The translations under genes and the position numbers were made by a program. Shown here in pieces: positions 1 through 64,000 of a stretch of DNA of 64,000 nucleotides. Source of the DNA: Rebecca billardiae RCC1528 (taxonomy: Eukaryota > Protista > Haptophyta); contig OZ251227.1 in assembly GCA_965240325.2 (NCBI GenBank), forward strand, positions 1,736,001 through 1,800,000, written 5' to 3'. Position 1 is the first letter of the stretch. Every line of letters begins with the position of its first letter. The notes beneath the pieces were generated by a model. The model worked only from the letters and a program-made list of their open reading frames with translations. It was not told the origin of the DNA and did not search any database.

Positions 1-107
1 CCTCACCTGCCTGCGCCGGTCTGTTTTGTGGCGGTGTCTTTGTGCAGTGTTGGATGGCGTTAATCACGCCTTAACCAAGTGTGCACGTTAAATCATAGTA
101 AACTGTA
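1..107 (-). repeat. Dispersed repeat end 'type A' (reverse complement of 5330-5420), terminating ...TAGTAAACTG|TA
   Basis: 17-107 is a near-perfect reverse complement of 5330-5420 (CAGTTTACTATG.TTTAACGTGCACACTTGGTTAAGGCGTGATT.ACGCCATCCAACACTGCACAAAGACACCGCCACAAAACAGACCG). Confidence 0.8.
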
Positions 108-1020
108 ACGTTAGCGCGGACTTTGCCGTGTTGCCCCCACACCCTATTCAAATGGGTATGTATGGTACGCAGTGCTTCCTGGACAGTTAAAATGCCCCTT
201 ATTTATAACGGGCTCCGGGTGATCAGGCTGGCGGCCGAAGCCTCCAGCCCTACCCTGGCCAGCCCCCAACCAACCACCACCCTCACCCAACCTCAAACCA
301 CTGACCGAGACACCCGTAGTGTCTTGACACCACTCCACTGTGGACAGCCCGCCTCCAGAGGGGGCGGGGGTATGCCATTGCCAACAGCATACAAGCCCAA
401 CACTGTGGGGTGGTCCCAGGTACAAGCAGTGCACGGCCTTGCAATTCAAGATCATCGAGTTTGAGCCGAGTCGGCAGAAGGGGCACCCCCTAGGGTGCCC
501 CAGTGTGGGCAGAGGGCCAGCCACTAGCCGATCCCTGCGCGGCCGGAAGGGGACTGAGGGGACTGTCATCGAGCCCAGTAGCTGGGCAGGGGTCTGGGCC
601 ACTGGCCCTGGCAGCGAGGCGCCTGTATTTCACTCGTGCAGCTATGGAGGCAGAGGGGGTCATGTCAGACATGTGTGCTATATCGGGCATCAAGTCAGGG
701 CGTGGGCCGCTGTAGGAGGCAAGCAGAGTGGTGGCGATGGCTAATACGCCTGGGGAGGAGTCGTTTGCGCGCCTCTTTCTGCTGCTCTTTGCAGGGGGTT
801 GCATACTTCGCTGTGCAGGCTGAGCCTGCCTGCCAGTTGGTGTTAGGATAGGCACATTTGCCTGGCGGGGTGGGCAGTGTCGTTTGGGCGGGGGGCTGTC
901 TTGCTGAGCTTGACTAGGAGGAGGCAGCCTGCGCCTGGGGGCTGCCAGTGTCTTGGCAGAGCCAGCAGGTGGCTGTGTGGCCTGCTGTCCAGTGTCTGAT
1001 TGTGTAATGCCGTTGTGAGC

Positions 1021-2802
1021 TCAGTGACCAGTGTGACTGCCCGCAGCAGGATCTGCCTCAATCTCAGGGCCCCCATGTGTCAACACATTGTCCGACGGAC
1101 GCACATCGCGGCGAGCCAACGGTGGGGTAACATGTTGGAGCGGCCATGCCACAAGAGGTGTGGCAGGCTGCAGAGGCCACGCAATCACCATAGGGAGGGG
1201 GCGAGCACGCTGTAGGGGCCATGCCCGCAAGAGTAGCTGAGGGCGCACGTGGTGACCGCGCGCTATTGGCTGGTGCAGGTTGGCCTGCCCCGCGCCTGCC
1301 TGCCAGCCCTGGCCAGCCTGGGCAGGGGGTTGCTGCTGGATGACAGGTGGCCCCTGTAACTGATTATTCATGGCAATCGCCCCTCCTGGGCCTGCCTGTG
1401 CCTGTGGGGGAGGGGGCTGCCCCCCCTGGTCGTGCCCAGGCGGCTGCCGAAGCTCCCTGGCATGTCGGAGGAGACGCCCTGCCTTTGACAGCTGGGAGTC
1501 CACGTCCTTGCGGGCCTGCATGATGCCTAGCCCTGCCTTCAGTAAGGCCACGTGCATGCTCCTGCCGAGATGCACGTTGCCCCCCACAGTGGTCTTCAGT
1601 GTGCTGGGCACCCTGCCCAAGAGGGCAGCCCCAGAGCACACATGTCGCGCCAAGTTCCATGCTGCTGCCTGTCCCTGCATGAAGGGCTCAATTATATGCG
1701 ATATGCTTCTGGCAGCAGCCTCGCGGTAGGCATCGACCTCAGGGCACTCGGAGAAGAGGTGGTGTTCAGTATCTGGCGCTGGATGTAGCAGTGGAGTATG
1801 ATCACAGAGGGGGCAGGCATCGCTAAATGCAGCCCCCGACTGGAATCGCACAGATAACAACGTCGGGTCTCGCAGGGCAGCCGGCTGCAGGAACTCATAT
1901 CCGTGGTGGAGTATGTAGTAGGCAGGCACAGTGCTGGCCTGCCAGGTCCGTAGGATGCCAGTGGAGGCCTCTGGCCACACGCCAGTCCATTCACCCACCA
2001 AGTCACAGCTGGGCTTGGTGGCTTGCAGGTGCGTTGCCCTTTGTGACAGCACACTGTCATGCACAAGGGGCTTGATTCTGCCTGCCACTGGCTCTCCGTT
2101 GGCCAGCTGTACCAGCGCATGAGAACCCGCATTTGGGTGGCCACCTCTCATGTGAGTCACACAGGGGGTTGTGGGGTCAGAGCAGCATAGCTTGGCCCCA
2201 GCATCGCTGCAGGCGTTGAGCAGGGTTTTGGGGTTCATCCCTGCTTGGCGCAAAGCCGCCACACTGTGTTGGCTGACGGTGCAGTACTGGTCCCCCTGAG
2301 TGTGAGTGAGGCTGAGGTGTAGCGCGGCCGCATCGTCAGCAGAGTGCGCCTTGACATGCTCAAATGAAGTGGTGCTGCCATGCATCAGGCGGCGCCAGCC
2401 CACCAGGTTCATGACCCTGGCGATGTATGGTGCGTACGCGTGGTGCCCCTGCCGCAGCCGTCGGTCCCAGGGGTCGTTTTGCCACATTTCGGCGGCCTTT
2501 ACCATTTCCTGCAGGTCAGTGCACACCAGCAGGTTGGCGGTGGGGTCAATCTGTACCAATGCATCGGTGATGGCCATGAATTCGGCTGGGCCTGGTGCCT
2601 GGTGCCCCTCGAACTTGGAGCAATACACATGCACAGGGGCAGTGTAATTGTTGCCACTGAAGAAGGAAAAGGCACATGCAGCCTGTCCGTTCTCTGCATC
2701 GAATGAGCCGTCAGTGGCCACCATTAGCATGCCAGGTACAGGAAGTGCCGGCAGATGGCGGGGATTGGGTGGATCACAGATAGTGCGCTTGGCGGCAGGC
2801 AC
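1021..2802 (-). mobile_element. 5'-truncated non-LTR retrotransposon (LINE) ORF: RNase H followed by a CCHC zinc knuckle
   Basis: RNase H motifs VATDGS, AEFMAI, VCTD, HVKAHS, NACSD; downstream CPLC...DTEHHLFSEC is the zf-RVT-like motif of LINE ORF2. Base composition differs from the host genes. No RT upstream; the sequence switches to another repeat at ~2869. Confidence 0.8.
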
Positions 2803-2868
2803 GTGCCCCAGGTACTGCCCTCAGCATATCCCTCACTGCCAGTATCACCGCCGGTGACTCTGGTCAGC

Positions 2869-4427
2869 AATGATGATCGCGAAAAGTTGCGCGTGAGGTG
2901 ACGACGATCCAACGGCAAAGTGCCACCGGCACATGAGTCGGTCTCTGCGTGGAGTGCGGGTGCGGCGGCGTCGGTGCGGCGGAGGCGGAGGCGGAGGCGT
3001 CGGGGGCGGCGGCTGAAGGGAGCGAGGGCGATGGTGGCGGCGCAGTCGAGGGAGGTGCGCCGAATGGCATGTCCGTCCTCACCCTCGCCGGCGGCGGCCG
3101 CCCGCGTGCCGCCGCCGCGGCGGCTCGGCTTGCTGGCGACCGACTGCTGCCGCAGGTGATGCGACCGGACGCGCCGATGCGGCGCGCGTACGAGGTGGCG
3201 CAGCTGCTGCTCGAGGTGATCGCGCACTGCGCGCTCGACCCCGCCGAGCCCGCCGCATGCGCCACCCTCTCCGCAGGCTGCGTCGCAAATCTGACCTATC
3301 CGGTCGACAGGCGTCTGCACTCGGACTGCGCGGCGGCGCCGGCGCGAGGCCGAGCGCGCGAGCCTGGGCGGCGGCGGGCGCGCGGCGGGGCATGTGCTGC
3401 CCGAGAGGCTGGCGCACTCGCCCAGCGCCGCCGCGCACACCGCCGCCGACCTCGCGCGCACGACCTCCGTCAACTCCTCCGTCAGCGGCGGAGAGCGCGT
3501 CGCGTCGCCGCCCACGCGGCTGGTCGCTGCCGCCCAGCCGGTTCGTCATCCGAGCGCAGTCGCCCGCCGGCGGCGGCGGGGCGGATCGGAGGCGGCGGCG
3601 TCGGAGGGCGGCGTCGGAGGGCGGCGTCGGAGGGCGGCGTCGGAGGGCGGAGCGGAGGGCGGCGGCGCGCCGCCGCCGCCGCCCGACGGGCTGCCGCGAT
3701 CGCCGCTCGCCGCCGCGATCGCCGCCGCCGACGGCAGCGGCGGCGCGCGGGCGCCCGCAGCGCGCGCCGGGCCGGTCGCCGCCTGGGTGGTGGGACCGCC
3801 GCTGGGGGGTGGGGCGGGCGGAGGAGATGGCGGTGGCGAAGGAGGAAGCGGTGGTGGACGTGGACGTCACGCAGTCCGGGCTGCACTGGCTCATCCACCT
3901 CCTCTCCGCACTCGACCCGCCGCCGTCACCGACGGCGCAGCAGCTGGCGGCGGCGCGACGGACGGTGGCGGGCGCGGCCGCGGCCGAAGCGGGCGCGCGC
4001 CGCGCGCGCCGCTGCGGTGGCGTGGAGCGGCGGGAGCTGAGCGGCGCGCTGCTGCACACGCAGTCACGCTGCAGCGCAGCTGGCGGCGGCGCGACGGACG
4101 GTGGCGGGCGCGGCCGCGGCCGAGGCGGGCGAGCGCCGCGCGCGCCGCTGCGGCGGCGTGGAGCGGCGGGAGCTGAGCGGCGCGCTGCTGCACACGCAGT
4201 CACGCTGCGCTTACGTGCTGCAGACGCTGTGCGAGCGCGCCACCGCCGACGCCGTCGCGCCGCCGCTGCCCCCGCCGCACCGGCACCGTCTGACCGTCCG
4301 ACCGTGTCGTCACAAGCCGCGGCTGCTGCTCACATTCACAAGCTGCGTGATGGTGACTAGCACTAGCCACTAGGGCCGTGCGCCCTCAACTTCGTTGTTC
4401 ACTACCCGAAGATCGGCGTAGCCGATC
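2869..4427 (+). mobile_element. Hairpin-ended dispersed repeat family 2, copy A (Helitron/Helitron2-like non-autonomous, carrying a degenerate gene fragment)
   Basis: Direct-orientation copy of 60257-61689. Similarity stops right after the hairpin GATCGGC-GTA-GCCGATC (4411-4427). No TSD seen. Internal frameshifted protein-like sequence. Confidence 0.65.
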
Positions 4428-4871
4428 TTATCATCGTAAGTGATATTCATCATGCACACAGTGACCGACACGGATCGTCACTGAGCCTATACGGTAATGA
4501 GTATACGTCACCGCGTCACTGCTCATTACGCCGTTGGCCGCGGCAGACTCTCGCCGACTGACTCAGTCTCAGGGCGGGCGGGCAGCCTACGGGCCCCCAG
4601 CGCCATAATCCATCGTTGCGGCGACGGTACTCGAAGCGCCACGCGGTCAGACTGTGGCCCGTCCGTCGTCAGTGAGACGTCACTCGCTAAGACTAGCTGA
4701 CCGGCTCGGAGCCTCTCGGCACTGCGGTCGTGGTGGCCGGGCCCGCCATCACGCAGACTACTGTGGACACCAGAGGCTACGGGACGGATCGTGCAGCTCC
4801 ACCGAGTAGTTGCCGGAGTTCGGCATACCGCCGATCCTCGCAAAGGGACTCGCTCTCTAAGCGGTTGCTCA

Positions 4872-5267
4872 TTAGCCATGAGCCGTCGCGGGTGCGCCAC
4901 TCGCGATTGACAAGCCGTGCTCATCCACACCGAGGCGAGCCTGCTGCTCCTCCGTGTAGTACGCAGCCGTCCATCCGCCCATGTCGCGCTCGCCGGCGGG
5001 CTTCTCCATGGCGCCGTATGTCCATGGGGGGCCAGCCAGACCCACCATGCCAGGTGGTGGGCCGCCACCGGCTGGCTCCGCCCCTGCGCCTGCTGCATTC
5101 GACACCTTCTGGCCTGTTTCGTCCACTCCGAGCCGGCACTGCTGCTCTTCCGTGTAGACCGCGGCCGTCCACGAGCCCATATCGCGCTCGCCCTGCGGCG
5201 CCTCGATCTCACCCCGCGTCCACGGCGGGCCGATCGCTCCCATCTTCCCGGCGCCCGTGTTGGCCAT
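4872..5267 (-). CDS. Small protein (131 aa) with two copies of a ~40-aa motif ending YTEEQQxRLGVDExG
   Basis: ATG-started ORF. GPPWTRGEIEAPQGERDMGSWTAAVYTEEQQCRLGVDETG and GPPWTYGAMEKPAGERDMGGWTAAYYTEEQQARLGVDEHG are conserved at the protein level. Confidence 0.7.
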   Translation of the reverse strand: MANTGAGKMGAIGPPWTRGEIEAPQGERDMGSWTAAVYTEEQQCRLGVDETGQKVSNAAGAGAEPAGGGPPPGMVGLAGPPWTYGAMEKPAGERDMGGWTAAYYTEEQQARLGVDEHGLSIASGAPATAHG

Positions 5268-5329
5268 GACGTACGCCCGTCTTGGCCGAGCGACCGCTTG
5301 CGCGCCAAGATCGCCGGACAGTTTACTAC

Positions 5330-5420
5330 TACAGTTTACTATGTTTTAACGTGCACACTTGGTTAAGGCGTGATTGACGCCATCCAACACTGCACAAAGA
5401 CACCGCCACAAAACAGACCG
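5330..5420 (+). repeat. Dispersed repeat end 'type A' (TA|CAGTTTACTA...)
   Basis: Inverted match to 17-107; interrupted at 5421 by the foldback element. Confidence 0.8.
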
Positions 5421-5422
5421 TA

Positions 5423-7303
5423 CGCGTCGGCTTCTCCAATTCGCCTCGGGGTCGCGGCCGAAAAAAATCCGGCCTGCGCCCGCGACGGCGCGCGGCCGAG
5501 CTCGGGCCGACTCGGGAGGTCGGCGCGCGGCGCCACAACGCGTGGTGGCGCGCGTGCGTCCCGGAGCGCGATGTAGACTACGCGCGCGCGCTCACGTGCC
5601 CTCGGGGGTACAGAGGGCCTGCAACCGCCCCCGCGTAGTGCGGCATGCCGCCTGCACCGCGTTCGCGTCCAGTCGTCGCCGAGCACCGCCCAGATCCATC
5701 GGTGCACGCAAGCGTGGCCGGCCTGAGGGCCGGTCGGCGAAGCCGCTGAGCGCGGATCTGATGCATGACATTCTGTGCATGCACGTGTACAGCACAGCGC
5801 CCACCGCGCTGACCACGACCGTCGTCATGACGTTCAGCGCGGGCATCACGCACTGCTGCTGCCGGCTGATGGGCGCGCGGCAAGCAGTGATGGCAAGCTG
5901 CCCCACCGCCCAGCAGCCGAGCTGGGGGGCTTAGCAGCCGCAGTACGCGTAGCTGGGTCCTGCAGCTGGGCGGCGGGGCAGTTACGAGTACTGCTGGGCG
6001 CTCGGAGTACATCAGCGCCACAGCGTTGCGAATGCGGGCCGGCGGCGCGGCCGACGGCCGGCGGCGCGGCCGACGGCCGGCCGGCAGACGGCAGCCGGCC
6101 AGCGGCAGTAGCCGGACAGGCGGAGCGATTCGAGCTGTGTTCTGAGGTGGGCAGGCTCCGCACTGATGACAGCAGATGACATATATGTGATACGCTGTAG
6201 TCGTAGTAGCAGACAAAGATGATGTGACATGTGCTTGTGCAATGCCGTGCCTGCGAGTGCGGCCGCCGCGCGTGGGTCACGCCGCTGCGGTGAACCGCCG
6301 CGCAACCATAAGCCGCGAGTTCATCACGCTGTTCCGCGTGTACCCGAGCTGCGCGCGAGGAGATCTTCGCCACCGCGGTCGCACTCACCATGCTCAGGAG
6401 ACGACACAGCAGGTGGCGGGACTTCTGAAGGGTGGCACGCTGATCCACCTCGCGCTCTGTATATATATCAATCACTATCCAATGGTACTCTCGCCGTCGC
6501 CCGAAAGGCAGGGCGTATTGGCGGCACGACGACACTGACGGATATCCTGAACACCGATTACACTGTCATCAGTGCGGAGCCTGCCCACCTCAGAACACAG
6601 CTCGAATCGCTCCGCCTGTCCGGCTACTGCCGCTGGCCGGCTGCCGTCTGCCGGCCGGCCGTCGGCCGCGCCGCCGGCCGTCGGCCGCGCCGCCGGCCCG
6701 CAACGCTGTGGCGCTGATGTACTCCGAGCGCCCAGCAGTACTCGTAACTGCCCCGCCGCCCAGCTGCAGGACCCAGCTACGCGTACTGCGGCTGCTAAGC
6801 CCCCCAGCTCGGCTGCTGGGCGGTGGGGCAGCTTGCCATCACTGCTTGCCGCGCGCCCATCAGCCGGCAGCAGCAGTGCGTGATGCCCGCGTTGAACGTC
6901 ATGACGACGGTCGTGGTCAGCGCGGTGGGCGCTGTGCTGTACACATGCATGCACAGAATGTCATGCATCAGATCCGCGCTCAGCGGCTTCGCCGACCGGC
7001 CCTCAGGCCGGTCACGCTTGCGTGCACCGATGGATCTGGGTGCTCGGCGATGACTGGACGCGAACGCGGTGCAGGCGGCATGCCGCACTACGCGGGGGCG
7101 GTTGCAGGCCCTCTGTACCCCCGATGGCACGTGAGCGCGCGCGCGTAGTCTACATCGCGCTCCGGGACGCACGCGCGCCACCACGCGTTGTGGCGCCGCG
7201 CGCCGACCTCCCGAGTCGGCCCGAGCTCGGCCGCGCGCCGTCGCGGGCGCAGGCCGGATTTTTTTCGGCCGCGACCCCGAGGCGAATTGGAGAAGCCGAC
7301 GCG
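5423..7303. mobile_element. Foldback-type non-autonomous DNA transposon, ~745-bp inverted arms, TA-flanked
   Basis: 5423-6172 is the reverse complement of 6563-7303, with small indels and a 390-bp spacer. Ends are TA|CGCGTCGGCTTCTCC...GGAGAAGCCGACGCG|TA. Mirror-image ORFs appear in the ORF track. Confidence 0.88.
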
Positions 7304-7476
7304 TAGTAAGAATAAGAGACGCACACAGCTCAGGTGTGCAGGCGAGATCAGTAAATAATCTCAAATCGACAGACCCCCCCCCCCCGCCCGGCCCCGCCCC
7401 CGGGCCGGAGGCACCCCCGGCCCACGCCGGGGCCGGGCTTGACCATCGTGTCGGCGGACGGCCGCGCCGACGATTG

Positions 7477-10110
7477 ATGAGGGCGGTGCGCTGGGTGCTG
7501 GCTGCTGCGTGCGTGGCGCCGTTGATCGCTGGCGAGCCGGCGTTCCCGTTGTTCTCCGACCTCCAAGGCAAGCCGTACTCCGTCGACTACGACGCGCGCG
7601 CGCTGCGCATCGATGGCGAGCGCGCGCTCTTCATCTCGGGCTCCCTCCATTACCCGCGCGCGCCGCCGGAGGAGTGGGACGGCTGGCTGCGCGACGCACG
7701 CGCGAACGGGCTGAATATGGTCGAGATCTACGTCTTCTGGAATCTGCACGCCCCCTCCGAGCACGGCCCCGGCGTCTGGTCGGGCAACGCGAACGTGACG
7801 GACTTTGCGCAGCGCGCGGCGGCGCACGGCCTGTTTGTCTACCTCCGCATCGGCCCGTACGTGTGCGCCGAGTGGACGTACGGCGGTGTGCCGCTCTGGC
7901 TCGCGCAGAAGCCCGGCGTGCGCTTCCGCGAGACCAACCCGATCTGGCAGGCGGCCATGGCCGCCTTCTTCCACGAGGTGCTCGGCCGGTTTGCGCGCGC
8001 GCGCCTCTTTGCGCACCAGGGCGGCCCGTTGGCGCTCGTGCAGGTGGAGAACGAGCTGCAGCCGACGGACCGCGAGTACGTGGACTGGTGCGGCCGGATG
8101 GCGACGGACGCGCTCCGCGCGGTCGGCGCGGGCGCGCTCCCGCTCACCATGTGCAACGGCGAGACGGCCGACGAGGCGATCAACACGTGCAACGGCGAGG
8201 ACTGCGCGCCCTTCCTCGAGCAGCGCGGGCAGAGCGGCCGCGTGCTCGTCGACCAGCCGGCGCTGTGGACGGAGGACGAGGGGGGCTTCGCGCTGTGGGG
8301 CGGCTCCGCCGCGGGCGAGCCCTCCTATTTCTGGGGCCGCCGCCCCGGCGAGCTCGCGTACAATGCGCTCCGCTGGTTTGCGCGCGGCGGCAGCTTGCTC
8401 AACTACTACATGCTGGCTGGCGGCTCGAACCGAGGGCTGTGGGCGGGCGCGGCGCTGACGACGGCGTACGCGACCGACGTCACGATCTGCCACGACGGGC
8501 TGCGCCACGACGCCAAGTTCCACTTCCTCACGCTCCTGCACGCCGCCCTGCAGCGCGTGGCGCCTGCGCTGCTGGCCGAGGGCGCTGCGGCGCGCGCCGA
8601 GGCTGTGGAGGCGGCGCGGCACGCCCAAGGTCCGTGGGTGTTCGCTCCGCTCGAGCGGCAGCGCGCGTACGCGTACGGCGCGTATGCGTTCGTCGAGAAC
8701 AACGCGGACGAGCCGGTGTTCGTCCGCTTCCTCAACCACACCTGCACGCGCAGCCTGCGGCTCTCGGCACGGAGCGCGGCGCTCGTGGCGCGCTGCGAGG
8801 CCGGCGCCGCTGAGGCGGGCTCGGGCGCGGCGCCGGCCTCGCTCCTGCGCATGCCGGCGCACGCTGATGAGCGCAAGCGCACGCCGACGACGGGTGGCGA
8901 TCGGTCACTCCGGTCGCAAAACCTCGGCGAGGCCGAGCCTGCTGCCGCCGAGCTGCACGTGCTCTTCCGAAGCGACGGCTTGGCGCCGGGCGCGCCGCTG
9001 CCTCCGGAGCACCGCGCGCTTGCGCCGCTGCGCGCCCCGAGCGGCGCGACGGCGCCTCCGCTCTCGTGGCGGCAGTGGCGCGAGCCGATCGCGACGCCCG
9101 CGCCCATCGACATCGGCGCCAACGGCCCGGCGATTCACTCGCGTGTGCCCATCGAGCAGGGCCAGGTCACGCGCGACAAGTCCGCCTTCGCCACGTACGC
9201 ACGGCACTCGACCACGTTTGCGGGCGCGTGCGCCGCCGCGCCGCCGCTCGCCGAGGCCGCGCCCGCGGGCTCGGCGTGCGTGCTCGCGGTGGAGGTGGGC
9301 TGCGCCAACGCGCTCACCGCCCTCGTGGACGGCGTCGCGGTCGGCCACGCGAGCGAGCTCTCGCACGACCCGTGCAACGCCACGCTCAACCTCACGCTCG
9401 ACACGTCGCACGTCGCGCCGGGCAAGCACACGCTCGTGCTCGTCTCCGAGCACCTGGGCTACGCCAATTACGGGTTTCGCAGCCCGCTGCTCAAGGGGCT
9501 GATCGGCAAGGTGGAGCTCGGTGGACGGGAGATCACGCGCGGCGCGTGGATCATCCGCGCGGGCCTCGACGGCGAGCGGCTCCGCCTGATGACACGCCAA
9601 GGCGCCGCCGCGGTCAACTGGACGACCCCGCCGCCGCAGGCCGCCCCGCCGCCGCCGCCGCCACCGCCACCGGCGGGCGGCCCCGGGGGGCGCGCGGCCC
9701 CGCTCACCTGGTACCGCGCGACGTTCAGCACACCGCCCGAGCTCGTGGGCGATGAGCGCGCGCGGCTGCACGTGAACATGAGCGGCTTCGGCCGCGGGCA
9801 CGCGTGGGTGAACGGCCACTCGCTCGGCCGCTACTGGCTGAAGGCGCGCACGACCGGCCCAGAGGCGGGCACGCGGCCGACGCAGGCGCTCTACCACGTG
9901 CCCACGTCCTACCTTCACGCCGCCGGGGTGGGCTCGGGCGCGGCGAGCGGTGCCGCCGGCGCGGCGCCCAACGTGCTCACGGTGCTTGAGAGCCTAGGCG
10001 CGCGCGCGCTCGGCCGCGCGGCGCTCTACGTCGCCACGCTTGCGCCCGGTGCTGGCCCTCACTTCAACCTTGACGCGTGGCTCAACAAGACCACGGACTG
10101 CGAGATGTGA
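7477..10110 (+). CDS. Secreted glycoside hydrolase family 35 beta-galactosidase
   Basis: Signal-like MRAVRWVLAAACVAPLIAG; SGSLHYPR, YVFWNLH, LRIGPYVCAEWTYGGVPLWL; catalytic QVENE and WTE; NYYM; C-terminal GRGHAWVNGHSLGRYW and QALYHVP. Confidence 0.95.
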   Translation: MRAVRWVLAAACVAPLIAGEPAFPLFSDLQGKPYSVDYDARALRIDGERALFISGSLHYPRAPPEEWDGWLRDARANGLNMVEIYVFWNLHAPSEHGPGVWSGNANVTDFAQRAAAHGLFVYLRIGPYVCAEWTYGGVPLWLAQKPGVRFRETNPIWQAAMAAFFHEVLGRFARARLFAHQGGPLALVQVENELQPTDREYVDWCGRMATDALRAVGAGALPLTMCNGETADEAINTCNGEDCAPFLEQRGQSGRVLVDQPALWTEDEGGFALWGGSAAGEPSYFWGRRPGELAYNALRWFARGGSLLNYYMLAGGSNRGLWAGAALTTAYATDVTICHDGLRHDAKFHFLTLLHAALQRVAPALLAEGAAARAEAVEAARHAQGPWVFAPLERQRAYAYGAYAFVENNADEPVFVRFLNHTCTRSLRLSARSAALVARCEAGAAEAGSGAAPASLLRMPAHADERKRTPTTGGDRSLRSQNLGEAEPAAAELHVLFRSDGLAPGAPLPPEHRALAPLRAPSGATAPPLSWRQWREPIATPAPIDIGANGPAIHSRVPIEQGQVTRDKSAFATYARHSTTFAGACAAAPPLAEAAPAGSACVLAVEVGCANALTALVDGVAVGHASELSHDPCNATLNLTLDTSHVAPGKHTLVLVSEHLGYANYGFRSPLLKGLIGKVELGGREITRGAWIIRAGLDGERLRLMTRQGAAAVNWTTPPPQAAPPPPPPPPPAGGPGGRAAPLTWYRATFSTPPELVGDERARLHVNMSGFGRGHAWVNGHSLGRYWLKARTTGPEAGTRPTQALYHVPTSYLHAAGVGSGAASGAAGAAPNVLTVLESLGARALGRAALYVATLAPGAGPHFNLDAWLNKTTDCEM

Positions 10111-12353
10111 AGCCACCGGACTTCAGATGGCGGCCCGCAGCCGTCCGGCTGAGGCACGCCGTCCTCTTGCCCAGCGTCACGATACATCGAGCCGCGCAAG
10201 GCATCGCGAGACTCCGACATTCTCCGCCGCGCCCGGAGCAACTCGGAGACAACTCGGACTGGGCGCCGTGCGCGGACTGCTCGAAGTTAGGGTGGCACCA
10301 TCAGTAGGCCTGCTGTCAGACTGGGCACCAGTCCTCGGTGACACCGTTCCACACGAGTCGCGGGTAAGTTCATTGCGCTTCTACCCGCACGTGCCCTCGC
10401 CTACCGGCGGAGGCCACGATCTGGCACGACTCATCTATCTCGGCCATCAGTCACGTCATCAGTCCGGAGCCCCAAACCCTGCCCCCTGGGTTTGGGGCTA
10501 CCGACGCATATCCATATATGCGTCATGTAACTACATATCCGTCCGCTCGTCGCCCTCTGGCTCTGGGGCAGTCCTTAGCCCCGCCTGGTCGCTTCCGGCG
10601 GTGGCCCCAGTGGATGGACCTATCGCCCACACGCGGTATACCGTACAGGGAGCATCCACGCTTCTTCTTCATTCAGTCTAACACTACCTGCATCACCGAG
10701 TACTCTGTACTGAGTTATCCGCCGAGTAGTCCTGATGAGTGACTCCGAGTCGCGCGGTGACTCGGTGGCCGCTGCTCACCCGTGGATGCCGGTTCAATAT
10801 AACTGAATAAGATATCGTTCGTCACGGAGTGAGTCCGAGATCCGAGCCTCAGCCCGGTCGCCCCGCACGGGCTGAAGCCTGACGGCGTGCAGCGGTGCTT
10901 AGCCTTAGCTGCCCGCAATGCGGTGTCGCGGCTAGGGCCAGACTCCAGAGGCCTTATGGCGCCGCAACAATCATCATCATATCATCCTAAGACTGGCGCG
11001 CAGCTTCCATCATATAGCAGATCGCCATCGATCATCGTCAACTTTCAATATACTAGTTGTCTGGTAGTGGATACTGTATGCAGTAGCGGAGCGTTGCGCC
11101 AGCTGGATTCCAAACCCAGGCTGTCAGCCCGACTAGCTACACTGCTGCTGTGCAGATGATGCCCTGAGCAGCTACCGGAAAAGCGCCGCCGAAAAAGCAA
11201 AATGATTTGGATCATCAATATTGGATCTATAGTCCCTCACAAGTTTAAGCCTCCCGACATTGTTCGCCATATCAGCGCAGCAAAGCAGCGGCGCGCCACC
11301 ATACCAGGGGCGTACCTGGCCCACTCCACTGCCGTGCACATGAGGTGCGCCCGGACCCGATTGCTCGAGTCCTCGCAAATAGGCGTGGCTGTGCATCCTG
11401 GGTTGACATTTGGTACCCGGCGGCCGGCGAGCCCGACTGGCGGCGAGCAGACCTGCCTGCGTGCCGCCGGCTGTCGGCAGCCTCCGTGCGCTGAGCCGCG
11501 CGCCGCGCGGTGCGTGTGCGACGTAGCTCCGCCCACGCCACGCATGCACCCTCGCGCCGCGCCGCCAGCTTGGCGCTGCCGTCAGCCAGAGCCGATCGAG
11601 TGCATGCCCGAGCCTGCTCCGAGAGCATCAATATGGGCTGCGTGTGGCTGCGCGTGCACTTTCGTCGCCTAATTTTGCCAGCGTCGAGTTGGCGCGTGGC
11701 ACGCCCACCGTAGCAGCACGACTCCCGAATGCACAAAAGCCGGGGGTCAGCTGAATTAATGCAGCTCACACGACCGCGCTCCACGCCGAAAACCAGCCCG
11801 TAGCTGCCCGCCAGCTGGCTCGTGCATGCGCACCGACTGCCGGGCGCATCGACACCGTGGCGCACAGAGCGCGGGTGCCGCGGCCGGGTGGGTATGTACT
11901 GACGCGGCTGGGCCTGGTGCATGCGCGGGCGGATGGGCTCTGCCCGGGTCGGCGCGTAGCGGGCGTGCGGGCTGAGACAAAGTCGTGCCGGCTGCAGCCG
12001 GCAACTAAATTTGTGGGTCCCTATGCTGGCGGCGGCACACGCGTGCGCCGCCGCCGTCGCGGCGGCGGCCGGCGGCGGCGGACTCGTGCTTTCGCGCGCT
12101 TTCAGATCGCGAGGGTGGGAGGGCGCCCACTCGTCTGAGCGGCGGGAAGGCTGCTGCCCCTCTTTCCCGCGCGCGCATACACGCACGAAGTGCGCAGCCA
12201 CAAGCCATGGCCGAAGACGACTGTGCGCGCAGGCGTCAGCGCGCCTGCGTTCTCGACATGCGCCCTGGCAAGCGCTGCGCGCCCATCGCCGCGCCAGTCT
12301 GAGTGACCGCACGAGTGCGTGCGCGCGCGCGCGCATGCACAGATGTCAAGCCG

Positions 12354-14228
12354 ATGACTGGGCTCCTCGAGGACGACAGCTCGGGCGACGAGGCCATGCC
12401 GGCAGATAAGGAGCCGATGCCGCAGAGCTCGTTCCCTACAGTCAGCAGCAAGCCGCTCGCCGCCGCGTCCATGGACCCGTCGAGCGCGCAGAACTTGGCA
12501 CGCTCCACTTCTGTGCCGCGCGTCTCGGACCGGCACACATCGGAGGGCGGTCCGAGCACGGATGGAGCTCGTCGTGCAGTCGGCGATTCAAGCGCGCACG
12601 TGCCCATTCACTCTCTTCCAACAGCCTCTGCCGCGCACGTTCGAAGCTCTCCTGCACCCACGGCAAACGCGCCCGCCCCATCAGTGCCACCCCGCGGACA
12701 CGATCCGGACGGGTCGCCGCCAGGGATGCGGGCCGGCGATGCTGCGCAGCGCGCATCGGCCGCAGATGGTGCGCCGGCGAAAGCTCTCGTCCCGTCGACT
12801 GATCCCGCAAGCGCCGAGACGCCTCCGCCGACAAGCAGCACGACTGCGACAGGCGCGCCCGGCTCGAAGCGCACGTTTGTGGCGCCGACGGCCTCGCCAG
12901 CTTCGGGCACAGGCGCGGCCGATCCAACTTGCAAGGATGCGTTTCGGCCGTTACTCGAGGGCTCGGGGCGCAGCATCGCGCGGCCAGTCACGCAGCTACG
13001 CGCGCAACCGACGCAGCCGCAGCAGACGCCGTCACGTGCGCGCCAGATCATGGCGCCGCCGCCTCCAAAGGGTGCGGCTTGGCCGAGCAGCTTGAGGCCC
13101 TCGGCTCGGGGCGATGCCGGCCCAAAGCGCAGTGACGCGCCTGCTGGCGATGCCCGCGGCGGCGAAGTGAACGAGCGCGGCAGCGATGGTGCTTCTTCCG
13201 AGCGCGCGCCTGGTTCCCAGGCGCGCCCCAAGCCGGCGTCGCAGCTCCTTGCGAAATTGCAGGGAGTCGGCGCAGCCCCAGCGCCCACCTCCGACCTCGC
13301 CAGCCGCGCCTTCACTGATCTGCGCGGGCACAGCGCGGCTGCTCGCCAGCGGCACTCGGCAGCGGGATCGGCTGCAGAGGGCAACCCACGCCGCGCTGAT
13401 CGCGATCCTGCCGAGCGCGCCGGTGGCTCCCAGGCGCGCCCCGCGTCGGCCGCCCAGCCCGCTCCAAGCACGCCGAGCAGCATCGCAGCGCCACCGCCCA
13501 GCTCTGGCCCCACCGTGAGCTCCGGCAGCAGCCTGCGCACAACCCACGGCGCGGCCGGGCAGCGCGAGCCGGCAGTGGTACAAGGCAGTGACCTGCGCGG
13601 CGGTGACGGGCGCCGCGCTCGCGAGGAGCGCATGGCGTGTGGGCAGCCACGCCCCGCCTCGGCCACGCAGGCCGCCCCGATCAAGCCGAACTCACGCGCT
13701 GCGCAGCCGCCCAACGGCAAGGCGGGCCCGCGCGCAGAACCGGCAACGGATGCAGACGGGCGTGCCCCATCCGGCCTCTCCAGCGGCACAGCGCCGGCGC
13801 AGCAGCCCGCTCGAGTTGCAAAGCGAGCGAGGCCTCCGGACGGAACAGTGGCACCGGCATCGGTAGCGCTGGCCCCGCGCTCGCTCATGTGCAACCCAAG
13901 CTCCAGGCCGCAGGATGCCTCGCAGCTGGCCGGCACGGACGCTGTACCAGGCGCCCGTCCGCGCGGAGGCATCCCGCGTCCCGCGGCCGAGCACGCGAGC
14001 AGCGACCCTGACGAGCAGGTCAAGAAGCTCAAGAAGCGCCTCGACAAGGTGACGTCCGGCATCGCCGCGGCCGCCGCAAAGGTGCCCGTGCTCCCGTACG
14101 GCGATTTGGCGGCGGGCCTCAATCTGGTGGAGGCACACACGCGCGTGTACGCGCTTTGCGACACGCTTGGCCTCGACAACCCTGGCAACCTCATGACCAC
14201 GCTCAGCCTCGCAGCGCGCGGCGGCTGA
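12354..14228 (+). CDS. Hypothetical low-complexity (Ala/Pro/Ser-rich) protein with a short helical C-terminal domain
   Basis: Long ORF; C-terminal DEQVKKLKKRLDKVTSGI...YALCDTLGLDNPG looks structured. No family recognised. Confidence 0.6.
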   Translation: MTGLLEDDSSGDEAMPADKEPMPQSSFPTVSSKPLAAASMDPSSAQNLARSTSVPRVSDRHTSEGGPSTDGARRAVGDSSAHVPIHSLPTASAAHVRSSPAPTANAPAPSVPPRGHDPDGSPPGMRAGDAAQRASAADGAPAKALVPSTDPASAETPPPTSSTTATGAPGSKRTFVAPTASPASGTGAADPTCKDAFRPLLEGSGRSIARPVTQLRAQPTQPQQTPSRARQIMAPPPPKGAAWPSSLRPSARGDAGPKRSDAPAGDARGGEVNERGSDGASSERAPGSQARPKPASQLLAKLQGVGAAPAPTSDLASRAFTDLRGHSAAARQRHSAAGSAAEGNPRRADRDPAERAGGSQARPASAAQPAPSTPSSIAAPPPSSGPTVSSGSSLRTTHGAAGQREPAVVQGSDLRGGDGRRAREERMACGQPRPASATQAAPIKPNSRAAQPPNGKAGPRAEPATDADGRAPSGLSSGTAPAQQPARVAKRARPPDGTVAPASVALAPRSLMCNPSSRPQDASQLAGTDAVPGARPRGGIPRPAAEHASSDPDEQVKKLKKRLDKVTSGIAAAAAKVPVLPYGDLAAGLNLVEAHTRVYALCDTLGLDNPGNLMTTLSLAARGG

Positions 14229-15176
14229 CGTACCCGACCGCCTACTCGCCCTTCCGCTAGCATCTCCTCCGTGGTCCCCCTGCTTCCCGCATTGCCCCAC
14301 GGCAGGCACAGGCGACTAGCAGCGCGAGACCCATCACGCGCCAGCCAGCTATAGCCTAGATACAGGCCCGACTGAGTCGGCGCCGAGCCGTGGCCCGGCG
14401 CCGGGCCCAGCGCAGCATGAGCTGTTGAGCAGCTCTGCTACGACTCGAGCAGTAGTCTGTCACACATCAGGCATCAGTGTCAGCTGCTGCGCGCGCATAT
14501 ATTGCATTACCCTAGGATAAATTTGTTATATTAATAAACTGCTAGCTGGGCGGTCTGCGTCAGTCGCCTAGTACTAGTAGTAGTACGGCTGAGACTCCGT
14601 ACTGATACCCGGAGAGGCCGCGCCGACTACTCGCCTGTTACAGTACGTATACATACCAGCGGCAGATCGGATTTTGATCGCGCGGACTTAGTAACTATTT
14701 CTAGACTACGATGAATATTATATCGTCCGTGAATAATCCCGGATACATGACGACTACGAAAATAATAAATAATGATGATCATGCTGATGATTAATGATGC
14801 CCCCAATAAATTTTAATTTTAACTGATTATGGCCCGCGGTGCAGGGCGGAGCAGCGCAGCGTGGAGCCCGCTCCGTGGGCCCTAACCACGTTTCAAAAAG
14901 ATATTTGATCAAGAAAAAAGGGACGGGGGACGATTTTCAGGGCTGGAGGAGACCGAGTTTCGAATTTTGAGACCGCACGTAAGGTATCCATCCGGCGACA
15001 AAAGGTCGCGCCCACGACAAGTTCATATTGGAGTGACGCCCGTCCAAAAAACTTCACGCCCTTTAGGATCCATAACGTAACGAACCGTTACAAGCGATTT
15101 TTTCCAGCCAATGAGATTGCAGCAAGGTCCAAGGAGCGATGACGTATCTAGATAGAGATTGCCGCGAACCGTCAAC

Positions 15177-16292
15177 CAAGGGGAGTCAGGGTACAGCACG
15201 TCCAGTTGGGCTGCAGCTGGAGCTTGGGTACAAAAGCTTCCCGCGGCGCAGCGGCACTCGCCGCCGCCGCCGCCGTCGAGGGGCGGTTGTGGCGCGCACG
15301 GCGTGAGCCGCTGCGGGCGCTGAGGTGCGCGCGACGGCGGCGCGCCCGGCGGCGCTGCTGTAGGAGGCCACTGCCCTCCTCTCTGCCCCGCGCGCTTCGC
15401 TCGTCGTCGCCGTCTCCGCGCCTGCGACTCAGCGCGCACGCGAGCGCCGCACCGCCCGGCAGCCGGGGCAATCTCAGCCGTGACTGCGCATGTGCGTCGC
15501 GACCTGGTCGGCCCAGCGCGCGAGGCGCGTGCGGGCGAGGTAGGGCCAGTATGGGCGCGCGCCATGCCGCCTCGACCTTGCGCCGGTGGGCATGTCGCGG
15601 GCCTTGCACCTCTGTCGACGACGTTGACAAACAATGCGGCACCCAAGCGCAGACGTCAGTGTGCACGATCGAGGCAGTAGGCGTACAGACGCGATAGTTG
15701 CAGAGCCTTTTGTGATCATGCGAGTCATACATTGTCAACGACTCTCGCCCAGGTCGTCTGCGCGCTGAACTGACGTTTTGACTGAGTGCCTCGAGATCGC
15801 CTCGACGATGGCCCGTGCATTGCTTGAACACAGTCCAAGCGGCCAACCAGACACACGTGCTCAGTTCCCTGTTGTACGCTCTGATGGGCTTACTTGAGGC
15901 GGCATGGCGCGCGCCCATACTGGCCCTACCTCGCCCGCACGCGCCTCGCGCGCTGGGCCGACCAGGTCGCGACGCACATGCGCAGTCACGGCTGAGATTG
16001 CCCCGGCTGCCGGGCGGTGCGGCGCTCGCGTGCGCGCTGAGTCGCAGGCGCGGAGACGGCGACGACGAGCGAAGCGCGCGGGGCAGAGAGGAGGGCAGTG
16101 GCCTCCTACAGCAGCGCCGCCGGGCGCGCCGCCGTCGCGCGCACCTCAGCGCCCGCAGCGGCTCACGCCGTGCGCGCCACAACCGCCCCTCGACGGCGGC
16201 GGCGGCGGCGAGTGCCGCTGCGCCGCGGGAAGCTTTTGTACCCAAGCTCCAGCTGCAGCCCAACTGGACGTGCTGTACCCTGACTCCCCTTG
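15177..16292. mobile_element. Foldback element with 397-bp TIRs and a 7-bp flanking direct repeat (P-superfamily-like)
   Basis: 15177-15573 is the reverse complement of 15896-16292. Termini CAAGGGG...CCCCTTG; CGTCAAC on both sides (15170-15176, 16293-16299). Absent from the family-1 copy at ~37620. Confidence 0.85.
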
Positions 16293-16362
16293 CGTCAACC
16301 GATGTGACCATGTACGTCCCTTGAATCAGTTGAATCAACTATTCAATCGCGCCGTGTCTGTA

Positions 16363-16895
16363 AGGGGTTAAGCCACTATAACTGTCAGGCAGCCGCCATC
16401 GTGCGGCGACGTGCCACGGCCGACGTGCGCGAATTTGTGCGACGGCGGCAGCGACGAGGTCGCGGTCCCCGGCCGCTCCGACGCGCTCTTGACTTCCGCG
16501 TGGGACGTGCGGAGGTCAAGAACCCATCCTACTCGTCGCCGGTGCCAACCTCGCCGCTAGCGGCGTCGCACAAATTTGATGATTGGTACCTTGGGCATGG
16601 CCCGCGGCCCGCATGCCAGGTCCGCGCGGCGCTCGGTGGGCAAGCGAGCCAAGGGGCGCAGCGAGTCCGGTGCGGCTGTCGTACGGGTCGAGCGCGAGCG
16701 CCGAGTCGCAGCCGCGCGCGCGCCGCGCCGCTGGCGCCGGGTCGCCCGGGGGAGAAGGCGCAGCTGCAGTGCTCCTCTGCCATCACGCGATCCGCCGGCA
16801 GAAAGACCAGACTTTGCGCCCAGTTTTGACCAAAACGATGGGTTTTTAACTCCGCGCGATCTGGGTAACCTGACACTTATAGTGGCTCGGCCCTT
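16363..16895. mobile_element. MITE, ~27-bp imperfect TIRs, TA TSD
   Basis: Left AGGGGTTAAGCCACTATAACTGTCAGG vs right (revcomp) AAGGGCCGAGCCACTATAAGTGTCAGG. The empty site GTCTG-TA-TCAG is visible in the paralogous copy near 37560. Confidence 0.85.
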
Positions 16896-18164
16896 TATCA
16901 GAAGCCGACAGCGGACAGGGCAAGGGTCAGTACTCATCAGTAGCCGATGCGCCAACCTCGCGGCGTATCTCAATACTATCTGACACGAGTCTGGAGCCGG
17001 CTACGAAAACAAAGCCAAACCTAAAAACCTTGGTTGCCGCGGCTGCGGCGAGACTCACGCTCCGCGATCGAGGGGGCGAGCCGCACGCCAGCGACCGACG
17101 GGTGAGGACGGCGATGGGCAGGTGCGCGCGGCGAGTTGCGCCTGGAGCGCGCGGCTGCGGCGGGTCCCGACTGCCGTCGACATCGCGTTCGTGCCCCCGC
17201 TCACTCCGCGCGCCCCCGCCGCCCCGTGTCGATGCCTGCGCGCCGGGCCGCGCGCCGGTCCGGCCGGGGCGCCCCGGCCGCGCCGCGGCAGCCGCCCTGT
17301 ATTCGGGCTCTCGCAAGCTCGGGGGCAGCGGCGCCTGATGCCGGACTGATCGATCTCTGAGTCTTCGACTTCACCACGCGCCGCCCTTGCCATGCCTTTC
17401 CGGGGAGCGCCGACGATCCGAGTCCATCGTCGACGGTCGACTCTGAGCGAGGGCTACGCCTCGGAACTGAACGGTCACTCTACGAGGAGGACGAGCTGCG
17501 CGGGCGACGGTGGTGCGTGACGTCCCCAGAGCTGGCTGGGCCTCTGCAACGCGTGCCGAGCCTGATCGAGGTGTGTCAGCCCGTGCACGCGCGGCGTGCG
17601 CGAACGATCCGTGACTGGTGCCCGATCGCACCTCCGACCTCGGCACCGTGCTCCCTCGGGCTGTCAGCTCCGCGTGGCCTGGCGTGCACGTAGAGTTGCG
17701 CTCATGCGTCGATCACGCCTCGCGCCCGCCTGTCGGCCGTCGCGCAGGCGCTGGTCGAACCCTACTCGGACCAGTGCAAATCATCTAACTATCCTGGCGC
17801 TGCCGGTGCGCGGTGACCCGCGGGACAGCGGTCAGTCAGCAGCAGCGGCCCGAACGAATCCGCGGCCCCGCACCGTGCTCCCTGGCTGTCAGCTTCGCGT
17901 GGCCTGGCGTGCACGTGGAGTCGCGCTCATGCGTCGATCACGCCTCGTCGCATCCGCCTGTACACAATCGGCGCCGCGCCGGCGGCTGCGAAGTGCGATG
18001 GGCCCGCGCCCGCGGCGCGGCGGGCGGCGGCGCGCCGCTGGAGTCTAGTTGTACGGGCATGCAACTCCGGGTCTGTCAATAGACGACTGCGATGGAGGGT
18101 GCACCGCCACCGCGGGCCCTGAACTACGTTCGTTCTACGGAAAAGGACCGCGGAACGCGGTCAT

Positions 18165-18317
18165 ATATTAACGACGTGGTATGCAACGGGCAGGCGTCAG
18201 AGTCAGCAAGCTGTAGCAGCAGATTATATATATATATATATGTATATATGTATATATATATTAACGACGTGGTATGCAACGGGCAGGCGTCAGAGTCAGC
18301 AAGCTGTAGCAGCAGAT
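18165..18317 (+). repeat. ~59-bp direct repeat separated by a (TA)n microsatellite
   Basis: ATATTAACGACGTGGTATGCAACGGGCAGGCGTCAGAGTCAGCAAGCTGTAGCAGCAGAT occurs at ~18165 and ~18258. Confidence 0.9.
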
Positions 18318-18388
18318 CGAGCAGCAGAGACAAACACCAGGATCAGCGCTCCTCGCCGTCGTCCCCCCCCTCATAGTCGATATGTGTA

Positions 18389-20346
18389 AACTTTTCTGAG
18401 GATAGCGCACCAGCAATTTCCCTTGACCGCCATCCGGGCCGAAGTGGCGCAAAATGGCGGATGCCCCGTTTGGGCGCCCTTCCGCGCCTTCGAGCGGCTC
18501 GTGCGCGTCGGGAAGTGCGCCGAAGCGTATCCGGAGCATGCTCCATCGACGCGTCGCACTGTTGGGCCCTTGCATGCGAGCCCATGCCAACGTCTGAGTG
18601 CGCCTCGCTGCGCACGGTACAGCTTGACGGTACACGGCACGATTCGGGCCGCGAGCAGCCTCGTGCGCGCGACCGAGCCAGAGGTGGTCGTCACGAGTAG
18701 CACGAGTGGCGGCACACGCGCGGGTCTGGTCGTTGCCGAATATCTGACGCACCAATCGACCTCGCCCAGCGCTATCTGCTCGTTTGTGCACGTGTTGGAA
18801 AGGATGAGCAGCTGCCTGCAAACGCCGAGCGCACAGATGAGGCGTGGGCGAGCGAAGGGGCGGCGAGGGCCGGCGCGTGCGCGCGCGTAAATTCGAGCCT
18901 CCCAATACGCATCGAAACACACCACGCTCGCTCGTCGAGCTGCGCATGGGCATCGGTGCGCGCGCGCCAACGCGGCGCGCCGTGCGCGCGCCTGGCGGCT
19001 GCACACGTGCTCGCGCGCGCACGCGTGCGTGATGGACCGAGGAGGTCGCGCGAGCATGCGCGATGTGTCTGGATGAAGCGTGTATGAGGTGGAGGCTGCG
19101 CTCCGCACGCGCTCCGCCACCGTGCACCGCGCTGCCCTTCGTCCACGCGATCGCCGCCGAGCCCAGATTCAAACGCGCGCGAGCCTGCGAGCGCGCCTCC
19201 GCGCAGCGCTTGCAGCAATCGTGTCGAAGGCTTGGCGAGAGGCAGATGTGCATGGCAAGTAGCGCAATGGGGGTGCCCATCACGCGCACACACCCGCGCA
19301 TGCTCGCCGCACCACCTCGTCGCGCCCACGTTCAGCGCGCGGGGCGCGCTTCGCACCCCGAGCAGCCCTCGGGCAGCTGCTGCGCGCGGCGCGCGCGGCG
19401 AGTAGAACTCAGCCAATGGTCCGAGGGCGAGCCGGCTGAGCGTCGTGCGTGACGCACACGGATCTGGTGCAACGCAGCGTACCACTCGCAGCCACCATCG
19501 CGCCCGTACTAGCGAGCTGTGGCCGCCGCCGACATCGAAAAGCAGCCCAGCCGTCAGCCCATGACAGCCGACAAGCGCGCGACGCGCGCGTCCACCACCG
19601 TGATGAGCACGGATGAGCGCGCGCGCCCGTGTCGTAGCTCAGGTGGGGTCCCCCGATCGCACGCACCACCGCGCTGCCACGTCTGCACCCGCCTTGTGGC
19701 ACCACCCGGGCACGCGCCGGGCAGGCGGCAGAGCCGCCTGCTCGGCAAACGGTCAGCGCGCAGCGAGGATGGAGTCCGGCGAGGGGCGACCGGAGTGTCC
19801 GGCGCGACGGAGGTGGTCCACGCCGTGGTCGCCGACGCGTTCCTCACCACCTCCGAGGCCGTGGTGGCCGCCCGGGAGAAGGAATGCTCCCAATCGCACC
19901 CTGTGCAGTGCTCCTTTGCGCGTGCATCATGAGCCACACTGAGATTTCGTTAGCTGGCCCGAATCCGATGATCCGGTTATTCGCCCAGCAATCGTTGCAT
20001 CGCGGACTATCGGGCCAGCTAACCCTTTCCGTGTGCAGCCGTGCCGCGCGCGCGAGCTCGGCCACATGCGGCTCTTTGCACATGTGCTGCAGATCGGCTC
20101 GTGCTCGGCGAGCGCGGCGAGGAGGAAGGTGCGCGCTCGCGAGCTGGCGCACCTGGGTGTCCTCGCGGCCTCCGAGCAGAAAGAGCGCGTCGAGCGCCGC
20201 GCCGCAGGTCGCGATCTCGCGATCTCGCGAGCGCGGTCGTGCGAGGGCGGGCCTCTCCATCGCGCGTTTCTGCGTCCAAACGCGGCCTCCGTAAAATCCG
20301 GATGGCGGTCAAGGGAAATTGCTGGTGCGCTATCCTCAGAAAAGTT
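18389..20346. mobile_element. Non-autonomous DNA transposon, ~50-bp perfect TIRs, TA-flanked
   Basis: AACTTTTCTGAGGATAGCGCACCAGCAATTTCCCTTGACCGCCATCCGG at 18389 and its reverse complement ending at 20346; TA on both sides; no recognisable transposase inside. Confidence 0.85.
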
Positions 20347-20348
20347 TA

Positions 20349-20383
<35 letters not shown>

Positions 20384-20651
20384 ATACCGTCGGAGCCCGT
20401 GCGCGAGCTCTGTCCGCTGATGGCCAGAGTAATCCGGTGTCACGGACCTGACGAGTACTGAGTCTGCTAATGATCGGACTGTCAGTGTCACTCGGGCCTC
20501 TCGCACTCGGATGCCCGATTGCGTCAGCCCGCCAGCCGAATCGGCCGGAACCGCGAACGGCGCGGGACACTGTCAAATGACAACCCGCCGGCCGCCGACG
20601 ATGTGAATTGTGATCCGCGACCGCCATCACCATCCTTTGATAAATGGGTGG

Positions 20652-21491
20652 TCATGGCGTCGCCGGCGCAGCTGGGCGCGCGCGTGCCGGGCCGTCCGCT
20701 CCCGGCACTTCTGGCGCCACCTCTGCAGATCTCAGCATTGGCCGCCGTGTCGCTCGCCATCTCCTCACGCCAGCAGAACCAAAAGGGCGTCGCGACGCTT
20801 GTCGCCACGCCAAGCTATCGAGAGCGCGCATGTCAAACACGCTCGCGACGGAGCGCCGCTCCGACACTGGCGCGCCGCACGGGGAGAAGGAGTGCCACAG
20901 GAAGGTAAGCACGATCGCCGCGGAGCCGATGATGAACGCGAAGAGAAGCGTGATCTCTGCCGCCTGAAAGATCACCTGGTCCGTCCCACCGACCAGGAGC
21001 AGGTATGCGCTCATGTGTCCGCTGAGGAGAGCCGTGAGGCTGATCATGATGTACACGACGATGACGCAGCCCGTGAAGAAGCTCACGAAGAACAAGCCGG
21101 TGAGCACCCGCTCGCCCAGCACGTAGCACACGATGCGTGCGGGCATCCGCGCCCGACGCAGTCGGTACGGCTCTTTGCAGATCATGCATCGGAACGCGCC
21201 GAACTCGCCCTGCCGCTCGAGCTCGCATTCGAGCCACGTTACGAAGCAGTCGCGACAGATGGCCATGGCGCCGCTCTCCGAGCAGCGGCAGACGGACACA
21301 AGCACCGTCCGCGTTCCATCCCTCTCCCCGGCCGCTTCCATGCACACGTAGCACCTTGGCTCTCCGTCGTCGTGCTCGCTGAGCTGTGGAGTGAGCACCG
21401 TGGTGATGGGCTGCGGAGTAGTCGACGCATCCGGCGGCGTCACCACGTGCCGGATGGGCACCACCGGCTCATCCCAGCCACGCGGCGGCAT
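20652..21491 (-). CDS. RING-CH (MARCH)-like E3 ligase with two TM helices, paralogue 1
   Basis: CYVC...CRCSESGAMAICRDCFVTWL...CMICKEPY followed by two hydrophobic segments. Start Met is uncertain. Confidence 0.85.
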   Translation of the reverse strand: MPPRGWDEPVVPIRHVVTPPDASTTPQPITTVLTPQLSEHDDGEPRCYVCMEAAGERDGTRTVLVSVCRCSESGAMAICRDCFVTWLECELERQGEFGAFRCMICKEPYRLRRARMPARIVCYVLGERVLTGLFFVSFFTGCVIVVYIMISLTALLSGHMSAYLLLVGGTDQVIFQAAEITLLFAFIIGSAAIVLTFLWHSFSPCGAPVSERRSVASVFDMRALDSLAWRQASRRPFGSAGVRRWRATRRPMLRSAEVAPEVPGADGPARARPAAPATP

Positions 21492-22182
21492 CGCGGCAAC
21501 TGCGCGCGGGTGCGAGGTGAGCAGCAACGTGTGCCCCCACACCCACCCCCTTTCATTCCTTTGCACCCAGTCAATCCGAATAGTCAATATAGTCATCAAA
21601 TAATCACCACCCACTCTCGTCCCATCTTTTTTGATAGTCATTTTACCCCGCTCCAGCCTTGCGAGTCAATCTCCGGTGCATCTGAAAAATTATTGAGCCA
21701 TCGGTTCACGCCTAAAGAACGACTGCTATCGTCATATTACCCGAGCAGGAAGGATGGTGGGGAGAGCCTTGCCTCGTCCGTGCCTACCCCCTGCCTCGGT
21801 GGCTGAGAGCACAAGCTTCCGTCCGAATCAGCACTGACTGAAGGAACAGTCTCGGTACGCTGAATGAGAGTGAGACTTATGAACGTCAGTCGCGCGCCAA
21901 TTGCCTCATCAGTGCCGGAAACCGAGCGCTGGCTCCGAGCGGTGACATGCGCGCGCTTAGTGGCACACACCCAATCCTTGACCGAATGTGGCCCGCCATT
22001 TACGTCCTTGCCCATGCGCACCCACATGCCGCCGCGCGAGGCACTGAGAGCTCGCGTGTTTCGCACCCCGGCTGCTGGGCGCTGAGCATTTGTGTCAGGT
22101 CTCGGTCTCTCGCGTGGCCTCCGTCTCGCGTGGGGCGCAGCCTCCGTTCACTGAGAGAATTCAGAATGGCGGCTCACACCGG

Positions 22183-22219
22183 TACAGTTTACTAAGAATA
22201 AGAGACGCACACAGCTCAG
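22183..22219 (+). repeat. Dispersed repeat end 'type B' (TACAGTTTACTAAGAATAAGAGACGCACACAGCTCAG)
   Basis: Further copies at ~7306-7350 (+) and 47292-47334, 47455-47500, 51673-51697 (-). Confidence 0.85.
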
Positions 22220-22330
22220 TACTTGATTACCCACCGCAAGCACCCACCTCCGAACGGCGAAGGCCCGAGCCGGAGGGCGGCACGAAGCGAGTCCTAGGCG
22301 GCGGCGGGCTCTCGGCCTCGAACACAGGGC

Positions 22331-23197
22331 ATGGCGCCGCCGATCGCGCCGCACGTGGGATGGGCGTCGTGCTCCTCGACAGAGCAAGGCGAGCAAACCC
22401 AGGCTGAGCCGAGTGTGCCGCACGCCTCCGCTTCTTTGGCAGCTGCAGAGGACGGATCCGTGGGCGACAGCCACGAGCCGCACTGCTACGTGTGCATGGA
22501 GCAGTCTGACGGCGAGGGTGGAAACGTCCAGCTGATCGCAGTATGTCGTTGTTCTGATTCTGGAGCCATGTCCATATGCAAGCAGGTACGCCCACCACGC
22601 GGGCAGCCAGCGCGCAAACACGCACCTGGTTTGACACACGCGCGCGCTCGCCCCCTGCCGCCCTGCCCGCTTGTGCAACAGTGCTTTATCACATGGCTCG
22701 AGCGTGAGCTAGAGCGCGTGGGGGAGTTCGGGGCATTCCGCTGCATGATCTGTAAGGAGCCGTACAGGCTCGAGCGTGTCGCACCTCGCGCTCGGATCTC
22801 GTGCTACACGCTCGGTGAGCGGCTGCTCACCGGGCTCTTCCTCGGCAGCTTCATGACAGGCTGCTTGGTCGTCGCGTACATCATGGTGAGCCTCTCGGCA
22901 TTGCTCAGCGGCCATGCCGATGCATACAGAGTGCTCGTCGGCGGCGCCTCACAGATTGTGTTCCAGGTGGCTGAGATCGTCCTGCTCGTCGCCTTCGTCG
23001 TTGGCTCCGCAGCCATCATCCTCACTTTCTTGTGGCACTCGTTCAGCCCGTGCAACCCGCAGGTGGCCGAGGTGCGCACGGCGGACAAGGTGTTCAACCT
23101 GCGCGCGCTCGACCAGCACATCAGGCACGTCCCGACACGCGACGGCACCGCCGCTCATCGGCGACCCTTCCACTTCCGCAGCGGGCGCGGGAGATGA
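22331..23197 (+). CDS. RING-CH (MARCH)-like E3 ligase with two TM helices, paralogue 2; exons 22331-22585 and 22682-23197
   Basis: Same domain as paralogue 1. A 96-nt GT..AG intron (22586-22681) splits CKQ|C, and removing it restores alignment with paralogue 1. Confidence 0.87.
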   Translation: MAPPIAPHVGWASCSSTEQGEQTQAEPSVPHASASLAAAEDGSVGDSHEPHCYVCMEQSDGEGGNVQLIAVCRCSDSGAMSICKQVRPPRGQPARKHAPGLTHARARPLPPCPLVQQCFITWLERELERVGEFGAFRCMICKEPYRLERVAPRARISCYTLGERLLTGLFLGSFMTGCLVVAYIMVSLSALLSGHADAYRVLVGGASQIVFQVAEIVLLVAFVVGSAAIILTFLWHSFSPCNPQVAEVRTADKVFNLRALDQHIRHVPTRDGTAAHRRPFHFRSGRGR

Positions 23198-23727
23198 CTC
23201 ACTGATAATCACTAGCCACTGTCTGATTGACATGAGACGTCGCCGCGCGTGTGGCGACGCATCATGTCGTCATAGGCTTAGCAGTCATAGCTACAGCAAG
23301 AATATGCTGTCGTTATATATACGCCACGACTGTCGCCAGGGTCATCGATATTACTCTACATCCGAATCGACACAGACAGACACGTAGACGCAGTCACCGT
23401 GCAGACCGTAGGGCTCAGCTCGACTGTGAGACGACTGTCGGTCTCGACTCTCGGGTCTGGTACTTGGTAGGGCTCCGGACTACATAGTAGCAGATCGACA
23501 TTTTTGATTTTTTCATCAGCATCATGATGATGAAAAATGTCGATCTGTCACTGTCCGCGCAGTCCGATATATTCTCGCAGTGGACGATCTCGGCGGGCTG
23601 TCGAGTGCCTGAGAGATCTGGCGAGTAATAACGAGCGCCAGGGATGGTAGCAGTAGAGAATGCTTACACAATAATACGCCCCTGTCTGTCGTCGACGTCC
23701 GGGTCCGGCACAGGAACGATATATTGA

Positions 23728-25236
23728 TTAACAGGGCGAAGGACGCTGGCCACCGTTGCCGTGCTGCATGCGCACCTCGGCCCCAGGGAATGCCCGTGCA
23801 ATGGCCTCCTCCTGCAACGCGCGGTGCCACTCGAGCGCAAGCTCCCGGCGCCGACGGTCCGCTCCCGATGGCACCTCGCCGTCCCGGCATGCGTCGCCCT
23901 CATCCGCGGTGGCAATGTACTGCATGCGGAATGTCTGGGCCGTGCGCCCAGCCGAGTTGGTGAACGTGTCGAGCGCTTTCACGCGCACGCGCACACGCTG
24001 GCCAGCCACCTCTGCGCAGACCCGCTCGGCGAGCACTCGCAGCGCGCCGGCAGTCAGGTTGCCCGCTGGGCCAGACGGCGCGTCGGCCGGTGGCAGGTAG
24101 ACGGACACATCAAAAGACGGCGGCGGCGGGGCTCGTCGTGCGTTGGCTGCTGCGCGCCCGCCCATTGCACGGCATGCCCGATGCGCTGCTGGCGTATCAG
24201 CGAGTGGCACGCGCAGTGCACGGCGCCCAGCGGCTTGGGCTTGGGCCTGGGCGCGAGTTCGGCCCGCGGGCTCACGCGCTGCGACAGTGGCCGGGCCGGC
24301 GGCGGCGAGGATGAGCCGATTCTGCGCCGTGAGCTCAGCAGGCAGGCGCGTCTCTTCCACCTCGTACCCCGCCGTGCGCAGTGCAGCGCGCCTCGCGCCG
24401 TCGATGAAGTCAGCGACCGCCACACCCGCGGGCAGGTCAACCGCCGTGAGCGAGGGTCGAGCGCGGCTGTGAGCGCGCTCCGCCTCGAGCCGCACCGAGG
24501 CCAAGGCCGGCGACGCTCGGCCAGCGAGCTCGTGAGGCATCCAGCGCTTGAGCGAGTGGCAGCACGGCACGAGCGCGAGCGGCGCGCCCGCCTGTATCGC
24601 GAGCTCGACGATCGAGTCCGACAGCGTGCCGCACGCGTGCACCGAAGCGAGCAGGCAGCTCGGGTCGGGCAGCACGCACAGCGCGTCCGCCTCGATGAAC
24701 GTCCATCGGGGCGTGAGGTGGGGCCACGCCGCGCCGAACGCGTCGGCGATGCGCTCAGCGGAGGCGGGCATACGCCGATCGACGCACACCGCCGTGCGCG
24801 CCCGGCCGCTCGCGCCGTCGGCTCCTGCCTCATCATCGAGCATGAGCAGCATCCAAGCGAGGAGCCCGTGGCCGCCGGCAATGTCCGCGACGCGGCGCAC
24901 CTGCGGAAAGTGCGCGTGCACGCGGCGCGCGACCTCCCACGTCTCGAAGAGCTCCTTGCGCGGGACCACGCCCGTCGCGCACGCGGCGCGCGCGACGCGA
25001 TCGAACAGGTCTGAGCCCGTGAATTCGGCGGCATGCCTCGGCTGCAGCTTGCGCCTGGCGACCGCCTTGGTCTCGCTCGCTCGCCACATCGCGGGGTGGC
25101 GGAGCAAGTCAGAGGCACTGGCCACCGCCGTGGGAGTAGCGAGCTTCGGCGCCGCCACTCGCATGGGCCCAGCTGCTCCGCCTGCCAGCGCAATGAACGC
25201 CACGAGAGCAGCGACGACGTACACGGCGACCGCCAT
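23728..25236 (-). CDS. SAM-dependent methyltransferase (Methyltransf_32-like) with a C-terminal FDX-ACB-like domain and N-terminal signal peptide
   Basis: VADIAGGHGLL, VCVDRR, SVHACGTLSD, LVPCCH. C-terminal FDVSVYLP...VKALDTFTNSAGRTAQTFRMQY resembles a ferredoxin-fold anticodon-binding domain. Leader MAVAVYVVAALVAFIALAGG. Confidence 0.8.
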   Translation of the reverse strand: MAVAVYVVAALVAFIALAGGAAGPMRVAAPKLATPTAVASASDLLRHPAMWRASETKAVARRKLQPRHAAEFTGSDLFDRVARAACATGVVPRKELFETWEVARRVHAHFPQVRRVADIAGGHGLLAWMLLMLDDEAGADGASGRARTAVCVDRRMPASAERIADAFGAAWPHLTPRWTFIEADALCVLPDPSCLLASVHACGTLSDSIVELAIQAGAPLALVPCCHSLKRWMPHELAGRASPALASVRLEAERAHSRARPSLTAVDLPAGVAVADFIDGARRAALRTAGYEVEETRLPAELTAQNRLILAAAGPATVAAREPAGRTRAQAQAQAAGRRALRVPLADTPAAHRACRAMGGRAAANARRAPPPPSFDVSVYLPPADAPSGPAGNLTAGALRVLAERVCAEVAGQRVRVRVKALDTFTNSAGRTAQTFRMQYIATADEGDACRDGEVPSGADRRRRELALEWHRALQEEAIARAFPGAEVRMQHGNGGQRPSPC

Positions 25237-25352
25237 GAATTTCGTCAGCCCTCCGTGGAGTTCTCGTGAGTCGTGAGTGCGCGACCAAAGCTGAAAGCGT
25301 GACCACTCCGTCGCGGCGGCGCGGCTTCCATGGAGATGTTGCAAGGGCGGTG

Positions 25353-26058
25353 ATGTTGCGTCCGCTTCAAGGCTGCGCCGGCGCCGCCGTGGACGACAAC
25401 CCGGAGCTTCGAAATGAGCTCCTTGGCGGACCGATTCGGCCCGATGAGAGCGACGAGGACCGGGCGACGCGCGTGGGGATGTTGACCGTGATGCCTGGGA
25501 TGCTCGGCTCCACGCCCTTTGGGAGCGCGGGCGTGCGTGGCCCTGGAGTGTACCGACGCGTCGGCCACGTGCTCGTCCACCCGCGAGACTGCCCGGCATT
25601 TTACCCGCCGGCCATCTTCAAGGAGGACCCAGCCGCTTTCGAGCCTCCGCCAGCTCCGAGCTACTTCTTTCGCGGAGGACCAATCAACGGCGATATCAAG
25701 TCGTGGGGGCTGTACTATGACGACTACACCAGCGGAAAGGCGATCACGGCGCGCCAGTACGCCTTCAACACCATGAAGCTGTACACGAGGCCACCCGATG
25801 CGGGCGTGTACACGCCTCTGTGGCAGTTCGCCTCGGCCCTCGAGGCGCGCAAGCGGAAGGCGATGGAGCAGCGGCGCGCGCACGTGGCCAACCTGCAGTA
25901 CGTGCTCGAGCTGAAGCTCATGCTGCTGCACGAGGGACTCTTCGGCCGCGTGACGCGACGGATCGAGGTGCCGGCCTCGATGGAGCTGTACGACCTGCAC
26001 TTTCGCGTGCTCAGGCCCTGCATGGGCTGGTCCAAGGAGGACGAGTCCGCGTACATCT
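25353..26058 (+). pseudogene. Probably 3'-truncated gene ending within a pRiA4b ORF-3-like domain
   Basis: YVLELKLML...RVTRRIEVPASMELYDLHFRVLRPCMGW matches the start of the pRiA4b ORF-3-like fold. Codon-like composition ends abruptly at ~26055, and the remaining ORF overlaps the convergent gene. Confidence 0.55.
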
Positions 26059-26128
26059 TATTATCATCTGAGATAGATCGTCACTCGTCAGTAGAATTAG
26101 CAGTGCTGATTAGTTGTGCCAAGTCGGA

Positions 26129-27517
26129 TCATAGTGGTCCGGGTCGTGGCGGCAGATACTCGTTGTGGGCGGCGCGCCTGCTCTCCTCGTCGTCGTACGA
26201 GTAGGCGACGGTGCTTCCGCCGCCCACCAGCCGGCCGCCGCCGTCCTCGGTGCTGTGGCGCGTCGAGCGGCGGGAGCGGTGCGGGTGCTCGCGCGCACCG
26301 CCCACCGAGTCGTCGCGCTCGGGCTCGAGCTCCCACAGCGCGGGCTCGTCCAGCCCGCCGAGCATGCGGCGCTGCTCCTCGACGGGCAGCCGGCGGCGGA
26401 GCTGCACGTGCGCGGCGCACGCCACGTGCACGTGGATCATCTCGCCGAGCACGAGCTTCGTCGTGATCAGCGCGAGCGGCAGGATGCACCACGCCTTGTC
26501 CTCGAAGAAGGGCAGCACCGGCCACACCGCCGCGATCGCGGCGACGAGCGCGGCGACGAGGGAGAAGGCGTTGGCGAGGGCGAAGGTGCGCGCGAGCAGC
26601 TCGTCGTGCGCGCTGCACAGGCTGGCGATGCCGAGCAGCGGCGACGCGAGCGCCGCGAGCGGCGGCAGCAGCACGACGCACTCGAACGCCGCCTCGTCGA
26701 TCTGCCAGAACTCGATGAGCAGCAGCACCAGCACGAGCAGCTCGCACGCGAGCAGCGCGCTCACCATCGGCAGCACGGCCGAGAAGCCGACGCGCTGCCC
26801 GACGCGGAGCGGCTTGTTGTGGAAGAGCCACCAGGCGCACAGCTGGCCGACCCACGTGAAGCTCGCCGTGCAGCGCAGCCGCTGCCCCAGCCACGCCTCG
26901 AACGCGCGGTGCCCCTGCCCGTGCAGGTCCTCGCCGCCGTACGGCAGCGGCCCGCGCGCGGGCTCAGCGTCGCGCAGCGCGAGCAGCCCGAGCTTGTACG
27001 CGCCCGTGCGCGGCTCCTGCATGAAGCGCGCCATGTGGAGCACGCACGGCGGCGCGCCCGCGAGCGCGCCGCCGTCCGCGTCCACCTCCGCCTGCGCGTC
27101 CGCCGCCTCGAGCCTCGGCCGCTGCAGCCCCTCGAGCGCGCGGATCAGGTCCTGCAGCAGCCTGGACGCGTGCGCGGCGGGCGCGCGCCGGTCGAGCCGC
27201 CAGAGCATCGCGTTCACGTTGGTGATGGCCGCGGCCCACTCCGAGCCGAAGGCGGCGGAGAAGAGCGAGGCGACGAGCGTGTCCGCCGGGTCGAGCCGCC
27301 ACGGCGACCAGTACGTCCCGTCTCCACCGAAGAGGAGCACGAGGGGCGCCCCGCCCGAGAGCAGCGGCGCCAGCTCGTCGGAGTCGGCGCCGCCGTCCGA
27401 CGCGGCACCCACCGCCTCGCTCGCGAGCGCGCTCGTGCGGCGCAGGTCGTCGCAGCCGGCGGCGTCGGCGCGCAGCCGGGCGCTGGCGCTGAGCGCGCCC
27501 GGGTGCAGCTCCGCGCC

Positions 27518-27564
<47 letters not shown>

Positions 27565-29138
27565 GCTTGGCCATGGGCGGCATGGCGTGCAGCAGCGGCA
27601 GCCGCTGCACGCCGCAGCCGGTGTGCGTGCCCACGCGCCTCGACAGCGAGTCGAGCTCGTCGGTGGGCGAGTACGAGCGCTCGCCGGGGCCGGCGCCGCC
27701 GTTGCCCCCCGGCCCGCCGTACCCGTCGGCGCCGTCGCCCGCGCTCACGTGGTGCACGTCGATGTACGCCAGGTTGAGGTCGTACCCGGCCGCGCAGCGG
27801 AGCGTGCCCGAGAGCGCGCGCACGCGCACCGAGCGAATGAAGGCGCCGTCGTACTCTCCACCGACGAAACGGCTCAGCCGGGCGAGGCGCTTGGCCTGGC
27901 ACCAGCGGAGGAAGGGCAGGCGCGCGGGCTGGGCCGGCCACAGGCAGAACAGCGTCCACTCCTCCCACGGCTCCCAGCTCGTCAGCTCGACGCAGCGCTC
28001 GGCGAAGGACGCATACTCTGCGGCCTTGATGTGTGCGCGCAGGTGCGCCGGCAGCGGCGGCAGCCGCCACGGCGACGCGGGCGTGTTCGAGCCGCAGAGG
28101 TAGATGCGGCGCATGCGCGCGGAGACGTCGCGGAGCACCTCGATGCGCGGGTCGGACGAGCGCGGGTCCATCTTCGCCGACATGTGCAGCGCCGCCGCGC
28201 GCGCCTCGGCGGACGCGGAGATGAGCTGCGAGGGCGCGGGCCGGGTGGGCGTGTGCGCCATGCGGCCGCGCGAGCACTTGCGCACGGTGTGAGGCCGTCC
28301 GGAGGCGGAGCCGAGGCGGTCGGCGCGGGTGGGCGAGCTGAGCGGCGGCGCGCCGCCGGGCTCGGCGCACGCGCCATTCCCCGCGCCCACCGCGCCGCCG
28401 CCGCCGAGCGCGCCCGCCCCGAGCAGCAGCGCCTGCTCCCCGCCCGCGCCCGCGCCGCCCGGCTCCGCGTCGTCGTCCGGCGCGTCCACAAGCGGCCCGC
28501 CGTCGGCGAAGGAGGAGATGGCGGAGGGCTGCTGCAGCTTGAGCAGCGGCTCGTCGACGTCGGCGGCGCGGAGCAGCCGCGACAGCCGCGCGAACACGTT
28601 GCACCGCTCCGGGCAGCACAGCAGGCACGTCGCGCGCCGCGCGCGCCCCTTGGCGCGCGCCGCGCCGCCGCGGCCGCGGCCCGCTCGCACTCCGAGCCTC
28701 GGGCGCATCAGCACGCCGTACACGACGAGCTCGACGACGACGACGCAGCACACGGCGAGCATGACGACCGAGGCGCCACCGATCAGCCGCAGCCACCGCT
28801 CCACCTTCGTCGTGCACTCGGGCCACAGCAGCACGCCCTTGGGGCAGCGGTACGAGCAGTTGGCGTGCGCCTCGCCCAGGCGCGTGTACTCGTGGCGGCG
28901 CGGCGCGTTCTCGCACGGCCGGCAGAAGCCCGGGCCGTGCTCGGGCTTGTACGTGCCGCTGGGGCACGGGCGGCAGAGCGTGCCGTAGGACCCCGGCAGG
29001 CAGTCCGGCCCGGCCACCATCCCCATGTCCCCGTCGCTCGCGCCGCCCCAGCCGCGGCCGCCGCGCACGTGCATCTGCGTCGTGTTGAAGCACGAGCCGT
29101 CAAACAGCGCGCGCGCGCCCGGCGTCAGGCGGATGTAC

Positions 29139-29169
<31 letters not shown>

Positions 29170-31993
29170 CGTTGGGTACGGCGGCGGCGCCGAGGCGGAC
29201 GAGCCCGCCGGCGCCAGCGCCGAGGCGCGCCAGCCCGCCCGCGTCGAGGCGCGCCAGCCCGAGCGCGCTCGGCGCCGCCCCGCCGTCGGCGTCCGCCGCG
29301 TCCGCCGCGGGCGCGGGCGTGGCGGCGGCCATGCTGCTGCCCGCCGACACCTCGGCCGGCGTCGGCGCGGTGCCAAACCCAAAGGCGTCGTCGGCGTCGT
29401 CGGCGAAGTCGCCCTCGTCGGGGCTCTGGCGGACGCCTCGCGAGGCACCGTCGCCGCCCATCGCCGAGATCGAGCCGACGCCGCGCAGCTCCGACGTCTC
29501 GATGAGGACGGAGCCGCCCGCGCCGCCGCCCGAGCCGAGCGGCGAGGTCGGCACGCCGCTCGGCGCAATCTGCTGGCCGATGCTGTTGCCGAGGAAGAGG
29601 CCCGCGTCCTGCCCGTTGGCGGAGAGCATGCCGTCCACGTCGATGCGCGGGGCGGAGAGGTGGAGCAGCCCGCCGCCCGAGCCGCCGTACTCGCCGCCGC
29701 CGCCCGAGCCGACGAAGGACGGCCAGAGCATGTCGCCATACCGGCCGCCCCCAACCGACACGGAGCCGTTCACGCGCGCGCCGTCGCCGCCGCGCCCGGC
29801 GTGCCCGCCGCCGCCGCCGCCCGAGCCGATGGTGGTGGCGCCGAGGCCGATGCCCTGGTTGGCGGCGCAGCCGAACTCGGAGGCGGTGAGGGTCCCGCGC
29901 ACGCTCAGCGTGCGCGCCGAGCACGCCAGCACCGCCGCGCCCACCACCGCGCCGTCGGGCTCGACCACAAACGCCTGATCAACAAACACAGACACGGCGT
30001 ACCGCGAGGCGTTGCCCACGCTCGAGCGCATCGCGGCGCAGGGCAGCCGGTGGGACTCGGCGTTGACGTTCGACGTGGGCGACGCGAGCACGGGCGACGA
30101 GGGCGACGCGGCGCCGAGCCGCCGGCCGTCTTCCGCCTCGGACCGACCCTGCGCGCGCGCGGCGCGCGCGCCGGGCCGCGTGGCTGCGCCGCGCGCGAGC
30201 GGCGCGCTGGGCGGCTCGCGCGCGGCGCCGTCCCACGCGCGGCCGCCATCCTCGGCGCTCGCGTCGAACCACGCGGCGTCGGGCTCGACGTCGGTGGTCG
30301 CGGGCTCGGCGGGCTGCGTGGGGAGCGAGTGCTCCTCCGCCTCCGCCTCCAGCGCGCCATCCAGCTCCTCCCAGCCCGCCGGCAAGAAGCCGCGCGCGCC
30401 GCGACCGCCACTGCCGTCCGCGCCGTCGTCCGCGCCCAGCCCAAGCGCCGACCTGACAAGCGACAGCACGGGGCCTGCGACGGGCTTGGCGAAGAGCGCG
30501 CACTCGTGGCGCATCTCCGAGGCGCTCGACGCCTGCAGCTTGCCCGCGACGAGCAGCACGCGCGCCGAGATCCACATGTTCGACGCGGCGAGGATGCCCA
30601 GCATCTCGATGGCGATCTCGCCGCCGGAGGACACGAGGACCATCTCTCCCTGCGACGTGAGCCGGCCGCCGATCGTCGCGACCGTCGACGCGGCGATGAG
30701 CAGCGGCACGCTGGAGGGCGGGCGCGGGCACGCGGTGCCGTCGATCGGGCCCTGCGAGCTCGCCACCGGCGCGCCCGCCGGCGCCCCCCCGGCCGAGACG
30801 TACGACGAGCGGTCGAGCGTGAACGTCGCGACGCAGATCGAGAGGACCGTGCCGCGCACGGACGAGCCCTGCCGCACGGCAAATTGTTCGGCCACGATGG
30901 CGGTCGTGTCGGCGGACCAGTCGATGTGGCCGGAGAGGAGGTTGATCTGGTCGGCGCGCAGCTCGAAGCCGTCCGACGCCACCTGCGCGTGCCACGGCCG
31001 CACGAGCGCGCCGCCCTGCACGCTCAGCTCGTGCATCGGCGACATGGGCGAGGGCTGGCCGGCGGTGACCCCGTCAGTGATCGAGCAGCCGCACTCGGTC
31101 TGCTTGCGCGCGTTGTCGCAGTACAGCGTCTTGGTCGCGGCGAGGAAGACGGTGCCCGCGCCGGCTGTGTGGTGGCCCACGCCGCCCGAGACGTCATACG
31201 ACAGCCAGCGCGACGGCGCCGCGTGCGAGTACAGCCGGCCGCCGCCGCCCGAGCCTGCGACGCTGACCGCGCCGCCGGCGCCACCGCGCGCCGACACCAT
31301 GCCAGAGCCGTTGAGCATCGTCGAGCGAAGGACGACGCCGCCGCCGGCGCCGCCGCCGGCGTCGCCGTCGCCCGCGCCGCCGTCCGCCGTGAGCAGCCCG
31401 CGCACCTCGATCACCTGCGCCGTCAGCCGGATCAGCCCGCCGCCGGGCCCACCGACGCGCAGGTCGCCCGCCAGGCCGGGCGAGCCGACAGTGATCACGT
31501 TGGCGTCCGTGCCGTCGCCGTACGCCTCGCCGCCCTGCGTGACGCCGGTGCACGGGCTGCCCACGCCGCCATGGCCACCGCCACCGCTCGGACCCGGCGG
31601 GCGCGCGAGCGACAGCCGATGCCAGACGGATGCGTTCACGCGGATCGACGCGTTGGCGCCGATCACGATCGATTTGCCCGCGCGCACGTCGACCGTGGTC
31701 GCGCGCACGCTCGAGTTGCCCGACAGCGCGACGGCTTCGCGCGCGCCGAGCGTGAGCGTGCACGGCGGGTTGTCCGGATCGATCGCGCATCTCATCGACG
31801 CGTTCTCAAACTCGAGGCGGTCATACGTCGACTCAAACGTGCAGTCGCCACCCACGACAACGTCGCGCGTGATCACGCAGGTTGTGTTCGGCACGCCGCT
31901 CACGTTGAGCTCGCACGGGAGGTGCGGGCAGCGCGAGATGCTGCCACCCACTAGGAGCGCCGCGAGCGCCCCCAGCAGCCCGCCCACTGCCAT
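26129..31993 (-). CDS. Large Gly-rich membrane protein (1954 aa) with an ephrin-receptor-like Cys-rich module; resembles the plant At4g32920/At5g11700-type family
   Basis: Signal peptide; repeated GGGHGGxG/GSGGG/GGGAGGS motifs; CLPGSYGTLCRPCPSGTYK...CSYRC; TM; RIYLCGSNTPASPWRL; several C-terminal TM helices. Confidence 0.85.
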
Positions 31994-32179
31994 GAGGCCA
32001 CCGTCCGAGCGATATGCCGCGGCACCGCGTGCTCCGATAGCGTGATGAGGCGGAAGGTGGCTGACGGAGGCACGGAGCTTCGCTTTCAGCTTTGAATGCT
32101 TTGAAGCTCGGGGCCGCCGCCGCCGCCGCCGCCACCATCGTCATTATTTTGGCCGTTTTGGTCATCCCCCATCAAAACA

Positions 32180-33283
32180 ATGGCGTCCTCGGCGACGGCG
32201 CCTTCCGGGGCCCAGATGTCGACGCTCCCAGGACGGCTCTCGGGGCCTCCGGGCGGGCGATTCTGCCCTCGACGCTCCGCGTGTCTGCTGGCTACGCTGG
32301 CACTCACCCCGACTTGCGCTGCGGCGCACGGGCTACGCCTCGACCCGGCCGCGCGATGGCTTGAGGCGCACGTTGGGGCTGTGGCAAGCTCGCGCTCGCT
32401 CGGTGGCTCGTCGTGGGCGCATTGGTACGAGTACGCGGCGGGCGGGCGCACGTACTTCTGCAAGCGTTCGCCAATGACCGCTGAGCGCATGCTGCGCGCG
32501 GAATCGCTCGGGCTGCGCGCCATCGCCGAGACCTCTTCAATCCGTGTGCCAGGCGTCCTCCAGTGCGCCGACTGTGAGGAGGAGGACGGGTCTTTCTTGC
32601 TCCTCGAGCACCTCGACCTGCAGCCCATCGCGCGCGATGATGACGCAGGAATGCTTGAGCTGGGACGTGCCATCGGACGGCTCCACGCCGCTCCGCCGGC
32701 TCGCGCGCGCGGCCAAAACGGCGCCCTGTTCGGCTTCCCAATCGTCGGCACCATCGGCGGCACGGTGCAGCCGAACGCTTGGTGCGGCGATTGGATCGAG
32801 TTCTGGCGCGAGCGGCGTGTAGGCCACATGCTGCGGCTGGCGCGCGACGGCGAGCTCAACGCACTGTGGAAGCGCGTGCTCGCGCACACGGACGAGCTCC
32901 GCGGCCTGTTCTCGGGCGTGCATGTCGTGCCATCGCTCATCCACGGTGACCTCTGGGAGGGCAACTTTGCGTGCTGCTGCCAGACTGACGAGCTCAGCGG
33001 GGAGCCCGGCGTCGTGCCATGCGTGTTCGATCCTGCTGCGTACTACGCCCACCATGAGGCGGAGTTCGGCATGAGTTGGTGCGCCGGCTTGCGCGTGCCA
33101 TTCTGGGAGGGATATCGCGAACACGTCGCTGCGGACGCGGGCTTCGAGGCCCGCAGACCGCTGTACGAGCTCTACCACCACCTCAACCACCAGGTGCTCT
33201 TCGGCGGCGAGTACCGTGAAGACGCGCTCGACGATCTGCAGCAGCTGCTCGACGGGCCAGGAAGCATAGCCGATGCAGCTTGA
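32180..33283 (+). CDS. Fructosamine-3-kinase family (ketosamine kinase) protein
   Basis: YFCK, AESLGLRAI, FLLLEHL, FGFP...IGGTVQPN, PSLIHGDLWEGN, FDPAAYYAHHEAEFGM, LYELYHHLNH. Confidence 0.93.
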   Translation: MASSATAPSGAQMSTLPGRLSGPPGGRFCPRRSACLLATLALTPTCAAAHGLRLDPAARWLEAHVGAVASSRSLGGSSWAHWYEYAAGGRTYFCKRSPMTAERMLRAESLGLRAIAETSSIRVPGVLQCADCEEEDGSFLLLEHLDLQPIARDDDAGMLELGRAIGRLHAAPPARARGQNGALFGFPIVGTIGGTVQPNAWCGDWIEFWRERRVGHMLRLARDGELNALWKRVLAHTDELRGLFSGVHVVPSLIHGDLWEGNFACCCQTDELSGEPGVVPCVFDPAAYYAHHEAEFGMSWCAGLRVPFWEGYREHVAADAGFEARRPLYELYHHLNHQVLFGGEYREDALDDLQQLLDGPGSIADAA

Positions 33284-33787
33284 GCCGCCGAGCCATAAAG
33301 ACTGGCGGCCGCGATGTGGCGACGCTCCCATGACCCATAGCTTTAGCTTTGCCTTTTTCTGGTAACGGCCCGAAGGTGAGGTACGAGTGGTCGCTGGCCG
33401 GGCAAAACTACGTACACGAAAATGAACTTTTGTAGTACGTCGCGTTTATTCTTGCGGAAATATGCGCGGGGCTGCTCGGCCGCTCTGCCGCCGGACGACG
33501 AATCAGGAGACCTGCGCCGTCCTACCTGTGTCGTTAAATCATAGAGTCATAGACTGATGAGTCCGACCCGAGTTTCAAGGCTTTGCCCGCTAGCAGGCGC
33601 AGTGGGGGCCGACCACCGTCCACCGTCGTACCGTGCTTCGGCTGTCACTGACCGATCGAGTGTCGAGTGTATATATATATGTAACTATGTAGCAGTCGAT
33701 TCAGTATTGTCGTTATAGAATGTAGTATTACAGCAGTTCAAGCCGCGGCGTCGACGCGTCGTCGCGGACGGCCGGTCGCCGGACGTA

Positions 33788-34867
33788 TCAACTATCATCC
33801 GGTCCCGCTGCAGCCGCCAGCCGCCGCTTTCCATCCTGGGCACGAGCACGGGGCTGCCCCGTCGCCATCGGCAGCCGTCTGAGGAGCTGAAACTGTGGAA
33901 CAGTGTGCTTGCCAGTGCCAGCACTGCCACCACCTGGCCCGGGGCCGCCTCGTGCGCTCTCACATGCGTCCACACGAAGTCGGCCGAGGAGTATCGGCTT
34001 CTCAGGAGCCACGCGCCCTTCCGCCTTCACGTTACTGCTCAGGCACAGCAGCCGTGCGACGACCTCGTACTCGGCCAGGCGGGCCTGGGCATACGCGGCG
34101 TCCACCTCCTCGCTCACGATCTTCTCGCCTGCTCTGCGGTAATCCTGCTTCTCGTGGACCACCGCCTCTGAACTAGCCGAATTGGCTCTCCAGTTGGTGG
34201 GAGTTGTCTCCCCTTGGGCCCAGGGCAGCACGCCCCTCACGTCGTCGTCAAAGGAGGTCATACGCACAGCGTACACGTCCGCGACCTCCATGAGGTCCAG
34301 CACCTGCTCGGAGAAGTAGTATGAATATCCCATGTTGAGGTGTACGCGTGCGACACCGTTGTTGTCAAAGCCCAGCGATCGCTGCGCGAGGACAGCACAT
34401 TGCGCTTTGAGCAAGGCATTGCTCTGGTTGGTGACGGCACGCGCGAACTGATCAAAGGTGTCAAAGCAGCCGTATAACTCACGCTCGAATGCCCGCTGCT
34501 TGCGATCCCTCCGAATCGACGAGCCACCGCCCTGCAAATGGCGCCAATTGAATGAGCTAGCATCTCGGTCCACAGGATCGCGCAGCAGCACGATGGCTTT
34601 GGCCGCACGGTCATTGCCCCCGGCACCCTGTAAGAGCGACGGTCGAACACGAACCAAGTGCACCTCACGATGCGCGATGTGATGCTCATGCATGAATGTG
34701 CGCACACTGCTCCCGCCGGCCTTGCCGATGTGGACAAAGAGCAGCAAGTGCTGCCTGGTGGAGAGCTGGAACGCCCGGAATAGGTCGGTGACGGAGTGCT
34801 GCTGCGCCAGCGACAGACCGGCGATGGCAGGAATCAAGCAGAGGCGGCGTAGCCACTCCATCCTCAT
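33788..34867 (-). CDS. Sulfotransferase-family protein (secretory pathway)
   Basis: N-terminal hydrophobic leader; 5'-PSB-like FVHIGKAGGSS; 3'-PB-like LLRDPVDRDASSFNW. Confidence 0.8.
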   Translation of the reverse strand: MRMEWLRRLCLIPAIAGLSLAQQHSVTDLFRAFQLSTRQHLLLFVHIGKAGGSSVRTFMHEHHIAHREVHLVRVRPSLLQGAGGNDRAAKAIVLLRDPVDRDASSFNWRHLQGGGSSIRRDRKQRAFERELYGCFDTFDQFARAVTNQSNALLKAQCAVLAQRSLGFDNNGVARVHLNMGYSYYFSEQVLDLMEVADVYAVRMTSFDDDVRGVLPWAQGETTPTNWRANSASSEAVVHEKQDYRRAGEKIVSEEVDAAYAQARLAEYEVVARLLCLSSNVKAEGRVAPEKPILLGRLRVDACESARGGPGPGGGSAGTGKHTVPQFQLLRRLPMATGQPRARAQDGKRRLAAAAGPDDS

Positions 34868-36293
34868 CGCGGAGCGGCCAGCACTCAAGCGAGGCGGCCA
34901 TCAAAGCGACATTGCCACATTGACATTGGCTCCGTGCAGCCGTGCTTGACCACCAATAATGTGCGCACTCGTCTGGTCGGAAGCGGTTTGAGGTTTGCAG
35001 ACCTCCTTCAGTCCTTCAGTCCGGCGGAGAATCCAACTTGACGTGGACGAATGACGACGATGGACGGCCCCCCTCCCGGCCGCCCCGGTGCCGCGCTGTG
35101 GTTAGCTGACACACGGCTCCCTGCGCACCGGTCCGATGATAGTAGTTGCCATGATGCCCTTTCGCGCCGCAAGGACGTGTGCATGGCGGTCGCCGCAGCC
35201 GAGCGGCGTTGCACGCCGGGCGCCCATGGATTCGTGGCTTCCGCCTCGCGCGCCGCTGCCACGGCTGAGGCTGGCAAGCGTCTTTGCCGTTCTGGTTGGA
35301 CAGAAAGAAGTGAGAATCTTGACAGAAGACAGAATTGACCGAACGCCTGACGCCATCCGTTAAATCATAGAATGAGTCTGAGTCGTCCGAACGACTGGAT
35401 CAATCGGGGACTTTCTGCTCAGCGGCCCTCCGGGCCCGGTCACCGACGTGCTGCGGCCGCGTGGTGCGCGCGGCCCGTGCGGGTGCTGAACACTGCCACG
35501 CCGACCGTGTCCGTGGGCTGGGGAGAGGCCATGAGTGGCCGGGTGCGCCCCGGGACCGGCCGACCGGGTCACGGACACGGGCAGCTACCCCCGCGACGTC
35601 GAGGCGTCGCGACTAGTCTGCGGCCTGCGGGCGACTGACAGTCTGGGCGGCGCCGGCCGATTACTCACTCGGAGCCAGGCGTCAGAGTCAGTCACGCGGC
35701 GGCGCAGGTTGCAGGACTCCCCTCGGGCTCGCGGCCTTCGAGTTCGGATTCGCCACTCGCGACTTCTCGCGAGTCGCGGCCTCGCGCCTCGCGGGACTGC
35801 TAATAAGCTGTCCCCGGGGCCTCGCGGGCGGCCCGACCGCCGCGGCGCCGCGGGACGTCGTCCGACTCGCCGCCAGCCAGCAGCGCTACACTGAAGATTG
35901 AAGAGGCTCCGGCTTCGGTTGAAACCTCCAGTCTGGTCACTGGAGCGTAACATCTTGACACGGAAATCCGCGGGATCGCCGTCTCTGATGATCTACAATA
36001 TAGCCGTCCTAGACCACCCCAGCAGGCGGTCCCTTGGACGATATGACGCCTAATGAGTAATGACGGCCAGATGGATTATGACATCATCGCCTGTCACACC
36101 TCCAATAGGTTCAAACTCGTCTATTTTCTATAAGTAAACATACCCAATCCGGGTACCATATTCGCGTATGTACATATACACGTGCCCGGAACGCTCCCGG
36201 ACGACTGTGCTGACACCGCGGAGTATAAGCAGGATTATGTAAGCTAGGGGACAGCCGGGTAAAATCTGCTGAGTACACTCAGCAGTGCGGTAT

Positions 36294-37970
36294 TATGACC
36301 GCGTTCCGCGGTCCTTTTTCCGTAGAACGAACGTAGTTCAGGGCCCGCGGTGGCGGTGCACCCTCCGTCGCAGTCGTCTATTGACAGACCAGTTGCATAT
36401 GCCCGTACAACTAGACTCCATCAGCGGCGCGCCGCCGCCCGCCGCGCCGGGCGGGCCCATTGCAGCCGCCGGCGCGGCGCCGATTGTGTACAGGCGGATG
36501 CGACGAGGCGTGATCGACGCATGAGCGCGACTCCACGTGCACACCAGGCCACGCGGAGCTGACAGCCCGAGGGAGCACGGTGCGGGGCCGCGGATTCGTT
36601 CGGGCCGCTGCTGCTGACCGCTGTCCCCGGGGTCACCCCCCGCGCCGGCAGCGCCCGGGAGTAGGGCTGGAGGAGTAGGGTCCGAGTAGGGTTCGACCAG
36701 CGCCTGCGCGACGGCCGACAGGCGGGCGCGAGGCGTGATCGACGCATGAGCGCAACTCTACGTGCACGCCAGGCCACGCGGAGCTGACAGCCCGAGGGAG
36801 CACGGTGCCGAGGTGCGAGGGCACCGGTGATCCGGTTCGCGCACTCGCCGCGCGTGCACGGGCAGCTGACACACCTCGATCAGGCTCGGCACGCGTTGCA
36901 GAGGCACGGCCAGCTCTGGGGACGTCACGCACCACCGTCGCCCGCGCAGCTCGTCCTCCTCGTAGAGTACCGTTCAGTTCCGAGGCGTAGCCCTCGCTCA
37001 GAGTCGACCGACGATGGACTCGGATCGTCGGCGCGCCTGCTCTCTCTCAATCAAGAAGAGTTCTGGGAGACCCCGGAAAGGCATGGCAAGGGCGGCGCGT
37101 GGTGAAGTCGAAGGCTCAGAGATCGATCAGTCCGGCATCAGGCGCCGCTGCCCCCGAGCTTGCGAGAGCCCGAACACAGGGCGGCGGCTGCGGCGCCGGC
37201 TCGCGGACGCGCCGGGGCCGCGCAAGGCCGCGCCGAGGCATCGACAGGGCGGCAGGGGCGGCGGGGGCGCGCGGAGTGAGCGGGGGCACGACGAACGCGA
37301 TGTCGACGGCAGTCGGGACCCGCCGCAGCCGCGCGCTCCAGGCGCCATTCGCCGCGCGCACCTGCCCATCGCCGTCCTCACCCGTCGGTCGTCGCTCGTG
37401 AGCCTCGTGCCCGTGGCTCGCCTCCAAACGCGGGCCGCCTCTGGTGGGCCGCCGCCCGGGGCCACGCGCGCGCCCAACCAAGTCCGTTCGCGTCAGATAG
37501 TATTGAGATTCGCCGAGGTTGGCCCATCGGCTACTGACCCTTGCCTCGTCGGCTCCTGATACAGACACGGCGCGATTGAATAGTTGATTCAACTGATTCA
37601 AGGGACGTACATGGTCACATCGGTTCGCGGCAATCTCTATCTAGATACGTCATCGCTCCTTGGACCTTGCTGCAATCTCATTGGCCGGAAAAATCGCTTG
37701 TAACGGTTCGTTACGTTAGGGATCCTAAAGGGCGTGAAGTTTTTTGGACGGGCGTCACTCCACGCTTTACTATGAACTTGCCGTGGGCGCGACCTTTTTC
37801 GACGCTAATGCACCTGTAAGGGAGTCTCAAAATTCGAAACTCGGTCTCCTCCAGCCATGAAAATCGTCCCCCGTCCCTTTTTTCTTGATCAAAGATCTTT
37901 TTGAAACGTTGTTCGGGCCCGCTGGTGCGGGCTCCACGCTGCGCGCTCCGCCCTGCACCGCGGGCCATAA
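36294..37970 (-). mobile_element. Helitron2/Helentron-like non-autonomous element, family 1 copy B (no nested insertions)
   Basis: Reverse-complement match to 14827-15169, 16300-16362 and 16898-18165, with the same asymmetric IR and terminal hairpin. Confidence 0.7.
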
Positions 37971-38817
37971 AGTTCTACGGTAGCTACTCAGTAACGTGTC
38001 ATAGAGTCTGAACGACTAGTTATTGGGAGGTGGTCTGGCTACGAATTATTGAGATGCCCGCCCGCATGAATTCTCTTAACACGGTTTGAAGTCGTCACCA
38101 GAATGACAGAATCCGGGGGGTGGTCGGAATAAGCAGCATCAGGGCCTCTGCCAGCTTGAGGCGCTTGAGCTGCATGGTCCGCTTGGTTCGGACTTCGGCC
38201 TCGGGTCTCGAGCGACTCGTCACACGGCTCGGCGGCGCCGGCCGCCGTGACGCCAAGTCAGAAGTCTGCGGGCTCTGCTGCGGCCGACCCCGAACTCTCC
38301 GAGTCGGTCCTCCCGCGAGGTGACCGCGGCCTTCGTCACGCACGGACGGCTGGACGGCTGACGGGCCAGTTCAACGTTGTAATTAATATTATTATAATGT
38401 AATTTACCCGGGAGCGGCCTGGCCCTGGGCCGGCGCCGGGGGCCAGTGGCGCGGACCGGGAGCCGTGGAGGCTCCAAGACCCGATTCTGACAGCAAGCGA
38501 CTGGCGCGAGAGTGTCGCGCATTACATGTGTATTCGTTGCCACAAGCCACAAGGCAGCTGGCCGTGCTGACGCCGTGTGCGCCACTGCTCCGACCCCGGG
38601 CCCGGCGACCGAATGTGCGGCTCAGGAGGCAGCCCCGCAGCCCGCGCCGGCCCGCGCGTAACACAGCAGCCGTCAAATCCGCGGGCCGCCTGCCAAACCA
38701 CGCGCACGAGCTTCTACGCAGGTGCGACCGACCCCGACGCAGCGTGCCCACCCACCGCTGCGCTTCGACCGATCGAACGTCGTCGCTGAGGACCCTGCGA
38801 CGATCGAGTGGCACGTC

Positions 38818-39753
38818 TCACGCGTCGCTGGTGACGTCGCTGATCGCCTGCGCGCCCTCGGCGATGTCGAACTGGCAGATGGGACACACCTTGTTCTTCG
38901 ACAGCCACTCCTTGACGCACTCGCTGTGGAAGCTGTGGAAGCAAGGCAGCGTGCGCATCGCCTGCCCCTTCTCGAAGTCCTCGAGGCAGATCGTGCAGTT
39001 GCCGGTGACCTGCGCCTTGTCCGTGGACGTCCACGCGACCGTCAATCGATCGATCTGGCCGTCAGTCGCGCCGTTGCTCGGTGGGGGCGCCTGCCCATTC
39101 AGCTGCTCCAGCACCTCGCGCACGAGCATGAGCTCCGCCTGGTTCATGCGACGGAACTGCTGCAGCCGCTGCATGAGCTCCTCGTTGATGCGGTCACGTG
39201 CCGGCATCGCGTCGTCATCCCCGTCGCTGTCGCTCCCGCTCCCGCCAAGGCCGCGGCGAGACGCCGTGCGGAAGGCCCTGCCCTCGGCGCGGTTGCGCCG
39301 GCGTTCGCGCTCAGCGATCGAGTCGAGGTCGTTGCGGACCAGCCCGCCCGCCCGTGGCGCGCCGGCACGCTGCCCAATCCCGTTGATCGTGTTGCAGTAC
39401 GGGCACTGCACGGCTGTCGGCGCCGAGCCTGCCGTGCGCTGGTTGAGGTTCATCAGCCCGCGACACTGGTAGCACTGGATCTGCAGGTTCAGCGAGGCTT
39501 GGGCCTCGGGCGGCGAGCGCGATGCTGCCCCACCGATCGTTCCCCCACCCAGCAGCGCCGAGCCCGAGCCCGAGCCCGAGCCCTGCCCGAAAGAGCCCGA
39601 GCCCGACGCCGACGCCGCCGTCGCCACCGCCACCGGTGGGTCTTGCGCGGGCTCGGCGTTGTTGCGCCGCGAGGCGGTGGGGGTTTCTCTGCGCGAGAAG
39701 CTGCCAGACGGCGTTGGGGTGTTCGAGATAGCGCGGCCGTGCACCGCGCCCAT
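38818..39753 (-). CDS. RING-H2 E3 ubiquitin ligase with an LSD1-like C4 zinc finger
   Basis: CTICLEDFEKGQAMRTLPCFHSFHSECVKEWLSKNKVCPIC; upstream CYQCRGLM...VQCPYCNTIN. Confidence 0.92.
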   Translation of the reverse strand: MGAVHGRAISNTPTPSGSFSRRETPTASRRNNAEPAQDPPVAVATAASASGSGSFGQGSGSGSGSALLGGGTIGGAASRSPPEAQASLNLQIQCYQCRGLMNLNQRTAGSAPTAVQCPYCNTINGIGQRAGAPRAGGLVRNDLDSIAERERRRNRAEGRAFRTASRRGLGGSGSDSDGDDDAMPARDRINEELMQRLQQFRRMNQAELMLVREVLEQLNGQAPPPSNGATDGQIDRLTVAWTSTDKAQVTGNCTICLEDFEKGQAMRTLPCFHSFHSECVKEWLSKNKVCPICQFDIAEGAQAISDVTSDA

Positions 39754-40587
39754 GGTCGGTCGCCGTGTGGGCTGCAAGTGGACGCACCCCTTGACCTCCC
39801 TCTTGACGAATACCCGCCTTTCCCAGAAGCCGTCATGATCATGATCAGCCCGTCACTCAAGTAGTACTTCACAAGTTACGGCTATCTCCCTTGTACGTAC
39901 GGTACTTCACTTTAGGTGACCAACCGCCGCCGCCGCGTGAACATGTCATATGATTCAGGGCCTGGCCAAGGGGTCGCAGATCTACAGATGCGCCAATCAC
40001 ACGGCACTGACCGTGTCCTGCTATAATCATGCCTTTACCATAGTAGTCGTGCGGTCCGGGTGGATGAGATCATGACTCGCCCCTGATGATGAGAGTCGGT
40101 ACAAGTTGGGTTTTTAAAGACTCCTTGGTACAAGAAGGTCTGCAGTGAGTGGTACTGAACCGCCTAGCTGCATGACACGAACCGATGTTGTATATGCACT
40201 CTGACGGAACTGCGTACCCACATCACATATCTACGGAGCGCATTGATGAGGCCACGTTCCGTATCATGTGCATACCACGTCGAAAACTCGAGACCCAGCC
40301 TCGCCTGCCACCGGCAAGGTTCCGGGGGAGATAGCGGGGATCCTCCCCCGCCGACGTCGAAGAGAATACCTTTGCCGCTCCGCCCTGAGGTGCCTGGGAG
40401 GAGCTGTCCAATCAGCAGCCGAGCTGAGACCACGCGGCTGGATTCACAATTTCACGCCCTTGATCTCACGACTCCGAAGCAGCGGGGTTGAGCGGGGCTT
40501 CCTCCGCAGCCAGCCACCGCCGCCTCGCAAGCGGTACTAGGACCGATTCACCACCCCAACTCTCCAAGCGCTCCGATCGCGCGAACC

Positions 40588-41761
40588 ATGGCGCTCGTGC
40601 AGACCGTGCGCGACCTGACGTCGCAGCTGTACGACGCAAAGACCCGCCCCGAGCTCGTCGCGAAGTACCTTGCCGCCCTTGGCGCCGAGAAGGCATGCGC
40701 GAGCGCTGCGCGGAGAGTGCGAGCCACGGATGCGTCGTTTGCGATCACGCTGCGCGGGATGCGCAGCGTGGGCGCGCACCTGCGCGGGGGAAGGGGTGGT
40801 CGTGGGTGCGCTGTCTGTGTGAGATCGGCACGCACTCCGCACGACCGAGCGCCGTTGCGCCATCCGCGCGACACCCATCGCCCGCTCACGGCCGCGTGCA
40901 TTGTGTGCTTCCGCCCCGCCGGCCCCGTTCGCGCAGGTGCTGAACGCGAAGCAGATCGAGCTCGTCGCGTCGCTCTCGACGGTGTCTGGCTTGTGCGAGG
41001 AGGGAACCAAGCTGCAGGTCGTCGCGGCCCCCTACCTCAAGAAGGCGAAGTGCCCCGACGGGCGCAAGGAGCTCGTGCAGGAGGGCGTCGCGATCGCGCG
41101 CGAGCGCATCATCAAGCCCACCCGCGAGGTCGCCGCGCCATACGTGCAGAAGGGCGTGGACACCGCGACGGAGAAGCTGCTCAAGCCCACGCAGGAGCTC
41201 GCGGCGCCGTACGTGACCAAGCTCACGGCGAGCGCGCGCTACCAGCGCGCCCTGGCCGGCCTGCAGCACGCGCGCGCGCACCCGTACGAGGTTGCGCACG
41301 AGCTCAAGTCCAAGGCCATCGACCTCATCAAGTACGACGAGCTCGTCGCGTACCGCGCGTACGTGCAGAGCCCGGAGTTCCAGGCGGACACGCTAAAGCT
41401 GCTCCGCGAGGACCTCCCCACCGTGGCGCGCGACGCCGCCCGCCGCGGCATGGAGCTGCTGCAGGCAAAGGCAGTGGTGCTCTCTGAGGAGCTGGCCTCG
41501 AAGCGCACGGCGCTCGTTGGCGCATGGCACCGCGGCTACGAGCTCGGCCGCTCGCTCGAGCTCGACGAGCTGCGCGGTCGTGCACGGGCGCTCGTCGCGG
41601 AGCTGCAGGAGAAGCTCCTGACGGGCGTGGAGGCCGTCAAGGGTGCGGACTACAACATTCACGACGTCATCGCGCGCCTCACAAAGACGTTTGGGCTCGA
41701 CAAATACTTCGAGGTCGAGAAGTATGCGGACGCGCCCGAGACGGCTCCGCCGACGATGTAA
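40588..41761 (+). CDS. Helical protein of unknown function; exons 40588-40692 and 40937-41761 (probable GC-AG intron)
   Basis: Host-like codon usage in two frames, joined in frame by AAG|GCATGC...TTCGCGCAG|GTG. Repeated AAPY[LV] amphipathic segments. Confidence 0.7.
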
Positions 41762-42625
41762 GTAAGGCCTGCCGCCCTCGAGGCGGAGAACGGACAGAGG
41801 CTCAGTCCGAGGCGACCAAAGTCATGGCGGCTTGGACGAGGCGGACGATTCACGGACCGCCGCTGGGGTCTGGAGTCGGGTGCGCCTGTCGGTGCGCCAT
41901 GCGACCTGTTGCGGCGTCACGGGCGCGGTCAGTGACTCACTCCGTCGCAGATGGCTCACTAATGACTGGCAGGCTCGTCATAATCACATTCCAAGACTGA
42001 CGCGTGCGTCCTCAATTTTATAAAACGGATACCGAGATTCCGTAAGGCCACGTGCCAGTCCCGTGAGTCCGCGTCGATCGTCGTCGGCTCGGAATATTAT
42101 TGAATGTATTGAGTATATATATTGATTTAATCATTGATGAACTATAACTCGATCTGAACTCAGACAGCGAGACTCATCACGGAGACGGAGAACATTGGAG
42201 ATCAGAGCCAGAGTCAGAGAGAGAAGTCAGAGAGACTGAGCTATCAGATGAGATGACTAAGAGAGAGTCTTAACTACTAACTAGACGTAGTCCGACGGTT
42301 GAGTCGTTGAACGAAGTTGACGATGTGCCCGGCCGAGCTCGAGCCTGCTTCCTGCTCGTCGTCGCCGCGGGCGGCGGGGCGGCGAGTGACGACTGAGTCG
42401 TCGACTGACGGCGACGACGCGTCGATCGAGGCCATCGCCCATCGAGGGCTCACTCGGGCCGCGGCGAGGCAGTGCAGACTGAGTGAGACTGTCACACTGG
42501 CGGACACGCGGGACAGCGCCGGTCCCGCCGGGATGTCAGCACTCAGCAGTGGCAGTTTCGTCAGCCCGGCTCGGCTCGATCGACGGATTCACGGATCGTA
42601 GCTTATTATATTCGTAGTCGTTAGC

Positions 42626-42626
<1 letters not shown>

Positions 42627-42707
<81 letters not shown>

Positions 42708-42714
42708 GAGAGAG
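42627..42714. repeat. (AG)n microsatellite
   Basis: Seen directly. Confidence 0.97.
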
Positions 42715-42827
42715 TAGTTATTTATACAGTTACTAAGACTCTGGCGGACGACTCTGTCATAGCAGTCACTAAAGGTCAAGCTGCTACTGAGTAGCTGACC
42801 AGATTGTCTAGATATTTTAGCTTAGAG

Positions 42828-43833
42828 TTAGTCGCGCGCTGCCGCGATGGAGCCATCCTCGTCAGCCACGAGAGCCATCACGTTGAAGTGGCCGCCGGGC
42901 ATCTTGCTGACGAAGTGCTCGCGGATGGCACGTGCCGCGTCGTGCAGCAGGCCGCGCTGGATTGGCCCGTGGTTCACGGGCATCTGCTTGGTGCCGTCCA
43001 ACTCGTACAGCTCACCGTCGCGCTCGACGAAGCATACGTAGTGGTAGTCGGCGTCCACGCCGCGGTCTGGCGTGCTTGTCTGGCCGATCCGTGCGGATGT
43101 CTCGCTGGCGCGCATAAGGTCCTCGGACTGGGAGAGCTTCTCGCCGAGAGCGGAGGCTGAGGAGCGCACGTCCTCACCGCACGTCTCCTCGCCATCGGCC
43201 GAGTCTGGTCCGCTCTCCGCCTCGCTGCTGCCTGCCATCGAGCTGAGGGGCCCGTCGGACATGGCAAGCCGCTCCCGGTTGTTCAGGAGCGCATGCACGG
43301 CTGCGACGGTGCCGCACGCGTTGCCAATGTACTGGCGCATGAAGAACACACGGGGCGATACGCGCGGAGGACGGCGCGCCAGCTGCGCTCGGCGCTGCAT
43401 CTCGGACCTGGCGAGCACCTCGTTGACCGGGAAGAGCAGCACGACGGCGATACAGGGCTGTGGGACCATCGCGAGCAGCTCGTCGTCGAGCCCGTACACG
43501 TCGGTGAAGGCCCAGCCGTCGCCGATCCCAACGCGGCGCGCAAAGTCGTTGAAGACCTGCAGAGCACGCCGCCGCGCGGGGCGACTTCTCAGGGACGGCA
43601 TGCGCGCGTGCACGCACGAGTCGAGTACCCCCCGCGCGGCGCAGGGCGCACACCTCCGGGCTGCTCTCGAGAGGGAGCCAGTACTGCTGCTGGAAGGCCA
43701 TGCTGCCCGATCCACCGCGTACGCGCGTGGCGAATGCGCGCGAGGCGCTCCGTCTCCAGGGCGGGGACACCTCCAGCGTAGCCGGCTGCGCAGCCACGCC
43801 GAGCAGCAGCGCGAGCGTTCGTGCTGCCGACAT
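42828..43833 (-). CDS. UCHL3: Ubiquitin C-terminal hydrolase (peptidase C12, UCH-L3-like); exons 43833-43654 and 43556-42828
   Basis: WLPLESSPE|VFNDF, DVYGLDDELLAMVPQP, QYIGNACGT (catalytic Cys), HYVCFV and ELYELDG (His, Asp). GT-AG intron 43557-43653. Confidence 0.92.
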
Positions 43834-43952
43834 GGCGCCTTCCTGACGTGGCAAAAAGACGTGGCCATCCACACCGGACTTTCAAAACTGACCGGTGCAG
43901 CGGGCGTGGGCCGCGGCGAAGGCGGGCGTGAGTGACGCCCCCCCGCGCAGCG

Positions 43953-46900
43953 ATGGCCGTCGCGGCCTTCCACCTCCGCATCGTCGAGCAGCTGTACGAG
44001 CAGAAGGACAGGGACAGCCTCGTCGTGCTCGCAAAGGGGCTGGGCGTGCAGACAGTGATCTGTGCGTGCGTGCGGCGCCATTGCTCTCCGGAGCACCTGG
44101 TCCTCCTGCTCAACAGCCCGCCGCGTGACGAGCAGTATGTCGTCGAGCAGATGCTGGCCGACGGTGTGCGGCTGCTGCCCACTGTCGTGACGAACGACTT
44201 CACACCCGCCGAGCGTACCGTGCTCTACGAGCGTGGTGGTGTGCTCTGCATCACGCCCCGCCTGCTCGTCGTGGACATGCTCGACGGCCGCGTGCCCATC
44301 GAGCGCGTGAGCGGCGTCCTGCTCGACCGAGCGCACGAGGTGAGCGACACCTCCAACCTCGCCTTCATCGCACGGCTGTACCGGCAGAAGAACCGCACGG
44401 GCTTCCTCAAGGCGTTCACGGAGGACGTGCTCATGCTCGTGCGCGGCATCGGCCGCTGCGAGAAGGTGCTCAAGCTGCTCCACCTCCGCCGGCTCTCGCT
44501 GTGGCCGCGCTTCCAGGGCGAGGTGAAGGCCGAGCTCGACGACGAGACGCACGCGCTCGCGGTGATGGAGTACAAGCTGCCGCTCTCGCGGCGGGCGCAG
44601 ACGGTGCAGAACGCGCTCGTCGAGTGCATCGACGGCTGCCTCACCGAGCTGCGCCGCATGCACAAGTCCCTCGACCTGCCGAGCGTGCTCGGCTGCCGCG
44701 AGGGCGGCGCGGACGCGAGCGGCGAGCTGATCGAGCACGCGCTCTTCAAGTCGTTCGACACGATCGTGCGCATGCAGCTCGACGCGGTGTGGCACCAGAG
44801 CGGGCGGAAGACGAAGCAGCTCGTCTCCGACCTCTCCTCGCTGCGCAAGCTGCTGCGCCTCCTCTGCTCGTACGACTGCGTGATGCACTACGAGCTGATG
44901 CTCGCGCTCACCGCGTCCGACCTGCCGCGCACGTCCGCGCAGTTCAAGCCGCTCTTCCTGCTGATGGACGCGTCGGCGCTCGCGCTCTCCGCGGCGCGCG
45001 AGCGCGTGTACCAGTACCACGAGGACGAGCTGGCCGCGCCACCGCCGCCGCCGCCTGCCGGTGCCGCCGCCAAGCCGGCCACGGCAGGCGCGGGCGGGGC
45101 GCGCGGGCGCGGCGGGCCGCGCGGCGGCGCGCGCGGCGGCGGCGCGCGCGGCGGTGGCCGCAAGGCGCGCGGCGGCGCAGCGGCCTCGGCGCAGCCCATC
45201 GACGTGGACGCCGAGGCGCAGGCCCCATCGGCCGCCGCGCCTCGTAGCGGCGCCTCAGTCACGCCCGTCCTCGAGCCGAACCCCAAGTGGGGCGTGCTGC
45301 GCGACATCCTGCGCGAAATCGACGAGCAGCTCGACGCAGAGGCGCGCGCGGCACGCGGCGCCGCTCGCGCCGCGGCGGGCGCGGAGCCCGACTCGGATGC
45401 GCGCGCGCGCGCGTGCGTGCTCGTGATCGCGCGGGAGCCGACGACGGTCTCGCAGCTCGCCCTCGTGCTTCGGGACGGCGAGCGCAGCCACCTGCGCCGG
45501 CGCTTCGTCGTGCACGCCACCTCGCGCTACGAGCGCGCCGGCGCGCGCGGCGCCGGCCTGCAGTCTCGACGCGCGCGCGAGACCGAGGCGCTGCTGCGCG
45601 CCTCGCACGGCTGGCGCGCCGAGCTGGCGGCCGAGGACGAGGCGACGTGGCGCGAGGCTCGGGAGGAGATCACGCGCGCGGCGCAGGTGAGTGCGAGCGT
45701 CGCCGCGGCGGCCGACGCCGATGGGCCCGAGATGCCCCAGCAGCCGCGGCGCACGTCCGAGCCCAGTGGCGGCGGGAGCGGCGGCGGCACCTCGCAGCCC
45801 TCGCGCAAGCGCCGCAAGGGCGCGCCCGCGGCCGTCGTCGCGACAGCGAGCGGCGGGCCGGCCGTCGCGGGCGGCGCGGGCGGGGTCGGCCTCGCCGCCG
45901 CGTCGGGCGCGGGCGCGGGCGCGGGCGCGGACAAGGGCGCGGGCACACGCGCCGTGCAGCTCGGCGCGCTGATCGGCGACCGCGCGGGCGCAGGCGCCGG
46001 CGCAGGCGCTGGCGCAGGCGACGCGGCCGCGCCGCGCGCGCACGCGGTGCTGTGCACGCTGGCGGATGCGAGGCTGCTGCTGTGCGAGTGCTCCCCGCTG
46101 CACGTCGTGCTGTACGAGCCCGAGCTGGCGACGGTGCGCGAGCTGGAGGTGTACGCCGCGTGGCGCGCGCTGCGGTGGGAGGAGGAGCGGCCCCGCCCCG
46201 CGCCGGACTCGGAGGGCGAGGCGTGCGCGGCCGAGCGCGCGCCCCCGCGCATGCACGTGCACATGTGCCTGTTCGAGCGCTCAGTCGAGGAGCAGCGCTT
46301 CCGCACCGCGCTGCACTCCGAGCGCGAGGCGTTCCACAAGCTGATCGAGGAGCGCGCGCGGATGGCGCAGTGGGCGGTGGACGACCTCTTCGAGGACGAG
46401 GCGAGCACGGCCGCCGCCGCCGCGATCTACGCCGGCGGCGCCGCGGGCTCGCGCGCGCGCGGCGCGGCGGAGGGCGTGCGGCCGCGCGTGGTCGTGGACG
46501 TGCGCGAGTTCCGCTCCGCGCTGCCGATCCAGCTGCACCGCGCGCGCATCGAGCTCGAGGTTGTGACGCTGGAGGTGGGCGACTACGTACTCACGCCCGA
46601 CGTGTGCGTCGAGCGCAAGTCCCTGAGCGACCTCACCGAGTCCTTCAAGTCCGGCCGGCTGCACCACCAGGTGGAGACGCTGTGCCGACACTACCGGGTG
46701 CCCGCGCTGCTCATCGAGCTGGACGACTCGCGCCCGTTCCTGCTGCAGCACCCGTCCGAGCTGCAGGGCGACATCTCGCCGTCCGCGCTCAGCTCGAAGC
46801 TGGCGCTGCTGCTGCTGCACTTCCCGCAGCTCCGGCTGATCTGGTCGCACGGCACGCGCTCCACCGTCGCGCACTTCGTCGCGCTCAAGGAGCAGCGCGA

Positions 46901-47168
46901 CCAGCCGAGCAAGGAGCAGGCGTGCCGCGCGGGCCAGGCGACCGAGGCGGCCGACGGCTCGGCCGACGGCAGCGGCTCGCTCGTCGCGCGCGACATGCTG
47001 TTGTGCATGCCGGGCGTGAACCAGCACAACGTGCACAAGCTCATGCGCGCGGCGAAGAGCCTCCGTGGCCTCGCGCTAATGAGCGAGCATGAGCTCAGGG
47101 CGGCCATCGGCGGGCCATGCGCGAAGCAGCTGTGCGCGTTCCTCGACGCGTCGCCGACAGACGAGTGA
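43953..47168 (+). CDS. ERCC4: DNA repair endonuclease XPF
   Basis: N-terminal helicase-like region (ITPRLLVVDML, FLKAFT, LWPRF, EPNPKW); nuclease VVDVREFRS...VGDYVL...VERKSLSDL; C-terminal HhH (MPGVNQHN). Confidence 0.96.
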   Translation: MAVAAFHLRIVEQLYEQKDRDSLVVLAKGLGVQTVICACVRRHCSPEHLVLLLNSPPRDEQYVVEQMLADGVRLLPTVVTNDFTPAERTVLYERGGVLCITPRLLVVDMLDGRVPIERVSGVLLDRAHEVSDTSNLAFIARLYRQKNRTGFLKAFTEDVLMLVRGIGRCEKVLKLLHLRRLSLWPRFQGEVKAELDDETHALAVMEYKLPLSRRAQTVQNALVECIDGCLTELRRMHKSLDLPSVLGCREGGADASGELIEHALFKSFDTIVRMQLDAVWHQSGRKTKQLVSDLSSLRKLLRLLCSYDCVMHYELMLALTASDLPRTSAQFKPLFLLMDASALALSAARERVYQYHEDELAAPPPPPPAGAAAKPATAGAGGARGRGGPRGGARGGGARGGGRKARGGAAASAQPIDVDAEAQAPSAAAPRSGASVTPVLEPNPKWGVLRDILREIDEQLDAEARAARGAARAAAGAEPDSDARARACVLVIAREPTTVSQLALVLRDGERSHLRRRFVVHATSRYERAGARGAGLQSRRARETEALLRASHGWRAELAAEDEATWREAREEITRAAQVSASVAAAADADGPEMPQQPRRTSEPSGGGSGGGTSQPSRKRRKGAPAAVVATASGGPAVAGGAGGVGLAAASGAGAGAGADKGAGTRAVQLGALIGDRAGAGAGAGAGAGDAAAPRAHAVLCTLADARLLLCECSPLHVVLYEPELATVRELEVYAAWRALRWEEERPRPAPDSEGEACAAERAPPRMHVHMCLFERSVEEQRFRTALHSEREAFHKLIEERARMAQWAVDDLFEDEASTAAAAAIYAGGAAGSRARGAAEGVRPRVVVDVREFRSALPIQLHRARIELEVVTLEVGDYVLTPDVCVERKSLSDLTESFKSGRLHHQVETLCRHYRVPALLIELDDSRPFLLQHPSELQGDISPSALSSKLALLLLHFPQLRLIWSHGTRSTVAHFVALKEQRDQPSKEQACRAGQATEAADGSADGSGSLVARDMLLCMPGVNQHNVHKLMRAAKSLRGLALMSEHELRAAIGGPCAKQLCAFLDASPTDE

Positions 47169-47280
47169 GATCGCTATCAGCAGTATCACGTACACCGCCA
47201 TCGCCTACGCCAGTTTCATCATCATCAGACACCAAGATTGAAATGGTGGTATACAGTACGCATCGTCACACAGAAGCTGA

Positions 47281-47500
47281 CTGTAATCTCGCCCTGCCTG
47301 AGCTGTGTGCGTCTCTTATTCTTAGTAAACTGTACAGTAGCTCAGGCATCCTGCAGTCAACCTCGCCGTCGGGGCTGATTGCACATGACGCCTTCTGTCA
47401 CTACAAGTACCGCCTGGCAAGCTGAAAGCTTCGGTCACTCGAAGGCTACACTGTCTCGCCTGCCTGAGCTGTGTGCGTCTCTTATTCTTAGTAAACTGTA
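47281..47500 (-). repeat. Two tandem-oriented copies of repeat end 'type B'
   Basis: CTGCCTGAGCTGTGTGCGTCTCTTATTCTTAGTAAACTGTA ends at 47334 and at 47500. Confidence 0.85.
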
Positions 47501-47503
47501 GTA

Positions 47504-48108
47504 TGGAGCGTTCGTTGGAACTTGACGCCGGTTTGGCGCCCGCGCGGCGAGGGCGACGACGGGCGTACACGGGGCCCGCGGCGGCGGGAAGCGCGCGGGC
47601 GCGGCCGAGAACGGCACGGTCCGGACGCCTCTCGCCAGCCGCGGACGCGCACCGCGCCTCCTCCTCGCACGCTGCTAACTTGATCCGGGTTAAACGGTGG
47701 TTTTGCTGCCGACCAGCTCAAGTTCCACGGCTGGTCAAGGTTCGGCTTGCGACCTCGCCGCTGGTGCTAGCAAGAAGGTACACGAGCTGGTCGAACTCCC
47801 ACGCACCCGCTCTGCGCTCGTCGACGCCCTCTGAAGGTGACTTGGGGTGCATGCGGGGCAGTGGAATGCAGTGGTTCGGCGTTGCCTCTCAGTCGTCCAG
47901 CGCGCAGGCCATGTGGCGCGGGTGTGGTGCGCGCATGGCCCGGTAATTCGGTCGCGGCATGTCTGTCTGGGCTGCCCAAGGCCTGCCGCACCGCGAAGCG
48001 AGCGCTCAGGAGCGTGTGCCGACCGTGCCAGCCCCGCCGAGATGGGGCACTTCGCTGGGAAATGCGGTGTCAAGTTCCAAGCCCCGCCAAGTTCCAACGA
48101 GCGCTCCA
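47504..48108. mobile_element. MITE, ~21-bp TIRs, TA-flanked
   Basis: TA|TGGAGCGTTCGTTGGAACTTG ... CAAGTTCCAACGAGCGCTCCA|TA; extra internal CAAGTTCCA copies near 47719 and 48071. Confidence 0.8.
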
Positions 48109-48310
48109 TACGTGTCAAAGCGGAGGAAGGGCGCTGATTTGAGATTCCAGGATGCAACGGCCCGGACTGAGAAGATGACGAAACCAAGCGGTCGTCGTCG
48201 TCGCCCGGACCAAGTCGGGCAAACTCGCAAAGGCGCGTGTTGAACACGCATCAGTCCTCGATCAGGAAGTCGGCCGGGCGCGGAGGGACTTGCGCCCGCC
48301 GCCGCTTGCC

Positions 48311-50611
48311 ATGCGTGCCTACGCGCACTCGGTACTCAACTCCGCCAAGTTCAGTGCGGCCGCGGACTCCCTGCACGCGCAGACCGATCCCAATTCGCAT
48401 CCTGCCCTCCACGAGCGCGTTGAGCAGCTCCGGAGCGGGCAGGAGCGCGCGCGGCTCTTGCACATCCGAAAGGTGCTGGCCAAGCTGCCGAGCAAGGAGG
48501 CGTCGTTGTCCGACGCACTCATGCACGAGCTGCTATCGCTTCACGAAGTGATCCTGCTGCTCGTCGTCGACCCGTCTCCTCAGAGCGGCGTCGCCGTGAA
48601 GCTCGCTGCGGCCGATGTCGCCAAGTTTGTGCGCGTGCTGCTGCACTGCGTCGCCCGGCTCGAGCGCAAGCAGCAGCTGCAGGGCAGCTTCGCGCTTTCG
48701 TGGGCGAGTAAGGCCTCGTGGCACGTGATGCTGCTCTCGCACCTCGTCGAGATCTACCGCGACGCCCAGCACGTCCAGGCTGCGCGCGAGGCTGTACTCG
48801 CCGATTCGGCAGCGCTGGACACGCTGGCCGCCGTGATCGCAGGGGCGTCTGACGTGCCCGAGGCGGATCACGACAATGTGTACATCGCGGTGACGCTTGC
48901 CACTGACTTCGTGAAATGGCTGCTCGAAGGGCAGCCCAAAGCGGCCGAGATCTCGCGGCGGTGCGCGGAGCACGTGCACCTGCTGAGCGCGCTTGGCGGC
49001 GTGCTCGTCCAGAGTGCGCTGCACAGCTGGGCGCCGACGACGTGGGTGGTGGCCGCCCGGCTCGCGGCCCTCGACGTGCTTGGCACGCTGGCACAATGCT
49101 TGCCTGGCTCCAACCGGGTCGAGAGGGTCTCAATGCACGCGCTCGAGTGCTTCGTGTCCGCCAGAGTCCCGCATACGCTCGCGCTGTGCGCGCGCTCGTA
49201 CCGCGAGCCCCTGCTGGTGCACCCGGATTCGGCGGAGGCGGGATCGCCCTTCCCGTGGCTGGAGGCGGGCATCCCGCCGGCGAAGGTGCGCAACCCGCTG
49301 CGTGGCCTCGAAGGGAACGAGCTCGAGGCGCAACGTGTGATGGAGATCCTGACACTTGCCGACCTCACCACTACGTTCCTCACAGCGCTGCAGAGAGCCG
49401 ACGATTGGCACACGCCGATTGCGCCGCATGTGCACGCGGCATGGCACGAGTTGCTGCAGCCCAAGCACGTGCGGCACTTCCTACCCGTCGTCGGGCGGCT
49501 GATCACGCCGCCGCCCGGGCTGGATGACACTGCCAACATGCGCTCCTCGGGCTTGCGCCTCCTGGGCGCGCTTCTGTTTGCCCTCGATCGCAACATCAGC
49601 GTGGTCGGCCAGCTGTGGCCGACGTTGGACGGTGCGCAGGGGGCGCCCTCTGAGAATGACGAGGACGGCTTCTACTTCCCGCGTGACGAGGGCTTTACGG
49701 AGGACCTTCCGCGGCAAGCGCGCAATGCCTTGCACCTCCAGTTCGAGAAATCGATGTGGCTACTCGTCGACTGCAGCGGCGAGCCGCTCGTGCGCAGGCT
49801 GAAGCAGTGCCTACGCAATCGGGCGGTGCGGGCGCGAGTGCCCGGCGCTGGGACTTTCATCGACACGCAGCTGCAGCGGCTCATCGATTGCTGCCATATG
49901 GTGACTCGCGATATGGGCAGGGGCGTGGACGGGTCCATCCTCCACGTCCGCGTCGTGCGCGAGCTCGCGGCCAAGCCCGCTTGGAAAATGGGCGCAGACG
50001 CCCGGGAGTGGATGGAGGAGGACGAGTACGACAAGCTCCGGCCAGGCGATGCCAGCTCGCTCGGCCACGCGGCAACGCTCTGCTCGGCACCTGACTGCCT
50101 GCGTGCGGCGCCGAGCTCGGGCGAGCCGACGAGTGAGCAGCAGGGGGATGCTGCGGGCAGCGGCAGCGCGCTCGAGTCGCACGTGCCCCTGCGGCTGTGC
50201 GGGCGCTGCAGGCGCGCCGCATACTGCTCGCGCGAGTGCCAAGAGCGGCACTGGAAGGCGCACAAGCCGGCATGCAAGCAGCACGTGCGCGAGGCGGCGC
50301 AGCAGGAAGCCAGTGGAGCTGGCGGCGCCGGCGCGCCCGCGCATACGTTGGATGCGACCCTGTACCGCATGCGGATGGCTGACGCGGACAGCCGCTTTCG
50401 TGAGCTTGATGGTGCCCCGGCTGTGTGCCGGCACATGCTGACGGCCCTCATGCCCATGATGCAGGTGGATCTGTTGGAGAAAGAGGGGCTCTCGGAGGCG
50501 GCCGCCATACGACGGGTCTTCGCCATGTTCCGCGAGCTCGCTGCCAGGCAGCGCGCAGCCCAGCTCGTCCCGACCGGTTGCAGTAGTATCATCGCGTCAG
50601 TGTCGGAATGA
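48311..50611 (+). CDS. MYND zinc-finger protein with a helical N-terminal region
   Basis: CSAPDC...LCGRCRRAAYCSRECQERHWKAHKPAC. Confidence 0.9.
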   Translation: MRAYAHSVLNSAKFSAAADSLHAQTDPNSHPALHERVEQLRSGQERARLLHIRKVLAKLPSKEASLSDALMHELLSLHEVILLLVVDPSPQSGVAVKLAAADVAKFVRVLLHCVARLERKQQLQGSFALSWASKASWHVMLLSHLVEIYRDAQHVQAAREAVLADSAALDTLAAVIAGASDVPEADHDNVYIAVTLATDFVKWLLEGQPKAAEISRRCAEHVHLLSALGGVLVQSALHSWAPTTWVVAARLAALDVLGTLAQCLPGSNRVERVSMHALECFVSARVPHTLALCARSYREPLLVHPDSAEAGSPFPWLEAGIPPAKVRNPLRGLEGNELEAQRVMEILTLADLTTTFLTALQRADDWHTPIAPHVHAAWHELLQPKHVRHFLPVVGRLITPPPGLDDTANMRSSGLRLLGALLFALDRNISVVGQLWPTLDGAQGAPSENDEDGFYFPRDEGFTEDLPRQARNALHLQFEKSMWLLVDCSGEPLVRRLKQCLRNRAVRARVPGAGTFIDTQLQRLIDCCHMVTRDMGRGVDGSILHVRVVRELAAKPAWKMGADAREWMEEDEYDKLRPGDASSLGHAATLCSAPDCLRAAPSSGEPTSEQQGDAAGSGSALESHVPLRLCGRCRRAAYCSRECQERHWKAHKPACKQHVREAAQQEASGAGGAGAPAHTLDATLYRMRMADADSRFRELDGAPAVCRHMLTALMPMMQVDLLEKEGLSEAAAIRRVFAMFRELAARQRAAQLVPTGCSSIIASVSE

Positions 50612-51660
50612 ATCAGCAGCGCATATCATTCATCATATATCATCATCTGACGAATCATCATCGATCATCGCGCTCATAGTTTAAGTAGTTACAGGGTCCC
50701 CATCAATCAACAATAATTTAGTGATTCGGACATGCTACTGCTGATTTTTACTGACTACGGCTGCTGCTGACGATGTGAGATGGGCCAGCGGCTGGCACAG
50801 TAGCGCCATAGGCCTTATATATATATTACAGTACTCCTCGGATGACGACAGGAACTGAGGAAGTGGTAGTATATATATAGTGGCAGCGAGCGGCCCGGAG
50901 CGGCGCGGCTAGCTGCATGTAGCTAGGGCTGGCGGCTTGCGGAGTACAGCAGCTCAACCCGACAACCGACTAGCGGTTGCCGGTTAGCTCTGACTAGTCT
51001 GCGTCTGAACATGAGGTCCACGGCCAGCCCCCGCCGTGATATTATTATTAATGGCGCACGCCCCCCCCCCCGAAAGGTCTGAGCGTGAGCGAAAGCCGGG
51101 GGGGGGGCGGCGCACGTGCTCCGCAAAATCAAAAAGAGGATGCGCGCAGGATTTTGGGGATTTTTCGGTAGGTGGCCACCGCGTATGAGTGGATATCGCT
51201 GCCGCAATGATTGCGTTTGTAGTAGATGCTAATTTTAACGATAGTAACACTTAGGGGAATGCAGGGTGGAATAGCACATAACACCAGCCGTGTGTTAGAA
51301 CATTCCGTCATAGTAATAAGATGCCTGAATTGTAAGAGCCTGAAACAGCTCGCCAACCATAGAAACGATAGGTTGGGTCGTCAGCTTTGATTCACGCGCT
51401 TCTGAAAAACAGCGTTTTAGATTAGACGCATCCCTCTTCTCTGAAGAGAACTGCGCGCTAGAATAGTGTGGTGAGTGTGTCCTGGACAGCCTGCTGAGCG
51501 GAAAGGTCAATAATCACGGTTGTGATTCAAGATTCCTCACCCCGTATTGCCAACTGATTCAAAGCCAATGCGGGTATGAATCGACGCGTTTGTGCTCTAT
51601 CTGCGATCAATAAGAGCTCTCTGATTCAAATGGGTGTACGCTGTCCTGGACAGACTCTGA

Positions 51661-54600
51661 TCAATGATCATGAGAGCTGTGTGCGTCTCTTATTCTTGTT
51701 ATCCATAAGCACCACGCGCTCAGCTGGTTGCCGCTGTGTGCACAGCGGGGCACGCCGAGGGAAGGGGAAGCGCCGAGAGGCGAGCGCGGTAGTCGCGCGG
51801 GGTGGAGTGGGCAGTTTCAGCCCACGCCGCTGCGCACCGCTCACCGCCCACCGCACTGCACCGCACCGCCACACTGCGCACGCGCCGCCGCACCGGCCGT
51901 GCGCGCCGCGCGCCGTGCCCGTGGGGCGGCGCGCGCGGCGCGGCGCGGCGCGCGGCGGCCGCTGCCGCAGCCTCGCGCCACGGCGCTGCTGCGGCGCCGT
52001 GCGCGGGTGCTCGCACGAGCGCGCGATGCGCACGGCGCGCGAGCCCTCCCCACCCCCCTTCCGCCCGCGCCGCGCGCCAACCCCCTCGCCACGCCGTGCA
52101 TGCGCGTACCTCAGCCTGAGCTCCCGCAGCCTGCAGGTGCGGAGCGCCTCTGCCAGCGCTGTGCCGGAGACGTCCGTCAGCTGGTTGTGGCTGTGTGCAC
52201 AGCGGGGCACGCCGAGGGGAGGGGAAGCGCGGAGAGGCGAGCGAGGCGGTCGCGCGGGGTGGGTTGGGCAGTATCAGCCCACGCCGCTGCGCACCGCGCG
52301 CCGCCCACCGCACCGCACCGCCACGCTGCGCACGCGCCGCCGCAACGGCCGCGCGCGCCGCCCGCCGTGGGGCGGCGCGCGCGCCGCGGCGCGCGGCCGC
52401 GCGCGCCGGGCGCGGCCGTAGCTTCATGCGACGGCGCTGCTGCGGCGCGGCGTGCGGGTGCCCACCCTGCACACGGCGCGCGACCCCCTCCCTCCCACTC
52501 CAACGCACGCGCCGCCCGCCGCCCCCCTCGCCACGCCGTGCATGCGCGTACCTCAGGTCGAGCTGCTCCAGATGGTTCGTCAGGTAGAGCTCCTTTGCCA
52601 GCGCTGTGCCGGAGACGTCCGTCAGCTGGTTGTGGCTGTGTGCACAGCGGGGCACGCCGAGGGGAGGGGAAGCGCGGAGAGGCGAGCGAGGCGGTCGCGC
52701 GGGGTGGGTTGGGCAGTATCAGCCCACGCCGCTGCGCACCGCGCGCCGCCCACCGCACCGCACCGCCACGCTGCGCACGCGCCGCCGCAACGGCCGCGCG
52801 CGCCGCCCGCCGTGGGGCGGCGCGCGCGCCGCGGCGCGCGGCCGCGCGCGCCGGGCGCGGCCGTAGCTTCATGCGACGGCGCTGCTGCGGCGCGGCGTGC
52901 GGGTGCCCACCCTGCACACGGCGCGCGACCCCCTCCCTCCCACTCCAACGCACGCGCCGCCCGCCGCCCCCCTCGCCACGCCGTGCGTGCGCGTACCTCA
53001 GCCTGAGCTCCCGCAGCCTGCAGGTGCGGAGCGCCTCTGCCAGCGCTGTGCTGGAGACGTCCGTCAGCTGGTTGTGGCTGTGTGCACAGCGGGGCACGCC
53101 GAGGGGAGGGGAAGCGCGGAGAGGCGAGCGAGGCGGTCGCGCGGGGTGGGTTGGGCAGTATCAGCCCACGCCGCTGCGCACCGCGCGCCGCCCACCGCAC
53201 CGCACCGCCACGCTGCGCACGCGCCGCCGCAACGGCCGCGCACGCCGCCCGCCGTGGGGCGGCGCGCGCGCCGCGGCGCGCGGCCGCGCGCGCCGGGCGC
53301 GGCCGCAGCTTCATGCGACGGCGCTGCTGCGGCGCGGCGTGCGGGTGCCCACCCTGCACACGGCGCGCGACCCCCTCCCTCCCACTCCAACGCACGCGCC
53401 GCCCGCCGCCCCCCTCGCCACGCCGTGCATGCGCGTACCTCAGGTCGAGCTGCTTCAGATGGTTCGTCAGGTAGAGCGCCTTTGCCAGCGCTGTGCCGGA
53501 GACGTCCGTCAGCTGGTTGTGGCTGTGTGCACAGCGGAGGCACGCCGAGGGGAGGGGAAGCGCGGAGAGGCGAGCGCGAGGATCGCACGGGGTGGGGTCG
53601 ACGGTGTCAGCCCACGCCGCACCGCACCGCACCGCACTGCACCGCACCGCCACGCTGCATACGCACCGCCACACCGGCCGCGCGCGCCGCGCGCCGCGGT
53701 GCGCGCGTGGCACGGCCGCAGCTTCGTGCGACGGCGCTGCTGTGACGCGGCGGGCAGGTGCCCACCCTGCACACGGCGCACGACCCGTCCTTTTTCCCTC
53801 CGCCTCACGCGCCTCGCGCCGCCCGCCCCCCTCGCCGCGCCATGCGTGCGCGTACCTCAGCCTGAGCTCCCACAGCCTGCAGGTGCGGAGCGCCTCTGCC
53901 AGCGCTGTGCCGGAGACGTCCGTCAGCTTGCTGGAGCTGTGTGCACAGCGAAGGCACGCCGAGGGGAGGGGAAGCGCGGAGAGGCGAGCGAGGCGGTCGC
54001 GCGGGGTGGGTTGGGCAGTGTCAGCCCACGCCGCTGCGCACCTCGCGCCGCCCACCGCACCGCACCGCCACGCTGCGCACGCGCCGCCGCAACGGCCGCG
54101 CGCGCCGCCCGCCGTGGGGCGGCGCGCGCGCCGCGGCGCGCGCGCCGGGCGCGGCCGCAGCTTAATGCGACGGCGCTGCTGCGGCGCGGCGTGCGGGTGC
54201 CCACCCTGCACACGGCGCGCGACCCCCTCCCTCCCACTCCAACGCACGCGCCGCCCGCCGCCCCCCTCGCCACGCCGTGCATGCGCGTACCTCAGGCTGA
54301 GCCTCCGCAGCGAGGTGTTGGTGCGGAGCACCTCCGCCAGCGCTGTGCCGGAGACGTCCGTCAGCTGGTTGTGGCTGTGTGCACAGCGGAGGCACGCCAA
54401 GGGAAGGGGAAGCGCGGAGAGGCGAGCACAGAGGTCGCGCGGGGTGGGGGCGGTGGTGTCAGCCCACGCCGCACCGCACCACGCGCCACGCCGCGCACCG
54501 CACCGCACCGCTGCGCAGGCGCCGCCACACGCCGAGGGGCGGCGCGCGCGCCGCGCGGCGAGGGCGCCGGCCGCGGCCGCAGCCTCGCGCCACGGCGCAG

Positions 54601-57600
54601 CTGCGGCGCCGTGCGTGGGTGCTCGCACGTGCGCGCGATGCGCACGGCGCGCGACCCGCCCTTCCCTCACTCCACCTCACGCGCCACCCGCCTCCCGCCT
54701 CGCCGCGCCGTGCGTGCGCCTACCCCAGGTAGAGCGTCTGCTCCAGCCAGGTGTTGGTGCGGAGCACTTCCGCCAGCGCTGTGCCGGAGACGTCCGTCAG
54801 CTGGTTGTGGCTGTGTGCACAGCGGGGCACGCCGAGGGAAGGGGAAGCGCGGAGAGGCGAGCGCGGCGGTCGCGCGGGATGGGGTGGGCAGTGTCAGCCC
54901 ACGCCGCTGCGCACCATGCATCGCGCACCGCACCGCACTGCACCGCTGCGCGCCGCCACACGCCAAGGGGCGGCGCGCGCGCCGCGCGGCGAACGCGCCG
55001 GGCGCGGCCGCAGCCTCGCGCGACGGCGCTGCTGCGGCGCCGTGCACGGGTGCTCGCACGTGCGCGCGATGCACACGGCGCGCGACCCCCACCCAAACCC
55101 CCCAACTCCACCGCACGCGCCGCGCGCCGCCCCCTCGCCGCGCCGTGCGTGCGCGTACCTAAGGTCGAGCTCCCACCTCAGGTCGATATCCCACAGCGAG
55201 GTGCTCAGGTCGAGCTCCCACAGCGAGGTGTTGGTGCGGAGCGCCTCCTCCAGCGCTGTGCCGGAGACGTCCGTCAGCTGGTTGTGGCTGTGTGCACAGC
55301 GGGGCACGCCGAGGGAAGGGGAAGCGCCGAGAGGCGAGCGCGATGGTTGCACGGGGTGGAATGGGTGGTGTGAGTCCAAGCCGCTGCGCACCACGCGCCG
55401 CGCCGCGCACCGCACCGCCCACCGCACTGCACCGCCACGCTGCGCACGCGCCGCAAAATCGGCCGCGCGCGCCGCCCGCCGTGGGGCGGCGCGCGCTGCC
55501 GCAGCCTCGCGCGACGGCGCTGCTGCGGCGCCGTGCGCGGGTGCTCGCACGTGCGCGCAATGTGCACGGCGCGCGAGCCTCCCTCCCACCACTCCATCGC
55601 CCGCGTCGCGCGCCCTCCGCCTCGCCCCACCGTGCGTGCGCGTACCTCAGGCTGAGCCTCCGAAGCGAGGTGTTGGTGCGGAGCGCCTCCCCCAGCGCTG
55701 AGACGTCCGTCAGCTGGTTGCCGCTGTGTGCACAGCGGGGGCACGCAGAGGGGAGAGGAAGCGCGGAGAGGCGAGCGCGGTGATCGCGCGGGGTGGGGTG
55801 GGCAGTGTCAGTCCACGTCGCTGCGCACCACGCACCGCCCACCGCACCGCACCGCCACGCTGCGCACGCGCCGCCGCGCCGGCCGCGCGCACCGCCCGCC
55901 GTGGGGTGACGCGCGATGCGGGGCGCGCGTCGGGCGCGGCCGCAGCCTCGTGCGACGGTGCTGCTGCGGCGCCGTGCGCGGGTGCACACGCGGGTGCAAG
56001 CGCTGCACACGGCGCGCGACACGTCCTTCCCCCACTCCGTCGCACGCGCCGCGCGCCGCCCCCCTCGCCCCACAGTGCGTGCGCGTACTTCAGGTGGAAA
56101 TTCTCCAGGCGGCAGCTGTCCGCCTGCAGCGCCTGCGACAGCAGCCGCACACACTCGTTGCCCACGCCCGTCTCGTCGAGATCGAGCGTTGTCAGCTTGG
56201 CACTGTGCGCAACGAGGTGCGCAACCGCCTGCGCGTGCTCCGCCACGTCCGTCCACGTCCGACACTTCACCGTCTTCTGCAGCACCATCAGCACATCTGC
56301 TGAGCCCACGTTCGCATAGCGCGCGAGCGCCTCGAGCTGCTCCACAGAGGCGCTGACTGGAGGCGGCGCCGTGCGCGGCTGCTCCGCTGCTGAGCGAACG
56401 GGCGGCGCCGCGTGCGGCGCGACCTGCTCCGCAGCGGCGTGGAAGGGTGGCGCCGCCGCGTGCGGCTGCTCCGCAGCGGCGCAGACGGGCGGCGCCGCCG
56501 CGCGCGGCTGCTCCGCAGCGGCGCGGACGGGCGGCGCCGCACGCGGCGCCGCCTCTGCACCCGCCTTGCGCCTCGCCTCCTCCGCAGCCGCGCGCTCTGC
56601 CTCTGCAGCCGCCGTGCGCCCCTCGCTGACTGGCCGCTCGTCACCCCCCGGCTCCATCATCGAGCGCAGTTCGATCCTCGCGGAAGCAGCCTGCGGTCGC
56701 AGTGCGGCAGAGTCCGACCACATGCCCGCGAGCAGCTCGTGCAGGGCCTGCTCGTGGTGGTGCACAGGCGCGCTGAGCCTCGGCCGCGCGCCTTGGATGA
56801 TCGCGTTCGTGAGCACGAACGGATCGTGGTTGGCGACGTTGCTGAAGAGCGTCTCGCCGGAAAGCATGTACGCGAGCACGATGCTGGCGCTGAACACATC
56901 GGATGGTGGAGAAGGCTTCGTCGCGCCACGCGCAACCTCAGGTGCCATGTAGCCAGCTGTGCCGCGCGGGCCAACGCTCCCGCTCGACGACGACAGGCGC
57001 AGCCCTTGCTCGCGCATCGTCTCAGATATCAAGGCGAGGCCGAAATCGGCGAGCTTGGCCACGCCGCCAGCATAGATGAGCACGTTCTCCGGCTTGATGT
57101 CACCGTGCGTCACGCCGTGCCTGTGCAGGAATGCAAGCGCACACATGATCTCGCCCGCAATTCGGAAGAAGGTGCGCGTCACGCCCGGCAGCGCAACGTC
57201 AGACCCGAACGCGGCCGTGCGAGCGGCTCCGCTCCCCAGGAGCGATCGCAGGGATCCGTGCTCGGCGAGCTCGAGCACCAGCCAGACCTCGCCATCGTCG
57301 GCATGGTTGACCACACCGAGAAGCTGCACGATGTGCGGATGGCGCAGCCGACTGAGCGCGTCGAGCTCGCGCTTGGCAGTGCGTGCTGTCGCGTCGTCGT
57401 CGGTCGGCACCTGCTTCACGGCGACCTCGAGCCCCTCAGGCTGAAGGGAAGCTCTGCGGACACACCCAAATGCCCCGCGGCCGAGCGGCCGGCCTTGCGC
57501 GATGGAGAGGTCGGCGACCTCAAACGTGCGCGTGTGCGCTGACGACCAGGGGTCCTGCGCCTGGTCGCGCGCCGCCTCCCACTCGCGAACGGCATCTCGC

Positions 57601-57851
57601 ATCGCCACGTTGACAGCAAGGCCGAAGCACTCGGTCTCCTCGTTCGCGAGAGGCTGTCGGCATATGGGGCACGTGACGCACGTCGCATCGTCATCATCGT
57701 CATCATCGCTACGGCGGGAGCGAACCCTCCTGCGGTGCTCTTCTATCGCAGCACGCTCGAACGTGTGCCCGCACGGCGTGGTTATCGGCTCCTCCGGCGG
57801 CTCGAGCGTCAGCGGGCAGATGCACGGTGCTGTCGGTGCGAGTCGGGCCAT
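51661..57851 (-). CDS. U-box / Ser-Thr kinase / RI-like LRR protein, 11 exons (57851-56089, 55723-55646, 55287-55159, 54810-54724, 54374-54291, 53936-53856, 53522-53439, 53077-52997, 52635-52552, 52190-52110, 51733-51661), ~874 aa
   Basis: U-box CPLTLE...CGHTFERAAI...CPICRQPL...VNVAMRDAVREW; kinase GRGAFG, VAVK, HGDIKPEN, DFG, APE. Then exons bounded by CACACAG| and |GTA, each encoding xNQLTDVSGTALAxxLxxxxxLxxLxL. The summed exon length of 2625 nt is an open frame ending in TGA. Confidence 0.88.
51734..56088 (-). repeat. Tandem array of ten intron(+LRR exon) units, period ~417-487 bp
   Basis: Recurring CGTCCGTCAGCTGGTTGTGGCTGTGTGCACAGCGG. Introns 52191-52551, 52636-52996 and 53078-53438 are each 361 bp and differ at only a few positions. 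Confidence 0.95.
56360..56560 (-). repeat. Coding minisatellite (~42 nt; AAPPVxAAAEQPx) in the kinase-LRR linker
   Basis: About five imperfect copies in the translated exon 1. Confidence 0.85.
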
Positions 57852-60256
57852 CCTTCCTCGCCAGCGCGGGCGACCTCGACGCGGTAGTCCTCGAAGACCT
57901 GTCCTTGAGGCTTGAGTTTGCTCTGCTTCGGAAACCGCGCAGATTCCTTTTGACGAGGTTTTTATGCGCGGAGAAAGTACTGACCAATAAGTGTGCACGT
58001 TAAATAATGCGGGGGGTAGGCTCGACGGTGCGAGGTCATACACTGAGCGTAGGTTAGATCGCACATTCCATCGCCGGCTCGTCCGACCCGTACCGACGAC
58101 GGAGTGCATCGCGGATGGCTGACCGTTGCCCGCGCCTGGCACTTGCGGCACTTGCGCTCCGCGGCAGCGTCGCGTTGGCGCGCACTGCCCCGAGACGTGC
58201 TGAACGTGCCTATGAGCGAGGCGCCTGACATGGAAGGACGCTGCGCGCTCTCTCGCGGCTGCTCAGCTATACACTTTGCCTGCGCGGGCGCCTCCACGGC
58301 CGAGCGCGCGCCCCCAAGCACCTCCAGGGCTGCCGCGCAGGACACTTGGCTGCTGCGCCGAGGCCAGCGCACAGTAAGGTGATCCGCCAACCTGCATCGC
58401 CCACGCCGGTCAGCGGCGTGGGCGCAGACTGCTCGGCGCGCCCGGCGATCGATCTGCTCGGGTCAGCTGCTCGCACACCTTTCGGGCAAGGCGCGCGACG
58501 CGCACGGGCTGGTCGTCTGCGGCAGGAGATGGTGCGCGCGAAGTGTGAGTGAGCGCGCCATGTTGCGCTGCGGCGCTCAGAACGTGCGCGCGTGTACTTG
58601 TCACAGCCACGCGCGAGAGAGGGCTCGGGGGCGGAGAGAAAGAGTGTGGCATGTGGCTCCCCTCGCGAGCCATGAGCCACCACGCTCGTCAGCATCAAGT
58701 CAGACCTCTCGCGTGTGAGCATGCACAGGTGCGTTCGAACACAGGCGCGCTCGCGCGAGCGCGCGAGCGCGTGGCACCACAAGTTGGAGCGCGCGAGTCG
58801 CTGCACAGCGTAGCTGCTGCGTAGTGCATCCACGGTGCGCAGTACTGTACGCGGTCTCGTGTGCCAGCGCCGTTCCAGGGCGGGGCCGGCATGGCGCTTG
58901 GCGGCGAACGGAGCCAGCAGCCCCCGCGGCGGCACAGCCCCGGGAGCGCTCGCGCCAGTGGCGCCACCGAGAAAACGGTCTCCAGCAGAGACCGTCTTTG
59001 GCGGCTGGCGGCCAGAGACCGTCTCTGGGCCGGGCTCCCCAGAGACGGTCTCCAGCAGAGACCGTCTGTAAATACGTAAGGGGGTCGTGCGCCCTCTGCC
59101 CCACCACCGTCCGCGAGCTCCACTGCTGCGCGCACGCCGTCGAGCGCGCGGCGCTGCTCGGCGGTCGCCTTGCGCATGATAGAAGCCTTGTTGAGGTTGG
59201 CTTGGCGCGGTGCGGCCGGACGCTCGACCGCGCGTGCGTTGGGCGAGGCGCGTGACGGCCGCCTCCGAGATTTGGACCTGCTGCGGCCTCGCCGCCTGCG
59301 CGTGCGCTCCCGGCCGCCGCCACCAAAGATGCGCTGGCGCCCTTGCGCGAACACATGCCGGCCAGCTCCGCTTCGGCGGGCGCGTCTGCGCGCGCGCTCA
59401 CGTGCGCGCTGCGCTTGTGCCGCGCGCGCGCGTCGCCTCGCCAGGCGCGCCTCCGTCGCCAGCGCCCGATCGCGTGTGCGCGCGTCCGTGAGCGCGTGTT
59501 GCTGCTCGGCAATGGCACGCCGGCGTGCCACGTCCAGCGCGCGTTGCGCGCGTGCGAGAACGTGATGCATGTGCGCGGGCACGGCGCGTGTAACGCGCTC
59601 GAGCACAGCAATCTGGGTGCCCGTCTCGTCGGAGGCGTCGACACCCGGCAAATCGAGCCCGCGCGTCGCGCGCGGCTGTCGCCTAGCGGGCACCGGGCGG
59701 GGACGGCCCTGCGCCTTGCGCAGCGCGCGCCAGACGCACGCACGAGCGTCGGGCATGTGCGCGGGCGTGCAGCGCAGCGCGCGTGTGGACATGGCGATGT
59801 GCGTCTCCGTCGCGTCGAGGGGGTCGACGCCCGCCATGTGCAGCCCGCGCGTCGCGAGCGGCTCCGTCGGCATCCCGGCCGATTCACGCCGGACCACGCC
59901 CCGTGCGAACGGAATTGCACGCTGGACCTCCTCTCGTGGGCCGTGCATCCACTCTAGGACGCAGACCAACGTACGGCAAAGAGCTTCGAGGACAACCGCG
60001 GCCGGGCTCGGCGGCTTCGGCGGTTTTTCGGCCATCGCGGCCACCGCCGTTGCGCCGGCCAGAGCGGCGAGGGCCACACGTCGTCTCGTGGACACCCTTG
60101 ATTCTTGTAGGTTGTCCTAGGAGGCCCGTTTGTATGAAAGTAATCCCCACGCCACATACAAAGAATCGAGATCGCGCGCGCGAACATTGTCCTATTTGCC
60201 AATACGGTAGACGAGTCGGGGGGGGAGCATCAGGTAAAAGTGTGTTTTGCGTCAAT

Positions 60257-61689
60257 AATGATGATCGGCACGAAAAGTTGCGCGTGACGGCTCGGTGACG
60301 ACGATCCAACGGCAAAGTGCCGCGGGTGCGGCGGCGTCGGTGCGGCGGAGGCGGAGGCGGAGGCGTCGGGGGAGGCGGCTGAAGGGAGCGAGGGCGATGG
60401 TGGCGGCGCAGTCGAGGGAGGTGCGCCGAATGGCATGTCCGTCCTCACCCTCGCCGGCGGCGGCCGCCCGCGTTATGCCGCCGCCGCCGCGGCTCCGCGG
60501 CTTGCTGGCGACCGGACTGCACGGGTGATGCGACCGGACGCGCCGATGCTGCGCGCGTACGGGGTGGCGCAGCTGCTGCTCGAGGTGATCGCGCACTGCG
60601 CGCTCGACCCCGCCGAGCCCGCCGCATGCGCCACCCTCTCCGCAGGCTGCGTCGCAAATCTGACCTATCCGGTCGACAGGCGTCTGCACTCGGACCGCGC
60701 GGCGGTGCGGCGCGAGGCCGAGCGCGGGAGCCTGGGCGGCGGCGGGCGCGCGGCGGGGCATGTGCTGCCCGAGAGGCTGGCGCACTCGCCCAGCGCCGCC
60801 GCGCACACCGCCGCCGACCTCGCGCGCACGACCTCCGTCAACTCCTCCGTCAGCGGCGGAGAGCGCGTCGCGTCACGCCGCCCACGCGGCTGGTCGCTGC
60901 CGCCCAGCCGGTTCGTCATCCGAGCGCAGTCGCCCGGCGGCGGCGGGGCGGATCGGAGGCGGCGGCGTCGGAGGGCGGCGTCGGAGGGCGGCGTCGGAGG
61001 GCGGCGTCGGAGGGCGGCGTCGGAGGGCGGCGTCGGAGGGCGGAGCGGAGGGCGGCGGCGCGCCGCCGCCGCCGCCCGACGGGCTGCCGCGATCGCCGCT
61101 CGCCGCCGCGATCGCCGCCGCCGACGGCAGCGGCGGCGCGCGGGCGCCCGCAGCGCGCGCCGGGCCGGTCGCCGCCTGGGTGGTGGGACCGCCGCTGGGG
61201 GGCGGGGCGGGCGGAGGAGATGGCGGTGGCGAAGGAGGACGCGGTGGTGGACGTGGACGTCACGCAGTCCGGGCTGCACTGGCTCATCCACCTCCTCTCC
61301 GCACTCGACCCGCCGCCGTCACCGACGGCGCAGCAGCTGGCGGCGGCGCGACGGACGGTGGCGGGCGCGGCCGCGGCCGAAGCGGGCGCGCGCCGCGCGC
61401 GCCGCTGCGGCGGCGTGGAGCGGCGGGAGCTGAGCGGCGCGCTGCTGCACACGCAGTCACGCTGCGCTTACGTGCTGCAGGACGCTGTGCGAGCGCGCCA
61501 CCGCCGACGCCGTCGCGCCGCCGCTGCCCCCGCCGCACCGGCACCGTCCGACCGTCCGACCGTGTCGTCACAAGCCGCGGCTGCTGCTCACATTCACAAG
61601 CTGCGTGATCGGTGACTCTGAGCACTAGCCACTAGGGCCGTGCGCCCCCAACTTCGTTGTTCACTACCCGAAGATCGGCGTAGCCGATC
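60257..61689 (+). mobile_element. Hairpin-ended dispersed repeat family 2, copy B
   Basis: Direct copy of 2869-4427, ending at hairpin GATCGGC-GTA-GCCGATC (61673-61689) before an AT-rich flank. Confidence 0.65.
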
Positions 61690-61732
61690 ATTAATATTAT
61701 TATTATTATAAACATGCACGTCTGCTATAGCG

Positions 61733-64000
61733 CTACTTTGCGGCGCTGGTATCGGCCGACGCCGCGCCGTCTGCCGAGTCGGCGGGCGCTGCTCCGAGCG
61801 AGCGGTCGAGCAGCTGCGTCAACCGGCCGAGCATCGGCCGCGCGTCGTCGAGCATGCCCGCGCCGATGAGCGCGTTGTCAAACAGCTGCTGCGCGACGAG
61901 AGTCGCGAGCTCCGCGTCCGCCGTGCGCATGTGCGCCAGCTTCTTAATCACCGGGTGCGAGGGGTTGAGCTCGAGCTTCTGCTTGGGCATCTCGGGCCGC
62001 TCCGCCTGGTTGACCATCGACATGAAGCGGCGCATCGACGCGGACATGCCCTCCTCGTTGATCACCGCGGGCGAGTCGACGAGGCGCGAGGACATGGCGA
62101 CGCCCGAGACCTTGCCCGCGAGCGCCTCGTCGGCCATCCACTTGGCCAGCGCGTCCGCCTCCTCCGCGGGCAGCGCCGGCGCCTTGTCCTCGTCGGGCAG
62201 CGTGAGGTCGGCGTTGGTCGCGGACGTGAGGATCTTGCCCTCGTACTGGCCCGCATTCTGCATGACGAAATCGTCGATCTCCTGGAAGCAGTAGAGCACC
62301 TCCATCTTGCGCTTGCGGAAGACCTCCATGTACGCGCTGCTCTCCGCTGCGGCGCGCGAGCTCGTCACGAGGTAGTACACCTTGTCCCCCTGCTCGGGCG
62401 GCATGCGCGAGATGTAGTCGTCGAGCGAGGTGACCTCGCCCGCGTCGAGCGTGGACGTCTCAAAGCGCAGCAGCTGCATGATCTCCTTCTGGTGCATGAA
62501 GTCGGTGCACACGCCCTCCTTGAAGAAGCGCTGGAACTCCGAGTAGAAGGCGAGGTACCCCCCCGGGTCCTTCTTCCCCTCCTCGGCGAACCACTTGAGC
62601 AGCCGCGACGAGAGCACGCCGTTCATCCGGCGCAGCAGCGCCGAGTCCTGCATCGACTCGCGCGAGATGTTGAGCGGGATGTCCTCCGAGTCGACCACGC
62701 CCACGATGAAGCGCATCCACTGCGGCAGGATGTGAGCCGAGTTGGCGGTGATCAGCACCTTGCGCGAGTAGAGCGAGACGCACGGCTCCTGCTGCCCCAT
62801 CCCCATCTTCTCCTTGTGCTGCTGCGGCACGTAGAAGACCGACTTGATCGCGATCGGCGCGTCCGTCTGGAACTGCAGCGTGTACCTGCGCGCGCACGGC
62901 CGAGCGACGCGGAGGGAGGGCAGGAAGGAGGGCAACGCGGCGGCGCGGCGGCCGCGGCGCTGCTGAGCCCAGGGGCGGGATCGGCGGCGCGGTGCGCTGC
63001 GCCGCGCGCGAGCGCGCGCGCGCGCGTGCACACGCACATCGGGCTGTCGTACGCGTGCGACAGGTGTCGGTACAGCTCCTCGTGCTCCTCGGTGCTCACG
63101 TCCTTCTTGGCCTTCATCCACACGGGCTCGACGTTGTTGATGCGCTCGCCGTGCAGCAGCACGGGGTACGTGACGAAGGAGGAGTGCTTGCGGATGATGC
63201 GCTCGAGGTTGTAGCGCGAGGCGAATTCGGCGGCGCCCTCCTTCAGCGTGATCTCGATCTTCGTGCCCGTGCGCACGTTCGACGCCTTGGCGAGCGAGTA
63301 GCTGCCGTCCCCAGTCGAGGTCCAGCACCAGCCCGCGCCCTCCGCGTCCTCGCTGCCCGAGTGGCGCGAGAACACGCGCACCGAGTCCGCGACCATGAAG
63401 ACGGAGTAGAAGCCGACGCCGAAGCGGCCGATGATGCTCGACGCCGCCTCGTTCACCGTCTCCGCCGAGTCGTCGCCCTTGAGCTCGTTCAGGAAGGCCT
63501 GAGACCCTGCGCGGCGGCGGCGCCCAGTGCGCGCGGCGGCAGCGCGCTCAGCGCGCCGCCTCGCTGCGCACCGCGGTGGGCGGTCGGGCGGAGCGGCACG
63601 CGGGCGCACCTGAGCGCGCGATGCAGCCTAGGTTCTCGACGAGGTCCTCCTTCGTCATCCCCACGCCCGAGTCCTGGATGACGAGCAGCCGCTTCTCAGA
63701 GTCGCACGTCACCTTCACCTCGAGCGGCGCGTCCGGTTGCGCGTCACTCGCGCTCGCCGACAGGAGCATCGCGTGCCGCCGCTTCTCGAGCGCGTCCGAG
63801 GCGTTTGACACGAGCTCGCGGATGAACACCTCCTTGTCCGTGTACAGCGACTTGGCCACGATCTCGAGTAGCTGCTTCGTCTCGGCCTCAAACTTGTGGG
63901 AGACCGTCTCGCCCTCGACGGCCTCGGCGGGCTCCGCGGGCTCCGCGGGCTTGTCGTCCGCTGCGCCGTCGTCCTTCTTGTCGATAACGCCGCTCACCAT
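61733..64000 (-). CDS. TRAP1: Mitochondrial-type Hsp90 (TRAP1/HtpG-like); exons >=64000-63610, 63506-63038, 62885-61733; 5' end may lie beyond the window
   Basis: FEAETKQLLEIVAKSLYTDKEVFIRELVSNASDALEK, IARSG|SQAF, IIGRFGVGFYS, GVVDSEDIPLNISRE, LELNPSHPVI. No MEEVD or KDEL. Two GT-AG introns (63507-63609, 62886-63037). Confidence 0.93.

Follow-up and report, generated by a model that had tools for sequence, protein, structure and literature searches.

The window examined here is a 64,000-nt stretch of contig OZ251227.1 from the haptophyte Rebecca billardiae RCC1528. It includes a gene whose LRR tail is largely encoded at one repeat per exon, and the question is whether such an array represents a variable, immune-like receptor system, as the first-pass annotation had proposed, or the product of more ordinary germline processes. 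Haptophytes are major marine primary producers that are heavily attacked by giant viruses and, to our knowledge, almost nothing is known about their non-self recognition. The explanation that we favor, with a probability of roughly 0.7, is that germline tandem duplication and gene conversion shaped the tail of a cytosolic RING/U-box-kinase-LRR sensor or scaffold.

Gene structure and domain organization

The gene is located on the minus strand (57851–51661; all coordinates refer to the window, and all features are on this strand) and consists of 11 exons, for which the splice motifs were located by a script. When spliced, exons 1–11 form a single open frame of 874 aa, and the extent of the coding region also agrees with colinearity to the homolog P0003. 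The start codon (ATG at 57851) corresponds to the N-termini of the homologs in the family alignment. Exon 1 (56089–57851; 1763 nt) encodes a RING/U-box-like domain, a kinase (both detected by Pfam), a linker, an LRR N-terminal cap, and the first LRR. The exons that follow are exon 2 (55646–55723; 78 nt; GNQLTDVSALGEALRTNTSLRRLSL), exon 3 (55159–55287; 129 nt), which contains one LRR and internal 27-nt partial duplications (STSLWDIDLRWELDL), exon 4 (54724–54810; 87 nt; donor GTAGGC), exon 5 (54291–54374; 84 nt), exon 6 (53856–53936; 81 nt; subtype a, TCRLWELRL, with SSK in place of HNQ), exon 7 (53439–53522; 84 nt; subtype b, YLTNHLKQLDL), exon 8 (52997–53077; 81 nt; subtype a), exon 9 (52552–52635; 84 nt; subtype b), and exon 10 (52110–52190; 81 nt; subtype a). 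Exon 11 (51661–51733) encodes a truncated LRR (GNQLS) and then a unique 19-aa tail that lies outside the array, with the TGA ending at 51661. The script recovered the exon list of the first-pass annotation (78/129/87/84/81/84/81/84/81 nt, phase 2-2, multiples of three). The peptides quoted there (TNTSLRRLSL, TNTSLWELDL, TNTWLEQTLYL, TCRLWELRL, TNHLKQLDL, TCRLRELRL, and TNHLEQLDL) are all found in the translation, and the exon said to carry extra partial repeats is exon 3.

All 20 splice sites are intact and canonical (GT..AG), with the 10 donors reading GTA[C/G]GCGCA and the 10 acceptors GTGCACACAG. Each of the nine internal exons is in phase 2-2 and has a length that is a multiple of three, and the exon indels (at least four independent events: -6, +45, +3, and -3) are likewise all multiples of three, for which the chance expectation is (1/3)^4 or ~0.01. 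No stop or frameshift occurs in the 11 exons despite the 11–19% intron divergence of the older units. The intron lengths (365, 358, 348, 349, 354, 333, 361, and 376 nt) show no multiple-of-three constraint. Read-through coding in place of introns was considered and rejected, as only the introns of 348, 354, and 333 nt, three of the 10, have lengths divisible by three, and these translate into Arg/Ala/Gly-rich junk. Judged by these sequence features, the locus is a real nuclear gene of the pavlovophyte-like haptophyte. A search for a C-terminal cap exon 3' of exon 11, by tblastn with the C-terminus of the homolog and by three-frame reading, found none. In metagenome and metatranscriptome comparisons, exon 1 matched distant kinases only (33% identity or less). 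For the adjacent HSP90-like gene, the sole 100% match in the protein collection is a genomic Logan contig (ERR14847148).

The N-terminal domain (57570–57821; residues 11–94) was delimited by Pfam and by an alignment of 11 family members. Three Pfam models match exon 1 at scores marginally above their curated cut-offs, namely zf-Nse (30.1 bits; cut-off 27), zf-RING_UBOX (25.9; 25.2), and U-box (23.3; 21.4). The finger motif is U-box-like (PxxTPCGHTFERxAIE) and the domain contains a D7 acidic insert. In the 11-member alignment, zinc site 2 (C27, H29, C61, and C64) is kept together with C12, and site 1 is lost. U-boxes are defined by the absence of zinc ligands, RINGs by eight, and SP-RING-like domains by site 2 only; the family spans the range between a true U-box, in P0197 (44 bits), and a C3HC4 RING, in P0198. 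These features point, if marginally, to a single-zinc RING/U-box-like domain that may act as an E3 for either ubiquitin or SUMO.

The Ser/Thr (TKL-like) kinase domain (56682–57497; residues 119–390) matches Pkinase (PF00069) with an E-value of 7.7e-43 over profile positions 3–256 of 263. The catalytic motifs are present (GRGAFG at 124, VAVK at 143, HGDIKPEN at 249, DFG at 269, and APE at 303), and the kinase is apparently active by prediction. Since the HxD motif reads HGD, the kinase is non-RD, a feature found also in all four close homologs. Non-RD kinases have been tied to innate immune signaling (PMC8463890). Assignment to a kinase subfamily by sequence matches in PDB was rejected, as CDK2, RIPK1, and TAK1 score alike (all ~1e-19 to 1e-20) and provide no discrimination. 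The kinase is followed by an Ala/Pro-rich linker (56336–56545) that, according to TRF and the translation, is composed of an in-frame 42-nt tandem repeat in 4.9 copies (AAAEQPRAAAPPV...). No Roc or COR match was found by Pfam in exon 1, such that the ROC-COR tandem by which ROCO proteins are recognized was not detected. No hydrophobic segment was found outside the kinase core in the spliced protein, which is predicted to be cytosolic.

The LRR region begins at the end of exon 1 with the N-terminal cap and the first LRR (56089–56331; LTTLDL ... LENFHL), which were identified by translation and align to the LRR start of P0003. The spliced product contains ~11 RI/NLR-like LRRs. The nine exon peptides (for example, HNQLTDVSGTALAEAL) have 25–28 residues and follow the pattern xNQLTDVSGTALAEALxxxxxLxxLxL; they display the hallmarks of RI-like LRRs, which are a 27–29-residue period, LxxLxLxxNxL, and an amphipathic helix. 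The Leu scaffold positions are invariant, and variation is found at positions 17–21, 23, 24, and 26 of the repeat. The best Pfam match of single LRR exons, which are too short to score individually, is LRR_4 (E = 0.08). The domain content proposed earlier (U-box-like, intact kinase, and RI-like LRR) is supported by Pfam, the catalytic motifs, and the repeat translation.

The same domain order is present in P0003, a homolog on an intron-free, transcript-like contig that is colinear with the gene across the predicted junctions and has 38% identity over residues 9–732. Its LRRs match Pfam LRR_4 (4e-12) and LRR_6 (3e-7), the exon repeats of the window align to them, and P0003 itself contains three identical 84-nt LRR units. 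A structure model of P0003 residues 505–699 (pLDDT 81.7) is an RI-like solenoid in which strands and helices alternate; in PDB, it is matched best by NOD2 (TM 0.74), NLRP1/3/9, and ribonuclease inhibitor, with TM up to 0.76. A curved alpha/beta solenoid fold is thus predicted for the LRR domain from the model of this homolog. The RING/U-box-kinase core occurs in a wider family, which consists of P0001 (Pavlovales sp. CCMP2436), P0002, P0003, P0004, P0122, P0123, P0136, P0236, P0197, and P0198. These members share the C..CxH..CxxC finger and the HGD kinase with the gene described here (38–52% identity) but differ in their tails, which are ARM, PARP, a coiled coil, or none; P0003 shares the LRR tail. 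No publications on this core family were found. The gene is thus one member of a small RING/U-box-kinase family, so far undescribed, in which the C-terminal modules (LRR, ARM, and PARP) have been exchanged. The first-pass annotation did not recognize the architecture as a described one, and the combination is indeed unusual; however, as P0003 has the same domain order, it is not unique to this locus.

Duplication, homogenization, and diversity in the LRR array

TRF identified a 442-bp period with 7.9–9.5 copies over 51720–56095, and the unit alignment places ~10 units in this array, where the copy number of the near-identical units is that of one assembly. Each unit consists of an intron (333–376 nt; GC 0.77–0.82) and one LRR exon. 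The host genome is very GC-rich. A homogenized core was found in the intron alignment at 52191–53438, in which introns 7, 8, and 9 (361 nt each) have only 1–3 differing sites. Intron 5 (53937–54290) belongs to the same class (98–99% identical to introns 7–9). Introns 5, 7, 8, and 9 are mutually 98–100% identical, whereas the exons that they flank differ by ~22%; those between introns 7 and 9 are of alternating a/b subtypes and 77–79% identical (77% for exon 8 versus exon 9). The block of high identity begins with the intron and is interrupted after nt 49 of the exon. Furthermore, intron 8 differs from intron 9 only in that it retains an older "C" at column 9, a pattern that a conversion tract would be expected to leave. 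In four units, such tracts stop shortly ahead of the variable island.

A dispersed mobile intron ("introner") was rejected for the 64-kb window, in which the unit has no other copies and its end motifs are absent elsewhere. Conserved RNA structure as an explanation for the intron conservation found no support: pairing between the intron ends is feasible (MFE z of -2.6 and -1.8), but the covariation term is +2.06 and the paired columns are invariant. Outside 51.7–56.1 kb, the window contains no other copies of the unit or the LRR peptide, only short GC-rich chance matches.

Nucleotide diversity along the unit is 0.01–0.06 in the first 40 exon nt, 0.16–0.37 in the rest of the exon, and ~0.12 in the introns. 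The last ~40 nt of the exon, in which the LxxLxL strand is encoded, have two to three times the intron diversity. This profile agrees with the earlier description of a near-invariant first half and a variable second half and, together with the variable positions 17–21, 23, 24, and 26, places most of the variation in the LxxLxL strand and the stretch immediately preceding it. Exons 6–10 alternate strictly (81/84/81/84/81 nt) between two subtypes that differ in helix-end/loop length, and part of the repeat variability is, from the sequence pattern, an RI-like 27/28-residue A/B alternation of these subtypes. The irregular exon 3 and the loss of HNQ in exon 6 could be explained by relaxed constraint. 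In the variable half, pN is 0.328 and pS is 0.118 (ratio 2.8), as estimated from the exons of one array, which is a small and recombining sample. The codon changes are 19 nonsynonymous to two synonymous (binomial p = 0.066), and a Fisher test of the variable versus the constant half gave p = 0.56. Within subtypes, recent copies differ solely by amino acid changes, some of which are at the x positions of LxxLxL (W/R and K/E). Positive selection on the variable half is only suggested by these patterns. As for the "variable receptor system" envisaged by the first-pass annotation, the window provides a single locus with neither orphan cassettes nor paralogous units, and the amino acid excess falls short of significance.

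Origin and possible use of the array

Under the favored explanation, the LRR tail would have been enlarged in the germline by tandem copying of the 442-bp intron+exon unit through unequal crossing-over or slippage, and all copies would have phase 2-2 boundaries because these were inherited through unit duplication. Later gene conversion may have evened out the intron and the first exon half in several units, with the last ~35–40 exon nt, from which the end of the helix, the loop, and the LxxLxL strand are translated, escaping homogenization; the order of these events is itself reconstructed. The differences among exon ends would have two sources, namely the 27/28-residue subtypes and amino acid changes at the predicted ligand-facing strand positions. 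The LRR solenoid may bind a partner or ligand, or be auto-inhibitory, and in either case could control the kinase and E3 outputs, such that a receptor, an IRAK-like kinase, and an E3 would reside within a single chain. It is also possible, albeit unlikely, that the variation is only neutral or structural, with A/B subtypes and relaxed surface constraint in a scaffold or auto-inhibitory LRR that has a fixed partner and no arms race. The strict alternation in exons 6–10 is consistent with this possibility, as are the nonsynonymous excess at p = 0.066, the similarity of the halves in the Fisher test, the non-independence of the unit pairs, and the ability of gene conversion alone to make introns seem "more conserved" than exons. 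However, pN in the variable half (0.33) is higher than pS (0.12) and than the diversity of the introns (~0.12), and recent copies of the same subtype differ by amino acid changes alone. Moreover, in four units the conversion tracts halt ahead of the variable island, for which selection against its homogenization is the simplest explanation.

An improbable alternative is a cassette-choice receptor, in which splicing would retain or skip individual symmetric exons to generate, from one gene, an LRR isoform repertoire that differs in its binding faces, and the homogeneous introns would aid this choice or frequent germline reshuffling. The near-identical splice sites suggest that the exons are equally competent, the amino acid changes are clustered at strand positions (pN/pS 2.8), and alternative splicing of LRR exons has been described for Ectocarpus (PMC11378527). 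The nine internal exons are also all symmetric, but this phase is inherited by tandem copies and therefore is not evidence of exon choice. In addition, the transcript-like P0003 contig represents one full array, and skipping a single exon would disrupt the 27/28-residue alternation. A decaying or mis-assembled locus, in which a runaway minisatellite damaged the gene or the copy number is an assembly artifact, appears very improbable. Although the last repeat is truncated before a unique tail, no cap exon was found, exon 3 is irregular, and the near-identical units 7–9 are difficult to assemble, all 11 exons keep intact splice sites and reading frames, their indels preserve the frame, the Leu scaffold does not vary, subtypes a and b follow one another regularly, and P0003 shares the architecture. 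Somatic diversification that uses the cassettes, whether VLR-like or recombination-based, is scarcely credible. The resemblance is a general one of LRR cassettes with homogeneous flanks, whereas the germline gene is complete, each cassette has its own splice sites, orphan or inverted cassettes are absent within the 64 kb, and no sign of a deaminase or recombinase was noticed in the window's large ORFs. A broader scenario is that pavlovophyte haptophytes evolved exon-cassette intracellular LRR sensors independently of brown algae and animals, with this gene being signaling-complete, conversion maintaining introns and scaffold, selection separating the ligand codons, and exons being alternatively used against viruses or parasites; we consider this conjunction quite doubtful.

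The locus is a clean natural case of concerted evolution that spares a 35–40-nt island, with introns of 99–100% identity beside exon ends that are ~40% different, and could serve to weigh the limits of conversion tracts against selection. The combination of an NLR/RI-type LRR, a non-RD kinase, and an E3-like domain provides a concrete and testable candidate for a haptophyte sensor.

Comparison with known systems

The closest parallel is the brown-algal LRR-ROCO genes of Ectocarpus and Saccharina, candidate immune receptors with shuffled exons, which likewise have one LRR per exon, symmetric phase-2 tandem exons, recent exon+intron duplication, concave-face variation, and a cytosolic protein with an enzymatic signaling output. 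The analogy to the Ectocarpus ROCO arrays drawn by the first-pass annotation holds for the one-repeat-per-exon layout, the symmetric phase, and the tandem exon+intron units. The Ectocarpus ROCO exons are 72 nt and in phase 2 (PMC3341825; PMC11378527), and their LRR exons are known to be alternatively spliced (PMC11378527). The brown-algal exons encode 24-residue LRRs, compared with RI-like LRRs from 81–87-nt exons here. Their LRRs are N-terminal to a ROC-COR GTPase, whereas the LRRs described here are C-terminal to a RING/U-box-like domain and a kinase. Moreover, brown-algal ROCO genes constitute an extensive, clustered family in which orphan and intronic exons occur, site models show significant selection, and alternative splicing takes place, in contrast to the one locus found here, and they belong to stramenopiles rather than haptophytes.

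The vertebrate NOD/NLRC, NLRP, and ribonuclease inhibitor proteins also have an RI-type solenoid with two alternating repeat subtypes, and each exon of these vertebrate genes encodes either a single repeat (84 nt) or two (171 nt). However, their effector is NACHT (or absent) rather than RING and kinase, and the sequence identity is only ~20–26%. These sequence comparisons provide no evidence for common descent. Plant class IV PUB proteins also combine a U-box-type E3 and a Ser/Thr kinase on one chain, but no class in the plant PUB classification has LRRs (PMC6489225). They also differ in domain order and accessory domains, and one zinc site is kept in the haptophyte protein. Among other proteins, LRSAM1 combines LRR with a RING E3, LRRK2 combines LRR with a kinase, and the non-RD kinase IRAK/Pelle works with a RING E3 (TRAF6/Pellino) in innate immunity. 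The resemblance seen is one of shared domains, and we know of none among these systems that unites the three modules in the order described here. In VLR-type systems, an incomplete germline gene is accompanied by donor cassettes without splice sites, whereas here the gene is complete and the cassettes are spliceable. On present evidence, nothing supports an antibody-like diversity machine, and the locus represents a published gene design rather than a new diversity-generating mechanism. Brown-algal ROCO genes already provide published examples of the one-LRR-per-exon design, and what is new here is how the domains are combined.

Gene model and genomic setting

The RING/U-box-like, kinase, and leucine-rich repeat (LRR) gene lies on the minus strand (57851–51661). 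GC content is 0.60–0.78 per 2 kb in the window and 0.77 over the array. Splice sites were defined by a script that locates repeated splice motifs on this strand, and the ten donors (GTA[C/G]GCGCA) and ten acceptors (GTGCACACAG) found give 11 exons. These are E1 (57851–56089, 1763 nt), E2 (55723–55646, 78 nt), E3 (55287–55159, 129 nt), E4 (54810–54724, 87 nt), E5 (54374–54291, 84 nt), E6 (53936–53856, 81 nt), E7 (53522–53439, 84 nt), E8 (53077–52997, 81 nt), E9 (52635–52552, 84 nt), E10 (52190–52110, 81 nt), and E11 (51733–51661). When spliced, they form a single open frame, 874 aa long and closed by the TGA at 51661. All internal exons start in phase 2 and have lengths that are multiples of three. 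The exon sizes, phases, and peptides quoted in the first-pass annotation agree throughout with the script and the spliced frame.

Tandem Repeats Finder detected a period of 442 bp (7.9–9.5 copies, 51720–56095), indicating that the exon cassettes belong to a single unit, composed of an intron and an exon, that was copied in tandem. The lengths of the units are not divisible by three, those of the intervening segments are so in only 3 of 10 cases, and all of the at least four independent exon indels (−6, +45, +3, and −3) are in frame (chance about (1/3)^4). For these reasons, the intervening segments are read as introns. The spliced model is colinear with P0003, a homologue with the same domain order, over residues 9–732 (38% identity, E 2e-126), and this alignment crosses the predicted E1/E2 and later junctions unbroken. 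It provides an indirect cross-check of the gene model, the only one obtained. Distant kinases were the only matches in a metagenome scan.

The product of a convergent neighbour (48290–50611, plus strand) is 773 aa long and has a MYND zinc finger at its C-terminus (E 6e-10), and the 1-kb gap between this gene and the stop of the LRR gene has the lowest GC of the region. On the other side, an HSP90/TRAP1-like gene (61733–63328, minus strand) is 73% identical to that of Pavlovales sp. CCMP2436 and 70% to that of Diacronema lutheri, as would be expected of a pavlovophyte. From run ERR14847148, a Logan contig at this gene is 100% identical to the window along 2333 nt and is genomic, given that it is colinear with the window. 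Elsewhere, a 136-bp tandem duplication (3940–4208; two copies, 97% identical) lies in GC-rich surroundings. The segment at 26129–31993 is stop-free for about 5.9 kb on both strands (1954 and 1929 aa; GC 0.74–0.78) and has no Pfam match; this could be either a large gene of low complexity or a mere GC effect.

Domains of the protein and its relatives

The N-terminal finger in exon 1 matches zf-Nse (30.1 bits), zf-RING_UBOX (25.9), and U-box (23.3) in Pfam, with scores that barely exceed the curated cut-offs. When eleven family members are aligned, residues C12, C27, H29, C61, and C64 are conserved. Of the RING cross-brace, the second zinc site is kept and the first is lost, and the U-box-like motif PxxTPCGHTFERxAIE surrounds the retained site. 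The name "U-box" used in the first-pass annotation is thus acceptable at the superfamily level, given the Pfam matches and the conserved Cys/His residues, although it does not fix the subclass or distinguish ubiquitin from SUMO. An acidic insert, RSRRSDDDDDDDATCVT (57657–57719, minus strand; residues about 45–65), lies inside the finger and is missing in all 10 aligned homologues.

The kinase (Pfam Pkinase, E 7.7e-43) is intact as previously described, with GRGAFG, VAVK, HGDIKPEN, DFG, and APE all found. It is of the non-RD (HGD) class, as in the homologues. Kinases of this class have been connected with innate immunity (PMC8463890), which is here a hint and no more. Its sequence matches in the PDB (CDK2, RIPK1, and TAK1; about 1e-19 to 1e-20) do not resolve its subfamily. 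No transmembrane-like segment was found in the protein outside the kinase core, and the protein is therefore predicted to be cytosolic. Between the kinase and the LRRs, the Ala/Pro-rich linker contains a second unstable repeat of this gene, a 42-nt in-frame tandem repeat (56336–56545, minus strand; 4.9 copies, AAAEQPRAAAPPV...). The tail consists of about 11 repeats of 27–28 residues with the pattern xNQLTDVSGTALAEALxxxxxLxxLxL. In a structural model of the P0003 LRR domain (mean pLDDT 81.7), strands and helices alternate and the LxxLxL segments are strands; among PDB entries, the model is matched best by the LRRs of NOD2, NLRP1/3/9, and ribonuclease inhibitor (TM up to 0.76). In such ribonuclease inhibitor-like geometry, the x positions of LxxLxL line the concave face.

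The best named match is P0001, a hypothetical protein of Pavlovales sp. CCMP2436 (48% identity), which has the same finger and kinase with an ARM tail. P0003 (699 aa) has the finger, kinase, linker, and LRR in the order of the window gene. Its contig L001 (2846 nt, JGI sample 3300016802) looks like a transcript, since it has no introns and carries a 730-nt 3' region. Positions 1720–2010 of this contig contain three perfectly identical 84-nt LRR units and one diverged unit, a count that comes from a short-read assembly and leaves copy number uncertain. These identical units indicate that recent LRR unit duplication recurs in the family. In an exhaustive profile-free search of the first 400 residues against 1.84 billion representative proteins, matches starting at the finger fell into only about nine clusters at 50% identity. 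The members (P0001, P0002, P0003, P0122, P0123, P0136, P0197, P0198, and P0236) have the N-terminal finger and HGD kinase in common and end in LRR, ARM, a PARP catalytic domain, a coiled coil, or no further module. They form a small unnamed family that has a RING/U-box-kinase core and in which the C-terminal modules have been exchanged; a literature search found no paper on it.

Homogenised introns and the variable island

Introns of the older units have pairwise identities of 81–89%, introns 5, 7, 8, and 9 are 98–100% identical among themselves, and introns 7, 8, and 9 differ at 1–3 of 361 sites. The exons between introns 7–9 alternate between subtype a (81 nt, ..ALRTCRLRELRL) and subtype b (84 nt, ..LYLTNHLEQLDL), with a mere 77–79% identity. 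According to a BLAST comparison of one unit, the near-identical block begins at the first intron base, extends to exon nt 49, and breaks off there. Sliding diversity over the nine units is about 0.12 in introns and 0.04–0.06 in the last 50 intron nt. In exons, it is 0.01–0.06 in the first 40 nt (0.01 at nt ~14–33) and 0.16–0.37 in the remainder, which bears out the invariant and variable exon halves reported earlier. It was also confirmed that introns are more conserved than exons in this array.

Point mutation after duplication is ruled out as the cause of this contrast, because exons 8 and 9 have about 18 differences in 13 codons beside introns with 0–1. Simple dimer duplication predicts that intron 8 is like introns 6 and 10, but the observed identity is 86–88%. 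The simplest history, which is a reconstruction, is that an a/b dimer was duplicated and that intron 8 would then have been converted by a neighbouring intron. The only difference between introns 8 and 9 is at alignment column 9, where intron 8 keeps the older C. At the end of the array (about 51720), the last repeat stops after GNQLS and is followed by a tail of 19 unique residues; downstream of E11, no cap exon was found. Exon 3 contains 27-nt partial duplications, and exon 6 has SSK in place of HNQ. A decaying gene may also show such a cut repeat, missing cap exon, and irregular exons, but the 20 splice sites are intact, the frame is open with indels in frame, and the LRR scaffold is invariant. 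These irregularities fit an unstable array.

The two ends of the introns (52636–52996, minus strand, and nine other array introns) show partial complementarity. The 5' GUACGCGCACGCACGGCG and a G-rich tract can pair with a 3' C/U-rich tract and CGGCGUGCC-CCGCUGUGCAC into an end-to-end helix, with MFE z-scores of −2.6 and −1.8. An intron RNA structure is unsupported, since no paired column varies and the covariation term amounts to +2.06. The ends also resemble terminal inverted repeats, with no further copy in the window.

Nei-Gojobori sums over all unit pairs gave pN 0.070 and pS 0.074 in the constant half, and pN 0.328 and pS 0.118 (ratio 2.8) in the variable half. No variation occurs at the Leu scaffold (positions 16, 22, 25, and 27), and 2–4 residues are seen at each of positions 17–21, 23, 24, and 26. 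Minimal codon-state changes in the variable half are 19 nonsynonymous to 2 synonymous (binomial p 0.066 against the site ratio), and a Fisher test of the variable versus constant half gave p=0.56. Positive selection on the variable island is suggestive only, given the tiny sample, non-independent pairs, and recombining units. Positions 17–21 vary mostly between subtypes a and b, including the one-residue length difference. Ribonuclease inhibitor-type LRRs show A/B alternation, and by analogy the variation at these positions looks like such alternation rather than ligand contact. The residue differences W/R and K/E, seen between recent same-subtype copies, sit on strand x positions.

Comparison with known systems

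The first-pass annotation had interpreted this locus as a candidate variable (immune-like) receptor system. This interpretation is supported in part; nothing indicates that the locus has a dedicated mechanism for generating diversity. Plant class IV PUBs also combine a U-box with a kinase but include no LRR class (PMC6489225). In brown-algal ROCO genes, 72-nt phase-2 exons each encode one LRR, and exon shuffling, concave-face selection under site models, and alternative splicing have been described (PMC3341825; PMC11378527). The ROCO case has family context and RNA evidence, whereas the present locus is so far without both. Although the exon layout is common to the two, they differ in LRR class, effector domains, and lineage. 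What is new here is the combination of a RING/U-box-like finger, a non-RD kinase, and ribonuclease inhibitor-like LRRs, together with the sharp pattern of homogenised introns beside a variable island.

Follow-up and report, generated by a model that had tools for sequence, protein, structure and literature searches.

Near-identical introns and hypervariable exon codons in a leucine-rich repeat array of a U-box–kinase gene of the haptophyte Rebecca billardiae

In Rebecca billardiae RCC1528, a 64,000-nucleotide stretch of contig OZ251227.1 (positions 1,736,001 to 1,800,000; hereafter, the window) includes an array of mini-exons in which three introns of 361 nt are near-identical (99.2-99.7%), a fourth shows 98.3-98.6% identity with them, and the exons that they separate alternate between an 81-nt and an 84-nt type. 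A first-pass annotation of the window had reported these features, all of which were borne out by alignment, and had concluded that the introns are more conserved than the exons. The locus thus raises the question of how neighbouring introns can be so uniform when the coding sequences between them are so different. We consider it probable that the array consists of leucine-rich repeat (LRR) units, each made up of an intron and an exon, that were locally amplified and homogenised by recombination, with codons of a putative binding face under diversifying selection.

The U-box–kinase gene and its mini-exons

The array forms the C-terminal end of a U-box–kinase gene (51661-57851, minus strand; Table 1), the best protein match of which is from Pavlovales sp. 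CCMP2436. Exon 1 comprises 587 codons plus 2 nt (i.e., it ends in phase 2); its reading frame is open from an ATG at 57851 down to the donor GTACGC at 56088 and matches the Pfam profiles Pkinase (E 7.7e-43), U-box (E 7.2e-5), and zf-RING_UBOX (E 9.7e-6). Each mini-exon of the array is one predicted RNI-type LRR. The LRR exons are 78-129 nt long (mostly 81 or 84), always a multiple of three, and begin with one nucleotide and end with two nucleotides of a split codon; the predicted introns are GT..AG and phase 2 throughout, and splicing of the mini-exons is predicted from these splice sites, the phase, and the exon lengths. Matches of single exons to LRR_6 are weak (E 0.046 and 0.092, profile positions 12-24), the profile spanning an exon junction and the exons having been analysed singly; LRR exon 5 also has a weak LRR_6 match, at exon residues 1-13, and a precomputed LRR_6 annotation is present on the homologue P0003. 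A single environmental transcript-like contig, from a relative, has the order U-box–kinase–LRR with contiguous repeats, and exact-pattern scans of metagenome contigs found no relatives of the intron-exon unit. As judged from its sequence, the gene product would be a cytosolic candidate receptor, with both expression and a recognition function predicted.

A functional intron RNA was also considered as a candidate and rejected, as there was no Rfam match, the hairpin z-score was only -2.3, and, in a consensus fold of 45 sequences, compensatory pairs were nearly absent and the covariation term was -1.0.

Table 1. Exons and introns of the U-box–kinase gene, in the direction of transcription (positions are those of the window)
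Feature	Positions	Strand	Description
Exon 1	56089-57851	-	U-box/RING, protein kinase, Ala/Pro-rich linker of 42-nt repeats, LRR cap, first LRR
LRR exon 2	55646-55723	-	78 nt, GNQLTDVSALGEALRTNTSLRRLSL
LRR exon 3	55159-55287	-	129 nt; beta-strand patch duplicated internally (27 nt)
LRR exon 4	54724-54810	-	87 nt; donor GTAGGC
LRR exon 5	54291-54374	-	84 nt, canonical, ends ..RTNTSLRRLSL
Intron I4'	53937-54290	-	354 nt; 98.3-98.6% identity with I1-I3; one 8-nt deletion
Exon A'	53856-53936	-	81 nt, ends ..TCRLWELRL
Intron Id	53523-53855	-	333 nt; divergent (85% to I1-I3); long branch in intron tree
Exon B1	53439-53522	-	84 nt, ends ..LYLTNHLKQLDL / ..AKALYLTNHLKQLDL
Intron I3	53078-53438	-	361 nt
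Exon A2	52997-53077	-	81 nt, ends ..RTCRLRELRL
Intron I2	52636-52996	-	361 nt; one site differs from I1; unexplained by block duplication
Exon B2	52552-52635	-	84 nt, ends ..AKELYLTNHLEQLDL
Intron I1	52191-52551	-	361 nt; reference copy
Exon A3	52110-52190	-	81 nt
Intron I0	51734-52109	-	376 nt; 87% to I1-I3; 5' part resembles intron type of paralogous arrays
Last exon	51661-51733	-	LRR-exon-like start (GNQLS..), then on to TGA stop

Divergence of introns, exon framework, and beta-strand codons

MAFFT alignment of the introns gave identities of 99.7% (I1/I2), 99.4% (I1/I3), and 99.2% (I2/I3), with 98.3-98.6% between I4' and each of these three, 85% for Id, and 87% for I0. In the intron tree, the near-identical copies form a window-specific clade (support 100/99) that is nested by position as ((I1,I2),I3),I4', and I1 and I2 alone share the derived state A at position 133 of the intron. 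On the evidence of these comparisons, the four near-identical introns are shown to belong to the youngest copies of the unit, which arose by local tandem amplification. Id, the intron between exons A' and B1, on which the first-pass annotation was silent, is outside the near-identical type.

Exons of types A and B have their first ~40 nt in common and differ over the last 40-47 nt, with ~20 substitutions and a 3-nt indel in 47 nt versus one to three differing sites in neighbouring 361-nt introns. Because copies of like type are nearly alike within the window (A2 and A3 differ at 1 nt, B1 and B2 at 2 nt), the contrast between A and B is one between two different repeat types rather than between diverged copies. 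Exon A' differs from A2 and A3 only in codons 1-3 and in one beta-strand codon, and when the unit formed by I4' and A' is compared with that formed by I1 and A3, differences are found at 5 of 21 hypervariable exon sites as opposed to 5 of the remaining 421 (Fisher p = 3e-5).

Across the family, for which ~49 units from nine arrays on five contigs were located by BLAST, nucleotide diversity (pi) is ~0.01-0.02 in the exon framework (also at fourfold-degenerate sites), 0.15 in introns, and 0.5-0.76 in ~seven beta-strand codons that adjoin the splice sites. The most variable exon positions are codons 1, 21, 24, and 26 and the split codon (0.5-0.76 per site, compared to 0.00-0.06 in the rest of the exon). 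The earlier statement that introns are more conserved than exons therefore holds against the variable codons only; conservation is strongest in the exon framework, and the introns seem more conserved than the exons because they are young or homogenised. At fourfold-degenerate framework sites, diversity is 7 times below that of introns. Exon sites informative for trees are almost absent beyond the saturated hypervariable codons, and divergences were binned by intron divergence in place of a comparison of exon and intron trees; divergence at hypervariable sites was 0.36-0.51 in every bin, even where introns differed by <2%.

The same pattern is found between the paralogs L031 and L036, in which divergence is 0.55% in the kinase exon and 0.6-1.1% in the introns, as compared to 10.7-14.3% in the LRR exons. 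All of the LRR-exon differences are at hypervariable codons; overall, 21 of 42 hypervariable sites differ versus 18 of 3017 others (p = 1e-31), and 8 of the 13 changed hypervariable codons differ by 2-3 nt. Judged by the consensus LxxLxLxxNxL, on which the assignment to the concave face rests, the variable codons would be the x positions on the ligand-binding face, and they occur at both exon ends because the intron cuts through the beta-strand. Diversifying selection on this putative ligand-binding face probably keeps the ~seven codons diverse.

Recombination between units and competing explanations

Duplication of a two-exon block, as the first-pass annotation recognised, cannot yield a single intron type; under such duplication I2 would resemble Id or I0 (85-87%), yet it is the sister of I1. 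Since I2 is 99.7% identical to I1, one or more non-reciprocal transfers that began and ended within the ~445-bp unit must have taken place. Of the two copies of the B patch, one follows a divergent intron and the other a near-identical one, and the required transfer is either a conversion of I2 by I1 or a conversion of the 47-nt B patch into a copied A unit, with end points in the shared framework. Recombination is also apparent in paralogs. The intron L031_7257 is chimeric (over alignment columns 161-320, it matches intron 1 of the same gene without a single difference, but differs at 49 sites from its positional homologue), and the LRR modules of L034 and L031 are 92% identical over 2653 nt of DNA even though the two genes have kinases of only 34% identity and N-terminal domains of U-box and EDR1/CTR1-like type, respectively; L034 and the window gene have 83% protein identity in exon 1 and ~81% in the LRR module. 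A whole LRR module is thus common to genes with unrelated N-terminal halves. While I2, the conversion tract, and this incongruence between modules and N-termini all support the homogenisation by recombination that had been proposed, and document shuffling between positions and between genes, the proposed exchange of variable 3' halves as cassettes was not supported: of the 46 3' patches, 44 are unique, the A and B patches are without a further copy, and hence without a donor cassette, elsewhere in the genome, and no statistical association links neighbouring hypervariable codons (24, 26, the split codon, and codon 1), which are 3-6 nt apart. For the aligned introns, a PHI-like recombination test gave no significant result (p = 0.85); this test is powerless to localise exchange because, whatever the distance, 24% of site pairs fail the four-gamete test.

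Under the explanation that we favour, the copied unit is an intron plus an exon (~442-445 bp), each repeat being one mini-exon in phase 2 and the homologous intron behind it, which is GC-rich and ~350 nt long, and across the family the ~400 nt of intron and exon framework serve as the homologous sequence at which units cross over unequally and are converted ectopically, both inside a gene and from one gene to another. Counting against this explanation are the result of the PHI-like test and the small differences between like exon copies within the window. In addition, ordinary point mutations would have to be selected very strongly to account for 50% hypervariable divergence over a 0.6% background, and duplication together with selection at the protein level leaves unexplained why fourfold-site diversity is so far below that of introns.

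The last two of these points give some weight to a targeted mutagenic or templated process, germline or somatic, that would rewrite beta-strand codons in place of selection on ordinary mutations alone. Such a process would fit the paralogous tract of ~3 kb in which half of the hypervariable sites differ as opposed to 0.6% elsewhere, with most changed codons altered by 2-3 nt, as well as the statistical independence of adjacent hypervariable codons, the uniqueness of nearly all 3' patches, and an exon framework frozen even at fourfold-degenerate sites. We nevertheless regard it as unlikely; the window array is devoid of visible donor cassettes or intronic pseudo-exons, 96% of hypervariable codons end in G or C, like the framework codons, and none of those seen is a stop codon, as expected after long selection, and the transition/transversion ratio of hypervariable differences shows no significant contrast with background (p = 0.28). 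Somatic change is beyond the reach of a single assembly, and somatic recombination was not found in the analogous LRR system of brown algae (PMC11378527). An improbability of similar order attaches to plain tandem duplication, in which very recent copies would have diverged into A and B by selected point mutation, with neither conversion nor unequal exchange. Recent serial duplication would account for the position-ordered, nested intron tree and the very low divergence, and adaptive substitution might greatly outrun neutral change in very large algal populations. It would, however, have to produce the A/B differences, including the indel, next to introns differing at one to three sites, with intermediates absent from the genome, and it is at odds with the conversion tracts and module exchange in paralogs and with the occurrence of B behind both a divergent and a near-identical intron, which implies that patch or intron was copied separately.

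We regard it as very unlikely that the identity of the copies is an artefact of assembly or polishing, due to consensus collapse or mis-mapped reads. A 442-bp period at >99% identity is the kind of sequence in which polishing can blur copies, and mis-assignment of reads at the polishing stage could inflate the identity of repeat copies; the introns, however, retain differences of their own at positions 10, 133, and 197 and in the 8-nt indel, the exons between them are distinct, collapse would have homogenised the exon patches as well, the same pattern is present between the separate contigs C15 and C5, and an assembly of 72 Mb in 41 contigs would imply long reads spanning the 2.3-kb array. An introner-like mobile element, inserted repeatedly, was the alternative named in the first-pass annotation; it is less likely still and is rejected. 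The intron RNA can pair end to end as a long hairpin, and its G-rich 5' arm opposite a C-rich 3' arm loosely recalls terminal inverted repeats, yet the fold z-score is the modest one given above, with neither covariation nor an Rfam match. Genome-wide searches with the whole intron, its 5' 100 nt, its 3' 100 nt, and the 3' splice site plus framework as probes found copies only inside LRR arrays (contigs C10, C15, C5, C37, and C39), ~435-450 bp apart and always at the same phase-2 position within the repeat; matches elsewhere were to the GC-rich low-complexity core only, on both strands and at 68-87% identity. As the flanks of the introns are homologous exons, target-site duplications are undefinable.

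Implications and comparison with known systems

With this gene family, a haptophyte joins the few lineages with LRR arrays of one repeat per exon that combine a clonal scaffold with a hypervariable binding face, and two partner architectures, U-box–kinase and EDR1-like–kinase, are new for such arrays. As every repeat comes with a homologous intron, these introns serve as neutral tracers and show directly that single units and entire LRR modules are relocated inside genes and from gene to gene, with the diversity of the binding-face codons maintained. The divergence of 0.6% versus 50% in one tract and the 7-times-lower fourfold diversity make the family suitable for asking whether selection alone, or a directed mechanism as well, generates the diversity of receptors in a unicellular alga that faces viruses and parasites.

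At MHC loci, recombination homogenises neutral introns while balancing selection holds the diversity of peptide-binding exons. Introns that are younger or more uniform than adjacent binding exons are a feature in common with the array described here; in the MHC, however, the variation is allelic polymorphism at single loci, whereas here it is among tandem repeats and paralogs from one assembly. In the LRR domains of plant NLRs and RLPs (e.g., the RPP8 family), the x positions of the beta-strand are under diversifying selection and clustered paralogs undergo gene conversion; these domains resemble the present family in hypervariable solvent-exposed xxLxLxx residues and inter-paralog exchange. 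Plant LRR arrays are mostly in large exons, whereas here every repeat has its own intron, so that the introns record exchanges. Paralogs of secreted animal toxins, with introns >85% identical and some short exon segments only 12-50% identical, parallel the A/B patch between near-identical introns, and in that case point mutation was judged insufficient and intermediates were not found. The toxin comparison is, however, between paralogous genes and involves no repeat scaffold, while the switch described here lies in the LRR strand of tandem repeats.

The pattern as such is already known from candidate immune receptors of brown algae. The ROCO genes of Ectocarpus and Saccharina have exon-shuffled LRR arrays with four or so positively selected concave-face residues, and have been proposed to be fast-evolving receptors (PMC3341825, PMC11378527); conservation of introns is apparently not treated in either paper, from which the terms "gene conversion" and "intron sequences" are absent. 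Both systems have one LRR per short exon, phase-2 introns, a near-identical scaffold, variation on concave-face residues (assigned here from the consensus), physical clustering, and a cytosolic signalling partner domain. Unlike the 24-residue ROCO type, the repeat found here is of RNI type (27-28 residues, 81-84 nt), no inverted or inactivated LRR exons were seen in introns of the window array, and the host is a haptophyte. The part to which the array is C-terminal is U-box–kinase or EDR1-like–kinase rather than ROC-COR; Pfam detected no Roc/COR domain, and found U-box plus Pkinase or EDR1_CTR1_ARMC3_pept plus Pkinase instead. The window gene would thus work like the brown-algal ROCO type, yet is no ROCO gene.

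Gene model and repeat array

The eukaryotic DNA of the window (GC 0.60-0.78; C10:1736001-1800000 of a 72-Mb assembly in 41 contigs) carries a predicted U-box–kinase–LRR gene, the features of which are listed in the table. Exon 1 matches the Pfam profiles Pkinase (E 7.7e-43) and U-box (7.2e-5) and includes a RING-type region; U-box/RING and protein kinase are followed by an Ala/Pro-rich linker and then by the first LRR. The linker, between kinase and LRR cap, consists of about 4.9 tandem copies of a 42-nt repeat plus a 24-nt repeat. Of the 10 exons downstream, 9 hold one LRR each (78-129 nt, mostly 81 or 84 nt); the longest has 129 nt because of an internal 27-nt tandem micro-duplication of the beta-strand patch (TRF 55177-55230; ..TSLWELDLS TSLWDIDLR WELDL). 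The introns between LRR exons (GT..AG, 333-376 nt, splicing predicted) are in phase 2, the third base of a split codon opening each exon and the first two bases closing it, and Tandem Repeats Finder reports the entire array as a 442-bp repeat in about 8-9.5 copies. The LRR consensus, xNQLTDVSGTALAEALRTNT(K/S)LQxLxLx, is of the RNI type; LRR exons examined singly, exon by exon, match Pfam LRR_6 weakly because this profile straddles the exon junction.

Features of the predicted gene and its repeat array
Feature	Positions	Strand	Remark
U-box–kinase–LRR gene (predicted)	51661-57851	minus	
Exon 1	57851-56089	minus	single open frame, 587 codons
Linker repeats	56336-56620	minus	
LRR exon with micro-duplication	55159-55287	minus	
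LRR exon	54374-54291	minus	first of the units compared, in gene order
Intron I4'	54290-53937	minus	
Exon A'	53936-53856	minus	
Intron Id	53855-53523	minus	
Exon B1	53522-53439	minus	
Intron I3	53438-53078	minus	
Exon A2	53077-52997	minus	
Intron I2	52996-52636	minus	
Exon B2	52635-52552	minus	
Intron I1	52551-52191	minus	
Exon A3	52190-52110	minus	
Intron I0	52109-51734	minus	
Last exon	51733-51661	minus	
B-type patch	52552-52598, 53439-53485	minus	
C12 and G10 runs	51063-51108		inverted repeat, short spacer

At the protein level, exon 1 is most closely related to a Pavlovales sp. CCMP2436 protein (48% identity) and to JGI sequences. Among the latter, P0003 is encoded on a transcript-like 2846-bp contig with the same U-box–kinase–LRR order and contiguous repeats, an architecture that supports the splicing predicted for the window gene. 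A transcript-like U-box–kinase–LRR contig from a related organism (L039; JGI 3300016802, Ga0186151_100789) has two 78-nt LRR units of identical nucleotide sequence, and repeat homogeneity may therefore extend beyond the R. billardiae genome. About 550 nt downstream of the stop codon of the window gene, the paired C12 and G10 runs could represent a hairpin or a transposon end.

Evidence for recombination in the array and the wider family

The first-pass annotation described near-identical introns flanking alternating, distinct exons, and this holds: I1, I2 and I3 (361 nt each) are 99.2-99.7% identical to one another, and I4', which has an 8-nt deletion, matches them at 98.3-98.6%. It had missed that Id, the intron separating A' from B1, falls outside this type (85% identity to I1-I3; 87% for I0). 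The A exons (81 nt) and B exons (84 nt) have the same sequence in the first ~40 nt and strongly different sequence in the last 40-47 nt. Since the youngest homologous copies are close (A2 and A3 differ by 1 nt, B1 and B2 by 2 nt), the A-versus-B contrast reflects two repeat types rather than divergence after copying. No further copy of either patch was found anywhere in the genome, so B arose in the window gene. The B-type patch (..ELYLTNHLEQLDL) resembles an extra LxLxNxL strand, one residue short, at the helix position.

Plain duplication of a two-unit block, already considered insufficient in the first-pass annotation, predicts that I2 resembles Id or I0, but I2 is closest to I1: a single site separates them, and both have a derived A at position 133, which is G in I3, I4' and every outgroup intron. 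The window copies form a clade in the intron tree (100/99 support), nested by position as ((I1,I2),I3),I4'. Every unequal-crossover or segmental-duplication scheme that we worked through needs at least one additional non-reciprocal step. I2 might have been converted by a neighbour, in a tract of ~390 nt from just past the A2 patch to ~40 nt inside exon B2, or the 47-nt B patch might have been converted into a copied A unit; under either option the tract would end in sequence common to all units.

The intron-plus-exon unit occurs in about 49 copies in nine arrays: one each on C10 (the window), C5 (L036), C37 (L037) and C39 (L038) and five on C15 (L031-L035). Genome-wide probes (whole intron, first 100 nt, last 100 nt, and 3' splice site plus framework) detected nothing outside these nine LRR arrays except partial two-stranded matches to a GC-rich low-complexity core. 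Because phase and position within the repeat are identical in all copies, the alternative that the intron is an introner-like mobile sequence is ruled out; its spread is confined to copying of the exon-plus-intron unit. Metagenome contigs, scanned with exact patterns, yielded no relatives of this unit. End-to-end pairing of the intron RNA is predicted at -257 kcal/mol, with shuffled sequences nearly as stable (z = -2.3); a consensus structure of 45 introns has essentially no covariation, and an Rfam search of the intron gave no match. In L033 (G000:C15:1004000-1013999, gene-oriented 2192-2433), one LRR unit has an AT instead of a GT donor and is followed by a truncated intron; it is probably an inactivated exon within an eight-unit array.

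Independent evidence for exchange comes from the wider family. Intron L031_7257 differs from its positional homologue L036_4880 at 2 sites and from L031_6369 at 27 over alignment columns 1-160, and at 49 and 0 sites, respectively, over columns 161-320; it is a clean chimera, with a conversion tract from the first intron of its own gene. The first introns of the various genes group in a single clade (99/97 support in the intron tree), so arrays have also been copied whole. The LRR cassette module is joined to three N-terminal halves, namely U-box plus kinase (in the window gene and in L034, whose exon 1 proteins are 83% identical), an EDR1/CTR1-like (peptidase-like) domain plus a kinase with only 34% identity to the first (L031, L032 and L036), and, in L037, a 940-residue frame without a Pfam match. 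DNA identity of the L034 module (the last 486 nt of exon 1 and the array) is 92% with that of L031 and only ~81% with that of the window gene, a conflict with the rest of the gene that argues for exchange in the family. The placement of I2, the chimera and this conflict support the earlier proposal of homogenisation by recombination; a PHI-like test on introns was not significant (p = 0.85), site-pair incompatibility being high (24%) at all distances.

Conservation gradient and source of codon diversity

In a set of 36 canonical 84-nt exons, diversity per site is 0.00-0.06 at each of the three positions of framework codons, rising to 0.2-0.5 at codons 3, 10 and 23 and to 0.5-0.76 at codons 1, 21 (a K/S dimorphism, AAG vs TCG), 24 and 26 and the split codon. 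The variable codons are the x positions of LxxLxLxxNxL and hug both exon ends because the phase-2 intron cuts through the beta strand. Intron diversity averages 0.15 and is reduced toward the splice sites; at 16 fourfold-degenerate framework sites pi is 0.021, compared with 0.158 in the introns adjoining the same exons, and not one of 20000 random samples of intron columns was as low. Conservation therefore decreases from exon framework through intron to putative binding-face codons, and the statement that introns are more conserved than exons stands for the binding-face codons and fails for the framework.

Divergence at hypervariable sites is saturated (0.36-0.51) in all bins of upstream-intron divergence, including that below 2%; framework divergence stays near 1% until intron divergence exceeds 15%. 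The paralogs L031 (C15) and L036 (C5) have ~3 kb in common, with 12 differences in the 2169 nt of the kinase exon and 0.6-1.1% divergence in introns; their two enclosed LRR exons are 10.7% and 14.3% divergent, all differences falling at hypervariable sites. Over the whole comparison, 21/42 hypervariable and 18/3017 other sites differ (Fisher p = 1e-31), and two- or three-base changes account for 8 of the 13 altered codons. The window array has the same bias: I4'+A' and I1+A3 differ at 5/21 hypervariable and 5/421 other sites (p = 3e-5).

No sign was found of the proposed swapping of variable 3' halves as cassettes: 44 of 46 3' patches are unique, and codons 24, 26, 1 and the split codon are not associated with one another, even 3-6 nt apart. 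The most economical reading is diversifying selection, long-standing and acting codon by codon, over a scaffold kept uniform by recombination. Hypervariable codons contain no stop codons, are rich in W, Y, D, H, R and G, and are 96% G- or C-ending, as is the framework; the transition/transversion ratio of their differences shows no departure from the background. The rate contrast with the scaffold is very large, and there is a small residual chance that codon-level diversification is directed rather than purely selected.

Relation to described systems

This kind of system is already known. The closest described analogue is in brown-algal ROCO genes, in whose LRR domain each LRR is encoded by a 72-nt exon, with phase-2 introns, exon shuffling and about four positively selected concave-face residues; alternative splicing may add to the diversity there, and somatic recombination has so far not been found (PMC3341825, PMC11378527). 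The R. billardiae family works alike without belonging to the ROCO genes: it lacks ROC-COR, and has another LRR class, other partner domains and a haptophyte-like host. Snake-venom toxin genes, too, classically have introns that are better conserved than their exons, and in them short exon segments are abruptly replaced between conserved introns (ASSET; PMC2474615), a parallel to the A/B patch of the window array.
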